Source of the DNA: Octopus vulgaris
Taxonomy: Eukaryota
Reading direction: 5' to 3'
Assembly: GCA_951406725.2 (NCBI GenBank)
Contig: OX597842.1
Coordinates: 1,550,001 to 1,614,000 of the forward strand
Length of the DNA stretch: 64,000 bases
Shown here: one piece after another, positions 1 to 64,000 of the stretch
How the letters are laid out: every line of letters starts with the position of its first letter
How positions within the stretch are numbered: the first letter of the stretch is position 1
Notes under the pieces: generated by a model
Databases searched by the model: none
What the model saw: only the letters and a program-made list of their open reading frames with translations
Told to the model about the DNA's origin: nothing
Position numbers and translations under genes: made by a program

Positions 1-1075
1 TCATGATCATTGCTAAATAGCATCATTGCTGTCATCACCATCATCATCATTGTCATTGCTGTCATCATCATTACCAACATTTTCATTGTCATCATCATAC
101 TCATCTTCATTAGCCTCATCCTCATCATCATCATCATCACCAGCATTTTCATTGTCATCATCATCGTTGTCCTCATCACCAACATTTTCATCGTCATCAT
201 CATCATCACCATCATCTTCATTGTCATCATCATTATAATCATCATCATTCTCACTTTCATCATCATCTTCATTGTCATCATCATCATCATTCTCATTTTC
301 ATCATCTTTATTGTCATCATCATCATCATCACCAACATTTTTTTGTCATCATCATCATTTTCATTGTCGTCATCATCATCATCATCAACATTTTCATTGT
401 CATCATTCTCATCTTCATTAGACTCATCATCATCATCTTCATCATCATCATCATTTTCATTGTCATCATCTTCATTGTCATCATCATCATCATCGTCATC
501 AACATTTTCATTGTCATCATCATACTCATCTTCATTGTCATCATCATCATCATTCCCATCACCAACATTTTCATTGTCATCATCACTATCATCTTCATTA
601 TCCTCATTATGACAATCATTACCAAACTTTTTGTCATCATCATCATCACCATTGCTAATATCACCATCAACCTCATCACTATCATCATAATTGATGTCAT
701 CACCATCATCACTGTCATCATTGTCACCATCATCATCTTCATCATCACTATTGCTATCATCATTATTATCATTGCTAACATTGCCACAACTATATCTATC
801 ATTCCCACCAGCATCTTCACGATAACTGTCACCCCCATCATCATCTTAGTCATCATTACCATCATCATCAGCAATGTCGCTATTATGATCATCATCATCA
901 CTTCTAGTATCAACATCCTCATTACCATCTTCCATTTTGCTTTCATCATCATCTTTATCATCATCTCCGTTGTCATCACTAACATCACCATCATTATCAT
1001 TCTACCTGGTTTTTCATTAAAATTGTCACCTTAATCATCACCATCATCATAACTTCCATCAGTACCATCATCTTC
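1..1075. repeat. Degenerate (TCA/ATC)n trinucleotide microsatellite
   Basis: Continuous catcat/tcatca runs; explains the poly-I/S/M ORFs. Confidence 0.95.
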
Positions 1076-1119
1076 ATGGACATTCTAATAATTTTTACAT
1101 TCCCAGTTCCTTAATAATA

Positions 1120-1484
1120 ACAAGAGCACTCAGAGAGCCCAAATCTCCGCCAAGGCAACACCAACGTCCTCTCAACGATGAGCCAGAGATGGTTTTTAAA
1201 ATGAGAATATCTGAAATAAACTTGATTGCTCTCACAAACGAGGATACTACAAATGAACCTGATCGCTCTCAAAAATTAAATAAAAAAGAGAAAAAATAAT
1301 CTAGAATCCTTGTCCAATACCAGATCAATCCCAAAATCTAATCAGTCTGTGCCAGTAACAAGGCCAAACATCCCTGAAAATTTCATCTGAATCCATCCAA
1401 CGGTTCTTGAGATATCTTGTCCACAGACAAACAAACAAATGTAACTGAAAACAATACCTCTGCCTTCACTAAGGAAGAGGTAAT
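1120..1484 (+). mobile_element. Non-autonomous Helentron/DINE-like element (tentative)
   Basis: Ends in acagacaaacaaac...gaaaacaatacctctgcctt-cact-aaggaagaggtaat, a 3' stem-loop with one mismatch, in T/A-rich flanks. Confidence 0.4.
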
Positions 1485-1952
1485 TATAATAATAATAATA
1501 ATAATGGTTTCAAATTTTTCCATAAGGGCAGCCACTTTGGAGGAGGGAATGGGTCGATTGTATCCACCCCAGTGTTTCACTAGTACTTAATTTAAACAAT
1601 CCCCAAAAGGATGAAAGGCAAAGATGACTGGACAGCTTGACATGGAACTGGCCAGCCAGGGAGCTTCCCAGACTCTATTTAATTGAACAATGCAATCATT
1701 ACATCAATTTAAAAGCAGAGCAACCCTCAGCTGCATAAATACATAGGATTAAATTAAATTAAAACAGATGGACACATTAGTATAATTTTACCTAAAACCT
1801 CAAAGAAGGTAAGGAGATAGTCAAAGAACATGCTGTCTTCACTTCAGCTTAGAAGCTACAAAGGTATCAGGAAGAAAGACTTGTTACAGATTTGGCTTGC
1901 CTGTCCATTCATCCCCTATATAGCTCTCCATCCATCTATCTGTGCATCTACC

Positions 1953-1953
1953 A

Positions 1954-2007
<54 letters not shown>

Positions 2008-2135
2008 ATCTATCTATCTAGCCATCTATCTATATCAATCTATCTATCTACCCATCTATCTATCTATCTATCCTTCCATCCATCTATCCACTTGTCTGTC
2101 TACCTATAAACCAAACTGTCTATCTACTTATCTAT
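1953..2135. repeat. (TATC)n microsatellite
   Basis: Direct read. Confidence 0.95.
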
Positions 2136-3019
2136 CTCTCTCTTTTTTCTCTACAGCTTTTCATCCTCATTTAAGCATTTATTTATTTATTTAACCCCAG
2201 GTCTTCTCTCATACATTCTTCTTATAATAGTTATTATATTCCTCTTTGTATATCTATCTAACTATTTTTCTGTCTATCTGTCCGACCATCCATCTCTATC
2301 TATCTTTCTACCAAAAAACCTATCTCCCTCTCTCTATTTCTTCTTCTTTCTCTACAGGTTTTCCTCTTCATTTAAATATTTATTTATTTCTTTAACCTCG
2401 TGTCTTCTCTCGTACATTCTTCTTATAATAGTTATTATATTCCCACTTTTTCTCCATCCTCTCCATCATCAACCATCTTTATTTTTTTCCTTGTCTCTTA
2501 TTTACATTTCCACCTTTTTTTTCTTGCATCTGATGTCTTCTGCTTCCCCCACAAGATCCTCTCACTTCATCTCCTACACTTCCCTCAGACTCCAACCCTT
2601 TGCTCTCCCCCATCTCCTCTGCTGCACCTTCCCTCATTCCTCTCCTCTTCCTTCCCCTCCGTGCCCTGTCACGTCCCAAACCCCGCTTCCTTTCCGCGTC
2701 CCCCACTTGTTGTTCATGATATCTTTGCTTATGTAGTTATTTGTAAATATAAACTTTTACTGAGGACCTAAGGTGCCTCGGTGTGTAGTGTAACGCGCAC
2801 GCGTGTGTATGTGCGTACGCGTGTTCCTGCGTGCGAGTGGGTTCCTTTGCTGTTTTGTGATTTTGAGCATGCGTTTACGTGGGGAGGCACTACAAACGTA
2901 TGTATACAGTAGTGTGTTGGGGGGGAGTGTGTGGGTGTGCTGGAGGCTGAGAATGTATCTGTCTGCCATGATTGATGAGTTTTTGTACCACAGGAGGTTA
3001 ACATAACAGATAACTCGTG

Positions 3020-3082
3020 TTTACATACATACACGGATGTGTATGTGTGTGTGTATATACATACACACAAACACATGTATAT

Positions 3083-3113
<31 letters not shown>

Positions 3114-3248
3114 TACATACATACACATGTGTATATATACATATATACAGATACATATATATATACATACATACAGACACATATATATATGCATATACAT
3201 ACATACATACATGTGTACATATATATATATATATGCATACATGTACAA

Positions 3249-3299
<51 letters not shown>

Positions 3300-3419
3300 T
3301 ACATACATACATACATAAATACACATATATATACACATATACATGCACATATATAGACATACACACATACATTCACACACACAGGTATATATAAATGTGT
3401 GCGTATGGATGTATATATA

Positions 3420-3456
<37 letters not shown>

Positions 3457-3501
3457 ACATGCATGTGTTTGTGTAGAGATATATGCACAAGTGTATTTTC
3501 A

Positions 3502-3553
<52 letters not shown>

Positions 3554-3575
3554 CATGTTTGTGTATATGTGTGTG
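3020..3575. repeat. Compound (TA)n/(CA)n/(TG)n microsatellite
   Basis: Direct read. Confidence 0.95.
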
Positions 3576-3894
3576 CATTGATGTTTCATTGTTACTATCC
3601 TCCATAATGTTGTCGCTGCTGCTGTTACCATGGTGATTGTGGTGCTAGTGAACACATTATTGCTGTTTAACCCCAGGTATGACCTAGTACAACAGTACCT
3701 ATGATCAAAGTTGTCCCAAAAATGACCATCCTATGCCATCCCATCCAATCTCATTTTCCTTTTCAGGTAATGTATATCTCCATGTACAATATCCAGTGAG
3801 CTTACTTTAATTTACTAAGATTTGGCTGTTATTTCTAGCTGCTTTAAGGAACACACTGAATCTAGATGTCCTTATTTGGAGGAAATGTACATAT

Positions 3895-4075
3895 GTTGCA
3901 GGTGTGGCTGTATGGTAAGAAGCTTGCTTCCTGACCTCATGTTTCTGGGTTCAGTCCTACGACATGACACTTTGAGCAAGTGTTTTTTACTAGAGCTCCA
4001 AGCTGAACAAAGCCTTGTGAGTGGATTTGGTAGAAGGAAACTGAAAGAAGCCTGTTGTGTGCGTATGTGCATATA
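3895..4075 (+). mobile_element. SINE family A, 5' half (diverged)
   Basis: tRNA-like head gtggctgtatggtaagaagcttgc...gggttcagtcc, then gaaactgaaagaagcc. Confidence 0.8.
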
Positions 4076-4764
4076 TATAAAAACTTACTTGGAGGATAAG
4101 AAACGACGCGAGGCACTCAGTCATATAATAACAATTTAACAAATAAAACATATGCATACATACATACATATATGTACATATCTACATCTATATGTATATA
4201 TACATGCATATATATATATATATATATGAGTACAGGACACCACAAATAATCGTAGAACACAACGAGAAACGAAAACATAAAAACAAACTAGGAAACGGAC
4301 TTTTTTAACAACGAAAAAACAGAGTACAAGACAAACAATACAAGGAATATTCCCCTTCTTCATCTGCCCCTATTTCGATTCAATGCGTGTTTCGAAGGTA
4401 AGGGCAGAACACGATTATGCTGAAACAGTCCTTCCTGCAAAATGAATTAAATAAAATTCTTTTGCAGAGGGGTAAAAAAAAGGAAAGAAAAGTGAACAAG
4501 AACAAAATGTAAAACAAATACAAATAAAAATACAGTACAAATAAAGAATAAAAACAGGACAAGGAAACCAACAATAAGGGCTTTTTGTAAGCCTAGACAG
4601 TGGAAAAAAGTCTTGTTTTTAGCCCTGCTGTGTCTCTAGCAATCCTCCTCACCAGGCAAGCCTAGTTCAGGGTGCTGGCTTGGTCCCTAACAAGATGGTT
4701 ATTCAACAGGTCGTACTGGATTCCATGTTAATAGTAGCACTTATGATAAAAAAACGATAAACGT

Positions 4765-5312
4765 CACCCTTTTCAAGCCTAGCCAGGCTCGTGGGCCCGG
4801 TTTCCCGCATTTCTGTGGCATATGTGTTCCCCCTGGTTGGACAGGATGCCAGTCCATTGCAGTGTTACTCAAGAAACAGGAAGAGAGAGTGAGAAAAAGT
4901 TGGGGTGAAAGAGTACAACAGGGGTCACCACCACCCCCTACCGGAGCCTTGTGGAGCTTTTAGGAGTTTGCGCTCAATAAACACACACAACACCCGGTCT
5001 AGGAATCAAAACCAGGATCCTCCAACCGTGAGTCTGCTGCCCTAACCACTGAGCCATTGTGCCTCCACTGCACCCTTTTAAAGCCTAGCCAGGCTCACAG
5101 GCCCAGTTTCCCTGTTTCTATGGCATATTCCTCAGCTGGATGGGATGCCAGTCCATCACAGCGTTACTCATTTTTGCCAGCTGAGTGGACTGGAGCAACG
5201 TGAAATGAATTGTTTTGCTCAAGAACACAACGCGTCGCCCGGTCCAGGAATCGAAACCACAATCTTATGATCACAGTGCTGACACCCTAACCACTAAGCC
5301 ACGTGCCTCCAC
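4765..5312 (-). mobile_element. Two adjacent tRNA-derived SINE family C copies
   Basis: Reverse heads (ctaaccact...gtgcctccac) ending near 5068 and 5312; shared 3' end ccctttt(c/t)aagcctagccaggctc. Confidence 0.75.
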
Positions 5313-5439
5313 TTATGGGAGACCTTAAATGTGAACTGACATAAATATACACACACATACAGGAGACTGAGACTCCTGGTGGTTTGGTGTGCTTGAAAAG
5401 ACACGTTGCCCTTATATACAGGCTTGCTCCCTGCAACCC

Positions 5440-5990
5440 CCTCCAGCTGAGTATCCCTAATCTTGTGGGCTCATAGGTGCAGGTACGATGTAAAAAGCAC
5501 CCATACTGGTGGTTCATAAATGCACCCAACACACTCTGTGAAGTGGCTGGCGTTAGCGAGGGCATCCAGTTGTAGAAACCATGCCAAAGCAGACAGGGAA
5601 CCTGAACAGCCCTTCAGCTGCTCAGCTGTTCAACCTATGCCAACATGGAAAACGGATGTATAATGATGATGACATCATCATCATCATCATTTAGCGTCCG
5701 CTTTCCATGCTAACATGGGTTGGATGGTTCAACTGGGGCCTGGGAAACCAGGAGGCTACACCAGGCTCCAGTCTGATCTGGATGCCCTTCCTAACGCATA
5801 CCACTCCGTGAGTGTAGTGGGTGCATTTTACGTGCCACCAGCACAGGTGCCAGACGAGGCTGGCAAACGGCCACGATCAGATAGTGCTTTTTACATGCCA
5901 CCGGCATGGAGGCCCGTCGGGGTGGCGCTGGCAATGGCCACATTCGGATGGTTCGCTTACGTGCCACTGGCACTGGTATCACAGCTACAA
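5440..5990. mobile_element. Two tail-to-tail copies of repeat family D with (GAT)n tail (RTE-like 3' end)
   Basis: gggcatccagttgtagaaac...catggaaaacggatgtataatgatgatga is followed directly by its reverse complement catcatcat...ttagcgtccgctttccatgc. Confidence 0.65.
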
Positions 5991-6032
5991 TTCTCATTGA
6001 TGTTGATCGATTTCGAATATATATATATAAAA

Positions 6033-6407
6033 ACTGTACATTTAAACACATAAGAGGCATCAATCATAGGACTCCTTGCACGCTAGACAGAACAGTTAAA
6101 TTCCAAACCACTATTAGGGATAAAACTTCGCAGGGAATGAAAAATAAAAATGTTTATAAAATAAAATAAAAATCTTTACAAAATGTTTATAAAAAAAGTT
6201 TTTATTTTTCATTCCCTTGGAAGTTTTATCCCTAATAGTGCTTTGGAATTTAACTGTTCTGTCTAGCGTGCAAGAAGTCCTATGATAGATGCCTCTTATG
6301 TTTTTAAATGTACAGTATTTACATGAATAATAAATAATCTATTGACTAAATTTTTGCACGCTAGGCCACTGGTAATGGAAAGTTCTAATATTTCTGATTA
6401 CCCTCTG

Positions 6408-6412
<5 letters not shown>
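6033..6412 (+). mobile_element. Hairpin-plus-tail insert in (TA)n, PLE-like stub
   Basis: Inverted arms about 6033-6150 and 6198-6316, then a ~95 nt unique tail, TA runs on both sides; second, partly deleted copy at 52911-53200. Confidence 0.7.
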
Positions 6413-6455
<43 letters not shown>

Positions 6456-6460
6456 TGTAT

Positions 6461-6783
6461 ACTCTTTTACTTGTTTCAGTCATTTGACTGCGGCCATGCT
6501 GGAGCACCACCTTTAGTCGAGCAAATCGACCCCAGGACTTATTCTTTGTAAGCCCTGTACTTATTCTATCAGTCTCTTTTGCCGAACCGCTAAGTTACGG
6601 GAACATGAACACACCAGCATCGGTTGTCAAGCAATGTTGGGAGGCCAAACACACACACATATATATACATATATACGACAGGCTTCTTTCAGTTTCCGTC
6701 TACCAAATCCACTCACAAGGCATTGGTCGGCCTGGGGCTATAGCAGAAGACACTTGGCCAAGATGCCACACAGTGGGACTGAA
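6461..6783 (-). mobile_element. SINE family A (head truncated)
   Basis: actcttttacttgtttcagtcatttgactgcggccatgctggagcacc... consensus match. Confidence 0.9.
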
Positions 6784-6959
6784 ATTTATATATATATATA
6801 TAAATTAGAAAAAAACACCTTTTATCAATTCAATAATGAAAAATTAAATTACACCATCTAGAAAATTACATATTATAGAAAAATTAAATATAAGATAAAA
6901 AATATAACGATGATTAAGTAATGTGCAAAATGATAAATAAAACGTATAACATGATGGGA

Positions 6960-7335
6960 TTCAACATAGTTTCCATCTACCGAATCCACTCACAAGGCAT
7001 TGATCAGCCTTGGGATAGAGTAGAAGTGGTGATGGTAGTGATGGTGGGAGTTGTGTTGGGGATAGAGGTGGTGCTGATTGTGGTGATGCTGGTGGTTGTT
7101 TTAGGGTGGTGGTGGTGGTGGTGAAGATGGTATCAATGGTGGTTGTAGTAATGGTGGTGATGGTAGTGGTGGTGGTGATATGTTAGTGGTGGCAGTGGTG
7201 GTGCAACAAGTACTGATGATGGTGTATGTGGTAGCAGTGGTGTTCTTGAAGACCCTTGCCCAAGCTGCCATGCAGTGGGATTGAGCCTGGAACCCTGTGG
7301 TTGCAAAACAAGCTTCTACACCACACACCCAGGCC
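6960..7335 (-). mobile_element. SINE family A 5' half, interrupted by a GGT-rich insert at 7026-7248
   Basis: atccactcacaaggcattg...agtagaa | insert | gaagacccttgcccaag...ccacac. Confidence 0.75.
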
Positions 7336-7489
7336 TATATTTTCTGTTTGTTTTTGCTTATTACGACAAATCAATTTTAATGGATTAATCCAGCCATGAC
7401 TATCCTGTTTAGGAACGTGAGATTTTGGCTGGTATTTCAAGCTTGATTTTTGAATTGAGGGGGAGAGAGATACTGGGGTAAAAAGTTGG

Positions 7490-7828
7490 CTGTGGTGGTA
7501 GTGAGGTTGGTGATAGTGGTGGTGGTTGTGATGGTGGTGGTTGTGGTGGTGGTGGTTGTGGTGGTGGTGGTGGTTGTGATGGTGCTGGTTGTTGTGATGG
7601 TGCTGGTTGTTGTGATGGTGGTGGTTGTGTGATGGTGGTGGTTGTGATGGTGGTGGTTGTGGTGGTGGTGGTTGTGGTGTTGATGTTTATGGTGGTCGTG
7701 ATAGTGGTGATGTTCAGGGGTGGGGGAGGTGATGTTCGGGGTGGTTGTGATGGTGGTGATGGTAGTGATGGCAGTCATAATGGTAGTGGTGATAGTCATG
7801 GTGGAGGTGGCAATGACAGTAGCGGCAA

Positions 7829-7862
<34 letters not shown>

Positions 7863-8970
7863 GGTGGTTGTAAATGGTGGGAGGAGAGAAAAATATCAAC
7901 AACTACCACTATCGCCACTTCTACAACCATCACCTACACCCCCAATACAACCACCACTATTGCCAGCACCATCACAACCATCATCAACACCACTATAATC
8001 AGCAATACTAGAACCACCACCACCACCATCATCATCATCTACATCATCAAGAACACCAGTGCTACAACATACACCATCATCATCATCACTTGTTGCACCA
8101 CAACTGCCACCACTACCAAAATGTGTACCACCATCACCATGACCACTATCACCACCACTACCATCACCACCACTACCACCACCACCATTACTACCACCAC
8201 CATTGATACCACCATCACCACCACAATCTGCACCACCTCTACCCCAACACAACATCCACCATTACTACCACCAACCACCCAAAAACTACGACCACCACTC
8301 CCAACACCATTGCTACCACCAACCACTTGAACACTACGACCACCACCCCCAACACCATTACTACCACCATCATCACCCCCACTACTCCCACCATTGATAC
8401 CACCATCACCACCACTACCACAATCCGCACCACCTCTACCCCCAAAACAACCCCCACCATCACTACCACCAACCACCCGAAAACTACGACCACCACCCCC
8501 AACACCATTACTACCACCACCACCATCATCACCACCACCACTACCATCACCATTACTACCACCACCATTGATACCACCATCACCACCACCCCAACACAAC
8601 CAACACCATCACCACCACCACCACAATCTACACCACTCTACCCCCAACACAACCCCCACCATCACTACCACCAACCACTCGAAAACTACAATCACCACCC
8701 CCAACACAACCAACACCATCACTACCACCAACCACCCGAAAACTACTACCACGCCCCCCACCCCCAACACCATTACTACCACCACCACCACTACCACCAC
8801 CACCATCATCACCACCACTACTATCACTATTACTACCACCACCATTGATACCACCATCACCACCACTACCACGATCTGCACCACCTCTACCCCCAACACA
8901 ACCCCCACCATCACTACCACCAACCACCCGAAAACTACGACCACCACCACCACGACTACCACCACTCCAA
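7490..8970. repeat. (GGT)n then (ACC)n low-complexity tract with a higher-order unit
   Basis: Recurring ccattgataccaccatc...atctgcaccacctctacccc...aaccacccgaaaactacg. Confidence 0.9.
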
Positions 8971-9659
8971 TCCCCACCCTCCTCAGTAACCTGCCCTTAC
9001 CCACCCCAGATACTTATTAATTTGTATTTATAAAACAATCTCAGGGACAAGTTGGCAGGAGGCAGCACTGTGTTGGGGCGGTAGGGGGGCGACTGCACCC
9101 TTCTTTCTATTGCTGAACAATTTAGAAGGGAGCAGCATAAAGCAAGCCCTCAGCTCCCATTTCTCTTTTCTTTGCCTCCCATTGCAACTTCAACCCCGCT
9201 CCCACCACGCCCATCACACAAAGCCATCCCCCTTCTTAAATGATAGAGTAGATGTCAGAAGGGAGGTGGGGACACGCTTGTGCGTGTATGTGGGGTGTTA
9301 AGGGGTAGTTTCTTAAATGTCCATCCCCCTCCACCACTCTTCCCACCTGTCGCTATGTTGTCCCTTCCTCCCCCTACCCCCTCCCCGCGGGCAGACAGCG
9401 GTGGAGGGTGGCAGGGGTTGGAAAGTCAGAATGTGATTAAGATTTGAGTTTAAGGATCAGGGATCAGTCAGATTAAAGGGGTCAGTTTGGAAAGCAAAGA
9501 GAATGACTTTATAGGTATTTAGGGAGTGTATATGACTGTTTGAATGTGTGCATGTGATTTGTTTGTATGTATGTAGTTGCATATACTACCAGATATGTTT
9601 AAGATGTATGGATATTTGTATACAGTATTTGTTGGAATATTTGGCTGTATGTCAATACA

Positions 9660-9710
9660 GACAGACAAATAGATAGATAGAGAGATAGAGATAGATAGAC
9701 AGATAGATAG

Positions 9711-9741
<31 letters not shown>

Positions 9742-10136
9742 GATAGATAGACAGAGATAGGTAGATAGATAGATAGATAGATAGATAGAGATAGATAGAC
9801 AGAGATAGGTAGATAGATAGATAGAGAGATAGATAGATAGAGATAGATAGACAGATAGATATAGATAGATATAGATAGATAGATAGATAGATAGATAAAG
9901 AGATAGATAGACAGATAGATAGATAGATATAGATAGATAGATAGATAGATATAGATAGATAGATATACATAGATAGATAGATATAGATAGATAGAGAGAG
10001 AGATAGATAGATAGATAGATAGATAAAGAGATATAGATAGATAGATAGATATACATCGATAGATAGATAGATAGATAGATAGATATACATCGATAGATAG
10101 ATAGATAGATAGATAGATATACATCGATAGATAGAT

Positions 10137-10215
<79 letters not shown>

Positions 10216-10500
10216 CATAGATAGATATAGATAGATAGAGAGAGAGAGATAGATAGAGAGACAGAGAGATAGATAGATAGATAGATAGATAGAGATAGAT
10301 AAAGATAGATAGATAGATAGAGATAGATAGAGATAGATAGAGATAGACAGAGATAGATAGAGATAGATAGATAGATAGATAGTTAGGTAGGTAGCGATAG
10401 AGATGTAGAGATAGAGAGAGAGAGAGTGAGAGATGGATAGATAGATGGATACATAGATAGACAGACAGAGATTAATAGCTAGAAAGATGGAAGAATAGAT
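9660..10500. repeat. (GATA)n/(GA)n microsatellite
   Basis: Direct read. Confidence 0.95.
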
Positions 10501-10538
10501 AGATAAACAGACAGACCATTGAACAGAAAAACAAATAC

Positions 10539-10910
10539 TTTATTTACATTATTTACATATTGACAGAGTTTGTCCTCATTTTGTTTGTTGTTAACACGTT
10601 TCGGCTGATATACCTTCTACCCTTCATCAGATGTCTTGGGGAAATTTCAAACTTGGGTTCTCATTCCTAAGCTATTTTTCGATGTTGTTGTTATTATTAT
10701 TCTTCTTCTTATTATTATTATTATTATTCAGGTCACTGCCTGGAATCAAACTCGGAATCTTGGGGTTAGTAAGCCCACGCTCTTAACCACTACACCATAT
10801 GCCCATGGATGGTATATCAGCCGAAACGTTGTGTTAACAACAAACAAAAAGGACAAAATCTATCAAAATGTAAATAATGTAGATAATTCCTAATCTCTTA
10901 AATATAGAAC
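10539..10910 (-). mobile_element. SINE family E (tRNA head + (AAT)n + hammerhead-bearing tail), with an inverted tail fragment at 10811-10910
   Basis: Minus-strand head gggcatatggtgtagtggttaagagc...gagtttgattcc (A/B boxes); tail gacat-ctgatga...cagcc-gaaacgt; the same tail recurs on the plus strand. Confidence 0.8.
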
Positions 10911-11518
10911 AGAAAAAACAGACAGGTCTTGTGAATAAAACAGAATAACGAAGCACAATGCGTGGGAATACGTTGTCATTATTCATCACACCAAAGCCTG
11001 GAACTCTTGGTTTTTGGGTCACTATCTAACTTCTGCTGATTAATAAAGGTAAAAAAAAAAGACAGGTAGATAAGTAGATAAACATCTGCATTAAGGTTCA
11101 TTTTATGTTGTTAAGGTACATGGCTTGCAATCGTGTTACTCTCTTTTCTCTTTTACTCTTTTACTTGTTTCAGTCATTTGACTGTGGCCATGCTGGAGCA
11201 CTGCCTTTAGTCGAGCAAATCGACCCCAGGACTTATTCTTTGTAAGCCAAGTACTTATTCTATTCGTCTCTTTTCTCTTTTACTTGTTTCAGTCATTTGA
11301 CTGTGGCCATGCTGGAGCACTGCCTTTAGTCAATCAAATCGGCCCCAGGACTTATTCTTTGTAAGCCTAGTACTTATTTTATCGGTCTCTTTTTTGCCAA
11401 ACCGCTAAGTTACGGGGACGTAAACACACCAGCATCGGTTGTCAAGCAATGTTGGGGGGACAAACACAGACAAACACGCACACACATGCCTATCTATCTA
11501 TATATATATATATATATA

Positions 11519-11733
11519 CTTTATTTAAAGCAGCAGAAAATTCAACAAAATCTGTTACTCTGAGTTTCTCGTTGCCGTTCATCAGACAGTTTTGTCTGAT
11601 GAACGGCAACGAGAAACTCAGAGTAACAGATTTTGTTGAATTTTCTGCTGCTTTAAATAAAGCATATTACTCTACCACTGGTATTTGAGTACTCTTTTTT
11701 CCACCTTGTTTCACATTTATGTGTTTACTCCGG

Positions 11734-11735
<2 letters not shown>
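11519..11735 (+). mobile_element. PLE-like hairpin-plus-tail insert
   Basis: Perfect 70-bp inverted arms (11519-11588 / 11593-11662) plus a ~70 nt tail, inside the (TA)n of a SINE. Confidence 0.8.
11591..11630 (+). ncRNA. Minimal type-I hammerhead ribozyme motif
   Basis: tttgt-CTGATGA-a-cg(gcaa)cg-a-GAAA-ctcagag-TA-acaga: stem I pairs, stem III is near-palindromic, GUA site; stem II is very short. Confidence 0.6.
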
Positions 11736-11773
<38 letters not shown>

Positions 11774-11980
11774 CGACAGGCTTCTTTCAGTTTCCGTCTA
11801 CCAAATCCATTCACAAGGCTTTGGTCGGCCCGAGGCTATAGCAGAAGACATTTGTCCAAGGGGCCACGCAGTGGGACTGAACCCAGAACCATGTAGTTCG
11901 TAAACAAGCTACATACCACACAGCCACTCCTTCGCCTATTTCTTTTTCTTTTTGAATAATTAGGCCATTTTTTCTGGAAC

Positions 11981-13077
11981 ATTGAATACAACTTAGACCA
12001 AAAGCAAATTTGCACAATTTTCTTATTCCAGTTCAAGCTAGGCTGAAAAGCTGCTGAAACAGCTCACGATATCAACGATGCGTGTGGCCCAGGAACCACT
12101 AATGAACGTACAGTACAATGGTGGTTGAAGAAATTTCGAAGCGGTGACGAGAGTCTTGAATCTGAAAAGCTTAGTGGTTGGCCATCAGATGTTGACAACG
12201 ATAAACTTAGAGCCTTAGTGAAAGCCAATCCAAGCACAACTGTTTGAGAGCTTGCGTCAGAATTCAACATAACGTATACAATAATTTCCAACCACTTGGA
12301 AGAGATTGGGAAAACAAAAATACCTGAGAAATGGGTGCCACACGAATTGAATGGCAATGAAAAAAAACAGTTTTGAAGTGTCATCTTCCCTTCTTTTACA
12401 CAACAAGAACGACCCGTTTCTTGACCGGATTGTGACTTGCGATGAAACATGGATTCTTTATGACAACCGGTGATGCTCAGCTCAGTGGTTGGACGCCGAC
12501 GAAGCTCCACAAGACTTCCCAAAGCCAAAGTTACCCCAAAAGAAGGTCGTAGTGACTGTTTGGTGGTCTGCAGCTGGTCTCATCCATCACAGCCTTTTGG
12601 ATCCAGGTGAAACCATTACGGCGGAGAAGTACCGTCGGCAAGGGGATGAAATGCAGAAGAAACTCCGACAACAGCCAGCATTGGTCAATAGAAAAGGACC
12701 AATTTTTCTCCACGACAAAGCTCGGCTGCACGTCACGCAGCTGACCCTGCAGAAGTTGAACACATTGGGCTACGAAACTCTGCCTCATCCGCCATACTCA
12801 CCAGTCCTCCCGCCTACCACTTTTTCAAGCATCTTGACAACTTCCTGTGTGAGAAATGCTTCAAAAACCAAGACGGTGCTAAACACGCCTTCAATGACTT
12901 CATTGCCACCAGAACACAGGATTTTTACATTACTAGCATAAATAAACTTGCTTAGCATTGGCAAAAGTGTGTTGATTCTGATGGTGTTTATTTCGATTAA
13001 TAAAGTTTTGTTTAAGCCAAGATATGTGCATCTGTATTTAAAGGTTAAAAACTGCAAGAACTTTCTTGACAACCTAA
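11981..13077 (+). pseudogene. Decayed mariner transposon (Hsmar1/cecropia-like transposase) with 3' ITR
   Basis: Translates to ERTVQWW.KKFRSGDESLE, KWVPHEL, RIVTCDETWILYDNR, LHD.AR.H, LPHPPYSP, YHFFKHLDNFL, WQKCVDSDG.YFD* with stops and frameshifts; ends aaaaactgcaagaactttcttgacaacctaa-TA; no 5' ITR seen. Confidence 0.93.
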
Positions 13078-13113
<36 letters not shown>

Positions 13114-13119
13114 CACATA

Positions 13120-13537
13120 TACTCTTTACTCTTTTACTCTTTTACTTGTTTCAGTCATTTGACTGCAGCCATGCTGGAGCACCACCTTTAATCGAGCAAC
13201 TCGACCCCGGGACTTATTCTTTGTAAGCCCAGTACTTATTCTATCAGTCTCTTTTGCCGAACCGCTAAGTGACTGGGACATAAACACACCAGCATCTGTT
13301 GTCAAGCAATGCTAGGGGGACAAACACAGACACACAAACATACACGCACACACACATATATATATATATATATACGACAGGCTTCTTTCAGTTTCCGTCT
13401 ACCAAATCCACTCACAAGGCTTTGGTCGGCCCGAGGCTATAGTAGAAGACAATTGCCCAAAGTGCCACGCAGAGGGACTGAACCCGGAGCCATGTGGTTG
13501 GTAAGCAAGCTACTTACCACACAGCCACTCCTATGCC
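13120..13537 (-). mobile_element. SINE family A, full length
   Basis: tRNA-like head, ccttgggcaa CORE-like block, internal (TA)/(CA) tract, (gagtaaaa)n tail. Confidence 0.92.
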
Positions 13538-13619
13538 TTATATATATGTTCTCACATTGTGATTTAATCCTTCATGTGTTAACATGTAGCTCCTGGCGAC
13601 AATGTAATCTTTCTTTTAA

Positions 13620-14221
13620 CCCTTTTGTGACTGTATTTCTGTTGAGATGCTTTGTGCTTCAATTAATCTCTCTCTATATAAACGGCAGTTTGTCTGTGCG
13701 TGTTTCTGTGTGTCTGTTTGCTTGTACCCTCACCCTGACCACGGCTTTCAACCGATTCTGATGAAACTTGACACACACATAACCCAATGTCATAATTCAA
13801 AACTAACGCAGCGAAAATTTTGAAAAGTTCCCCCAGTTCTGAAAAAAAATCGATAAATTCAACATGGGGTCGAGAATCAGAAACACGAACCACAAACTGT
13901 CTAGGGGACGCAACTCCACCTTTTTTAAATCTCAAAAAAATATTTACCATCATTTTTTCCCATTTTTTTGCTATTTTTTGGCTACAACTCTCTAAAAATG
14001 CTTTATAGTTATTTCCCTTACAAACCTGAGCAACGCCGGGCGATACTGCTAGTTTTAAATATAACAAACATTTTGGAAAATAACTTCGTTATCATTCAGC
14101 TAATGTTAGGAACATAAATTGTGACTAAGGTTTGGTGGAAGATTTTAATTCAAAACTTTTGAAAACAAGACATTTGTACTACAGAGCCAGAGGTGGTTCA
14201 GGTGTGTTGGAATCAAAACAG
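13620..14221. mobile_element. piggyBac-like MITE hosting a Helitron
   Basis: TTAA|ccctttt ... caaaacag|TTAA; right TIR degenerate. Confidence 0.5.
13667..14052 (+). mobile_element. Non-autonomous Helitron
   Basis: a|TCtctctctatata ... cctgagcaacgccggg hairpin ... CTAG|t; A/T insertion site, no TSD. Confidence 0.85.
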
Positions 14222-14257
14222 TTAATCAAGATACATATATATATATCCTTTCTAATA

Positions 14258-14760
14258 AGTGCAGGAGTGGCTGTGTGGTAAGTAGCTGGCTTACCAACCA
14301 CATGGTTCCAAGTTCATTCCCACTGCATGGCACCTTGGGCAAGTGTCTTCTACTATAGCCTCGGGCCGACCTAAGCCTTGTGATCGGAAGATTGTAGTTT
14401 TGATTCCTGGACCAGGCGACGCATTGTGTTCTTGAGCAAAACACTTCATTTCGCGTTGCTCCAGTCCACTCAGCTGGTAAAAATGTGTAACGTTGCGATG
14501 GACTGGTGTCCTGTCCATCTGGGGAACACATATGCCATTGAAACTGGGAAGCCGAGCCCATGAGCTTGGCTAGGTTTTAAAAGGGCTCATTTAAACATTT
14601 TTTTTTTGTGTTTGTGTCTCCATAACTTAGCATTTCAACAAAAGGGGCAGATAGAATAAGTACCAGGTTTGAAACAAAAATAAACTAAGGGCACGGGTCA
14701 ATTCATTTGACTATAATTTCTTCAAGTTGATGCTTCAGCATGGCCACAGTCTAATGGCTG
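14258..14760 (+). mobile_element. SINE A head fused to SINE C body, then a diverged SINE A tail
   Basis: ggagtggctgtgtggtaagtagc...; gattcctggaccaggcgacgcattgtgttcttgagc...ttggctaggttttaaaaggg. Confidence 0.7.
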
Positions 14761-14769
14761 AAACCATTC

Positions 14770-15057
14770 CCACACGTACAATCATGTACAGACACATGGA
14801 CACACACGGACACTTTGATACAGACGCATACACTGATAGACAGATGTACATATGCACACACTCAGACAAAGGCACACAAAGCTACACACATACATACATA
14901 CATAGTCACATATCCATCCACACACACACAACCATACACATGCATCTTCATATACGTAGTCATATACACACTATAACCATAGTCACACACACACATACAG
15001 TGTCACACACACACACAGTGTCACACAGAACATAAAAGCACATACACACTTCAGTCA

Positions 15058-15096
<39 letters not shown>

Positions 15097-15885
15097 TCAG
15101 ATACATAGACACACACAACACAGACTGACTCACACACATATTGTTGCATACATACACACACACACACTCACTTGTACCCAGCAATTGCATCTAGTCATGC
15201 ACACACATTCAGACATATAGTTACATTCATACACATACAGACACACACACAAACACACACACACACACACACACCCATTCACACACAAAATTTACATTCA
15301 AACACAGTCATACACACACACACTTATTCACAAACACACATTTACAATTTTACAGTCACACACATGCATATATTCACATAACCACAGACATACAAACACA
15401 CACATACTGACAGTTACATTCATACACATACACACACATTCACAGTTTCATTTATACACATACACACACACACATTCACACACATGAAATTACATTCATA
15501 CACATACAATCACACATGCACTTTCACACACACACACACACACATAGACACACACAAGTCCATACACAGCCTCACACACACACACACACAAGCATATACG
15601 CATTCCTTCACAGTTCTACATGCACATACACACACGGATACATTCATACATACACACAAAAACACACATACAGTTACATTCATAAACATATTCACACACA
15701 TGAAATCACATTCATACACACATAATAACACATGCACTTTCACACACACATACACATAGACACACACAAGTTCCTACACAACCTCACACACATTCCTATA
15801 CTCAGACACACAAACACACACACATTCTTATATACAGTCACATATATACACATATATATACACCCATACATACACAGATACATGA
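14770..15885. repeat. CA-rich degenerate microsatellite
   Basis: Direct read. Confidence 0.9.
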
Positions 15886-16189
15886 GTCAAGCTACAGGTC
15901 TTCCTATAACCCTGCATGTTCCCCCTCTCCCCCACCCCGCAGTCCCAGACAAACACTGATCTGACATCAAGAATGGAGGAGAGGTGAGGGTTTCAAATCA
16001 CCTTACCTCTGAACCTCACTACATCAATTTAAAATGACACCACCGCCACTACTACTACCCAGACATACGAAACCACCATCTCCACCACAACTACCGCCAA
16101 TGCCACCACCACAACCACAAGTGTCACTACCACAACTCCATGCCACTAACACCAATATCACTACCACCAACAGCATTAGCATACACTTA

Positions 16190-16366
16190 TAGGTGCAGGA
16201 GTGGCTGTGTGGTAAGTAGCTTGCTTACCAAGCACATGGTTCTGGGTTCAGTCCCACTGCGTGGCACCTTGGGCAAGTGTCTTCTACTATAGCCTCGGGC
16301 CAACCAAAGCCTTATGAATGGATTTAGTAGACGGAAACTGAAATAAACCCATCGTATATATGTATG

Positions 16367-16427
<61 letters not shown>

Positions 16428-16630
16428 CTGTGTTTGTCCCCCCTCCCTACATCGCTTGACAACTGATGCTGGTGTGTTTACATGCCCGTAACTTAGCGGT
16501 TCGGCAAAAGAGACTGATAGAATAAGTACTAGGCTTAGAAAGAACAAGTCCTGGAGTTGATTTGCTCGACTAAAGGCGGTGCTCTAGCATGGCCACAGTC
16601 ACATGACTGAAACCAGTAAAAGAGTAAAGG
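16190..16630 (+). mobile_element. SINE family A, full length
   Basis: Consensus match from head to tail. Confidence 0.92.
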
Positions 16631-17017
16631 AAGTAAAAAGTATACACTGTTACCACCACCATAACCAACACTACAAGCACCACCACTAACAACAACTACC
16701 ACCGACACTACCACCACCACTAACACAACTACTACCATCATCATCACACACAATGCTACTACCACCACCGCTACCACCAATACCAACATCATTACCACAC
16801 CACTAGCAATGTCACAACCTAGACACTACCACCCCATCTACTATTACTTATACATAAGCCAACCACACTACACCACACTCCACACACACACTTCACTTAG
16901 CCATTGCAAGACTAATAACCTGGTGTAGAACTCAATATGTGTGTCTGTGAGTTAGAGTTTGGCATGTGTGAGTCATTCTGTATTAGCGATTGTCTCAGAG
17001 TACCTGCATACACATAT

Positions 17018-17362
17018 ACTCTTTACTCTTTTACTTGTTTCAGTCATTTGACTGCGGTCATGCTGGAGCACTGCCTTTAATCGAGCAACTTGACCCCGGG
17101 ACTTATTCTTTTGCCGAACCACTAAGTAACGGGGACGTAAACACACCAGCAACGGTTGTCAAGCAATGCTAGGGGGACAAACACAGACACACAAACACAC
17201 ACATGCATATATAGGACAGGCTTCTTTCATTTTCCGTCTACCAAATCCACTCACAAGGCATTGGTCGGCCCGGGGCTATAGTAGAAGACACTTACCCAAG
17301 GTGGGACTGAACCTGGAACCATGTGGCTGGTAAACAAGCTACTTACCACACAGCCACTCCTA
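17018..17362 (-). mobile_element. SINE family A with internal deletions
   Basis: Consensus match. Confidence 0.9.
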
Positions 17363-17522
17363 TTTCCACTGATGCATTTAATTACCTTTTGGTTATACCC
17401 TTTCCTTATATACACCTGTATTAACTTTCTCATTGTTGATACCATTCCTTAATTACACACAAATGTAATTTTTCCTCAAATAAATCGCATTTCATATTCA
17501 AGGCTCTAATGAAGTTATAAGG

Positions 17523-17688
17523 CAGTGTTCCTCAACCAGGGATCCCCGGAAACCTATGGTCCTGCAAAATGTTCCTAGGTATTCCATGAGAAAGAGCGAG
17601 ATAAGCTAATGCTAATTTCATGATCGTAATGTATATATATATATATATTTGGTAAAATTTATTAATTATTAAATTAATAATTAGTTAC

Positions 17689-17735
<47 letters not shown>

Positions 17736-18256
17736 TATATATATATATTGGTCCAACCCATGCTAGCATGGAAAGCGGACGCTAAACGATGATGATGATG
17801 ATGATATATACACACATACATACATATACACATACATACATATACACATACATACATATATGTAAATATACACACACACACATATATATGATAATATAAA
17901 GCCATGAGCTGGCAGAAATGTAAGCACCCTGGGTGAAATGCTTAGTGGTATTTCGTCTGTCTTTATGTTCTGAGTTCAAATTCCACCGAGGTTGACTTTG
18001 CCTTTCATCCGTCTGGGGTCGATAAATTTAGTACCAGTTGCATACTGCGGTCGATTTAATCAACTGCCCCCCACCCCAAATTTTGGGCCTTGCGCCTAGA
18101 GTAGAAAAGAATATATATATATGATATTTTCCATGTGATTTACGATGAAAAAATATGAGAAACACATGATATATAATTTTTTTTTGTGCAGGGTTTCCTT
18201 GAGATATGTAGTTTATTTTAAGGGTTACGCAAGGGTAAAAAGGTTGACAAACATTG
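17523..18256. mobile_element. hAT/Charlie-like MITE with nested microsatellite and SINE B
   Basis: Termini cagtgttcctcaacc ... ggttgacaaacattg; TSD not clear. Confidence 0.55.
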
Positions 18257-18334
18257 CTAGGAGGTGTTTTTCAGGCACTCAACTATGTGTCCATTCCCTC
18301 TTATAACAAAAACAGCTGTAAGCTAATGAAGTTA

Positions 18335-18481
18335 TGCGTAGGAGTGGCTGTGTGGTAAGTAGCTTGCTTACCAACCACATGGTTCCGGGTTCAATCCCAC
18401 TGCGTGGCACCTTGGGCAAGTGTCTTCTACTATAGCCTCAGGAGGGAGTGGATTTGATAGAGGGAAACTGAAAGAAGCCCG

Positions 18482-18527
<46 letters not shown>

Positions 18528-18740
18528 GTGTATATGTTTGTGTGTCTGTGTTTGTCCCCATAACATTGCTTGACAACCGATGCTGGTGTGTTTACGCCCC
18601 CGTAACTTAGCAGTTCGGCAAAAGAGACTGATAGATTAAGTACTAGGCTCACAAAGAATAAGTCCTGGGCTCGATTTGCTTGACTAAAGGCAGTGCTCCA
18701 GCATGGTCGCAGTCAAATGACTGAAACAAGTAAAAGAGAA
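18335..18740 (+). mobile_element. SINE family A
   Basis: Consensus match. Confidence 0.9.
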
Positions 18741-18881
18741 GTTCATAAGATAATCATTTATTCCATTGTTGTCTCTTATAAATACACACACACGCACACA
18801 TATATACATAATTATAACAATAATATATATATATATAAATATTACATATATTATATATAAAACTTCTTGTATAATTATATA

Positions 18882-19297
18882 TACTCTTTCTTTTTACTCT
18901 TTTACTTGTTTCAGTCATTTGACTGCGGCCATGCTGGAGCACCGCCTTTAATCAAGCAACTCGACCCCGGGACTTATTCTTTTTGTAAGCCCAGTACTTA
19001 TTCTATCGGTCTCTTTTGCCGAACCGCTAAGTAACAGGGACATAAACACACCAGCATCGGTTGTCAAGCAATGCTAGGGGGACAAACACAGACACACAAA
19101 CAAACACACATACATATATATATATACATATATACGACAGGCTTTTTCAGTTTCGGTCTACCAAATCCACTCACAAGGCATTGGTCGGCCCGAGGCTATA
19201 GCAGAAGACACTTGCCCAAGATGCCACGCTGTGGGACTGAACCCGGAACCATGTGGTTGGTTAGCAAGCTACTTACCACACAGCCACTCCTGCGCCT
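18882..19297 (-). mobile_element. SINE family A, full length
   Basis: Consensus match. Confidence 0.92.
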
Positions 19298-19420
19298 GTA
19301 TATAATTATATATAATGAACTTCTTGTATAAGTTTTTACTGAATATGGTTCCTTTCCATACCGAAACTACTTGGTGAAATTTATTAATTATAAATTAATA
19401 ATTTTTTACCCTATATCTAT

Positions 19421-19480
<60 letters not shown>

Positions 19481-19503
19481 GTGTGTGTGTTTATATATAT
19501 ATT

Positions 19504-19537
<34 letters not shown>

Positions 19538-19574
19538 CATATATGTCACTCCTGGCAAAAGTTATACATATAGT

Positions 19575-19680
19575 ACCTCTTGACACTTTCCATTTCCACA
19601 AGGACATACACGTTTCCCATAAACTCTTTTCCAAAAAACTTCCACCAACTTGTAACAAAACCAAGTCCCAGAGACAATGC
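19575..19680 (+). pseudogene. Possible I-group LINE ORF2 C-terminal scrap
   Basis: With one frameshift reads QGHTR.SHKLFSKKLPPTCN, resembling the GHTRLTH...PP.C motif. Confidence 0.3.
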
Positions 19681-20589
19681 TTTGATACCAAGGGACACAA
19701 CTCTTGACGTAATCTCCTTCTTGATTCATTTCATCATTTTTTTTCCCCACAGCATCCACAAATTGGATGTCTATTCACCTCCAACAAGTGCAAGCAGTCT
19801 CCATATTTCATTCCATGAAGGCTACCTCTAAAGAGTACAGGGTCACATAATCAGAATGTTACCAAACAATTCGTTGACCTCCTAGTGTGAAACCGATTGT
19901 ATGTATATTTCTTTACTACCCACAAGGGGCTAAACACAGAGAGGACAAACAAGGACAAACAAAGGGATTAAGTCGATTACATCGACCCCAGTGTGAGACA
20001 ATGAACGAGACCTCTACATGGTAGCAAGACCTGTTAGAAATAGCAACCAATTCTCCCTCAAATCACACCCTACTGTCTTATGTATGTATATATGTATGAG
20101 CCAATGCGAGAGACCTCTTTACGGTAGCTATACCTGGTAGAAATAGCAGCCAAATGTCCCTCAAATTCAACCATCCTGTCATAATTGAAGAAAGAGATAT
20201 TAAAGAATGTAATCCAAAATATAAATAACGAGAAGGGATGGTCATGGCTAGAATGACCCTGATAATGCATCCGTTTGATCCACACCTGGTCTAAATAGCG
20301 ATTTCTTTTACAGGTACAAACCCAGATAGTTCATGAGACGGAAATAGCTGGTACATATTTATCAAGACAGAGCATAAAGTCTTGGACTACTTCAGGTACA
20401 GGACATGCTAGAAATCATAACCACACTAACCTCAAATCACAGAATTCTATATTGAAGATTGAAGGACAGGTTGAATTTAATACAATACCAAACATGAAAA
20501 GCTTGGAAAGAAAGATGAGAGATCTTCATTGGATTGCCTTTAACAACAGCAACAACAACAACAACAACAACAACAACCATAGCCACGAA

Positions 20590-21585
20590 TACCTAACAAT
20601 CAATACTATACATTAGATAATGTAGTCCTAGGTACACTATGCCTGAATAAAAAACGGGATTGTCGCAGCTGGAACATCTTTGATCATAGGTCGACTGGAT
20701 TAGGACTGACCTGGGGCTAAGCAACAACAGCAACAACCATAGCCACTAATACAGACTACGGATACTGTACATTAGATAATGTAGTCCTAGATACACTATG
20801 CCTGAATAAAAGATGGGATGGTCACAGCTGGAACATCTTTGATCATAGGTTGACTGGATTAGGACTGACCTGGGGCTAAGCAACAACAACAACAACCATA
20901 ACCACTAATACAGACTACAATACTGTACATTGGATAATGTAGTCCTAGATACACTATGACTGAATAAAAGATGGGATGGTCACAGCTGGAACGTCTTTGA
21001 TCATAAGCCTATCTGGATCTAGACACACCACTAATACTAACTACTATACTGAACATTAGATAATGTAGTCCTAGATACACTATGCCTGAATAAAAGATGG
21101 AATGGTCACAGCTGGAACATCTTCGTTCATAAGTCTGTTAGGCCAAGACTGACCTGTGGCTAAACAACAATACTAACTATTATACTGCACATTAGATAAT
21201 ATAGTCCAAGATAGACTATGTCTTAATAAAAAGACAGGATGGTCACAAGTGGAACATCTTTGATCATAGGTCTGTTGGACCAGGACTGACCTGGGGCTAA
21301 ACAACAATACTAACTATTATACTGCACATTAGATAATATAGTCCAAGATAGACTATGTCTGAATAAAAAGACATGATGGTCACAAGTAGAACATCTTTGA
21401 TCATAGGTCTGTTGGACAAGGACTGACCTGGGGCTAAACAACAGTAACTATTATACTGCACATTAGATAATATAGTCCTAGATAGACTATGCCCGAATAT
21501 AAAGACATGATGGTCACAAGTAGAACATCTTTGATCATAGGTCTGTTGGACCAGGACTGACCTGGGGCTAAATAACAACAATACC
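20590..21585 (+). repeat. ~120-bp-unit minisatellite (about 8 units) from the 3' part of a dispersed repeat
   Basis: Unit cattagataatgtagtcctagatacactatg...gatcataggtc...gactgacctggggctaaacaac; related single copies near 3660-3740 (-) and 20200-20300. Confidence 0.9.
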
Positions 21586-21769
21586 CACCACAACAAGTGC
21601 CACCACCACCACTACCACCGCTACCAGTTCCATCTCCATCTTCACGGCCCCAGGGAGGTAACTAGTATAATGTTATGTCCATGTCATTCTTTGACAGAAC
21701 TATCCATCATACTTGTAGCTTTGTTTCTACATCATTACATCCATTTTATCTCTTCCAGTTATCTGTCTA

Positions 21770-22014
21770 TACATACATATACACACATATATATACATAC
21801 ATATATATACATATATATATATGTATGTATTTATCTATAGTTATATTACACACATAATATAAACATACAAGCACTCACACAGATATATGTAATTACGTAT
21901 AATAATATATATTATATATAATTATATCTGTAAATATATATATATATATACGCACAATAATATACACTAGATTGTATATAAAAGTAAATTTATATACATC
22001 TTCATATATTCCCT

Positions 22015-22057
<43 letters not shown>

Positions 22058-22319
22058 TTCACATATATATACACATATGTGTGTCCATATATGCAGTCAT
22101 ATATGTATATACACACATACACATTCATACATATATATATAAATACATGTATACACACATATGCATTATATGTACATATATAAATATACATACATGCATA
22201 TTTATAAAGATATAGATATATAGATGTATATGCACACATATATATATATATCATGTATATATCAATACACACATACTTATATAAATATATCCATATACCT
22301 TTCACAGTATGTGTGTGCG

Positions 22320-22351
<32 letters not shown>

Positions 22352-22373
22352 CACACATATGTATATATGTTTG

Positions 22374-22424
<51 letters not shown>

Positions 22425-22624
22425 ATACACACACACACACACGGACACGTGTGTGTGTATATAAATATATGTATACATGTTCCCACATATATACACGCCT
22501 GAGTATGACAGTATTTGAAAATTCTAAGCTTCATTAGCCAAGTTACAGGAAACAGAGATGATGTAGGTTAAAACTGCGATCCTTCAGTTATTAGACATGT
22601 ATGGAGTGTCTAGGGGGCTGTCGT

Positions 22625-22657
<33 letters not shown>

Positions 22658-22715
22658 GATACTGAGTGAGACATATATGTATAACGAAATATGTATATAT
22701 ATGTATATGCATGCA

Positions 22716-22761
<46 letters not shown>

Positions 22762-22879
22762 TATGTATATATATATAGGTGTGTGTGTGTACAAGTTTAT
22801 ATATATCAGTGCTGTGTATATAATCATGCTGTGTATATATTATATATTTGTATACAGATAGCCAAAGGTCTTAGTATGA

Positions 22880-22931
<52 letters not shown>

Positions 22932-23310
22932 TTTTAATGTTTGTATGTATATGTGCATACATATACATACATACACAAGCTTATATATGAGTATACACAT
23001 ATTGCAAGTATATATATACATATATATATATATATATACGTTTACAGATAAACAAAGACCTACTGAGTATATACATACACACACGCATATGTATACACAC
23101 ACATATATTTATTTGGTATAATGTTTGTGTGTGTATATATATATATACCTACGTAAATGTATACATATGAGTATGCTATATTTTGTCTGTGTGTGTATAC
23201 ATACATATACATACACACACACACATATGCATGCATGCATTCATAAAAGTACATACATACACGCATTCACAAACCTACATACATATGTACATACATACAT
23301 ATGGTGTATG
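21770..23310. repeat. Compound (TA)n/(CA)n microsatellite region
   Basis: Direct read. Confidence 0.9.
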
Positions 23311-23469
23311 TGTCCGTTACATTGAACATCCTTTCATATTTGGTAAACTTTGATATAAAATGCAGTGAAAAATTGTTTCTCTCTCCATAACTGCACACAA
23401 AGCTTAATGAAGCGTGGCCATACAGATGCCTCTTTGAATAACACCAGAAAGAAGAATAGTCAGAGTAAC

Positions 23470-23522
<53 letters not shown>

Positions 23523-23600
23523 CGGCAGAAGTAGCACTCATAGTACAAAGTGCGCTTCACATAGCAACCCGATAATATTTCCATACTTCAGCATAAAACA

Positions 23601-23634
<34 letters not shown>

Positions 23635-23734
23635 TAAGTTTGCTTCCCAACCACGTGATTCCAGGTTCAGTCCCACGGCATGGCATCTTGGGCAAGTGTT
23701 TTCTACTATAACCTCAGGTTGACCAAAGCCTTGT

Positions 23735-24039
23735 TTGTTTGTTCCTTCTCGAGCCATGCCTGGCTCATAAGGGCCAGTTTCCCTGGTTTCCTTGGCGTAT
23801 AGGTTCCCCACCTGGATGGGGTGCCGGTCCGTCGCAGGTGAGCAAGATGCAGGAGGAAAGAGTGAGAGAAATTTGTGGCGAAAGAGTCAGCAGAAGTTGA
23901 CCATTACCTTCTGCCGGAGCCGCGTGGAGCTTAGGTGTTTTGCTCATAAACACACACACATTGCCCAGTCTGAGATTCAAACTCGCGATCCCTTGACTGC
24001 GAGTCTGCTGCTCTGACCACTAGGCCATGTGCCTTCACA
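23735..24039 (-). mobile_element. SINE family C variant inserted in a SINE A head
   Basis: Host sequence ccaaagccttg duplicated on both sides; reverse head ...accactaggccatgtgccttcac. Confidence 0.8.
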
Positions 24040-24415
24040 CCAAAGCCTTGTGAGTGGAATTGGTAAACAGAAACTCAGAAAGCTTATTGTCATCATCATC
24101 ATCATTTAACGTCTGTTGGACGGTTTGACTGAGGTCTACAGAGCCAGCAGCTGCACCTGGCTCCAATCTGGTCTGGCAGAGTTTCTACAGCTGGATGCCC
24201 TTCCTAACGCCAACCACTTAGAGAGTGTAGTGGGTATATATAATGAGAGATGGAAGATGGAAGAAACAAGAATTGTTATTAATCACTACAATTGTCTCAA
24301 CCCACCTAGCATTAATCCCTCATGGGTGGGATATTTAACAACTGGTTCAGAAGCATCCAACGGTTGCAAATGTGGCTCTTCAGGTGATAAAAAATAGATA
24401 TAACTCATTAAAATA

Positions 24416-24649
24416 CCTATTTCTTTACTACCCACAAGGGGCTAAACACAGAGGGGACAAACAAGGACAGACATAGGTATTAAGTTGATTACATCGACCC
24501 CAGTGTGTAACTGGTACTTAATTTATCGACCCCGAAAGGATGAAAGGCAAAGTCGACCTCGGCGGAATTTGAACACAGAACATAACGGCAGACGAAATAC
24601 TGCTAAGTATTTCGCCTGGTGTGCTAACGTTTCTGCCAGCTCGCCACCT
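24416..24649 (-). mobile_element. SINE family B, full length, 15-bp TSD
   Basis: TSD taactcattaaaata at 24401 and 24650; central gtcgactttgcctttcatcctttcggggtcgataaattaagtacc. Confidence 0.9.
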
Positions 24650-24699
24650 TAACTCATTAAAATAACAGTTCTGCAAGGTATCTTTTCAGTTATATATAA

Positions 24700-26020
24700 G
24701 GAGTATGATGAGGTAGAATTTCATGAATTTTAATTTACATTTTGATTTAAATACAGCTTAATATCGACCTACATATGTTTCCCCTTCATTGGTCTATGTA
24801 AATTAATCTGGTTTATTCAAGGTAGAATTAGGGACTATACTATCAACTGGGAATTAATTAGTACTGTTGAACCTTATAGACCAGGGAGAAATAGATATGA
24901 TTAATGCATAGAAGAATTTTACCAGATTTTTACATCAGAATATAATATAATAAATTCTAGGGAAGAACAAGCTTTAATATAAATAAGTTTTTAAGTAATC
25001 AAACACTCATAAGATATTACACGAAATTAAATATTTTGAAATAACCAACTCTATGACACAAACAAAAGAAATTATCCAATCGATATTTGGAATTCAAAAT
25101 AAAGTTTATGTTGGAATTAACATTTACTATTACTTCATTTGTGAAGGTGCATGACCTAGTGGTTAGAGCAGCAGACTTGCGGTTGAGGGGTCACAGGTTC
25201 GAATCTCAAACTGGGCGATGTGTGTGTTTATGAGCGAAACACCTAAGTCCCATGCGGCTCTGGCAGAAGGCAACGGCGAAACTTCTGCTGACTCTTTTGC
25301 CACAACTTTCTCTCACTCTTTCCCCCTGAATCGTGCAGCTCACCTGCAAAGGACTGGTGTCCCGTCCAGGTGGGGAACCTATATGCCAAGGAAACCAGGA
25401 AACCGGCCCTATGAGCTTGTGGCTTGAGAAGGAACAAACATTACTTCATTTAGCAGAATACTAAAATTAACATAAAATTATGACCTATTCAATCATCATC
25501 ATCATCATCGTTTAACGTCCATTCTCCATGCTAGCATGGGTTGGACGGTTCGACCGGGGATCTGGGAAGCCAGAAGGCTGCACCAGGCTCCGGTCCTATC
25601 TGGCAATGTTTCTACAGCTGGATGCCCTTCCCAACGCCAACCACTCCATGAGTGTAGTGGGTGCTTTTTACGTGCATCTTGCACTGGTGCCAGGCGAGGC
25701 TGGCATCGGCCACGGTCGGATTGGTGCATTTTATGTGCCACCTGCACAGAAGCCAGTCGAGGCGGCACTGGCTTCGGCCACGATTCGGATGGTGCCTTTC
25801 ACGTGCCACCGACACGGAAGCCAGTCGAGGCGGCGCTGGCATCGTCCACCTGAAAGGATATTACAGTGAAGACCCTGAAGAAACTACACCAGTATTACAG
25901 CAAAGCTGCAATTGTAAGAGTTACAAACCATTGTAATGGAAACATGTGTAGGTCAAAATTAAGCTGTATTTAAATCAAACTGTAAAATATAATTCATGAA
26001 ATGCTATTTCCTCATGCTCA
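24700..26020 (+). mobile_element. Old PLE-like insert with inverted ends, containing nested SINE C (25141-25437) and family D (25493-25850)
   Basis: 24700-24782 is the diverged reverse complement of 25938-26020; hammerhead motif at 25871. Confidence 0.6.
25871..25954 (+). ncRNA. Type-I hammerhead motif with long stem II
   Basis: gacc-CTGAAGA-(~57 nt)-GAAACatgtGTA-ggtc; stem I gacc/ggtc pairs perfectly. Confidence 0.6.
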
Positions 26021-26039
26021 TTATTATTATATATATTCA

Positions 26040-26415
26040 GGCAGCAAGCTGGCAGAAACGTTAGCATGCTGGGCGAAATGCTTAGTGGTATTTTGTCTGC
26101 CGTTACGTTCTGAGTTCAAATTCCGCCAAGGTTGACTTTGCCTTTCATCCTTTCGGGGTCGATAAATTAAGTACCACTGGGGTCGATATTATCGACTTAA
26201 TCCGTTTGTCCTCTCTGTGTTTAGCCCCTTGTGGGTAGTAAAGAAATAGGTATTTCGTCTGCTGCTGCGTTCTGAGTTCAAATTCTGCTGAGGTCGACTA
26301 CTTTGCCTTTCATCCTTTCGGGGGGTTGATGCAATAAGTACCAGTTACGCACTGGAGTCAATGTAATCGACTAGCACCCCACCCAAATAATTTTCAAGGC
26401 CTTGTGCCTAGGGTA
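26040..26415 (+). mobile_element. SINE family B dimer (head + 2 bodies)
   Basis: Junction aaagaaatagg|tatttcgtctg near 26250. Confidence 0.85.
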
Positions 26416-27004
26416 AAAATAATTATTATTATATATAATAAAATCTCCAGGAAACCCATATGGTTAAAGGTTATCTATTTGGAATAAACCAACAGAATAT
26501 ATCTTTGAATGCTTATCTTATAAGAATTATAATAGAATTTATATATTAATCATTGAGATAGAGAAATTTTTGAATACCTAACTGTGAGTAAAACGGTAAA
26601 TGTTTAGAGAAATCCCTTATAACTTCCCAATATACACACACACACACACACACACATGTATGTGTGTGTGTGTGCTTGTGTTTTAGAAAAAGATTTGAGT
26701 TTTATCCTTCTTTGAAATTATTATATGTTTTTCATGAAAAATATTCTCAAAATTTAAATATGAAGCAATGAAAAAGGAAAATATACCTTTTACATCACAT
26801 GGTATTTGAAACCATGATCTAGCTTCTTGAAGTTGTGTATATGTTGATGGAGAAATTTTGATAATGACAGTATTGACAGCATTCCACATGAAATTGTAAT
26901 GGCTTTTGGCAGATAACTGATAAGGGATGAGCATATCCGTGACTTGTGTTAATTTTCCAAGTGTTTGTTTGTCATCCTTCTGTGCAATTTTATAACACAC
27001 AGAC

Positions 27005-27036
<32 letters not shown>

Positions 27037-27242
27037 CAGTAGTACCTCGCTTTTTGAAAAACTCTGATCACGAATAAACTGTGCTTTATATAAATATATA
27101 GATATATATAAAGGAAGATTTTTTTTGTGATCAGAGGCGTTCAAAAACCGAGGTACTATTGTATTAAATGAATATGAGAAAGACAGGAGATAAAGTACGA
27201 TATATTCGTGATCAGAGTTGTTCGAAAACTGAGGTTATACTG
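27037..27242. mobile_element. Tigger/pogo-like MITE
   Basis: TA|cagtagtacctcg ... cgaggtactattg|TA (27161), plus a second degenerate end at 27242. Confidence 0.65.
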
Positions 27243-27265
27243 TGTATAAAGAATATAAGTATATA

Positions 27266-27305
<40 letters not shown>

Positions 27306-27348
27306 CATACTTAAATATAACAGTGTATGTACACCACCATATGTATAT

Positions 27349-28065
27349 AAAAAGGAATACAAAAAATGGGACAAGAACACAAAACATCCAGACATTTATT
27401 GTGTTGAATCAACCAAATATGAACCATTTTGTTGCACAATGCATCTCCATCTTTCCTTTAGCTTGAAAATACCCTCTTCCCAGAATTCAGGTGGTTTCAT
27501 GGCAAAGAATTCATCAAGGTATCATTTTACGTCATCCAAGGAATTGAAATTTTTACCATTAAGACTATTCTGCAGAGACCTGAATAAGTGGAAATCCAAA
27601 GGAGCAATATCTGGTGAATATGGAGGGTGGGGAAACACATCCCAGCCAAGCTGCAGCAATTTTTGTCTGGTTCCCAAAGCATCAAGTACCGAAAATGAAC
27701 TTTCTTATCTTGAATTTTAAAGGGTTACAGAATTAACACAGGTTATAGGAACATAAACCTTCTTCCACGAAAAGATAGCTTAAACTGTGCTCTAAATGGC
27801 GGTGTAGTCAAATCCTAATTTTTAGACTCAACCATGCTCTAAAATGAGTTGAAAGGTAAGCTACTATAAATCAGCATGAACTTTCTGGACAATCCAATAG
27901 ATGATACAAAAAAGAGACAAGAAAAATTGCCAAAATTTCAAAGATAATCTGGAACTCAAATGAGGAGAGAAAACTCCGAATGACCCATCCTTGTTTTTTC
28001 TTGTCCCTTTTTAGTATCATCTGTCTGGATGTTTTGCGTTCTTGACCCCTTTTGTGTAATTCCTT
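27349..28065 (+). mobile_element. Hairpin insert in (TA)n, split by a mariner
   Basis: Left arm (27349-27395 + 27900-27926) is the reverse complement of about 27995-28065. Confidence 0.6.
27400..27897 (-). pseudogene. Internally deleted mariner (mellifera-like)
   Basis: Reverse translation TRQKLLQLGWDVFPHPPYSPDIAPLDFHLFRSLQNSL...GIFKLKERW; N-terminal DKKVHFR; 5' ITR TA|ttggattgtccagaaagttc. Confidence 0.88.
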
Positions 28066-28199
28066 TATATATATATATATAAATTTTAAAAAATTACCTT
28101 TTATCAATTCAAAATGAAAAATTAAATTAAATTTTGAAATTTGATTTAGTATTTCTAAATTGAATTTTTCCCTGTAAGTTTGGAATAATATTCCCTCAA

Positions 28200-28301
<102 letters not shown>

Positions 28302-28504
28302 CAAATCTTTTACTTCTTTCAATCATTTAACTACAGCAGTGACTCATTTTTTTTAAAGCCTAGCAACTTATTCTATCGGTCTCTTTTACCAAACTGCTGA
28401 GTCCAATAATATTTGAAAATCAATTAAGGCTGTTCATGTTTTCTCAGTCTCTGGAGAAACAGCTAAATCATCCCTGATTATAAATCTGTAATATAGGTTA
28501 CCTG

Positions 28505-28820
28505 TGTCTAACACCTGTGGACATGCTTACAAAATCCGAAAACAACACAGCAGCCCCCATGACTTTCAGAAATGTGTTTATGATGCTCAGAATTGCTGAA
28601 GCATGGAATAAACTACCTGAATCAGTTGTTAGCTGTCAGAACACTGCATCCTTCAAAGCTTCCATGCTTCCTGGAATTCCACTACACCTCATCTTCTCTG
28701 CTGTGACTCATTCACACTTCTCTCTTTCCTGCCTTTTTCTATGCATTATTCTTTCTTCTCTTCATGCAGTTCTGCTTACCTTTTCTGAAGAGTTGTTGTA
28801 CTACACCTGAGCAATGTATG
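28505..28820 (+). mobile_element. CR1/L2-group LINE 3' fragment
   Basis: NT.GHAYKIRK...LRIAEAWNKLPESVVSCQNTASFK matches the TRGH...WNxLP...FK ORF2 C-terminal motif. Confidence 0.75.
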
Positions 28821-28829
28821 TCATAAATT

Positions 28830-29110
28830 AATTATTGTTGTTGGTGGTGGTGGTGGTATTATTATTATTATTGATGTTATTGTTATTGTTCTTGTTATTA
28901 TTGTTCTTGTTATTATTATTGTTGTTCTTATTATTATTGTTGTTCTTGTTATTATTGTTATTATTATTGTTGTTATTATTATTGATATTATTGTTGTCAT
29001 TTTTATTATCATTATTATTGTAATTATTATTATTGTCATTATTATTATTGTTGTTGTTATTATTATTACTATTACTATTAATATCATCATTATTATTATT
29101 ATTATTATTA
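28830..29110. repeat. (ATT/GTT)n microsatellite
   Basis: Direct read. Confidence 0.95.
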
Positions 29111-29154
29111 CATGCTGCTATATCAAACAGATGATGAATAAAACATTTAATATG

Positions 29155-30170
29155 CAAGCACAAGCATGGCTGTGCAGTAAAAAAGCTTGCTATCCAACTA
29201 CATGGTTCCAGGTTCAGTCCCACTGTGAAGCATCTTGGGCCAGTGTCTTCTACTATAGCCTCAGGCTGACCAAAGCATTTTAAGTGGGATTTATTAGACA
29301 GAAACTAAAAGAAGCCTATTGTATAGGTGCAGGCATGGTTGTGTGGTATGGCGGCAAGCTGGCAGAAACGTTAGAACGCTGGGTGAAATGCTTAGCGGTA
29401 TTTCATCTGCTGTTAGGTTCTGAGTTCAAATTCCGCCAAAGCCGATTTATCCTTTCGAGGTCAATAACTTAAGTACCAGTTGCACACTGGGGTCGATATA
29501 ATCGACTTAATCCCTTTGTCAGTCCTTGTTCGTCCCCTCTATGTTTAGCTCCTTGTGAGCAATAAAGAAATAAGAAGCTTGCTTCCCAATTACATGGTTC
29601 CAGGTACAATCCTGCTGCATGGCACCTTGGGCAAGGTCTTCTACTATAACCACAGGCCAACCAAAGCCTTGTGAGTGGATCTGGTAGACAGAAACTGAAA
29701 GTAGCCTGTTGTATATATAAATATATGTGTATATGTTTGTCCCCCACTGTCATCCCTTGACAACTAATGCTGGTATGTTTATGTCCGTTTAACTTAGCGG
29801 TTCAGCAAAGAGACCAATGTATAAGTACTAGGGTTACAAAGAATAAATTCTTGAGTCGATTTCTTTATCTAAAATCCTCTAAGGTGGTGCTCCAGCATGG
29901 CTGCAGTCAAATGAATGAAAAAGGTAAAAGAGTGTGTGTGTGTGTGTGTGCATTTATCCCCTCCCCCATCGCCACCACCTACCAATAACTGGTGTTGGTG
30001 TGTTTATATTCCTCTAACTAAATGGTTTGGCAATAGAGAACGATAGAATTAGTACCAGGATTTTTAAAAAAAAAGAGTATTGGTGTCAATTCATTTGACA
30101 AAAAATATTTCAAGGTGGTGCCCCAGCATGGCCGCAGTCTAATGACTGAAACAAGCAAAAGATAAAAGAA
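29155..30170 (+). mobile_element. Nested cluster of diverged SINE A copies with SINE B (29350-29570)
   Basis: Repeated heads and tails. Confidence 0.8.
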
Positions 30171-30485
30171 GACACTTCTATATCAAACAGACGGTGAATA
30201 AAAAATCTAAAAAAAAAAAAAAAAAAGAAATGAGACCTTATTTTTCTATGGACATACCTACATAAGCGTGACCCCAGCGACTGATTTTGTTTCCTCATAA
30301 CTTTCATAAAAATGGGTATCTTTTAATGAAATTAGAATTTCAGCAAAAGAAAAATGGTGGACATGCACGCATACATACTGACAGACATCACATACATGTA
30401 ATTTTTCAATTCCAATACAATCATAATCTAAACTATCTGAAAGATATTTCTAGAAAATTGCATTAAAAAATGCCTAATACCTGAT

Positions 30486-30671
30486 ATAGGCGCAGGAGTG
30501 GCTGTGTGGTAAGTAGCTTGCTTACCAACCACATGGTTCTGGGTTCAGTCCCACTGTGTGGCACCTTGGGCAAGTGTCTTCTACTATAGCCTTGGGTCGA
30601 CCAAAGCCTTGTGAGTGGATTTGGTAGACGGAAACTGAAAGAAGCCCATCGTATATATGTATATTTGCATA

Positions 30672-30708
<37 letters not shown>

Positions 30709-31048
30709 TGTATTTACCGCACCCACCCACTCCACCCCACCAACATCACTTGACAACCGGTGTTGGTGTGTTTACGTCCCCATAACTTAGCGGTTCAGCA
30801 ACAGAGACCGATAGAATACGTACTAGGCTTACAAAGAATAAGTCATGAGCTCGATTTGCTCGACTAAAGGCGGTGCTCCAGCATGGCCACAGTCAAATAA
30901 CTGAATCAAGTAAAAGAGTAAAAGAGAAAAGAGACCAATAGAATAAGTACTGGGCTTACAAAGAATACGTCCTGGGGTTGATTTGCTCAACTAAAGGCGG
31001 TGCTCCAGCATGGCCACAGTCAAATGACTAAAACAAGCAAAAGAGAGA
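30486..31048 (+). mobile_element. SINE family A with duplicated 3' block
   Basis: Consensus match; tail block present twice. Confidence 0.9.
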
Positions 31049-31643
31049 AATACCCATTTTGTTGGAAGTTGGAAGGAAACAAAGTCGGTGGGGGTACATT
31101 TGTGTAGCTATGTATCTCTATGTAAATTTTCATGTTGTCTGCTGTTTAATTGGATGAATTTTGATTCAAGCACCCCCCAAATAACCCATCATAACTTTTT
31201 TTATTTTTGTAATTTTCAGAAAATCTTTGCATATTTCTGTCAGACACGAAAATTCATATGATTATGAAAGAAAAATATTCTTTTTTAATTTTTTAAAACC
31301 CTCCCCGCCATAGATTCTAAAATTTCCACTTTCTTTTTTCAATGTTCTTTTTTAAATAAGTGTTTAAAATACCGTTTGAATTTTTTGTTTAAATCCCAGC
31401 AATGGGCCACCCTGGGGTGCGTCATCATTGCTTTAAATGTGTTTATGGAGAGGAGAATATTGAAAATCATCAATACATGACAGAGTGACAGAGAAACAAG
31501 GAAGGTACCAACTGGTCGTGAGATATGCTAAAATTACAGTTAAATTGCGCCTTTCATCACACACTCATACAAGAAATTTTTCACATGTGGGGTTACATGG
31601 AGTTCTTAAACCAGAATTCCACCATTCATTTATCATAAATCTG

Positions 31644-31863
31644 GGATCTTTACCCTTTGAATGGCAGATCGAGAAATTAATTTTTTGCAACTAAACACTT
31701 TGAAACTTCGGACACTGGTAGAATGTGTCGTATAAAACATCTTTCACTCTTAGTGTTGTTGAGAAAAGTTTATATGTTCAAAGTTATTTCGTGTTAAAGT
31801 TGTTGTATTTCGGTAATTTCAACCAATCAAAATCTCAATCTGCCATTCAAAGGGAAAAGATCC
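31644..31863. mobile_element. Merlin-type MITE
   Basis: 26-bp TIR ggatcttt(a/t)ccctttgaatggcagat, GG termini, 8-bp flanks taaatctg/taaatctt. Confidence 0.75.
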
Positions 31864-32174
31864 TAAATCTTAAAGAAATATGGTGTTTCCTAGGGAAAAA
31901 ATTTTTTAAAAAACCTTTATGTTATTGAAAAGTCAAGCTCGTATGACACTAGAAAAGATAGGTGGGAATGGTTTGAGAGAGATTTGGTTGTTATTTCTAG
32001 CATGGCAATTAATCACATCAAAGCCTCCTAAATATCGTCTGCTCAGTATTTTTTGGGGCAGTGTTTTAGTTCAGGGTGCCTACATAAGTTGAAATTTTCC
32101 GTTTTGATGGGGGTTTTCCCAATTCTTTTCCCCTACGATACTTGAAATGATGGGAGGCATCAATTAAAGAAAAA

Positions 32175-32800
32175 CATTTATACATTACTAGCAGTATCGC
32201 CCGGCGTTGCTCGGGTTTGTAAGGGAAATAACTATATAAGCATTTTTAGAGATGTAAAGTATAAAAGCCATCTCAATATGGCTAACCACAAAGGGGGGGT
32301 GTTACTGTAGGTTTTACGTTCTGAGATTTAATAATATATTTTTAGAGAGTTACTTCCCTTATATAATAGCAAAAAAATGCATTAAAAATGGAAAAAAATG
32401 ATGGTAAATTTTTTTTTAAATCGTAGACTCATCGTAGACGCGCGCTAATACCCAGAAGGGCTCGATATGAATCACGACTATAAGATACCCGCTTTTGGTT
32501 ACACTGCACCGCAAAATGTGGGAGTAGTTAGGAATCTAAATCGTAGGGGACAGACACACAACTTCTCTTTTATATATAAAGATTTACAATGGGCAGATTG
32601 TTGTCCTCTCTCCAGCCTTCGTCAGGTTTTCTGGTGGAATTTTGAACCCAACCTTTTATTTGACTAATGGGGTACATTGTTCTCATTCCTTAAGTACGTT
32701 GCTGTTGTTATATACGGGCATATAACATAGTGGATAAGGGCGCGGATTACTAACCCTTGGATTCTATGTTCAATCCCAGGCAGGGACTTGAAAAATAATA
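32175..32800. mobile_element. Diverged SINE family E locus (minus-strand tail + plus-strand head), split by a Helitron
   Basis: ccagccttcgtcagg (= cCTGACGAaggctgg) at 32612; head gggcatataacatagtggataagggcgcgg at 32716. Confidence 0.65.
32188..32582 (-). mobile_element. Non-autonomous Helitron
   Basis: Reverse TC...hairpin...CTAG, inserted at A|T; same family as 36573-36969. Confidence 0.88.
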
Positions 32801-33679
32801 CAGAGATTATCATTCTCAAAAAAATTTCCAAAAATTTTTCTACTTACGGTTGGGGTTTTAGGGTTACGGAAAAAAGTGAAAAATGAAGTAAGGGTACGCA
32901 AAAATTTCAAAAATCCCAATTTTTGGCAATTTTCGGGAATCTCTGTATCTGAAAAGGTGGGTTTTTGGCAAAAAAAATTTTTTTAATGATAATTTACGAA
33001 AAAATGGGGGTGGGGCTGTGCAGAAGGAAGTCTTTCTGGGAGATTTCGCTGTGATTTCTAACACATCTCATGACCCACTCCTCGAAGGGTGAGGTAAAAA
33101 AAAAAAATTTTCCAAAATTTTATTTCAGAAAAAATTTCTCCTTTTATACGGAGCAAATGATTTTAGCTCAATAGAGGCCATTGATTGGTTAAAATTGGAA
33201 AAATTAAACTACGTTAAACTTACAAATTACAATTGTAGGCCTTGATGAAAAGAAAATTCGAAAAACCTCCGTCAAAACAGAGAAAATCCAACTTATGTGG
33301 GCGTCCTGAACCGAAACCCCAACGTTTCTTTCAAGAAGGGCGCCCATCCCTGATTTAGGTGGGGGGCTGTTGTGGATCTTGGAAGAAATAAATGGATAAA
33401 ATGTGATGTCTGGAAAACAATAAAAATGTTTGTAACTTTTAAAACTTCTCCAAGCCCCATGGTGAGGAAAATACGTTGATACAATCTGTCGTTAGGAAAG
33501 AGAAGCAGACGTTTAAAAAACGTGGATTTAAAAGAATATGAAAAAATTGACGAAGTCTGTCTTCATCCACCCCGAAGTGCTTTGAAGAATGGGTAATTAT
33601 AGAATGTGGAAAAGTTTTGGGCAAAAAAATGGCTGAGAAATTCCGATTTATGAGTGGCAGATATTCCGAATTATTAATA

Positions 33680-35030
33680 AGTGTGCGCGTGTGAGTATGT
33701 GTGTGTATGTGTGTGTGTGTGTAAGTATCCATGTGTGTGTATACACATGTGTATATATGTATGTGTGTGTGTATGAATATATATGTGTATGTGTGAGTGT
33801 GTGAATATATATATTTGTGTGTGAATATGTGTGAGTGTGTGAATATATGTGTGTGTGTGAATATATATGTGTGAGTGTGTGAATATGTGTGAGTGTGCGT
33901 GAATATGTGTGTGCTTGAATATGTGTGAGTGTGTGAATATATGTGAGTGTGTATGAATATATATGTGTATGTGTGAGTGTGCGTGAATATGTGTGTGCTT
34001 GAATATGTGTGAGTGTGTGAATATATGTGAGTGTGCGAATATATGTGTGAGTGTGTGAATATATATATGTGTGAGTGTGCGTGAATATGTGTGAGTGTGC
34101 GTGAATATGTGTGAGTGTGCGTGAATATGTGTGAGTGTGCGTGAATATGTGTGAGTGTGCGTGAATATGTGTGAGTGTGCGTGAATATGTGTGAGTGTGC
34201 GTGAATATGTGTGAGTGTGCGTGAATATGTGTGTGCTTGAATATGTGTGAGTGTGTGAATATATATGTGTGAGTGTGCGTGAATATGTGTGTGCTTGAAT
34301 ATGTGTGAGTGTGTGAATATATGTGAGTGTGCGAATATGTGTGTGAGTGTGTGAATATAAGTGTGAGTGTGTGAATATATGTGTGAGTGTGTGAATATGT
34401 GTGTGAGTGTGTGAATATATGTGAGTGTGCGTGAATATGTGTGAGTGTGCGTGAATATGTGTGAGTGCGTGAATATGTGTGTGCTTGAATATGTGTGAGT
34501 GTGTGAATATATGTGAGTGTGCGAATATGTGTGTGAGTGTGTGAATATAAGTGTGAGTGTGTGAATATATGTGTGAGTGTGTGAATATGTGTGAGTGTGT
34601 GTGAATATATGTGAGTGTGCGTGAATATGTGTGAGTGTGCGTGAGTGTGTGAACATATATATATATGTGTGTGTGAGTGTGTGAACATATATATATATAT
34701 ATATGTGTGTGTGTGAGTGTGTGAACATATATATATATATATGTGTGTGTGTGAGTGTGTGAACATATATATATATATGTGTGAGTGTGTGAATATGTGT
34801 GAGTGCGTGAATATGTGTGAGTGTGTGAATATATGTGTGTGAGTGTGCGTGAATATGTGTGAGTGCGTGAATATGTGTGAGTGTGTGAATATATATGTGT
34901 GTATGTGAATATATATATATGTGTGTAAGTGTGTGAATATATATATGAGTGTGTGTATGAATATGCGTGTGTGTGGATGTATACGTATGAGTGTGAATAT
35001 ATATATATATATGTGTGTGTGTATGTGTTA
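33680..35030. repeat. GT-rich minisatellite, ~20-bp unit gtgaatatgtgtgagtgtgc
   Basis: Exact tandem units at about 34080-34230, degenerate on either side. Confidence 0.95.
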
Positions 35031-35399
35031 CTTTTTTTCCCTATTTATTGCAGACGTTTTGTTATTTTTTCCATTAATTTAGTTCCAGTTTGACAAAAAA
35101 AAGGGGGAAACAATGACAAATAAAGAAAGGGCATTTTTTCTTCTTTTTTTTCAATTAAAACTCGAAACTGTTTTTTCTAGAAAACAAATTCCTTTCAATA
35201 AAAAAAATCTGAAATTCTTTAAAAAAATATATAAATATAAATTGTGTGTATGTATGTATCTGTGTGTGTGTGTGTGTGTTTATGTGCTCGTGCATGCGTG
35301 TGTGTGTGTCCGTATGGGATATAAATAAATACTGTGCGTGTGTGTTTGTGTACGCGTCCATATGTGTGTGCATGTCTCCGTGTGTATGTTTGTGTATCT

Positions 35400-35830
35400 G
35401 TATGAGAGAGAGAGGAAGGGAGAGGGAGAAAGAGTGAGAGACAGAGGACGGGAGAGAGACAAAGGGAGAGCAAGAGAGAGAGAGAAGGGAGAGAGAGTGA
35501 GAGAGAAAGGAAGGGAAAGAGAGTGACAGCGAGAGGGGAAGGGAAAGAGAATGAGAGCGAGTGACAGAGGAAGGGAGAGAGATGGTGAAAGAGAGAGGAA
35601 GGGAAAGAGATGGTGACAGAGAGAGATGGTGAGAGAGAGAGAAACAGACAGAAAGACAGGAAGGGAGAAGAGAGAGAGACAGACAGGAAGGGAGAAAGAG
35701 AGAGACAGACAGGAAGGGAGAGTGAGAGAGAAAGACAAAGGAAGGGGGAGAGTGAGACAGACAGGAAGGGAAAGAGAGAGGAAGCGAGAGAGTGAGAGAA
35801 AGAAAGACAGGCAGACAAAGGGAGAGAGTG
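35400..35830. repeat. GA-rich polypurine tract
   Basis: Direct read. Confidence 0.9.
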
Positions 35831-35990
35831 TGTGTGTGTATGTCCGTATGACTGTGCTCCTGCATGTGTGAACGTGTGTGTATGTGTTCATATGTGTGTG
35901 TGTCCGTGTATATAGGTGTATCCGTATGAATATGTCTGTGGGTGTGACCCCTTTCTGTGACGGAACGAGATATCTTCGATAAAATCTTTG

Positions 35991-36256
35991 GTATTAGCGC
36001 GCGTCTACGATAAGTCTACGATTTTAAAAATAATTTACCATCATTTTTTTCCATTTTAATGCATTTTTTCGCTATTATATAAGGGAAGTAACTCTCTAAA
36101 AATGTCTACGATGAGTCAACGATTTAAAAAGAAATATACCATCATTTTTTTCCATTTTTAATGCATTTTTTTGCTATTTTTTGGCTATAACTCTCTAAAA
36201 ATGTTTATATAGTTATTTCCCTTACAAACCCGAGCAACGCCGGGCGATACTGCTAG
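35991..36256 (+). mobile_element. 5'-truncated Helitron flanked by an 18-bp direct repeat
   Basis: Ends cccgagcaacgccgggcgatactgCTAG; tcttcg(a/g)taaaatctttg on both sides. Confidence 0.85.
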
Positions 36257-36572
36257 TCTTCGGTAAAATCTTTGCTCAAAACAAGTCACAGTTTTGAGCA
36301 ACGAAAATTTCGTCACAAATAAAATGTCGTCCATTTTTACGTTCCGTGTTCAAATTCTGCCCAAGTCGACTATGCATTTCATCCTTTCAAGGCCAATAAA
36401 ACAGCTACCAATCGAGGCCTAATTTTCTACAGGACGTTTCTAAAATCACAGCGATCCAAAAACTTTATTTCAATAAAAACATTTCACAATTATAAGTGAT
36501 ACACATTACGAACAAGAAGCAGAAAATGAGGGGGAAATAGACTTAATTTGAACCGAGTTTCCCCTGGGCACA

Positions 36573-36969
36573 TCTATATATATAAAAGTGAAGTTGTGTG
36601 TCTGTCTCCTACGATTTAGATTCCTCACTACTCCCACATTTTGCGGTGCAGTGTAACCAAAACCGGGTATCTTATAGTCGTGATTCATATCGAGCCCTTC
36701 TGGGTATTAGCGCGCGTCTACGATGAGTCTACGATTTTAAAAATAATTTACCATCATTTGTTTCCATTTTAATGCATTTTTTCGCTATTATATAAGGGAA
36801 GTAACTCTCTAAAAATGTCTACGATGAGTCAACGATTTAAAAAGAAATATACCATAATTTTTTTCCATTTTTAATGCATTTTTTTGCTACTTTTTGGCTA
36901 TAACTCTCTAAAAATGCTTATATAGTTATTTCCCTTACAAACCCGAGCAACGCCGGGCGATACTGCTAG
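36573..36969 (+). mobile_element. Non-autonomous Helitron, complete
   Basis: a|TCtatatatataaaagtg ... hairpin ... CTAG|t. Confidence 0.9.
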
Positions 36970-37209
36970 TATATATATATATATATAAAAGAAAAACACC
37001 TTTCCGAAGAAATTATTTTTAAAATATGCCCTTTTGAAGGTCAGGTACGAAACCGCATCAGTCCTTTTTCTTTACACATATTTTAAGATGACATTTTGCA
37101 GAATTATGCTTCTGAAAAATCAGAGAAGTTTGAAAAGAATATTAAACGAAATGCTGAAATTATAAAAATTAGTGGTAACAATGTCTGGACCCAAAAAAAA
37201 ATCAATAGA

Positions 37210-37418
37210 ACTCTTTTACTCTTTTACTTGTTTCAGTCATTTGACTGTGGCCATGCTGGAGCACCGCCTTTAGTCGAGCAAATCGCCCCCAGTACTTATT
37301 CTTTTGTAAGCCCAGTACTTATTCTATCGGTCTGTTTTGCCGAACCACTAGGTGACGGGGACATAAACACACCATCATCGGTTGTCAAGCAATGCTAGGG
37401 GGACAAACACAGACACAC

Positions 37419-37470
<52 letters not shown>

Positions 37471-37705
37471 CGAGACAAAACCACTATTTTAAAACCAAAC
37501 AAGGAAAGACTTAATCAATACATAAAATTTTAATATAAAATTATTTAATTTATATTAAAATTTTATGTATTGATTAAGTCTTTCCTTGTTTGGTTTTAAA
37601 ATAGTGGTTTTGTCTCGAATTATATTATATAATATTTTACTATAAAATTGGATTTAACCCTAAATCTGATTTTTCCCTGTAATTTTGGATTCATTCCCTA
37701 ATATT

Positions 37706-37760
<55 letters not shown>

Positions 37761-37932
37761 CATATATACGACAGGCTTCTTTCAGTTTCCGTCTACCTAA
37801 TCCACTCGCAAGGCATTGGTCGGCCCGGGGCTATAGCAGAAGACACTTGCCCAAGGTGCCACGCAGTGGGACTGAACCCAGAACCATGTGGTTGGTAAGC
37901 AAGCTACTTACCACACGGCCATTCCTGCGCCT
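37210..37932 (-). mobile_element. SINE family A with nested hairpin insert
   Basis: Consensus match on both sides of the (TA)n tract. Confidence 0.9.
37464..37710 (+). mobile_element. Hairpin-plus-tail insert in (TA)n; same family at 45050-45375 and 57610-57860
   Basis: ~75-bp perfect inverted arms plus shared tail ttactataaaattggattta..cctaaatctgatttttccctgtaa. Confidence 0.75.
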
Positions 37933-38188
37933 ATTAGTGTTTGTATGAAACTAAATGCAAGAAAAAAAAACAACAAATATCTTACAAACTACAGAATTTT
38001 CTCAATAAAGCCAAGAGAAAAAGATGTTTTATGTAACACATTCTACCAGTATAGGAAGTTTAAAAGTCTTTAGTTACAAAGAAATTATTTTAAAAATCCG
38101 TCGGTCAAAGCGAAAAGATCCTCAAAGTGTATTTAAACAATATCTTTTACATACCTGCTAAAATTACTGGATATATAGATCCCATGAT

Positions 38189-38890
38189 GGCATTCCTTCG
38201 ATATAGCTTGACAAGGTCAAGATATTTCACTTCGGGTATTTCCGTGGGTTGTGGAGTATAGATATAACGAAATTATGCCAGCAATGTCTCATTCTAAACT
38301 TGAAGAAAAAAAGCCTTGCATATTTGTTCTTACCTGTTTCATGTGTGGGCAATCTTTCGTCTCTAGTAGACCTTTCCGTCGATTTCCGTAAAAAATTTAT
38401 TTTTTTTACATATGGGCTTGCGGGAACTTTTGAAGTAATGAGAGCGAAAGAGACTAAGAGAAAGCGATTGTATGACGAGGGAAGTTCTTTTGAAGTTACC
38501 GTGCATGGCAAGCATTGATGTACATGTGTGTGTGTGTTTGATGGGGTGTAGGAGACATACAGTATGTTGTGTAAGTGAAGTGCTTCTGTTAGTGTGTGTG
38601 AAGAGACAGAGAGAGTAATGTGTGAAAGAGAGAGATAGCTGAAATTTTTTACTCGGTGTATGTGTATACGTATGTATATTACTTCAAAAGTTCCCGCAAG
38701 CCCATATGTAAAAAAAAAAAAAAAAATTTTTTTACGGAAATCGACGGAAAGGTCTACTAGAGACGAAAGATCGCCCAGGTGTGTATGTAAAAACCGCAAA
38801 TTTCCAAGCAGAATCGAACTGTCATTTGCTTCCACGGAAATACCCGAAGTGAAGTGTTTTGATTTTGTCGAGTTATATCGAAAGAATGCC
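38189..38890. mobile_element. Merlin-type foldback MITE
   Basis: TIR ggcattc(c/t)ttcgatata..., inner ~90-bp inverted repeat (about 38350-38440 / 38678-38775), flanks cccatgat/cccaatgat. Confidence 0.75.
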
Positions 38891-39194
38891 CCCAATGATA
38901 TATAAGCCCCTAAGGTGCAAAACAGTTTTGAAATGGCATCAAGTGTTTCCACTTACCTTGAGCAATTTTTGACCCCGAAATTTTAAGCGGGTAACAAGTA
39001 CTCTTCGATTTCGTGTGGAGTGAGTGAGTGAGAGAAGGGGTGGTTTTGTCATGATGTTGTTTTTTTTTTACCTGTACAATATAAATTTTGAAAGGCAGGA
39101 TTTTTGCAGATTCGAAATCTCCGCCCTTGATATAGTGTGCTCATGTAAAAATAAAACGAAAAAAATATCCCTAAGTGGGTGCAGTCCATGATTT

Positions 39195-39860
39195 TTACCT
39201 CCGCCATTTGTACATGCCCCGGTGACCCATCTTTGAAATTTTGGGAATGATTTACCGTATGGTGAATGTAACCGATTATGTGGAGATTACAATAGCTTGC
39301 AAAACAGTAGTTCCTGGAAGAACGTTTTGTCTGAAAACATTCTCCAACGTCTCTGTACTCCTATCGGGTACACGTTGAAGAAATCCTTTTCTGGTTTTGG
39401 TGTCATAAGACCCGACAACCCAAGTTTTACGACACATTCTTCCTACATTGTTCTTGCTATTGAAGAACAAGCTTCCATCGATCTCCACTGTACGATCGGG
39501 ACCACCAATGGGAAATTTGTACTGCAGCAGTTTTGCCGAACAAACATCTCTACAGAACTGGTACCCCTGAACGGCAGTTTTTATATCAATGCAGTTCATA
39601 CTTGCAGATATCGTCACAGGCAATTCGAAAATCAAATCAAACACTAAATGAAAAATTACATATAATGGCAGCTTAGAGTTTTCTGTAAATGTACTTTTCC
39701 TGGTGGAAAGATTTTTTTATTTACATTTAGCACACTTTCTATTGACAAACCCGTCAATAGAACGATTAGAATTTTGAAAAATCATCGAATGTGTGCAAGC
39801 ACACGTTTTTTTTTCATTGGTAATATGTTTTGTCTTCTGATAATCTATAATGTTCTCCGG
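39195..39860 (-). pseudogene. Merlin/IS1595 (ISXO2-like) DDE transposase remnant
   Basis: CAC...KCAKC, STRKSTFTENSKLPL, IGGPDRTVEIDGSLF, GRMCRKTWVVG, VPDRSTETL..VLPGTTV, then TVNHSQNFKD after a frameshift. Confidence 0.88.
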
Positions 39861-40498
39861 TGCAAGGTACAGTTCCAATCTGGATGTACACAATGTAAAA
39901 TAAATTAAGAAAAAATAGTAACAGCTGCTTCTTTTTAAAGGGTACAAATATTGTGAAGAAAATGATGATGAGTGTTGCTGATGGGATGGTTCATATATCT
40001 ACACAAAGATGCACGTAAATAAACATAGACGAAGTCTCCATTTTGGAAGTATGTTAAAATTTTTAGTAGACGTATGGACGGAGAATTATTCAATATCGTA
40101 TTTGCTTCTGTGAGAATCGCTCACCTTTAAAGCGAAAAAACAAGACAGACGTATACAACACTTGTTTCAGCCGTTCATTTTCTCTGAGCTGCAGAGAGTG
40201 TTGCGCTCGCGCACCCTTTATTGCTGAGTAGAGAGGGTATGTGTGGGTCAGTATTGGAGTTTTTGTGGGTGCATATGTCCCTTATGCATTCCAAAACCGA
40301 GTCGTCGATTTTCACGTATGGGGTATCAAAAGATTCAGTACTATTTCCACTACTAAATAAACTTTATTTTCATTGACAAATTTGAATTACAAAAATTTTA
40401 AATTATAATCTTTTCCATAAGTTATCTATCGTAAGCATTTTATATGACGACCATGATGACGTCACATTTTCTATACGAGTGTGTACCTTAAAAGATAA

Positions 40499-41222
40499 CC
40501 TATTTCTTTACTAGCCACAAGGGGCTAAACACAGAGGGGACAAACTAGGACAGACAAAGTGATTAAGTCGATTACATCGACTCCAGTGCGTAAATGGTAC
40601 TTAATTTATCGACCCCGAAAGGATTAAAAGGCAAAGTCGACCTCGGCGGAATTTGAACTCACAACGTAACGGCAGACGAAATACAGCTACGCATTTCGCC
40701 CGCCATGCTAACGTTTCTGCCAGCTCGCCGCCTTTAAAAGACAAGCTATTTCTTTATTACCCACAAGGGGCTAAACACAGAGGGGACAAACAAGGACAGA
40801 CATAGGTATTAAGTCGATTACATCGACCCCAGTGCGTAACTGGTACTTAATTTATCGACCCCGAAAGGATTAAAGGCAAAGTCGACCTCGGCGGAATTTG
40901 AACTCACAACGTAACGGCAGACGAAATACAGCTACGCATTTCGCCCGCCATGCTAACGTTTCTGCCAGCTCGCCGCCTTTAAAAGACAAGCTATTTCTTT
41001 ATTACCCACAAGGGCTAAACACAGAGGGGACAAACAAGGACAGACATAGGTATTAAGTCGATTACATCGACCCCAGTGCGTAACTGGTACTTAATTTATC
41101 GACCCCGAAAGGATTAAAGGCAAAGTCGACCTCGGCGGAATTTGAACTCGGAACGTAACGGCAGACGAAATACAGCTACGCATTTCGTCCGGCGTGCTAA
41201 CGTTTCTGCCAACTCGCCGCCT
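40499..41222 (-). mobile_element. Tandem trimer of full-length SINE B (~245-bp period)
   Basis: Three near-identical units separated by tttaaaagacaag. Confidence 0.92.
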
Positions 41223-41440
41223 TAACTGTTGCAATACCACTCTTTATGAAGGAGTTCTCTGTTTCCATGGTAAAAATAATACTGCCATTACATTTTTACA
41301 TGAAACACGGTGTTCTGTCATTTACCCACACGTGTCCAACATGTAATTTTTCATGTATTTTCCGCGAGGAAACGAACATGTGGCGTTGCCGTAGGATGGT
41401 ACGGTGACGTCGAAAATCCAGAAGGGAGTGTGAATATTAT

Positions 41441-41630
41441 TCTTTTACTCTTTTACTTGTTTCAGTCATTTGACTGCGGCCATGCTGGAGCACCGCCTTT
41501 AGTCGAACAACTCGACCCCTGGACTTATTCTTTGTAAGCCCAGTACTTATTCTATCGGTCTATTTCGCCGAACCGCTAAGTGACGGGGACGTAAACACAC
41601 CAGCATCGGGGGACAAACACAGACACACAA

Positions 41631-41661
<31 letters not shown>

Positions 41662-41827
41662 CGACAGGCTGCTTTCAGTTTCCGTCTACCAAATCCACTC
41701 ACAAGGCATTGGTCGGCCCGAGGCTATAGTAGAAGACACTTGCCCAAGATGCCACGCAGTGAGACTGAACTCGGAACCATGTGGTTGGTTAGCAAGCTAC
41801 TTACCACAGAGCCACTCCTGCGCCTAT
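41441..41827 (-). mobile_element. SINE family A
   Basis: Consensus match. Confidence 0.92.
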
Positions 41828-41964
41828 TCTAAATCTTTATTGAAGAATACCTTTCTGGAAAACACCCATGTTCCGCCTTGGAAGACTTTGGCTTTTTGTG
41901 AATCACTTCCCCAGCACAGCTTGGTCGCACAGATTAATCGAGGAAAATCTTGGATTCTGCCGTA

Positions 41965-42165
41965 AAACCTCTGTAGATTGGCGGTCTTTATGCGCTGAGG
42001 TCTGCCAATTTTGGGCAAAAAACCAGATCTTTTCGGTTTGAATGGCAGTTTTTTCTAGCGGTGTCATATGAAATTATCATCCATAACTATGACCCTAGTA
42101 TAGATCTATTGCATTTCAATCTGTTTTAGGGTTAGGGGTGGGGGGAAGGGTATTTTTTTCTCTTC
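41965..42165 (+). mobile_element. One-ended Merlin-type element with internal TTAGGG-like repeats; reverse copy at 50170-50332
   Basis: Terminus gatcttttcggtttgaatggcag resembles the 31644 TIR. Confidence 0.55.
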
Positions 42166-42376
42166 AGAAATGATATGTGGAGGTTTTAGGTTGAAAGGGG
42201 GATGGAAAGAATGTGTGACACTGTGGAGACCTTCGAAATATTGTCTGCTGGTGAATTTTATCTGCTTGAAATAACAGCAGCTCCTCTGCATGCACAAACG
42301 AAAGGGTCATATATAAAGTTATGTTAGACTAAAATCTGAATCCATAAGACCATAAGATTGGAGAAACAGAAGTAAA

Positions 42377-42615
42377 GTGGAGGCGCAATGGCCTAGTGGT
42401 TAGGGCAGCGGACTTGCGGTCGGAGGATCGCGGTTTTGATTCCCAGACCGGGCGTTGTGTGTGTTTATTGAGCGAAAAAAACACCTAAAAGCTCCACGAG
42501 GCTCCGGCAGGAGGTGGTGATCCCTGCTGTACTCTTTCATCACTCTAAAGGCGGTGCTCCAGCATGGCCGCAGTCAAGTGACTGAAACAAGTACAAAAAA
42601 AAAAAAAAAAAAGAG
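42377..42615 (+). mobile_element. Chimeric SINE: family C head/body joined to family A tail
   Basis: gtggaggcgcaatggcctagtggttagggc...actctttcatcact | ctaaaggcggtgctccagcatggccg. Confidence 0.75.
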
Positions 42616-43054
42616 AAGGGGAAAGAAAGTGTGCGATAACTATTAATATCCAGTATTGCTGCTGTAGTCTCCTTTAGAGAGACTTAGAAATAATAATATT
42701 TCTATTTTTGAAAACCAGAGGATGTATTCCACTGAAATTAGGTAAATAATCCTTCGAACAGACGATCAGCAGTGATGCCTGCTGGGTTTGGCTACTCTGC
42801 ATTGATAAAGGGCAAATACCCTGAAACTAGACTGCAGCTGCCTGCCCAACAAGGGGAAGTGGCTGACCTCCTCTGTTCAAAGGTTATAATGGACAGAGGT
42901 TTGTGTGTCATATAGCTAGCTAGAGGCGATGGCCTCTTGGAGCTAATCAACAGCAGCATTCGTCCTATATTTATCGACTGCCATATTAGCTTGGCGATAA
43001 CTGTTAATATCCAGTACCACTGCTGTCGTCTCCTTTAGAGAGACTTAGAAATAA

Positions 43055-44069
43055 CTAGCAGTATCACCCGGTATTGCTGGGGTTTGTTTCGACCCTTTAG
43101 AATTGGAATCTTTGAAAAGTAAAAATTTTGCCTTATGTAGCTTGTTATTCTCTTTAAGTGAACATTTTTCTGGTTGAAATACACTGAAAAATGGCGACAG
43201 AGCAGTAAAAAAATCGTAAAAAATAGGGATTTTCATAGAAAAAAAAGCACCTTTTTGATGTAAATAATTTTTGTTGTTAACATGGTCCGATCTGAATTTC
43301 TTCTTCTACGGAAGGAAGAGCAAGCCTTCTTCTATCATATTCTCAATTTTGGTCAACTTGTGCCGCAGGGTCTCGGAGGAGATAGTGTTAGTTAAAGGCT
43401 ACCAAACCTGCCACACACAGACAACTTCAGCTTTATATATATAGACTAGTAGTATTGCCTGGCATTGCTGGGGTTTGTTTCAACCCTTTAGAATTGGAAT
43501 TTTTGAAAAGTAAAAATTTTGCATTATGTAGTTTGTTATTCTCTTTAAGTGAACATTTTTCTGGTTGAAATACACTGAAAAATGGCGACAGAGCAGTAAA
43601 AAAATCGTAAAAAAAGGGATTTTCATAGAAAAAAAGCACCTTTTTGATGTAAATAATTTTTGGTGTTAACATGGTCCAATTTGAATTTCTTCTTCTACAG
43701 AATAAAGAGCAAGCTTTCTTCTATCATACTCTCAATTTTGGTCAACTTGCGCCGCAGGGGCTCGGAGGAGATAGTGTTAGTTGAAGGCTACCAAACCTGC
43801 CACACACAGGCAACTTCAGCTTTATATATATAGACTAGTAGTATCGTCCAGCGTTGCTCAGGTTTGTTTCGACCCTTTAGAATTGGAATTTTTGGTCTTA
43901 GCATGGTCTGATTTGAATTTTTTCTTCTACAGAAGGAAGAGCAAGCCTTCTTCTATCATACTCTCAATTTTGGTCAACTTGCGCTGCAGGGTCTCGGAAG
44001 GAGATAGTGTTAGTTGAAGGCTACCAAACCTGCCATACACAGACAACTTCAACTTTATATATAGAGAGA
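43055..44069 (-). mobile_element. Head-to-tail trimer of a second Helitron family
   Basis: Units 43055-43445, 43446-43834 and 43835-44069 (internally deleted); exact CTAG|TC junctions. Confidence 0.9.
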
Positions 44070-45023
44070 TAATATTCCTATTTTTCAAAAATGAGTTTTG
44101 TCTTTTGTACATAGAATTTTTCTACCCAGAATTAAAAAAGAAAAAAAACGGTAGGTGAGATGTAAATGGGGTTAGATTGAAGTTTAAAAAAAATTATGTC
44201 GGTTTTTTATTTTATCTACGTTTTGTTTTTTTCTATAGAATCGGAATTTGTCGTTGAAAATGTCTGAATCTCTAATAAAAGGCAAAAAAAAAGCAACAAA
44301 AGGAAATGGGTGGGGTGTGAGTTCGATACCTTCATCAAAAGTTTTTTCATCAAAATATTTTTTAGTTTTATAAATTTTCATTAGCAAAAACCTAAATACA
44401 AACACATACAAACACAAACACACACATGCACATAAACACGATACACACACACACATACTCATGTACACATCTACACAGACACACACACAGATACAGCTAC
44501 ATGTCTACACACACACACAAAAAACAAACCTATACACATGCACATCTACACATGCATTTTTTTGCAGAATTTCAAAAGTTTTCATTTAATAGTGTTCATC
44601 TTTTCAGAAAACAGTTTCAATTTTGCACACAAAAAAAAAAAAAAAAATGCTTTTAGATTAAAAAAAGAAGAAGAAAAAACAGCTTCTTTTTTTTGTTCTT
44701 GTCTCGTATTTCAGATTAAAACAAAATAGATGAGCAACAAAACAAAAAGTCTAAAATAAATAAAATGTGCACAAAAATATTTTGATCACATGCAATGTAT
44801 ATCGTTGCTATTATGCAAAAGCATCATACGTCCAAAACGTTGCTTTTTCAGAAAACGAAAAAATTGCTTCACCATTCCATAGCAAAACTGTTGTATTACA
44901 CTTTGACAATTTCTGATATCTTGGCATCTGGAGATACAATAGTTCGACCATACCGAAAAACTACTAGGTGAAATTTGTTGATTTTATTAAATCAATTATC
45001 TTTCACCCTATATCTGTAATGAT

Positions 45024-45049
<26 letters not shown>

Positions 45050-45057
<8 letters not shown>

Positions 45058-45369
45058 TATTAAATTAGAGATAAAACCACTATTAGGCAAATCATACAAT
45101 GAAAAACTTAAGCCAATACATAAGATTATTTAATTTATATTATTTAAATATATAACAAAATTATTTAAAAAATATTATTTAATAATTTTGTTATATATTT
45201 AAATAATATAATATAAATTAAATAATCTTATGTATTGGCTTAAGTTTTTCATTGTATGATTTGCCTAATAGTGGTTTTATCTCTAATTTAATATAATATT
45301 TTACTATAAAATTGGATTCAATCCTAAATCTGATTTTTCCCTGTAAGTTTGGATTTATTCCCTAATATT

Positions 45370-45375
<6 letters not shown>
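45050..45375 (+). mobile_element. Hairpin-plus-tail insert in (TA)n
   Basis: Long inverted arms centred near 45170; tail shared with 37464. Confidence 0.75.
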
Positions 45376-45414
<39 letters not shown>

Positions 45415-45417
<3 letters not shown>

Positions 45418-45790
45418 TACAAATTGAGATAGGGGTTGTGAGTGCAACCCACCATGGGATAACATATATCCAATATACTGCCAGTAAAGTACCCAACAAA
45501 GTTAATACATCACACCTGGCTAATATGAGCATAATGAGCTACCCATATCTGCATGGCTGAAACAGCTGTAAGATGTAGTTTATATTTATATTTATATTTA
45601 TTTATATTCACTTATATATATTGTACTTATTGTATCATATCACTCATTGATGTGCACTGTTTTGTTCTATACTTTTATGTTTGACCTTGATGTTCATATG
45701 TAGTGGGTTAATAAATTATGTGATTCGGTATTATCTGGTAGTTGATTATTGATTAAGGTGTATTTCTCCATTTTCTTATTTTGTATTATA
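45415..45790 (+). mobile_element. PLE-like pLTR fragment; 3' part related to 54665-54855
   Basis: gaaacagctgta palindromic hammerhead half at 45559; shared tail tgattcggtattatctg...tttctccatttt. Confidence 0.5.
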
Positions 45791-45803
45791 TATATATATA
45801 TAT

Positions 45804-45983
45804 ATCACCTTGATCACCTTGACCGACCAGTCCGTAGGGCATCCATTTCACACCGCTGGTCACAGCATGCTGTCCTCACCCCTCTGGATCGTGCCTTTGT
45901 CATCCACATGATCCTAATCGCCGTCCTGAAATCGTAACTCCACCATTGTGGAGGCCTACCAAGTGGTCGTTTCCACTCGTGCT
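45804..45983 (-). mobile_element. RTE-clade LINE 3' end
   Basis: WKRPLGRPPQWW.YD...W..KARSR motif, then a short tcaaggtga repeat tail. Confidence 0.7.
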
Positions 45984-46059
45984 TATATATATATATAAAT
46001 AGAAATATAATAATAATAGTAAGGAATATAATACCAGACTTTTTGCAAGCAAAAATAAT

Positions 46060-46276
46060 ATTCTTTTCTACTCTAGGCATAAGGCCCAAAATTTTGGGGG
46101 GAGGGGGCCAGTTGATTAGATTGACCGCAGTATGCAACTGGCACTTAATTTCTTGACCCTGAAAGAATGAAAGGCAAAGTCGACCTCGGCGGAATTTGAA
46201 CTCAGAATGTAAAAACAGATGAAATACCGCTAAGTATTTTGCTCGGCGTGCTAATGATTCTGCCAGCTCACTGCCT
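46060..46276 (-). mobile_element. SINE family B variant
   Basis: aaggcaaagtcgacctcggcggaatttgaactc. Confidence 0.85.
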
Positions 46277-46398
46277 CTGAAAGAAATGCATTTGACCAAA
46301 TGACAGTTTAGGCAAAATTATCTGACATATTTGTCGGTTTAGTAAAAGCAGAAATAAAGGATAAAACAAAAAATATGTTTTTATTTTCGAAAATGTAC

Positions 46399-46790
46399 AT
46401 AGGCGTAGGAGTGGCTGTGTGGTAAGTAGCTTGCTTGCCAATCACATGGTTCTGGGTTCAGTCCCACTGCGTGGCACCTTGGACAAGTGTCTTCTACTAT
46501 AGCCTCAGGCTATAGTGAGTGGATTTGGTAGATGGAAACTGAAAGAAGCCCGCCATATATATGTATATATATATATATGTACATATATATGTGTGTGTAT
46601 ATTTTTGTGTGTCTGTGTCTGTCCTCAGCAACATTGCTTGACAATCGATGCTGGTGTGTTTACGTCCCTGTAACTTAGCGGTTCAGCAAAAGAGACTGAC
46701 AGAATAAGTCCTGGGGTCAATTTGCTCGACTAAAGGCGGTGCTCCAGCATGGCCACAGTCAAAATGAATGAAACAAGTAAAAGAAAAAGG
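46399..46790 (+). mobile_element. SINE family A
   Basis: Consensus match. Confidence 0.9.
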
Positions 46791-46809
46791 AGAAGAAATA
46801 TAATACCAT

Positions 46810-47690
46810 TTTGTTTCATTTGGTTTTAAAAATTAAATCGGTCAAGTGGGTGCTGTTACTGTCCCACACACTATTGAAGGCATTCACGAAAGTTGTCCAT
46901 AACTTGATGGGTCATTTCATATGGAATGGCAGCAATTTCTTGATGAATGGGATCTTTTACCATAAATCTTTGAGTATAACTGCATTCTTTCCCCCAAATT
47001 TAAAGGTCAAAATCCCTTGTGCATACTATATACGAGGTTAGAAATGAAAAATATTTTCTAAGCAAAGTCCGAGTCTTTATTTGCTGTCCAGCAAGGTTTA
47101 TTCCGACACATTTTGTGATGTCGGGCATGAAAATACCTTAAGCAAAGCCTGATAGCAATGAAGTCATAAAAGAATCATCCATAACTTGCAGTAAGCAACA
47201 ATTATTAAAATAAAAGTATTCAGAACACAGAAAAACATGTAACAAAAACAATTTGCAAACATATTTACATTCCCATATAACAGTTAAGAACATCACCATT
47301 ATTGTATTACGTATGCGCAGAAGTGTTTGTTTGACTAGGTGCTGCTGGCTTAATTACGCACGACTTTGTTAGAGAAGGAGTGCGTATTATACACAAGGTT
47401 TAGGTTTTTCAGAGGTACAGCCCCCTAAAAATCCCCTGCATATTATACTCAAGGGCAGACTATACTTGTGGATTTACGGTAACTGTTCACTAGATCAAGG
47501 GCGATGAGTGTATGCCCTTGATTTCAGGTATCCCTTCAGAACAAATCACACAGGTTCAAAACAGGTGATTGGGTGGACCAACCGATGCCATTGTGCAATG
47601 AGATAAAATAACTAGAGAACATCTCCCTCAAAATCCTCATAACAGGTCAAGAAGTCTGGGCTGCTGCCTCATCCTGTTGGAACCAAACAT
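46810..47690 (-). pseudogene. DD41D (rosa-type) Tc1/mariner transposase C-terminal remnant, split by a MITE
   Basis: WFQQD-EAAAQTS*PVMRILREMFSSYFISLHNGIGWSTQSPVLNLC-D (41 residues between the Ds); IHQEIAAIPYEM...NF..CLQ on the other side of the insert. Confidence 0.8.
46960..47479. mobile_element. Tc2/pogo-like MITE
   Basis: TA|ccataaatctttgagtata ... tatacttgtggatttacgg|TA. Confidence 0.65.
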
Positions 47691-47699
47691 TTTTATTTT

Positions 47700-48265
47700 C
47701 TCATGTACCTTTCTGTTGAAGAGCATAGGCTCAAAATGTAAAAGACTTTCTCACCTTCCTGAGCGTTAAACTAATACACCTGTTTGTTGTTTACATACCC
47801 ATCTTTTTTCTTTTTTTTTTTTACTTGTTTCAGTCATTTGATTGCGGCCATGCTGGAGCACCGCCTTTAGTCGAGCAAATCGACCCCGGGACTTATTCTT
47901 TGTAAGCCCAGTACTTATTCTATCAGTCTCTTTTGCTGAACCGCTAAGTGACGGGGATGTAAACACACCAGCATCGGTTGTCAAGCAATGCTAGGGGGAC
48001 AAGCACAGACACACAAACACATACACACACACAGATATATATATATATATACATATATATGACAGGCTTCTTTCAGTTTCCGTCTACCAAATCCACTCAC
48101 AAGGCATTGGTCGGCCCGGGGCTATATTTAAGACACTTGCCCAAGGTGCCACGCAGTGGGACTGAACCCGGAACCATGTGGTTGGTTAGCAAGCTACTTA
48201 CCACACAGCCACTCCTTTACATACCCATCTTTGTCTATTGTTTTTTTGTAAATTCCAACTAATAT
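47700..48265 (+). mobile_element. PLE-like pLTR fragment, split by SINE A; same family as 57890-58050 (-)
   Basis: cttt-ctgttga-a-gagc(atag)gctc-aaaatgta-aaag is a decayed hammerhead. Confidence 0.55.
47807..48215 (-). mobile_element. SINE family A with 17-bp TSD
   Basis: tttacatacccatcttt at 47790 and 48216. Confidence 0.93.
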
Positions 48266-48914
48266 ACAAGCCAATATCCACCCTTAGACATCATAAATAT
48301 CAGAAATACCACAAACATTTTAAATATCTAGATGAAGTGAAAGAGTATCAGGGGAAAATTGAACATGATATGAAATTAACAAAACACAACTAAATCAAAA
48401 ACCTCAACAGAAAATATTCTCTGTAGCTTCTTCCTGATCTTCTGGAGTGTCTCCCTTCGTGATATATTTACACAGCATGCAGTGTAAGAGAAGAAATTAT
48501 TGAAATTAGCCATTACTCATTTTACCCCATTTTAGACATTTTTGTTTTTTAAATTGAAAATTATCAAATTAGAGTGTAATATGGGGGAAAAAAATTAAGT
48601 TGGAATCCTACAGAGAAAATGATATTGATTGTTGAATGCTAAAAATTATCCAGATATTTTATTAGCAACCTCAATTACAATCGAGTTCAAAGTTGAAGAA
48701 CAATTTCCTGGAAACAAAAAAATTATCTGTCACCTGACTATGTTTTGAAGACTCTCAACTTCAACAACAACAACAACAGCAACAATTCTGTTGACCAATT
48801 ACCATAGCAATTTGGAAGATTCAGAGAAAAAAAAAGACAAATAACTGATAAAGCTGCCTACAACCAATGGAGCCCACGTGGAAGTGTTCTAGTGTTTTTA
48901 ATAAAACTTTATTT

Positions 48915-49280
48915 ACTCTTTTACTCTTTTACTTGTTTCAGTCATTTGACTGCAGCCATGCTGGAGCACCGCCTTTAGTTAAGCAACTCGACCCCGGGAC
49001 TTATTCTTTTGTAAGCCCAGTACTTATTCTATCGGTCTCTTTTGCCGAACCGCTAAGTAATGGGGACATAAACACACTAGCATCAGTTGCCAAGCAATGC
49101 TAGAGGGACAAACACAGACACACAAACATATACACACACACTTAAATATACATATATACGACAGGCTTCTTTCAGTTTCCGTCTACCAAATCCACTCACA
49201 AGGCTTTGGTCGGCCCGAGGCTATAGTAGAAGACACTTGCCCAAGGTGCCACGCAGTGGGACTGAACCCGGAACCATGTG
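48915..49280 (-). mobile_element. SINE family A (head truncated)
   Basis: Consensus match. Confidence 0.9.
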
Positions 49281-49424
49281 ATCTTTCTGTTTCATTCATG
49301 AGACTGTGGCCATACTGGGGCACCTCCTTGAAGAACTTGTAGCCCAAGGAATCGATCCCAATACATTTTAAGACTGGTATTTATTCTATCAGTCACTTTT
49401 TAGCCGAACCCAATGTGTTTTCAT

Positions 49425-50160
49425 CTGTGTTCTTGAGCAAGACACTTTATTTCACATTGCTCCAGTTCACTCAGCTGTAGAAATCAGCTCTGAAGTCACT
49501 GGTGCCAAGCTGTATTGGCCCCTTTGCCTCTCCCTTGGACAACATTCGTGGCATAGAGAGGGGAGACTGGTATGCATGGGTGACTGCTGGTCTTCAACAA
49601 ACAACCTTGCCTGGACTTGTGCCTGGGAGAGTAACTTTCTAGGTGCAATCCCATGGTCATTCATAACTGAAGGGGGTCTTTACCTTTTACCCCAGGTACA
49701 TATAATGGCATATAATTTCACATTGCTCCAGTTCACTCAGCTGTGAAGTCACTGGTGCCAAACTGTATCAGACCTTTGCCTTTCCCTTGGACAACATTCA
49801 TGGCATGGAGAGAGGGGAGACTTGTATGCATGGGTGACTGCTGGTCTTCCAAAAACAACCTTGCTCAGACTTTTGCCCCAGAGGGGAACTTTCTAGGTGC
49901 AATCACATGGTCATTCATAACTGAAGGGGGTCTTTATCTTTTACCCCATGTACATATAATGCCATGAAGAGGAGAGGCTGGCATGTATGGGCGACTGCTA
50001 GTCTTCTATAAACAACCTTGCCTGGACTTGTGCCTCAGAGGGGAACTTTCTAGGTGCAATCCCATGGTCATTCATAATCTTTACCTTTTACCCTATGTAC
50101 ATATAATGGTATGAAGAGGGGTGGCTGGCATGTATGGGCAACTGCTAGTCTTCCATAAGT
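49425..50160 (+). repeat. Tandemly amplified SINE-like body, 3-4 progressively shorter units
   Basis: Repeated actgctggtcttc...aacaaccttgc...aactttctaggtgcaatcccatggtcattcataa...tttaccttttaccc. Confidence 0.75.
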
Positions 50161-51239
50161 CTTCTTTATTTACATTTCAGAAGAAAAAAAGATACCCTTC
50201 CCCCCACCCCTAACCCTAACTCTAACCCTAAAACAGATTGAAATGCAATAGATCGATACTAGGGTCATAATTATGGGTGACAATTTCATATGACACCGCT
50301 AGAAAAAACTGCCGGTCAAAACGAAAAGATCCTGTCCCTCTATAATTCTCAGTACTTTTCGGTAGGGGTTGACAAGACTTTTGCACCACCCTATGTGTGT
50401 GTGTGAGTGCAGGTCTTTGCATTTGTGTTTGCCTCCAACCACTGCGTGACGACTGGTATTGTTATATTTACGTCCCTGTAACTAGCGGTTTGACAGATAG
50501 AGACTGATAAAATAAGTATCAGTCTGAGAAAAAAACAAATAAGTATTGGAGTCGATTTTGCTGATTAAAATTCTTCAAGACGCTGCTCCAGCATGGCCGC
50601 AATCTCATGCCTGAAACGAACAAAAGAATAGAAGAATAAAATATTAAAACACACACACATATGCACATACACACACATATATGCACATATACACACACAC
50701 ACACACACAGGCACATACACGTATACCCTCTACACATAAACAGCCCAACCTCTACACCTTTGATATCATACATCATATTAGCGACTTCATTCGATACACT
50801 CAACGTATTTCAACCCCAGATCAGCCCCACAAGTGATCCGTCAAACCCGAGATCAAAGCCACCGCCGTATGCTTCTAACGCAACAATACGGCGAGGGACA
50901 GAGAGCTGCTATTTCTACATGGTCAAGCAATTACACACCACAGAGACATTTCCTTGTGGTCTCATTGATTTCGGTTCTGCTGTTGCACTTTTCGTCCATT
51001 ACTTTTGAAGGAAGAACAGTTTATGGAGCAAAACTGACGCCAGACTCAAAGATGGCTGAACTTTCTCAGTCTAATTCAATATGGCTGCGTCTCTCAGTGT
51101 AAAACGGGGTCGGCTGATCACAAGCAGTGTTTTATTTGTTGTCTGCTTCGATTTTCGTTTTGCATTGTTTGAAAAAGGGATGTTGTGGTCTTGGTATTGT
51201 TTTCTTGTCTCTCTCGTAATAAAATTACGACTGTATGAA

Positions 51240-51341
51240 CATGTGTGTGTGTGTGTGTGTGTGTGTGTTAGAGTATGCTGTTGTGTTTGTATATAAGTAT
51301 ATGTGTGTGTCAAAGATTGTATTTGCGTGTGTATTTGTGCA

Positions 51342-51372
<31 letters not shown>

Positions 51373-52355
51373 AAAATTATGCTTTTGTGTGGTGTGTATG
51401 TATGAGTGTTTGTATATTAGTATATGTGTGTGCCGAAGATCGTGTGTGCGTGTGTATTTGTGCATGTGTGTGTGTGTATGTGTGTGCGTTAGATTATGCT
51501 TTTGTATGTGTGTGGTGTGTATGTATGAGTGTTTGTATATTAGTATATGTGTGTGTCGAAGATTGTGTTTGCGTGTGTATTTGAGCATGTGTGTGTGTGT
51601 GTAAGATTGTGCTTTTGTGGGTGTGGTGTGTATATATGAGTGTTTGTATATTAGTATATGTATATGTCAAAAATTGTGTGTGTGGTGTGTGTGTATGAAT
51701 TTGTGTTTGTATGTAAGTATATGTGTGTGTGTCAAAGATTGTGTTTGCGTGTGTATTTGTGTGTGTGTGTGTGCGTAAGATTGTGCTTTTGTGGGTGTGG
51801 TGTGTATATATGAGTGTTTGTATATTAGTATATGTATGTCAAAAATTGTGTGTGTGGTGTGCGTGTATGAATTTGTGTTTGTATATAAGTATGTGTGTGT
51901 GTGAAAGATTGTGTGTGTGCGTGTGTGTCTGTGTGTGTGTGTGTCAAAGATTGTGTTTGCGTGTGTATATGTGTGTGTGTGTGCATAAGATTATACTTTG
52001 TGTGTGTGGTGTGTATATGTGAGTGTTTGTTTATTAGTATATGTATATGTCAAAAATTGTGTGTGTGGTGTGCGTGTATGAATTTGTGTTTGTATGTAAG
52101 TATATGTGTGTGTGTCAAAGATTGTGTTTGCGTGTGTATTTGTGCATGTGTGTGTGTGTGCGTAAGATTGTGCTTTTGTGTGTGTGGTGTGTATATATGA
52201 GTGTTTGTATATTAGTATATGTATATGTCAAAAATTGTGTGTGTGGTGTGCGTGTATGAATTTGTGTTTGTATATTAGTATACATGTGTGTGTGTGCATG
52301 TGGTTTGTGTGTGTGTGTGTGTGTGCATGTCGTGTGTTTGTATATTAGTATACGT

Positions 52356-52386
<31 letters not shown>

Positions 52387-52450
52387 CATGTGGTTGTGTG
52401 TTTGTTTATCATGTATGAATTTGTATTTGCGAATGTGTGAATATTTTTGT
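51240..52450. repeat. GT-rich higher-order minisatellite
   Basis: Recurring caaagattgtgtttgcgtg / taagattgtgcttttg / gtcaaaaattgtg blocks. Confidence 0.9.
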
Positions 52451-52539
52451 ACTTATTTGTGTATGCATATGTAATATAATTATATAAATTACATATAAAT
52501 GTGTGTATGTGTGTATATATATATATATATAAATATATG

Positions 52540-52852
52540 TTTTATTCTTTTACTTGGTTCAGTCATTTGACTGCGGCCATGCTGGAGCACCGCTTTTAGT
52601 CAAACAAATCAACCCCAGAACTTATTCTTTGTAAGCTTAATACTTATTCTATCGGTCTCTTTTACCAAACTGCTAAGTTACAAGGACATAACACACCAAC
52701 ATAGGTTGTCAAGCGACGGTGGGGGGACAAACACAGACACAAATTACAAATACATATAGAAGACAGTTGCCCAAGGTGCCACACAGTGGGACTGAACCCA
52801 GAACCATGTGATTGGGAAGCCAGCTTTTTATCACAGTCTTTCCTATATATAT

Positions 52853-52911
<59 letters not shown>

Positions 52912-53642
52912 AAAACTGCACATTTAAACACATAAGAGGCATCCATCATAGGACTCCTTGCACGCTAGAAAGAACAGTTAAAATTCCAAACCACTATTAA
53001 GGATAAAACTTCGAAGGGAATAAAAAAATAAAAAAATCATGTACCATCTAACAAGGAGTCCTATGATAGATGCCTCTTATGCGTTTAAATGTACACTATA
53101 TTTATATGAATAATATATAGTCTATTGACTAAATTTTTACATGCTAGGCCACTGGTAAATGAAATTTCTAATATTTCTGATTACCCTTTGATGTTATTAA
53201 TTACACACACATATATAATGTGTGTGTATATCCATATATATTTTCCTTTATTCTTTTACTTGTTTTAGCCCAAGAAATCAACCCCAGGACTTATTCTTTG
53301 TACTTATTCTATCGGTCTCTTATGTTGAACTGCTAAGTTATGGGGACATAAACACACCAGCATCGGTTGCCAAGAGATATTGGGAGACAGACACAGAGAC
53401 ACTAACACACACACACACACACACATATATATACATATACGACGGGCTTCTTCCAGTTTCCGTCTACCAAATCCACTCACAAGGCTTTGGTCGGCCTGAA
53501 GTTATTGAACAAGACACATCCCCAAGGTGCCATGCAGGATTGAACCCAGAACGATGTTGTTGGGACACAACTTCATTCCACACAGCCACGCCTGCACCTA
53601 TGTATATACATGTGTGTGTGTGTATATATATATATACACACA

Positions 53643-53692
<50 letters not shown>

Positions 53693-53862
53693 GGTGCAGG
53701 AGTGGCTGTGTGGTAAGTAGCTTGCTTACCAACACATGGTTCCAGGTTCAGTCCCACTGCGTGGTACTTTGGGCAAGTGTCTTCTACTATAGCCTCGAGC
53801 CAACCAAAGCCTTGTGAATGGATTTGGTAGAAGGAAACTGAAAGAAGCCCGTTGTATATATG

Positions 53863-53895
<33 letters not shown>

Positions 53896-54108
53896 TTGTG
53901 TGTCAGTATTTGTCCTCCCAACATGGCTTGACAACCGATGCTGGTGTGTTCATGTCCCCGTAACTTAACGGTTCGGCAAAAGAGACCGATAGAATAAATA
54001 CTAGGCTTACAAAGAATAAGTCCTGGGGTCAATATGCTCAACTAAAGGCGGTGCTCCAGCATGGCCGCAGTCAAATGACTGAAACAAGTAAAAGAGAGTA
54101 AAAGAGTA
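52540..54108. mobile_element. Cluster of SINE A copies: 52540-52830 (-), 53245-53600 (-), 53690-54108 (+)
   Basis: Consensus matches. Confidence 0.88.
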
Positions 54109-54205
54109 ATATATACACACACACACAGTGATGCTTTAGTACAGCATTGTATATTATCAACTGCTATTTCCAGTAAATATTGGTGCACTGTTGTACCACT
54201 ATCTC

Positions 54206-54253
<48 letters not shown>

Positions 54254-54254
54254 A

Positions 54255-54625
54255 TGAAAGAAGGTTTGAAATTGCAGTTTTAAAAGATGTTATTTACTTG
54301 ACCGGTTTCACTTCTTTTGAAAAAGATTGTCAAAAGTAACATGTAAAAGCTTGGTTGGGAAAATATATATATTTTCCCAAGATTTTCCCTTGTAAACTGT
54401 TCTTAACATGTTCTTATAATCAAAGAATGTATATATATATATATATATTGTAATATTTTGTGACAACCAGTACCTAACACAACAAAGCTTTTACCTGTTA
54501 CTTTTGACAATCTTTTTCAAAAAAAGTGAAACCGGTCAAGTAAATAAACATCTTTTAAAATTGCATTTTCAAACCTTCTTTCAAATATAATTCCACTCAT
54601 GCGGTACCTTACAACTTCACTTTGT
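54255..54625 (+). mobile_element. PLE-like hairpin-plus-tail insert with a degenerate hammerhead
   Basis: Arms about 54255-54352 / 54485-54584; ttactt-ttgacaa-(stem)-GAAACCGGTC-aagtaa. Confidence 0.7.
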
Positions 54626-54851
54626 TATATATATAAAGTCGACATTCGCGGAATTTGAACTCTGTAAATGTAAATGTGTTTTTATATCTTGTTATATTTA
54701 TTTAGTTATATCTCACCATATTGTTTGTAATTATTGTACTGTATTAATGTCTAATCTCATTGCTATTGTGTAGTGTTTTAATAAAGTATATGATTCGGTA
54801 TTATCTGATAGTTGATGATTGATTTAGATATATTTCTCCATTTTCTCATTT

Positions 54852-54881
<30 letters not shown>

Positions 54882-54884
<3 letters not shown>

Positions 54885-55099
54885 TCTTTACTCTTTACTC
54901 TTTTACTTGTTTCAGTCAAATGACTGCGGCCATGCTGGAGCACCGCCTTTAGTTGAGCAAATCGACCCCGGAACTTATTCTTTGTAAGCCCCAGTACTTA
55001 TTCTATCAGTCTCTTTTGCCGAACCGCTAAGTTACGGGGACGTAAACACACCAGCATCGGTTGTCAAGCAATGCTTGGGGGACAAACACAGACACACAA

Positions 55100-55130
<31 letters not shown>

Positions 55131-55300
55131 CATATATACAACAGGCTTCTTTCAGTTTCCGTCTACCAAATCCACTCACAAGGCATTGGTCGGCCCGTGG
55201 CTATAGTAGAAGACACTTGTCCAAGATGTCACGCAGTGGGACTGAACCTGGAACCATGTGGTTGGTTAGCAAGCTACTTACCACACAGCCACTCCTGCGT
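54882..55300 (-). mobile_element. SINE family A, full length
   Basis: Consensus match. Confidence 0.92.
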
Positions 55301-55590
55301 CTAATATATATATTCTGAGTTCAAATTCTTCCGAGGTTGACTTTACCTTTCATCCTTTCAGGGTCAATGAAATAAGTACCAGTTGAACACTGGGGTCAAT
55401 GTGATTAATGTAATCAACCAGGTCCCTCCCACCAAAATGTGTCTTTTAGTAGAAAGGATTATTATTATTATTATGGTGGTGATGGGGATGATGGTATGAC
55501 ATTGGTAATGATGATGATTATGATGATAATGACTGCAGTGGTGATGACGATGATGGGGAAGATGTTGTCGATGCTACTGCTGATGTTGCT

Positions 55591-55621
<31 letters not shown>

Positions 55622-56035
55622 TATGTGGTGTTGTTGATGACAATGAGGACAGCATTTATAGTTCTGTTAATGGTTCGTTAGCACCTGAGAGAGCCAGTGC
55701 TGCACCTATCTGGTTTTAATATCCCAGGTGTGCTGACGGAGAACAATGACATTAATTTAGAGGCTGGAGGACAATAACTACAACAACAACGATGACAGCA
55801 ACAACAACAACAATAAAGACCAACAAATGCACCTGCAAAATCTGCAAACAGAAAACTGCTGCAACGATACCAACAATGTGGTAGAAATAGCAGTTAAATC
55901 TTCCTCAAATGACATCCTGCTGTCTTGTGTATATGTATGTATGTATGTATGAGCCAATGAGGGTGACATCTACATGGTAGCGAGACATGCTAGAAATAGC
56001 AGCCAAATCTCCCTCAAATCATACCCTACTGTTTC

Positions 56036-56089
<54 letters not shown>

Positions 56090-56092
<3 letters not shown>

Positions 56093-56482
56093 GGTGTAGG
56101 AGTGGCTGTGTGGTAAGTAGCTTGCTTATGAACTACATGGTTCTGGGTTCAGTCCCACTGCACGGCACCTTGAACAAGTGTCATCTATAGCCTCGGGCCG
56201 ACGAAAGCCTTGTGAGTGGATTTGGTAGACGGAAACTGAAAGAAGCCTGTCGTATATATGCATATGTATATATATGTGTATTTGTGTGTCTGTGTTTGTC
56301 CCCCAACATTGCTTGACAACTGATGTTGGTGTGTTTATGACCCTGTAACTTAGCGGTTCAGCAAAAGAGACCGATAGTATACGTACTAGGCTTTCAAAGA
56401 ATAAGTCCTGGGGTCGATGTGCTCGACTAAAGGTGGTGCTCCAGCATGGCCACAGTCAAATGGCTGAAACAAGTAAAAGAGT
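56090..56482 (+). mobile_element. SINE family A within a tandem of gagccaatgagggagacc...tagaaatagcagccaaatctccctcaaatc units (55880-56930)
   Basis: Consensus match; the flanking unit also occurs near 20010-20170. Confidence 0.85.
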
Positions 56483-56485
56483 GTA

Positions 56486-56539
<54 letters not shown>

Positions 56540-56706
56540 CCAATGAGGGAGACCCCCTACATGGTAGCTAGACCTGGTAGAAATAGCAGCCAAATCTCCC
56601 TCAAATCACACCCTTGTTTCATATATATGTATATACATGCATAATGCATATATATATATATGTGTGTGTGTGTGTGTATATATATATGTGTGTGTGTGTG
56701 TGTATG

Positions 56707-56743
<37 letters not shown>

Positions 56744-57489
56744 ATTTGTGTTAATATATATGTATGCATGAGCCAATGAGGGAGACCTCTGCATTGTAGC
56801 TAGACCCGCTAGAAATAATAGTCAAATCTCCCTCAAATCGCATCCTCCTGTCTTATGTATGTGTCAATGAGAGAGACTTCTACATGGTACTACACCACAC
56901 AGAAATAACAGCCATATCTCCCTCAGATGACACTGGGACTCAACATGGAACAATGTAGTGGGAAGCAAACTTTTAAATTGCTGCACTTTAAAATCAAACA
57001 CAAGTTCTAGAGTTGATTTATTTGACAATGCCCCAGCATGGCCACAACCCAGTGACTGAAACACATAATAAAGGCATATCTCTATAAGCCAACAATATCC
57101 ATACTGTTTGATGGCATTATTTTTGTAGTCTGACCCAGAGTTACTTCCCTTAGTGTTACAATCCAAAAATAATGCCTTCTCTGAAGACCTTCTGCTGTTC
57201 GCCTCTTGTGAAAGTATTTTACCACTGTATCTCTCTATATATAAAGCTGAAGTTGTCTGTGTATGGCAGTAGATGATGATGATGTATATATATATATAAA
57301 AAGGGGTTTGTATGATTGTATATAGAGGGATATATATTATTCGACTGTTTTATGTTTTATTTATATTCTTTATAATATTAATGTAGAATATAGAGTATAT
57401 AGTATATAAATAGTATATATATATAGTAAAATGAAATGAAGTATGGATTGTCTTATTGAATAGATGAAATGTTGAATATCAAATATTAA

Positions 57490-57532
57490 GGGACTAGTAT
57501 ACTTTCATGCATTAAAGCATTCTTCAGTCTTC
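57490..57532 (-). ncRNA. Hammerhead core motif, stem I imperfect
   Basis: Reverse: CTGAAGA-atgc(tttaat)gcat-GAAA-gtatac-TA with palindromic stem III agtatact. Confidence 0.5.
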
Positions 57533-57560
57533 AAGGTCCCAGGTTGTGACAGGAGTGTTT

Positions 57561-57609
<49 letters not shown>

Positions 57610-57616
<7 letters not shown>

Positions 57617-57845
57617 GACAAAACCACTATTTTGCAAAACAAACAAGGAAAGACTTAATCAATACATAAAATTTTAATAAATTGACTATTTATTAAAATT
57701 TTATGTATTGATTAAGTCTTTCCTTGTTTGTTTTGCAAAATAGTGGTTTTGTCTCTAATAATATTTTATAATATTTTACTATAAAATTGGATTTAATCCT
57801 AAATCTGATTTTTTTCCCTGTAAATTTGGATTTATTCCCTAATAT

Positions 57846-57860
<15 letters not shown>
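57610..57860 (+). mobile_element. Hairpin-plus-tail insert in (TA)n
   Basis: Perfect arms centred near 57685; same family as 37464. Confidence 0.78.
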
Positions 57861-57893
<33 letters not shown>

Positions 57894-57980
57894 GAGATTT
57901 ATAGAAAAACAAAAGACGAAGACTAATGTATGAGCAACAAGGAGGTGTATTAGTTTCACGTTCGGTGAAAAATGAAGAAG

Positions 57981-58018
57981 CCTTTTACGTTTCGAGCCTA
58001 CACTCTTCGACAGAAAGG
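57981..58018 (-). ncRNA. Variant minimal hammerhead (CUGUCGA core)
   Basis: Reverse: ccttt-CTGTCGA-a-gagt(gtag)gctc-GAAACGTA-aaagg. Confidence 0.55.
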
Positions 58019-58157
58019 AATAAGAAAAAATAAAAAGAGAGAGAAGGAAAAAAAACTTGTAGATATCAGTGGTCCTGTATGGCAAATGATAGGAAAAAAA
58101 GTTTGAAAGAAAGGGAGATATGTATGTATGTATATTTTAATATATATATATGTAGCT

Positions 58158-58276
58158 GTCAGGATAGCTAAGTAGTCTAGGGTGCCAGACTCAAGGTGCA
58201 TAAATGGTACCTTAACCAGAATATTGAGTATTCTGGTCCATTAATGTGGGTGTGGATTTGAATCCCACTTCTGACA
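58158..58276 (+). tRNA. tRNA-Leu(CAA) pseudogene retaining a 35-nt intron (58196-58230)
   Basis: gtcaggatagctaagtagtctagggtgccagactCAAg-[intron]-ttctggtc...gtggatttgaatcccacttctgaca follows the eukaryotic Leu-CAA pattern; A and B boxes mutated; T-run just downstream. Confidence 0.85.
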
Positions 58277-58286
58277 GATAATTTTT

Positions 58287-58665
58287 ATAGGTGCAAGTGT
58301 AGCTGTGTGGTAAGAAGCTTCATCCCCAACTACATTGTTCCGGGTTCAGTCCCACTGTGTGGCACCTTTGGCAAGTATCTTCTACTATTGTCTCTGTCAT
58401 TGAGAGTAGATTTCGTAAACGGAAACTGGAAGAAGCCTGTCATATATATGTGTGTGTGTGTGTGTGTTTGTTCCCCCAATGCTTGACAACCAATACTAGT
58501 GTGTTTATGTCCCATAGCTTAGCAGTTTGGCAAAAGAGACCGATAGAATAAGTCCTGGGCTTACAAAGAATGAGTACTGGTGTCAATTTCTTTGACTAAC
58601 ACCCTTTAAGTTAATGCTCCAGCATGGCCGCAGTCAAATAACTGAAACAAGTAAAAGAAAGAGAG
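58287..58665 (+). mobile_element. SINE family A, diverged
   Basis: Consensus match. Confidence 0.85.
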
Positions 58666-58829
58666 AGAGAGTACCCCAGTTCTATACACTTGTGTCTATG
58701 TTCTATACCTTTGTAACCCTACAGTACCAACGTACTACACTTCTGTAAACCTTATATCCATATTCAAGGGCTTTCTTAATCTGTAACTATCTCTATCATA
58801 ATAGTTTTCTAACCATACACAAACAACCC

Positions 58830-59400
58830 TGATCTTCCTTCCATCTTTCCTTCATTCCTTCCTTTTTCCTTCATTCCTTTCTTTCCTTCTTTCCTTTCTC
58901 CCTTCCTTCCTTCCTTCTTTCTTCCTCTCTGTCTTCCTTCCTCCCTTCTTCCTTCCTTCCTTCTTTCTTTCTTTCTTTCTTTCTTCCTTCCTTCCCTCCT
59001 TTCCTTCATTCCTTTCCTTCCTTTCCTTTCTCCCTTCCTTCCTTCCTTCCTTCCTTCCTTCCTTCCTTCCTTCCTTCCTTCCTTCCTTCCTTTCTTCCTT
59101 CCTTCCCTCCCTTCCTTCCTTCCTTCCTTCCTTCCTTCCTTCCTTCCTTCCTTCCTTCCTTCCTTCTTTCCTTCTTTCTTTCTTCCTTCCTTCCTTTTTC
59201 CTTCCTTCCTTTCCTTCCTTTCCGTTCTCCCTTCCTTTTGACAATCCTTCCTTCCTTCCTTTCTTTCTTTCTTCTTTCCTTTTTTCCTTCATTCCTTTCC
59301 TTCCTTCTTTCCTTTCTCCCTTCCTTCCTTCCTTCCTTATCTCCCCCTTCTTTCCTTTCTTCACCACATCCATTCTTCCTTCCCTCTCTTCCCTGCCATT
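58830..59400. repeat. (CCTT)n polypyrimidine microsatellite
   Basis: Direct read. Confidence 0.95.
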
Positions 59401-59536
59401 TTTCATTCCCAACCCCCAAAACACCCTAGACACACCCACCTCCACCACCATAAACACAACCAGTCAATATCAGCTTTTAGATAAATCTAATCCCCAAAGC
59501 TGCCACTAATCCTAAAACTATAATACCCCAGGAGAT

Positions 59537-60660
59537 AGCATGTGGCTTAGAGGTTAGGGTCCTCGGCTCCCAATCATTAGGTTGTAAGTTCAATTCCCAG
59601 CAATGCTGTACCCTTGAGCAAGACCCTAAAAAATGTGTTGTACCTGTAATTCAAAGAGGCCAACCTTGTCACATCCTGTGTTATGCTGAAACTCCCCGAG
59701 GACTACGCTAAGGGTTACTCAGGTCTGTGGAATACTCAGCCACTTGCCTTGCATGTTAATTTCACAAACAAGCTGTTTGATTGATCGGATCATCTGGACC
59801 CTCTGCATCGTAACAAACGGAATGCTACCTGTGTCCTTGGGCAAGACACTTTACTTCACATTGCTCAGTCCAGTTAAGGGTACACATGTCTGTGGAGCGC
59901 TCAGCCACTTTCACATTAATTTCATAAGCAGGCTCTTCTATTGATTGGCTCAACTCCAGCCCTTGTCATCATAACCAACAGAATACCAGTGACATTGGGC
60001 AAGACACTTTACATCACGTTGCTCAAGTCTACTCAGCTGGCAAAAATGAGTTTTGACCCGTAATTCAAAATGGCCAACCTTTTCATATTCTGTGTCCCAC
60101 TGAATCACCTTGAGAACCACATTAAGGGTACGTATGTCTGTGGAGCGCTCAGCCACTTTCACATTAATTTCACGAACAGGCTGTTCCATTGATTGAATCA
60201 ACTGAAACACTTGTCATACCTAACAGATACCCAGGGTAGCTGTAAACCTTATAGTACCCCTTACTATAGCCCTATACCTCTGCAAACCCACAGTAGTCAT
60301 CTTCTATGGCTTTGTAAACCTTGCATGTTAATTTCAGGCTGTTGAATTGATCAGATCATCTGGAACCCTCTGCATCGTAACAAACGGAATGCTACCAATG
60401 TCCTTGGGCAAGACACTTTACTCCACATTACTCCAATCCATTCAGCAGGCAAAAATGAGATTGGACCCCTTAATTCAAAAGGGCCGACCTTTTCACTTTC
60501 TATGTCACGCTGAATCACCCTTAGAACCATGTAAGGTACGTATGTCTGTGGAGCGCTCAGCCACTTTCACATTAATTTCACAAGCAGGCTGTTCCATTGA
60601 TTGAATCAACTGAAACACTTGTCATAAGCGATACCCAGGGCGGCTGTAACCCTTATAGTA
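59537..60660 (+). mobile_element. Further tRNA-headed SINE family, locally amplified (about 4 partial bodies)
   Basis: Head gtggcttagaggttaggg...aagttcaattccc; repeated ttgggcaagacacttta and tgtggagcgctcagccacttt. Confidence 0.65.
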
Positions 60661-61638
60661 CCTATTCCTTTACTACCCACAAGGGGCTAAACGCAGAGAG
60701 GACAAACAAGGACAGATGGATTAAGTCATTTATATCGACTCCAGTGTGTAACTGGGACTTAATTTATCGACTCCGAAAGGATGAAAGGCAACGTCGACCT
60801 TGGCGGAATTTGAACTCAGAACATTACGGCAGATGAAATACCTATTTCTTTACTACCCACAAGGGGCTAAACACAGAAGGGACAAACAGATTAAGTCGTT
60901 TATATTAACTCCAGTGCGTAACTGGTTCTTAATTTATCGACCCCGAAAGGATGAAAGGCAAAATCGACCTTGACGGAATTTGAACTCAGAACATAAAGAC
61001 AGACGAAATACCTATTTCTTTACTGCCCACAAGAGGCTAAACACAGAGAGGACAAACTAGGACAGATAAATGGATTAAGTTGTTTATATCGACTCCAGTG
61101 CGTAACTGGTACTTAATTTATCGACCCCGAAAGGATGAATGGCAAAGTCGACCCATGCAGAATTTGAACACAGAACGTAACGGCAGACAAAATACCTATT
61201 TCTTTACTATCCACAAGGAGCTAAACACAGAGGGGACAAACAAGGACAGACAAAGGGATTAAGTCGTTTATATCGACTCCAGTGCATAACTGGTACTTAT
61301 CTAATCGACCCCGAAAAGATGAAAGGCAAAGTCGACCTCAGCAGAATTTGAACTCAGAACATAAAGACAGACGAAATACCTATTTCTTTACTACCCACAA
61401 GGGTAGACAAAGAGGACAAACAAGTACAGACAAGAGGACAGAGAGGACAAACAAGTACAGACAAATGGATTAAGTCGTTTATATCGACTCCAGTGCATAA
61501 CTGGTACTTAATTTATCGACCCCGAAAGGATGAAGGGCAAAGTCGACCCCGGCGGAATTTGAACACAGAACGCAATGGCAGACGAAATACGGCTACGCAT
61601 TTCGCCCGACGTGCCAACGCTTCTACCAGCTCGCCGCC
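60661..61638 (-). mobile_element. SINE B pentamer (one head + five ~180-bp bodies)
   Basis: Units start at 60661, 60841, 61011, 61195, 61379; flanks taacccttatagta/taaaccttatagca. Confidence 0.9.
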
Positions 61639-62077
61639 TTAAACCTTATAGCACCCCTGTACTATCGCCCTATACATTTACAAACCTATAGTAGTCATCT
61701 TCTATGGCTTTGTAAACCTGTAATTATCCAAATCCTAATAGTTTCCTAATTCTATAAACGACCCTGCTCTTCTTTTAAAACCAACCATCTTCCCTTCATT
61801 CTCTCCTCGCCATCTTCCTTCCCCAAACACCCTCCCTGCCTCTTCCAACCACCATCACCGAAGTTAAACACAACAGCCAGTCGATGTCTGCTTTTAGACA
61901 AGTCTAATCTCAAACGCTGCCATTAATCCTCTCGTTTGGCTCTCCAAGGCCATTAATTACTTCCAACTTTAATTTATTACATGAAAAGCTCAGCAAGTTT
62001 CTCTCTCCCTAATTTATTAAACTCCATGTTCTTTGGTTCTTTGTATCATTCCTGGCATTTACTTTCTGCCATTTACC

Positions 62078-62078
62078 A

Positions 62079-62128
<50 letters not shown>

Positions 62129-62265
62129 CATTATTATTATTATTATTATTATTATTGTTATTATTATTATTACTGCCATTGTTCTTATAACCATTGCTAT
62201 TTATATTATTATTATTTTTATTATCATTGCTATTGTTATTATTATTGTTGCTATTATTATTTTTA

Positions 62266-62357
<92 letters not shown>

Positions 62358-62367
62358 GTTATTATTA

Positions 62368-62401
<34 letters not shown>

Positions 62402-62499
62402 CATTATCATTGCTATTAATATTACTGCCATTGTTATTATTATCATTGCTATTATTATTATTATTATTATTATTATCATTATTATTATCATTATTATTA

Positions 62500-62536
<37 letters not shown>

Positions 62537-62680
62537 CATTATTATTATCATTATTATTATCATTATTATTATTACTACTATTATTATCGTTGCTATTATT
62601 ATTATTATTATTATTGTTGTTGTTGTTGTTGTTATTGCTTTTATTATCTTTGTTATTAATATAGTTGTTGCTATTGTCGT
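62078..62680. repeat. (ATT)n microsatellite
   Basis: Direct read. Confidence 0.97.
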
Positions 62681-62767
62681 TTATTATATAATCGGTAGAG
62701 CGTTGAAGCACAAATGTATTGCAGTTTTCAATTACATTCCATTAAGTTATGAGTTCAAATCCCTGTT

Positions 62768-63210
62768 TGGTGGTGGTAGTGGTGGCAGTGTTGCTGGTGG
62801 GGATGATGGTAGTAGTGGCAGTGGCGGAAGTCATTCTGACGATGGTGGTGGTGGTGGTTGTGGTGGTGGTGGTTGTGGTGGTGGTGGCGGTGATTGTGGT
62901 GGTGGTGGTGGTAATGGTGGTTGTGGTGGTGTTGGTGGTGGTGGTGGTGGTGGTGTTGGTGATGGTGGTTGTGGTGGTGGTGGTGGTGGTGATGGTAGTT
63001 GTGGTGGTGGTGGTGGTGGTGGTGGTGGTGGTGATAGTGGAGGTGGTGATTGTGGTGGTGGTGGTGGTGGTGATGGTGGTTGTGGTGGTTGTAGTGGTCT
63101 TGGTAGTGGTGGTGATAGTGATGGTGTTGGTAATGGTGGTGGTGATAGTGGCGGTGTTGGTGATGGTGGTGATAGGGGAGGTGTTGGTGGTGATGGTAGT
63201 GGTTGTGGTA
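62768..63210. repeat. (GGT)n microsatellite
   Basis: Direct read. Confidence 0.95.
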
Positions 63211-63450
63211 GGGCTCCCTTTCCATCAACATTATACCTTATGCCACAATGTGAAGATCCTTTTATATTAAAAAGGTGAAAGGAAATAAAATTACATGACA
63301 GAATCATAGTCTTGGCTATGACAAAAAAACCTATGACAAAAAAAAAAGACCTCAAAATTTTGGCTAGGAAATAAATTCTCTAAAACTAGTCCTAAAACTA
63401 AGGAAATGCTGCAATTTTGACTAAGAAACAGTTCAGAAAGAAACTGATAA

Positions 63451-63632
63451 TACAGTTCTGTATTTAAGAGATGAGGAATTATTTACATTATTTACATTTG
63501 ATGGATATTTGTCCTCATCTTGTTTGTTGTTAACACAATGTTTTGGCTGATATACCCTCCAGCCTTCTTCAGGTGCCTTGGGGAAATTTTGAACCTGGGT
63601 TCTCATTCCTAAGGTATTTTTCCATGTTATTA

Positions 63633-63698
<66 letters not shown>

Positions 63699-63935
63699 GT
63701 GTTCAGGTCACTGCTAGGAATTGAACTCTGAATCTTGGGGTTAGTAGCCCGTACTCTTAACCACTATGCCACAGGCATATGGTGTAGTGGTTAAGAGCAC
63801 AGGCTACTAACCCCAAGATTCCGAGTTCAATTCTAAGCAGTGACCTGAACAATAATAATAATAATAATAATAATAATAGCATTGAAAAATACCTTAGGAA
63901 CGAAAACCCGGGTTTGAAATTTCCCCAAGACACCT
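63451..63935 (-). mobile_element. SINE family E, complete (63451-63771), head-to-head with a 3'-truncated inverted copy (63774-63935)
   Basis: Reverse hammerhead at 63532-63577: ggcac-CTGAAGA-a-ggctg(gagggtatat)cagcc-aaaacatt-gtgtt; forward head ggcatatggtgtagtggttaagagc. Confidence 0.85.
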
Positions 63936-64000
63936 AATAGACAGTGATAATGTTTCTGTCTTCTTTCTTGTTACCTCTCTCTTCCCCCCTCTCTCTCTCT

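What the first reader, a model, noticed from the sequence alone, without database searches (positions are those of the whole stretch)
10539..10910. Second family E locus with the Penelope integration geometry
Seen: a minus-strand element lacking its last ~25 nt abuts a plus-strand tail fragment (10811-10910). That fragment starts within hammerhead stem II and retains the terminal attcctaatctcttaaatatagaac. The flanks share gaacagaaaaa(a)ca, a possible TSD. An inverted copy without tail plus a direct copy with tail is the arrangement described for Penelope insertions, and is not typical of LINE-driven SINEs (inference).
Basis: partly seen in the sequence, partly recalled or inferred. Interest (0 to 1): 0.72.

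Follow-up and report, generated by a model that had tools for sequence, protein, structure and literature searches.

The report
Penelope-type tRNA SINE in octopus
A short, old octopus jumping-DNA copy pairs a tRNA-like start with an end that looks borrowed from a Penelope retrotransposon, and it sits in Penelope's head-to-head pattern, suggesting a small parasite copied by Penelope enzymes rather than by the usual LINE enzymes.

Summary
The minus arm is 10540-10807. The plus arm starts at 10806, not 10811. The tail is 24 nt (10887-10910), and the target duplication overlaps the element's last 4 nt.

All 3 family E loci in the window are head-to-head inverted pairs (one newly found, 32.6-32.8 kb), against 0 of 65 copies of four control repeats. 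The element is a tRNA-like head, (AAT)n, a minimal hammerhead of Penelope (PLE) type and a stem-loop with tail.

Translating its 3' module retrieved spurious ORFs from other copies; the best is from Octopus bimaculoides. Their 3' ends fall into two classes, with or without the tail, and the tail-less end matches this locus. In a sister family, an antisense copy lies upstream in 41 of 110 ORFs and downstream in 1 of 89. In five ORFs the module runs in frame into one conserved coding region that resembles a PLE N-terminus (recalled; library tests negative).

Best reading: a SINE mobilised in trans by a PLE, primed from both target strands. No empty site, reverse transcriptase partner or transcript was shown. 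I found no published tRNA-headed PLE passenger.

The parts
10521..10533 (+). Left copy of the target-site duplication
   Evidence: 11 nt exact, then a 1-nt gap and CA; null P about 0.001-0.003
10534..10539 (.). Six unmatched nucleotides between the left TSD copy and the inverted arm (filler or degenerate TSD end)
   Evidence: Sequence
10540..10807 (-). Inverted arm: full-length family E copy without the 24-nt tail
   Evidence: Alignments; its end falls in codon 49 of the module, where 6 of 18 informative E-type ORF alignments end
10729..10807 (-). tRNA-like head; A box 10787-10797, B box 10742-10753
   Evidence: ARAGORN of 4 E heads (the 63.7-kb one, not this one) at 80% threshold; 1 of 400 shuffles
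10685..10728 (-). (AAT/AAG/AAC)n microsatellite between head and body
   Evidence: Sequence; length differs between copies
10592..10635 (-). Minimal type I hammerhead of the inverted arm, damaged (2 nt lost from stem II, 3 nt near the cut site); CUGAUGA at 10624-10630
   Evidence: this copy does not fold as a hammerhead
10803..10808 (.). Head-to-head junction: palindrome CCATGG with a 2-nt overlap of the arms
10806..10910 (+). Direct arm, 5'-truncated in hammerhead stem II. Stem II 3' arm 10818-10822, GAAACGTT 10823-10830 (predicted cut after 10830), helix I 3' strand 10831-10835
10887..10910 (+). 24-nt tail, present only on the direct arm; begins near the base of the 3' strand of a predicted stem
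   Evidence: the 63.5-kb copy folds a 9-bp stem there (z -2.1, 5 of 200 shuffles)
10907..10920 (+). Right copy of the target-site duplication; first 4 nt shared with the element end
63455..63772 (-). Second locus, direct arm with tail, 5' end short by several nt; helix I (5 bp) and helix II (6 bp) fold as in minimal hammerheads
63770..63938 (+). Second locus, inverted arm ending at the hammerhead core; weak degenerate TSD (P 0.02-0.06)
32584..32710 (-). Third locus (new, more diverged): 5'-truncated direct arm, interrupted near its 3' end by another repeat
   Evidence: nhmmer E 1.4e-4
32714..32801 (+). Third locus: inverted head, 3 nt from the direct arm
   Evidence: nhmmer E 3e-14

Best explanation
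The locus is one old insertion of a non-autonomous element made of a tRNA-derived Pol III head joined through (AAT)n to the terminal module (pseudo-LTR) of a Penelope-like element: minimal hammerhead, start of the PLE coding region, stem-loop and tail. Shown from sequence: the anatomy, the head-to-head geometry, the two alternative 3' ends and the target duplication. Inferred: Pol III makes the RNA. A PLE RT/GIY-YIG protein binds the 3' module in trans and nicks both strands of an A-rich target about 14 nt apart. Each 3' end primes a cDNA, one at the distal start (tail kept) and one 24 nt upstream (no tail). The tail-less cDNA ran to the RNA's 5' end; the other stopped in hammerhead stem II. 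The two were joined head-to-head through the 2-nt overlap. The shared 81 nt mean this stretch was copied twice, from two RNAs or from one in turn. The ribozyme did not make the junction: the direct arm starts 25 nt upstream of the predicted cut.
For: Geometry at 3 of 3 loci against 0 of 65 control copies. TSD around both arms. The hammerhead has the traits listed for metazoan PLE minimal hammerheads in PMC4209133: extra base after CUGANGA, G-C first pair of helix II, 5-bp helix I, palindromic ACGU in place of helix III. Two 3' ends: of 18 informative E-type ORF alignments, 6 end at residue 49 (one is a frame-shifted tail), 8 at 56-57, none at 50-55 and 4 earlier; of 188 sister-family alignments, 36 end at 30-33, 137 at 40-42 and 13 between. 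Antisense copy upstream in 41 of 110 against downstream in 1 of 89 longer ORFs. Six sister-family ORFs run from an antisense head-like peptide directly into the sense module at or shortly before the hammerhead, as here. Five ORFs continue in frame past the tail into one conserved region, four for about 90 residues or more; PLE pLTRs and tails are reported to overlap the ORF start. In vitro, an anole PLE nicks and extends both strands, starts at two sites whose interval is the tail, and uses uncleaved RNA (PMC11167929).
Against: No RT or GIY-YIG domain is linked to the module: 0 of 116 hits has one. The continuation found no long relative, no Pfam family at its curated cut-off, no PDB match and no fold match from a poor model (pLDDT 52), so its PLE identity rests on a recalled motif. 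The continuation was seen only in the sister family. The two arms differ from each other (72 matches, 6 substitutions, 2 gaps) as much as from the 63.5-kb copy (72/7/3 and 74/6/3), so identity does not prove one event. Rfam finds neither tRNA nor hammerhead over family E. ARAGORN at default finds nothing. Every window copy has a damaged hammerhead. Absence of T4 runs is not significant (P about 0.6). The tail is 24 nt, not 30-40. The 4-nt overlap of element end and target sits uneasily with priming without homology as reported for the anole PLE. Only 2 of 30 E-type ORFs showed an upstream antisense copy, though most start at an internal ATG and show little upstream sequence.
Confidence: 0.72

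Rival explanations
1. Same PLE machinery, different route: one full-length cDNA folds back at the head and primes its own second strand, giving a near-perfect palindrome. One arm later loses its head and body by template jump or central deletion, and the tail-less end comes from endonuclease resolution.
For: Palindromes at inverted PLE junctions were read as self-priming in PMC3846280, and the tail as endonuclease resolution in PMC8557442. All three junctions have short palindromes or hairpins. The O. bimaculoides model XP_052825882.1 begins with a palindromic head-head stretch that jumps to stem II.
Against: The tail-less end recurs at one position on direct copies too, which fits an initiation site. 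The two-start-site result in vitro explains both ends without later deletion.
Confidence: 0.12
2. Two separate insertions: a second family E copy homed into or next to the head of an earlier one.
For: Arm-to-arm divergence equals between-locus divergence. PLEs are said to insert into or beside earlier copies (PMC6765202). Tandem units occur in the sister family.
Against: One duplication brackets both arms. Orientation is head-to-head at 3 of 3 loci and upstream in 41 of 110 against downstream in 1 of 89 ORFs. No second TSD was seen by eye at the junction.
Confidence: 0.06
3. The element is a PLE-derived non-autonomous unit, but the head is only a passenger: the RNA is made by Pol II from the pLTR or by read-through, so it is a retrozyme-like PLE fragment rather than a SINE.
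For: The tRNA signal is weak. A/B boxes alone are not proof of a SINE (PMC3531059). PLEs mobilise unrelated flanking sequence in trans (PMC3846280).
Against: Full-length arms start at nearly the same point, about 10 nt before an A box. A and B boxes keep tRNA spacing in 3 of 4 heads under a pattern I wrote from these heads; it hit one other window site and 0 in 20 shuffled windows.
Confidence: 0.07
4. LINE twin priming, or a later repair or replication event, inverted part of an ordinary LINE-driven SINE.
For: 5' inversion by twin priming is common for L1 (30.9%, PMC2912911).
Against: It is nearly absent for SINEs (1 of 5,554 Alu; 0 of 65 control copies). Twin priming on one RNA gives largely non-overlapping arms (established knowledge), whereas these share 81 nt here and about 160 nt at 63.5 kb. 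Family E ends in a fixed sequence, not a simple-repeat tail.
Confidence: 0.03

Closest known systems
Endonuclease-positive Penelope-like elements (Penelope/Poseidon, Neptune): pLTR with minimal hammerhead, inverted 5' copy, optional tail
   Same: Head-to-head inverted copy, tailed and tail-less ends, TSD, minimal hammerhead about 105 nt from the end, module overlapping an open frame.
   Different: No RT-endonuclease ORF; tRNA-like head in front; tail of 24 nt rather than 30-40; total length about 290 nt.
tRNA-derived SINEs (SINEBase definition; octopus OK, OR1, OR2)
   Same: Short, non-coding, A/B-box head, 3' end apparently taken from the partner retrotransposon.
   Different: The partner looks like a PLE, not a LINE; no simple-repeat tail; inversions are the rule. 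Sequences of OK/OR1/OR2 (Ohshima and Okada 1994) were not seen, so identity with one of them is unchecked.
Schistosome Sm-alpha / Sj-alpha SINE-like hammerhead repeats
   Same: Pol III promoter followed by a hammerhead (review PMC6765202, passages).
   Different: Described there as tandem, self-cleaving repeats; the passages read name no PLE partner, two-ended tail or inverted geometry. Primary papers not seen.
Non-LTR retrozymes and other non-autonomous PLE derivatives (Chlamydomonas MRC1, solo pLTRs)
   Same: Non-coding, pLTR-related, proposed or shown to use PLE enzymes.
   Different: Retrozymes are defined by tandem units each with a hammerhead and circular RNA; no tRNA head is described in the parts read. 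Family E here is dispersed, inverted and tRNA-headed.

Membership tests
Penelope-like element (autonomous) | Single ORF with telomerase-like RT and GIY-YIG endonuclease | tested here: not met
   The element is about 290 nt; no such ORF at the loci; none among 116 hits
PLE-mobilised sequence | Inverted 5' copy, head-to-head | tested here: met
   3 of 3 loci; 41 of 110 against 1 of 89 in related ORFs, mostly the sister family
PLE-mobilised sequence | Optional 3' tail (two 3' ends), published length 30-40 nt | tested here: met
   Two end classes; the length is 24 nt, below the published range
PLE-mobilised sequence | Minimal type I hammerhead in the terminal repeat | tested here: met
   Core motifs and helices read across copies; no single copy is intact; no Rfam hit
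PLE-mobilised sequence | 3' module homologous to the pLTR and ORF start of an autonomous PLE | tested here: inconclusive
   E module is homologous to the sister module (52% over 42 aa), which continues into a conserved region in 5 ORFs. PLE identity is recalled; some searches were negative
PLE-mobilised sequence | TSD around the whole unit, confirmed by an empty site | tested here: inconclusive
   TSD significant at this locus, weak at 63.5 kb, none seen at 32.7 kb; no empty site available
tRNA-derived SINE (SINEBase) | At least 60% identity to a tRNA over at least 60 nt | tested here: inconclusive
   No tRNA set was on hand for the identity test; relaxed ARAGORN called 1 of 4 heads (null 1 of 400); A/B boxes in 3 of 4
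tRNA-derived SINE (SINEBase) | [quoted passage not shown] | tested here: inconclusive
   3 loci in 64 kb and 30 E-type ORFs elsewhere imply a high copy number; no genome count was possible
tRNA-derived SINE (SINEBase) | Transcription by Pol III | not testable with these tools
   Needs transcript or ChIP data
tRNA-derived SINE (SINEBase) | Reverse transcription by a partner LINE | tested here: inconclusive
   Geometry and 3' module point to a PLE instead; no LINE library was available to exclude a match
Non-LTR retrozyme | Tandem units, each with a complete hammerhead | tested here: not met
   No tandem E units in the window; tandem units occur in the sister family

The most novel reading that the evidence does not exclude
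Octopus genomes carry at least two related families of true Pol III SINEs whose partner is a Penelope-like element rather than a LINE. This would be an undescribed SINE-enzyme partnership, born when a PLE end landed in the (AAT)n tail of a tRNA-derived sequence. Their many short copies would record both-strand, two-start-site PLE integration in vivo and define a cis signal of about 110 nt sufficient for mobilisation in trans.
Probability: 0.5. Interest if true: 0.82.

Novelty: new variant of a known kind. Interest (0 to 1): 0.7.

Why it matters
SINEs are defined as depending on LINE reverse transcriptase. A tRNA-headed element carried by a PLE would extend that rule to the retroelement class closest to telomerase. 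PLE integration is still described as unresolved, and the two-start-site model rests on one in vitro system. A short, abundant passenger lets that model be tested from genome data alone, by tabulating both ends, junctions and TSDs, and it offers a minimal RNA substrate for in vitro work. It also suggests that some octopus repeats filed as SINE or unknown are PLE dependants. The single locus has no evident function.

Tried and rejected
Rfam at E-value threshold over the whole window and over two loci: no tRNA or hammerhead match on family E (for the 29 weakest rows were not shown). ARAGORN default: 0 genes. A simple hammerhead regex found no intact family E core. T4 avoidance is not significant. 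Arm-to-arm identity does not separate one event from two. Search for longer proteins with the single module: 0 of 4 candidates. Search for full-length PLE proteins with the continuation: 0 of 82 candidates. Pfam, PDB and viral fold searches gave nothing for the continuation; the model was poor. No Atlas result was obtained. Plasmid and GTDB scans for stray DNA copies: no match. Three long hits (P0018, P0047, P0048) were dropped as unrelated repeat proteins before the counts. RT or integrase domains in a few hits (for example P0146, P0222) follow the tail end without the conserved continuation; I read them as insertion targets, not partners. The 59538-59605 hit was rejected as another SINE's head. 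Ribozyme cleavage as the cause of the junction was rejected because the arm starts 25 nt upstream of the cut site. Metagenome and viral contig collections were not searched.

Full report
Observation. The sequence shows a minus-strand copy of a short repeat at 10540-10807 joined head-to-head to a plus-strand fragment at 10806-10910. The minus arm lacks the last 24 nt, 10887-10910 on the plus arm. The flanks share 11 nt exactly plus CA after a 1-nt gap (10521-10533 and 10907-10920). That was matched by 0.2% of 19,926 random pairs, 8 and 10 of 8,922 sliding 30-mers, and 11 of 5,000 shuffles. The right copy's first 4 nt are the element's last 4, and 6 unmatched nt lie inside the left copy.

Anatomy. 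Read on its own strand the element has a head of about 78 nt with A and B boxes, an (AAT)n tract, a body of about 50 nt, a hammerhead-like motif and about 80 nt more. The head is only weakly tRNA-like to tools. ARAGORN finds nothing at default. At 80% threshold it of 4 E heads, against 1 of 400 shuffles; two SINE A heads are called at the same level. An A+B pattern I wrote from these heads hits 3 of 4 of them, one other window site and nothing in 20 shuffled windows. The hammerhead, read across copies, has CUGANGA, one extra base, a helix II opening with G-C, GAAA, palindromic ACGU in place of helix III and a 5-bp helix I. These are the traits given for minimal hammerheads of metazoan PLEs (PMC4209133, parts 1-2 of 4 read). 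The 63.5-kb copy folds helix I and helix II as its minimum-energy structure, though not better than shuffles (96 of 200), and its 3' part folds a 9-bp stem (5 of 200 shuffles) whose 3' strand begins close to the tail-less end. No copy is intact, and Rfam reports no hammerhead or tRNA on family E.

Frequency in the window. A profile from four arms found a third locus not used to build it: a minus-strand body at about 32584-32710, 3 nt from a plus-strand head at 32714-32801. So 3 of 3 family E loci are head-to-head pairs. A seventh hit at 59.5 kb is another SINE's head. Four control families gave no opposite-strand pair within 30 bp among 35, 18, 5 and 7 copies. Fisher's test for 3 of 3 against 0 of 30 gave P = 1.8e-4, and 3 of 4 gave 6.7e-4 (run before the formal count). 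Two of the three loci prompted the hypothesis, so only one is a blind test. The loci differ: at 63.5 kb the inverted arm stops at the hammerhead core and the TSD is weak (P 0.02-0.06); at 32.7 kb another repeat interrupts the 3' end and I saw no TSD.

Evidence from other copies. No eukaryotic DNA collection was available, and scans of plasmids and GTDB found nothing. The 3' module of the 63.5-kb copy is an open frame, so I used it to retrieve mis-called ORFs from other copies. There were 116 hits. The best, 84% identical, is O. bimaculoides UniRef A0A0L8FV75. Another is O. bimaculoides XP_052825882.1. Of 30 hits looked up, those two name a species, one was a dropped unrelated protein, and the rest are unnamed ENA or Logan records. 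After dropping three unrelated long proteins, 30 were E-type and 83 belonged to a sister family. An alignment of 28 sequences found 200 longer proteins, of which 120 were listed and 118 were new.

Two 3' ends. Counting only alignments followed by at least 5 further residues, 6 of 18 E-type hits end at residue 49, 8 at 56-57, none at 50-55 and 4 earlier. One of the six is a frame-shifted tail. The inverted arm at this locus ends inside codon 49. In the sister family 36 of 188 end at positions 30-33, 137 at 40-42 and 13 in between; a few of the early ends are frame-shifted tails. In one search no control segment reached the tail score (0 of 30).

Inversion and tandem structure elsewhere. Among the 118 longer ORFs an antisense copy lay upstream of the module in 41 of 110 testable cases and downstream in 1 of 89. 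The antisense references included four peptides taken from earlier hits, and these ORFs are mostly sister-family. In the first set, 17 of 113 showed an upstream antisense match at shuffle P below 0.02, two of them E-type (only those with at least 8 upstream residues were tested). Six ORFs run from an antisense head-like peptide directly into the sense module at or shortly before the hammerhead (P0030, P0078, P0101, P0166, P0236, P0237), the same junction type as this locus. Tandem units starting at helix I also occur.

Link to a PLE. In five sister-family ORFs the module continues in frame past the tail into one conserved region, four of them for about 90 residues or more. From memory it resembles the N-terminus of Penelope/Poseidon proteins; that label comes from no call. 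Published PLE pLTRs include the first codons of the ORF, and the tail extends them (PMC3846280, passages; PMC11167929). All library tests of the region were negative, and a model with long helices had pLDDT 52. The E module is homologous to the sister module (52% over 42 residues), but no E-type ORF showed the continuation. The GenBank supplement of PMC11167929 could not be read and its two PDFs were not opened; they may allow a direct comparison.

Mechanism. The anole PLE protein nicks and extends both target strands, starts reverse transcription at two internal sites whose interval is the tail, prefers AT-rich targets and does not need ribozyme cleavage (PMC11167929, parts 1-2 of 4 read). 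This locus fits that directly: one target end primed at the distal start, the other 24 nt upstream, and the two cDNAs met head-to-head at a 2-nt overlap inside CCATGG. The 81 nt shared by the arms were copied twice. The direct arm starts 25 nt upstream of the predicted cut, so self-cleavage did not define it. These steps are inferred. Fold-back self-priming with later deletion is the main rival and uses the same enzyme. Two independent insertions cannot be excluded by identity, since the arms differ from each other as much as from the 63.5-kb copy, but one TSD brackets both. LINE twin priming is unlikely: 1 of 5,554 Alu insertions was inverted (PMC2912911, passages).

Known relatives and novelty. 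Non-autonomous PLE derivatives are known: MRC1 (PMC8557442, passages), solo pLTRs and captured genes, and retrozymes (PMC7229834, passages; bioRxiv 10.64898/2026.07.22.740005, parts 1-3 of 5, supplements closed). Pol III repeats with hammerheads are known in schistosomes (review PMC6765202, passages). Ten searches listed no paper whose title or abstract opening describes a tRNA-headed SINE mobilised by a PLE, or this octopus family. Passages of PMC4758252, PMC6962438, PMC8967140, PMC8969392, PMC2377424 and PMC3531059 did not either. PMC5785218 was not available, and Ohshima and Okada 1994, Repbase and Dfam were not seen, so prior description is not excluded.

Verdict. The feature is real and the Penelope reading is supported. 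It works like a PLE-mobilised passenger with a SINE-like head. It is not an autonomous PLE, and membership as a SINE is likely but unproven. Confidence in the full mechanism 0.72, and about 0.9 that PLE enzymes are involved by some route; interest 0.7.

Noticed in passing
XP_052825882.1 (P0022): The O. bimaculoides 'dystrobrevin beta isoform X1' model begins with about 32 residues of family E sequence (palindromic head-head, then stem II onward): exonisation or a mis-annotation.
   Followed up: partly
Sister family in ENA ORFs (e.g. P0008, P0120, P0121, P0237): A related, apparently more abundant repeat with the same hammerhead-to-tail module, tandem units of about 43 codons, frequent 5' inversions and a head-like antisense peptide; host species not named.
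   Followed up: partly
window 32176-32583; related 35989-36258, 36572-36982: An AT-flanked repeat (family D) is inserted in the 3' end of the third family E locus; about 10 nt of E seem to continue on its far side.
   Followed up: partly
window 9650-10515: The insertion sits at the edge of a long (GATA)n array; PLEs are reported to favour microsatellites, but 13,900 of 64,000 nt of the window are simple repeats, so this may be chance.
   Followed up: no
window 40498-41225 and 60662-61380: Head-to-tail tandem arrays of repeat family B (three full and four partial units).
   Followed up: no
window 59629-60662: Tandemly duplicated units of about 410 nt following a tRNA-like head at 59538-59605.
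   Followed up: no
window 11519-11662: Near-perfect inverted repeat of about 140 nt, MITE-like.
   Followed up: no
window 12474-12941 (+), 27259-27720 (+), 39276-39716 (-): Open frames that look by eye like mariner-type and other DDE transposase fragments (labels recalled, not tested).
   Followed up: no
window 37430-37758, 45024-45421, 57563-57890: A three-copy, internally palindromic repeat; one copy interrupts a SINE A copy.
   Followed up: no

What the first reader, a model, noticed from the sequence alone, without database searches (positions are those of the whole stretch)
63451..63935. tRNA-headed SINE with a Penelope-type hammerhead ribozyme: candidate PLE-mobilised ribozyme SINE
Seen: a ~300-nt unit made of a Pol III tRNA-like head (tggtgtagtgg...gagttc(g/a)attc), an (AAT)n linker and a 3' half. 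The consensus of the 3' half over the three loci (10.5, 32.6, 63.5 kb) is GACAC-CTGA(T/A/C)GA-A-GGCTG(gagggtatat)CAGCC-GAAAC-GTT-GTGTT. Stems I and II pair and stem III is the palindrome AACGTT. In this copy the only core changes are two CpG>CpA decays. Every locus has one copy plus an inverted partial copy. Established: Penelope-like retroelements carry minimal type-I hammerheads with palindromic stem III in their pLTRs and often integrate with an inverted, tail-less pLTR. SINEs usually borrow the 3' end of a LINE partner; schistosome Sm-alpha is a precedent for a tRNA-like repeat with a hammerhead. Inference: this SINE borrowed a PLE pLTR and is mobilised by PLE RT/GIY-YIG. I do not know of this being described in cephalopods. 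No single copy here has a fully intact ribozyme.
Basis: partly seen in the sequence, partly recalled or inferred. Interest (0 to 1): 0.9.

Follow-up and report, generated by a model that had tools for sequence, protein, structure and literature searches.

The report
Penelope retroelement with tRNA-like promoter head
The apparent SINE is the terminal repeat of a protein-coding Penelope-like jumping gene that has picked up a tRNA-derived, promoter-like head, and its roughly 15,000 short copies carry genomic scars suggesting where its RNA started and where its ribozyme cut.

Summary
In detail: tRNA-like head, (AAT)n, minimal type-I hammerhead, inverted partner copy. It is a family of roughly 15,000 insertions with Penelope (PLE) hallmarks: ~12-bp target duplications and a partner arm lacking the last ~30 nt. 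The interpretation needs revising. The unit is not a SINE that borrowed a tail. The whole unit, head included, is the pseudo-LTR of a decayed RT + GIY-YIG PLE: the head starts 29 nt after the stop codon, and the '3' half' is the first ~52 codons of the ORF. Short copies begin at one discrete point: 59 of 72 arms reaching the head's start stop at -7..+4. That is where RNA polymerase III would start from the A/B boxes. Most likely, Pol III-type transcripts from ORF-linked masters were reverse-transcribed from the PLE's internal start sites, giving SINE-like copies; no separate SINE lineage was detected. Small deletions and 5' ends also cluster at the predicted ribozyme cut, mostly in one arm per insertion (post hoc), hinting at cleavage in vivo. 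Pol III use and cleavage are inferred, not shown. Ten literature searches found no such PLE; Repbase/Dfam could not be checked.

The parts
63446..63771 (-). Arm 1 of the insertion: 5'-truncated pLTR copy (head from +8, AAT linker, 3' half with the full ~30-nt tail, running 5 nt on into the ORF continuation)
   Evidence: ORF continuation
63702..63771 (-). tRNA-like head of arm 1 (+8..+77), A box partly decayed, B box present
   Evidence: 90% to consensus; family head vs tRNA-Arg
63629..63701 (-). (AAT)n linker between head and 3' half; hosts nested insertions at other loci
63451..63606 (-). First ~52 codons of the PLE ORF (ATG at 63606); the frame continues into RT and GIY-YIG in full-length copies
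   Evidence: (L271 open frame)
63532..63577 (-). Minimal type-I hammerhead: 5-bp stem I, core, bulged A, 5-bp stem II, palindromic stem III with no loop; predicted cut between 63537 and 63536; G12 (63544) and G16.2 (63539) decayed in this copy
   Evidence: descriptor in PMC4209133
63453..63484 (-). PLE 'tail': the ~30 nt present on one arm and missing from the inverted partner (interval between two RT start sites)
   Evidence: (bimodal 3' ends); PMC11167929
63769..63938 (+). Arm 2 (inverted partner): starts at -4 of the head, AAT linker, 3' half to position 61; no ribozyme
63773..63849 (+). tRNA-like head of arm 2; A box 63780-63790, B box 63825-63834
10540..10808 (-). Second locus, tail-less arm: head from -4, 3-nt deletion at the ribozyme cut site, stem II disrupted
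10806..10910 (+). Second locus, full-tail arm (3' half positions 68-174); ~11-nt flank shared with 10521-10531 (target duplication)
32610..32792 (.). Third, older locus: minus arm 32648-32610 (82%) and plus-strand head 32714-32792 starting at -2 (78%)

Best explanation
The unit is the pseudo-LTR of an extinct or decayed EN+ Penelope-like retrotransposon (Penelope/Poseidon type by recalled RT motif; 2.65-kb monomer; one 835-codon ORF with RT and C-terminal GIY-YIG). Almost its whole non-coding spacer is a captured tRNA-Arg-like module plus (AAT)n.

Mechanism:
(1) SHOWN: head, AAT linker, ATG, hammerhead and tail lie in that order and continue into the ORF.
(2) SHOWN: most cDNAs that reach the head end within -7..+4 of it, so the template RNA had a discrete 5' end, read as the G at -6.
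(3) INFERRED: that end is an RNA polymerase III start set by the A/B boxes, ~13 nt upstream of the A box.
(4) SHOWN for anole Poseidon, INFERRED here: the PLE protein binds the 5' part of its ORF and starts reverse transcription internally at two sites ~30 nt apart, using both strands of a ~12-nt staggered cut in AT-rich DNA.
(5) INFERRED: because that site lies ~250-300 nt from the RNA's 5' end, the default product is a short head-to-head pair of pLTRs with a TSD, i.e. the 'SINE'. Long copies need tandem read-through RNA and are rare.
(6) INFERRED: short copies end at the tail and lack the ORF sequence 3' of it that the anole protein needs, so most are dead ends rather than new sources.
(7) TENTATIVE: the hammerhead cut some RNAs during integration, leaving 5' ends and small deletions at the scissile site.
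For: ORF-head link: 17 of 19 RT-motif loci with an ORF end continue into the head, 29 nt after the stop. Open frame from ATG through hammerhead and tail into the ORF in real copy L271; majority frame of 835 codons. RT: Pfam RVT_1 E 4e-9. GIY-YIG: invariant Y/Y/R/E residues, Pfam GIY-YIG in 5 of 22 aligned members but not in the two genome pieces, top Foldseek hit I-TevI catalytic domain at prob 0.97 but E 0.22.

PLE insertion signature: 3' ends bimodal (65 arms at 135-159, 70 at 170-178, 10 elsewhere); 35 of 53 pairs share a >=9-nt flank vs 0.7% of 3,000 shuffled pairings. 52 of 70 loci have an inverted partner, 47 tail-less and 1 full-tailed.

Discrete 5' end: 59 of 72 arms reaching +4 stop at -7..+4 (mixed selection of loci); 25 of 40 in the tail-end-only sample. 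Genome-wide exact k-mers: 850 just upstream of the head, 6,097 in it, 6,764 at the tail end, 90 just past the tail. L260, L263 and L266 show template jumps from a -5..-7 end onto ORF RNA. L238/L275 (one locus) starts at -2 and runs into the ORF.

tRNA origin: 51 of 75 identities to the genome's tRNA-Arg(TCG), z 8.2, best of 28 distinct tRNA genes covering few isotypes. No run of >=4 T in the 2,654-nt sense strand (P 0.02 by synonymous shuffle, 0.07 by Markov model).

No SINE-specific lineage: 44 ORF-linked vs 52 head-start arms share all polymorphisms tested; divergence 5.3% vs 4.3%, P 0.07.

Cut-site scars: up to 31 of ~250 arms deleted at the site vs 0-11 in other 10-nt bins. 26 of 105 tail-less vs 14 of 133 full arms (P 0.005); discordant in 17 of 22 affected pairs although paired arms share other variants. 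5' ends at 93-100: 16 of 209 vs 7.1 expected.
Against: No direct evidence of Pol III transcription. The raw RNA-seq laid was unstranded, 78% of reads ran on into unlike sequence, and no start site appeared. The T-run test is weak: one Neptune-like ORF also had only 1 run in 1,002 nt, while two others had 8 and 9.

The -7..+5 region is a near-palindrome, so some junctions are snap-backs and their exact position is ambiguous. Of five upstream pLTRs with a full head, three run on into a previous ORF end, so read-through RNA also existed. How an uncapped Pol III RNA would be translated is unexplained.

The lineage test has low power (44 vs 52 arms), and short copies are slightly less diverged, which is what secondary sources would give. 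One CpG site differed at P 0.04 and t61 at P 0.053, uncorrected.

The cut-site tests were made after seeing the cluster. Two of the 16 starts are doubtful. 5 pairs share a deletion in both arms. Slippage or stalling in a GT-rich structured stretch is a rival.

5 of 30 heads lack a linked 3' half. The Poseidon label rests on a recalled motif and unnamed homologs, not on a tree.
Confidence: 0.6

Rival explanations
1. True self-propagating SINE. Short copies with intact A/B boxes are transcribed by Pol III into their flanks and re-mobilised in trans by the PLE protein, so the family amplified partly on its own. The head may have joined the PLE by a template jump from such a SINE.
For: About 7-fold excess of head k-mers over ORF-end k-mers. 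Short copies slightly less diverged than ORF-linked ones. Template jumps from a head start onto ORF RNA are seen. Non-autonomous PLE derivatives are known (MRC1, PMC8557442 passage; retrozymes).
Against: No diagnostic non-CpG substitution separates short from ORF-linked arms. Short copies end at the tail and lack the downstream ORF stretch the anole protein required (first 172 nt of ORF; tail end here is +154). The excess is expected anyway from internal RT initiation.
Confidence: 0.2
2. Passive tRNA insert. The PLE is a Pol II read-through transcript with an old tRNA/SINE insertion in its spacer. The 5'-end pile-up comes from RNA processing (RNase P-like cut) or from RT snap-back at the near-palindrome around -7..+5, not from a promoter.
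For: Near-palindrome and many snap-back junctions. +1 and -7 are the two commonest single starts (11 arms each). Tandem read-through copies exist (L225, L236, L248). The D. virilis Penelope promoter is TATA-less and LINE-like (abstract).
Against: Many junctions are asymmetric (head start joined to the partner's mid-tail or to unique flank) and keep 3-5 nt of the upstream PLE sequence, which a cut at +1 would remove. The head does not fold as a cloverleaf and ARAGORN ignores it, while the box motifs persist. A conservation advantage of the boxes was inconclusive.
Confidence: 0.18
3. Ordinary LINE-mobilised tRNA SINE whose hammerhead resemblance is incidental.
For: tRNA-like head and a microsatellite, as in many SINEs.
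Against: No A-rich or repeat 3' tail; inverted tail-less partner arms and ~12-nt TSDs; identity with the terminus of an RT + GIY-YIG element.
Confidence: 0.01

Closest known systems
Poseidon of Anolis carolinensis (PAc; Frangieh et al. 2024, PMC11167929, parts 1-2 of 4 read)
   Same: One ORF with RT and C-terminal GIY-YIG; hammerhead overlapping the ORF start; tandem pLTR-ORF-pLTR; two internal RT start sites giving a 30-40-nt tail; AT-rich targets.
   Different: No tRNA-like module is mentioned for PAc in the parts read. Here the hammerhead lies wholly inside the ORF (core at +35, cut at +70). That paper found no RNA-seq reads ending at the cut, whereas copies here carry scars at it.
[quoted passage not shown]
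   Same: Short stem I, bulged base between 9 and 10.1, G10.1-C11.1, palindromic 15.2-16.2, dimer-dependent; mostly solo copies, some in opposite-strand pairs 100-700 bp apart.
   Different: Stem II is 5 bp rather than 7-8. No Pol III head or defined 5' end is described in the parts read.
Schistosome Sm-alpha / Sj-alpha (passages of PMC2770079 and PMC6765202)
   Same: tRNA-related repeat with a type-I hammerhead, reported as apparently Pol III-transcribed.
   Different: Those are non-coding, often tandem, and released by the ribozyme. Here the module is the terminus of a coding PLE, copies are inverted pairs, and the hammerhead is minimal.
Animal non-LTR retrozymes (PMC7229834 passages; bioRxiv 10.64898/2026.07.22.740005, parts 1-3 of 5)
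   Same: Short non-coding hammerhead units related to PLE pLTRs and presumed PLE-mobilised.
   Different: Retrozymes are head-to-tail tandem arrays giving circular RNAs. These copies are head-to-head pairs or solos with a tRNA-like start.
Octopus tRNA SINEs OR1/OR2/OK (Ohshima and Okada 1994; not held, seen only as cited in PMC4758252 and PMC4824008)
   Same: tRNA-derived heads in an octopus (the tRNA-Arg origin of OR1/OR2 is recalled, not from a call).
   Different: The citing papers class OR1 or OR2 as CORE-SINEs; no such body lies between head and ORF start here. Their sequences could not be compared, so identity with OK is untested.

Membership tests
EN+ Penelope-like element | Single ORF with RT | tested here: met
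   Pfam RVT_1 E 4e-9 on real copy L165; majority frame of 835 codons; all sampled copies are broken
EN+ Penelope-like element | C-terminal GIY-YIG endonuclease | tested here: met
   Invariant Y/Y/R/E and CCHH residues; Pfam GIY-YIG in 5 of 22 aligned members, not in the genome pieces themselves; top fold hit I-TevI, prob 0.97, E 0.22
EN+ Penelope-like element | pLTR from tandem or partial-tandem arrangement | tested here: met
   L151, L225, L236, L248
EN+ Penelope-like element | Inverted 5'-truncated partner and 30-40-nt tail on one end | tested here: met
   52 of 70 loci inverted, 47 tail-less; bimodal 3' ends
EN+ Penelope-like element | Hammerhead motif in the pLTR | tested here: met
   5,719 vs 0 control; matches the min-HHR description; Rfam models do not score it
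Penelope/Poseidon clade | RT phylogeny with named Poseidon members | not tested
   No named references held; motif recalled; 29% identical to the genome's Neptune-like ORF (that label is also recalled); homologs unnamed
Hammerhead ribozyme (type I, minimal) | Self-cleavage after the triplet, as a dimer or protein-assisted | not testable with these tools
   Indirect only: deletions and 5' ends cluster at the site
tRNA-derived SINE | tRNA-related head with A and B boxes | tested here: met
   51 of 75 identities to tRNA-Arg(TCG), collinear; not called by Rfam or ARAGORN
tRNA-derived SINE | 5' ends at the Pol III start | tested here: met
   59 of 72 arms stop at -7..+4; k-mer step 850 to 6,097
tRNA-derived SINE | Transcription by Pol III | tested here: inconclusive
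   RNA-seq uninformative; no T4 run in sense strand, P 0.02-0.07
tRNA-derived SINE | Non-coding element distinct from its autonomous partner, sharing only the 3' end | tested here: not met
   The whole unit, head included, is part of the coding element; the 3' half is ORF
tRNA-derived SINE | Own lineage of source copies | tested here: inconclusive
   No diagnostic substitutions in 52 vs 44 arms, low power
Non-LTR retrozyme | Head-to-tail tandem arrays of hammerhead units | tested here: not met
   Inverted pairs or solos dominate; direct repeats are occasional

The most novel reading that the evidence does not exclude
An autonomous, protein-coding Penelope-like retrotransposon whose own promoter is a captured tRNA-type (Pol III) module and whose 2.6-kb sense strand avoids Pol III terminators. 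One transcript would serve as mRNA and, through internal RT initiation, as a SINE generator. Its genomic copies would also record in vivo cleavage by the PLE hammerhead during integration, preferentially before the second arm is made.
Probability: 0.35. Interest if true: 0.85.

Novelty: new variant of a known kind. Interest (0 to 1): 0.66.

Why it matters
It shows how a SINE-like family can arise without a separate SINE: a tRNA-type promoter placed just upstream of a PLE's internal reverse-transcription start makes 'SINEs' the element's default product. Annotation pipelines would probably file these copies as SINEs. If Pol III drives the ORF-bearing RNA, it is an unusual case of a coding retroelement on a tRNA promoter. 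About 15,000 insertions also give a large natural record for two open points of PLE biology: how the inverted, tail-less second arm is made, and whether the minimal hammerhead cuts in vivo (the anole study saw no RNA ends at the cut). Both are testable by genome-wide junction mapping and the existing in vitro PLE assay.

Tried and rejected
Rfam scans: no hammerhead or tRNA hit on the element. ARAGORN: nothing in the window.

Pfam family PF26215 is not in the library. The Pfam GIY-YIG search scored 150 of 6,136 candidates. The 40 loci fetched (39 distinct) were nearly all Neptune-like PLEs with other hammerheads, plus one apparent host gene (L065); none shared the 3' end. They are rejected as partners. 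The partner came from an RT-motif pattern.

One search used a poorly determined consensus k-mer and found 1 match; superseded. The T-run shuffle was in the wrong frame; superseded. The hazard test used 87 at risk instead of 72, so its P values are not used. The pair count was misregistered and is meaningless; no covariation test was achieved within this young family. Unconstrained folding gives stems I and II but an alternative core, as expected for a loop-less stem III. Conservation of A/B boxes and core versus the rest is confounded by how loci were picked.

Sequencing-run search: no RNA holder listed on record. The lay of one raw RNA run and two contig sets mirrored the genomic copy profile, unstranded, with no start or end sites; not used as evidence of expression.

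Ohshima and Okada 1994 and Lunse et al. 2017 were not held. Repbase, Dfam and the repeat library of PMC13282606 could not be searched; its one supplementary text file does not mention hammerheads or Poseidon. bioRxiv supplements were not seen. Earlier-findings look-ups by sequence and place were empty.

Rejected ideas: that (AAT)n is the target site (3' flanks are unique DNA with TSDs); that head + AAT is a free-standing SINE family (25 of 30 linked; of the 5 others one keeps a 17-nt remnant and two are a duplicated pair).

Full report
SETTING. The window is G000:C29:1550001-1614000 in a 2.8-Gb genome of 227 contigs, about 30 of them large. Size and repeat content are consistent with an octopus; this is inference, not verified. 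All counts below come from the window and 308 fetched loci, or from whole-genome exact-pattern counts.

1. OBSERVATION. The three loci exist as described. At 63.5 kb a minus-strand arm (63771->63446) faces a plus-strand arm (63769-63938). The hammerhead at 63577->63532 has two CpG decays in the core, including the catalytic G12. No window copy passes a strict descriptor. Genome-wide the core pattern has 5,719 exact matches against 0 for the control. It fits the published minimal PLE hammerhead: short stem I, bulged base before stem II, G10.1-C11.1, palindromic loop-less stem III (PMC4209133, parts 1-2 of 4). Rfam models do not score it. The head aligns collinearly with the genome's own tRNA-Arg(TCG), 51 of 75 bases, best of 28 distinct tRNA genes that cover only a few isotypes. 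It keeps A- and B-box motifs but not a cloverleaf. From 6,764 exact tail-end 21-mers and a 42-of-96 exact-match rate in loci not chosen by it, there are about 15,000 full-tail arms.

2. INSERTION SIGNATURE. In 99 loci, 3' ends fall in two groups: 65 arms at positions 135-159 and 70 at 170-178 of the 178-nt 3' half, 10 elsewhere. In 70 position-ordered loci on C1, 52 have an inverted head-to-head partner (47 tail-less, 1 full-tailed) and 18 are solo. Of 53 pairs, 35 share a flank of 9-14 nt, against 0.7% of 3,000 shuffled pairings. Each pair is therefore one insertion with a ~12-nt target duplication. This is the inverted copy and 30-40-nt tail described for PLEs (PMC8557442 passages). The anole study traced the tail to two internal RT start sites (PMC11167929, parts 1-2 of 4).

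3. THE PARTNER IS THE ELEMENT ITSELF. PLEs found through Pfam GIY-YIG (40 loci) have other ends and other hammerheads. A pattern for a recalled Penelope/Poseidon RT motif found 121 places, 0 control. Of 30 fetched, 19 retain the ORF end, and 17 of those run on into the same tRNA-like head 29 nt after the stop. At the other end, copies holding the ORF start are preceded directly by the 3' half. In real copy L271 one open frame runs from an ATG 22 nt after the AAT linker, through hammerhead and tail, into the ORF. The majority monomer is 2,654 nt with one 835-codon frame. RT is confirmed by Pfam. GIY-YIG is supported by conserved residues, by Pfam hits in 5 of 22 aligned members, and by a weak top fold match to I-TevI. 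All sampled copies are broken and about 5% diverged outside CpG. So the 'SINE' is the pseudo-LTR, and the tRNA module is nearly all of the element's non-coding DNA.

4. A DISCRETE RNA 5' END. If short copies were random truncations, their starts would thin out smoothly across the head boundary. They do not. Among 100 distinct arms with head positions 12-41 intact (139 loci of mixed selection), 28 start at +6 or later, 59 at -7..+4 and 13 further upstream. About six of the late starts are indel misregistrations. In the tail-end-selected sample alone, 25 of 40 arms at risk stop in that window. Whole-genome k-mers agree: 850 at -32..-13 against 6,097 inside the head (20 vs 18 nt), and only 90 just past the tail. 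All three window loci have an arm starting at -2 to -4. Many arms keep 3-5 nt of upstream PLE sequence joined to unrelated DNA, which argues against a cut at +1. The -7 class is best read as snap-back from an end at the G at -6, 13 nt upstream of the A box, a plausible Pol III start (inference from general tRNA-gene layout, recalled). The near-palindrome there makes single junctions ambiguous. The sense strand has no run of four T in 2,654 nt (33 A-runs); this is only weakly significant (P 0.02 and 0.07), and one of three Neptune-like control ORFs is also T-run-poor. RNA-seq did not help.

5. SINE OR DEAD-END PRODUCT? The RT start sites lie 120-155 nt into the ORF, so an RNA starting at the head always offers a start site near its 5' end, and copying from it yields exactly the short unit. 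Long copies need tandem read-through RNA. Such RNA existed (L225, L236, L248), as did RNA starting at the head and continuing into the ORF (L238 = L275). The anole protein needed the first 172 nt of the ORF, beyond the +154 tail end here, so tail-terminated copies may be unable to serve as sources. Consistent with this, 44 ORF-linked and 52 head-start arms share every polymorphism tested and have similar divergence (5.3% vs 4.3%, P 0.07). The test is low in power and the trend leans slightly towards younger short copies, so a self-propagating phase stays possible (0.2).

6. SCARS AT THE RIBOZYME CUT (post hoc). In 325 arms from loci not chosen by the hammerhead pattern, up to 31 of about 250 lose bases at the predicted cut, against 0-11 in other 10-nt bins; 46 of 249 have a deletion in positions 86-99, mostly one 3-nt form plus 2- and 5-nt forms. 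The deletion is commoner in tail-less arms (26 of 105) than full arms (14 of 133; P 0.005). In 65 pairs it is in the tail-less arm only 14 times, the full arm only 3, both 5, neither 43; one locus is counted twice. Paired arms otherwise share variants (46 of 674 variant sites vs 2.0% shuffled). It therefore mostly arises during integration rather than by inheritance. 5' ends also cluster just after the cut (16 of 209 vs 7.1 expected, P 0.002; two doubtful). The simplest reading is that RT met, and sometimes jumped, a cut RNA. Slippage or stalling in this GT-rich structure is not excluded.

7. COMPARISON AND NOVELTY. As a whole it is a PLE by every structural feature tested; the Poseidon clade label is untested. 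It works like a tRNA SINE at its 5' end but fails SINE membership because it is not distinct from the coding element. Precedents for parts: minimal hammerheads and solo or inverted pLTRs; Sm-alpha (tRNA-related, hammerhead, apparently Pol III; passages); retrozymes as PLE derivatives; a TATA-less LINE-like promoter in D. virilis Penelope (abstract). Ten searches surfaced no PLE with a tRNA-derived pLTR and no cephalopod case; most hits were judged from listings only. The 2026 O. vulgaris repeat paper does not mention ribozymes (passages and one supplement). Repbase, Dfam and the 1994 octopus SINE paper could not be seen, so the family may already be catalogued under some name. Unchecked notes from this scan report tRNA-bearing, non-coding PLE-type repeats in other genomes, which suggests the pairing recurs.

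VERDICT. Real; new variant of a known kind; interest 0.66. Component odds: PLE origin of the unit 0.97; discrete RNA 5' end 0.9; Pol III as its cause 0.7; short copies mostly master-derived 0.65; cleavage scars real 0.55.

Noticed in passing
window 58158-58276 (+): Degenerate intron-containing tRNA gene (Rfam tRNA 31.8 bits, over the gathering score; Leu-CAA-like by eye); ARAGORN does not call it.
   Followed up: no
window 6448-6697, 13123-13372, 47802-48051 and about 8 more; inverted copies e.g. 18494-18740: An abundant ~250-nt dispersed repeat in both orientations, probably a conventional SINE (family D20).
   Followed up: no
window 32385-32583 and 36572-36770: 199-nt arms, 96% complementary, 4 kb apart; part of a repeat starting near 32190 that also sits in the AAT linker of L100; Helitron-like by recall.
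   Followed up: no
L054, L059, L087 and others: A young Neptune-like PLE family with many intact 781-aa ORFs and a hammerhead with the U3-A8 core covariation; other Neptune-like families carry different hammerheads (L051, L079).
   Followed up: partly
L041-L045: At least two further short min-hammerhead families with 4-5-bp stem II, without a nearby ORF in the 8 kb fetched.
   Followed up: partly
L002, L010, L018, L109, L222, L239: Other repeats, several ending in (AAT)n, are nested in the AAT linker and separate head from 3' half.
   Followed up: partly
L227, L231, L237, L242, L260, L263, L266, L277: Frequent template jumps: a short pLTR piece joined directly to a point 40-900 nt inside the ORF, giving internally deleted direct repeats.
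   Followed up: partly
3' half positions 108-160 (window 63469-63521, minus strand): A 9-bp hairpin encloses the first RT start region and a 9-nt tandem duplication polymorphism; a candidate for the protein-binding stem-loop. 5' ends also cluster near position 131.
   Followed up: partly
3' half position 61 (window 63568): The inherited T/A polymorphism in the ribozyme core falls on the free N7 position and is concordant between arms of one insertion.
   Followed up: partly
The stretch is held by runs of five coded organisms (A-E) and nearly absent from two others in one shared study, so the family predates the split of several related species.
   Followed up: no
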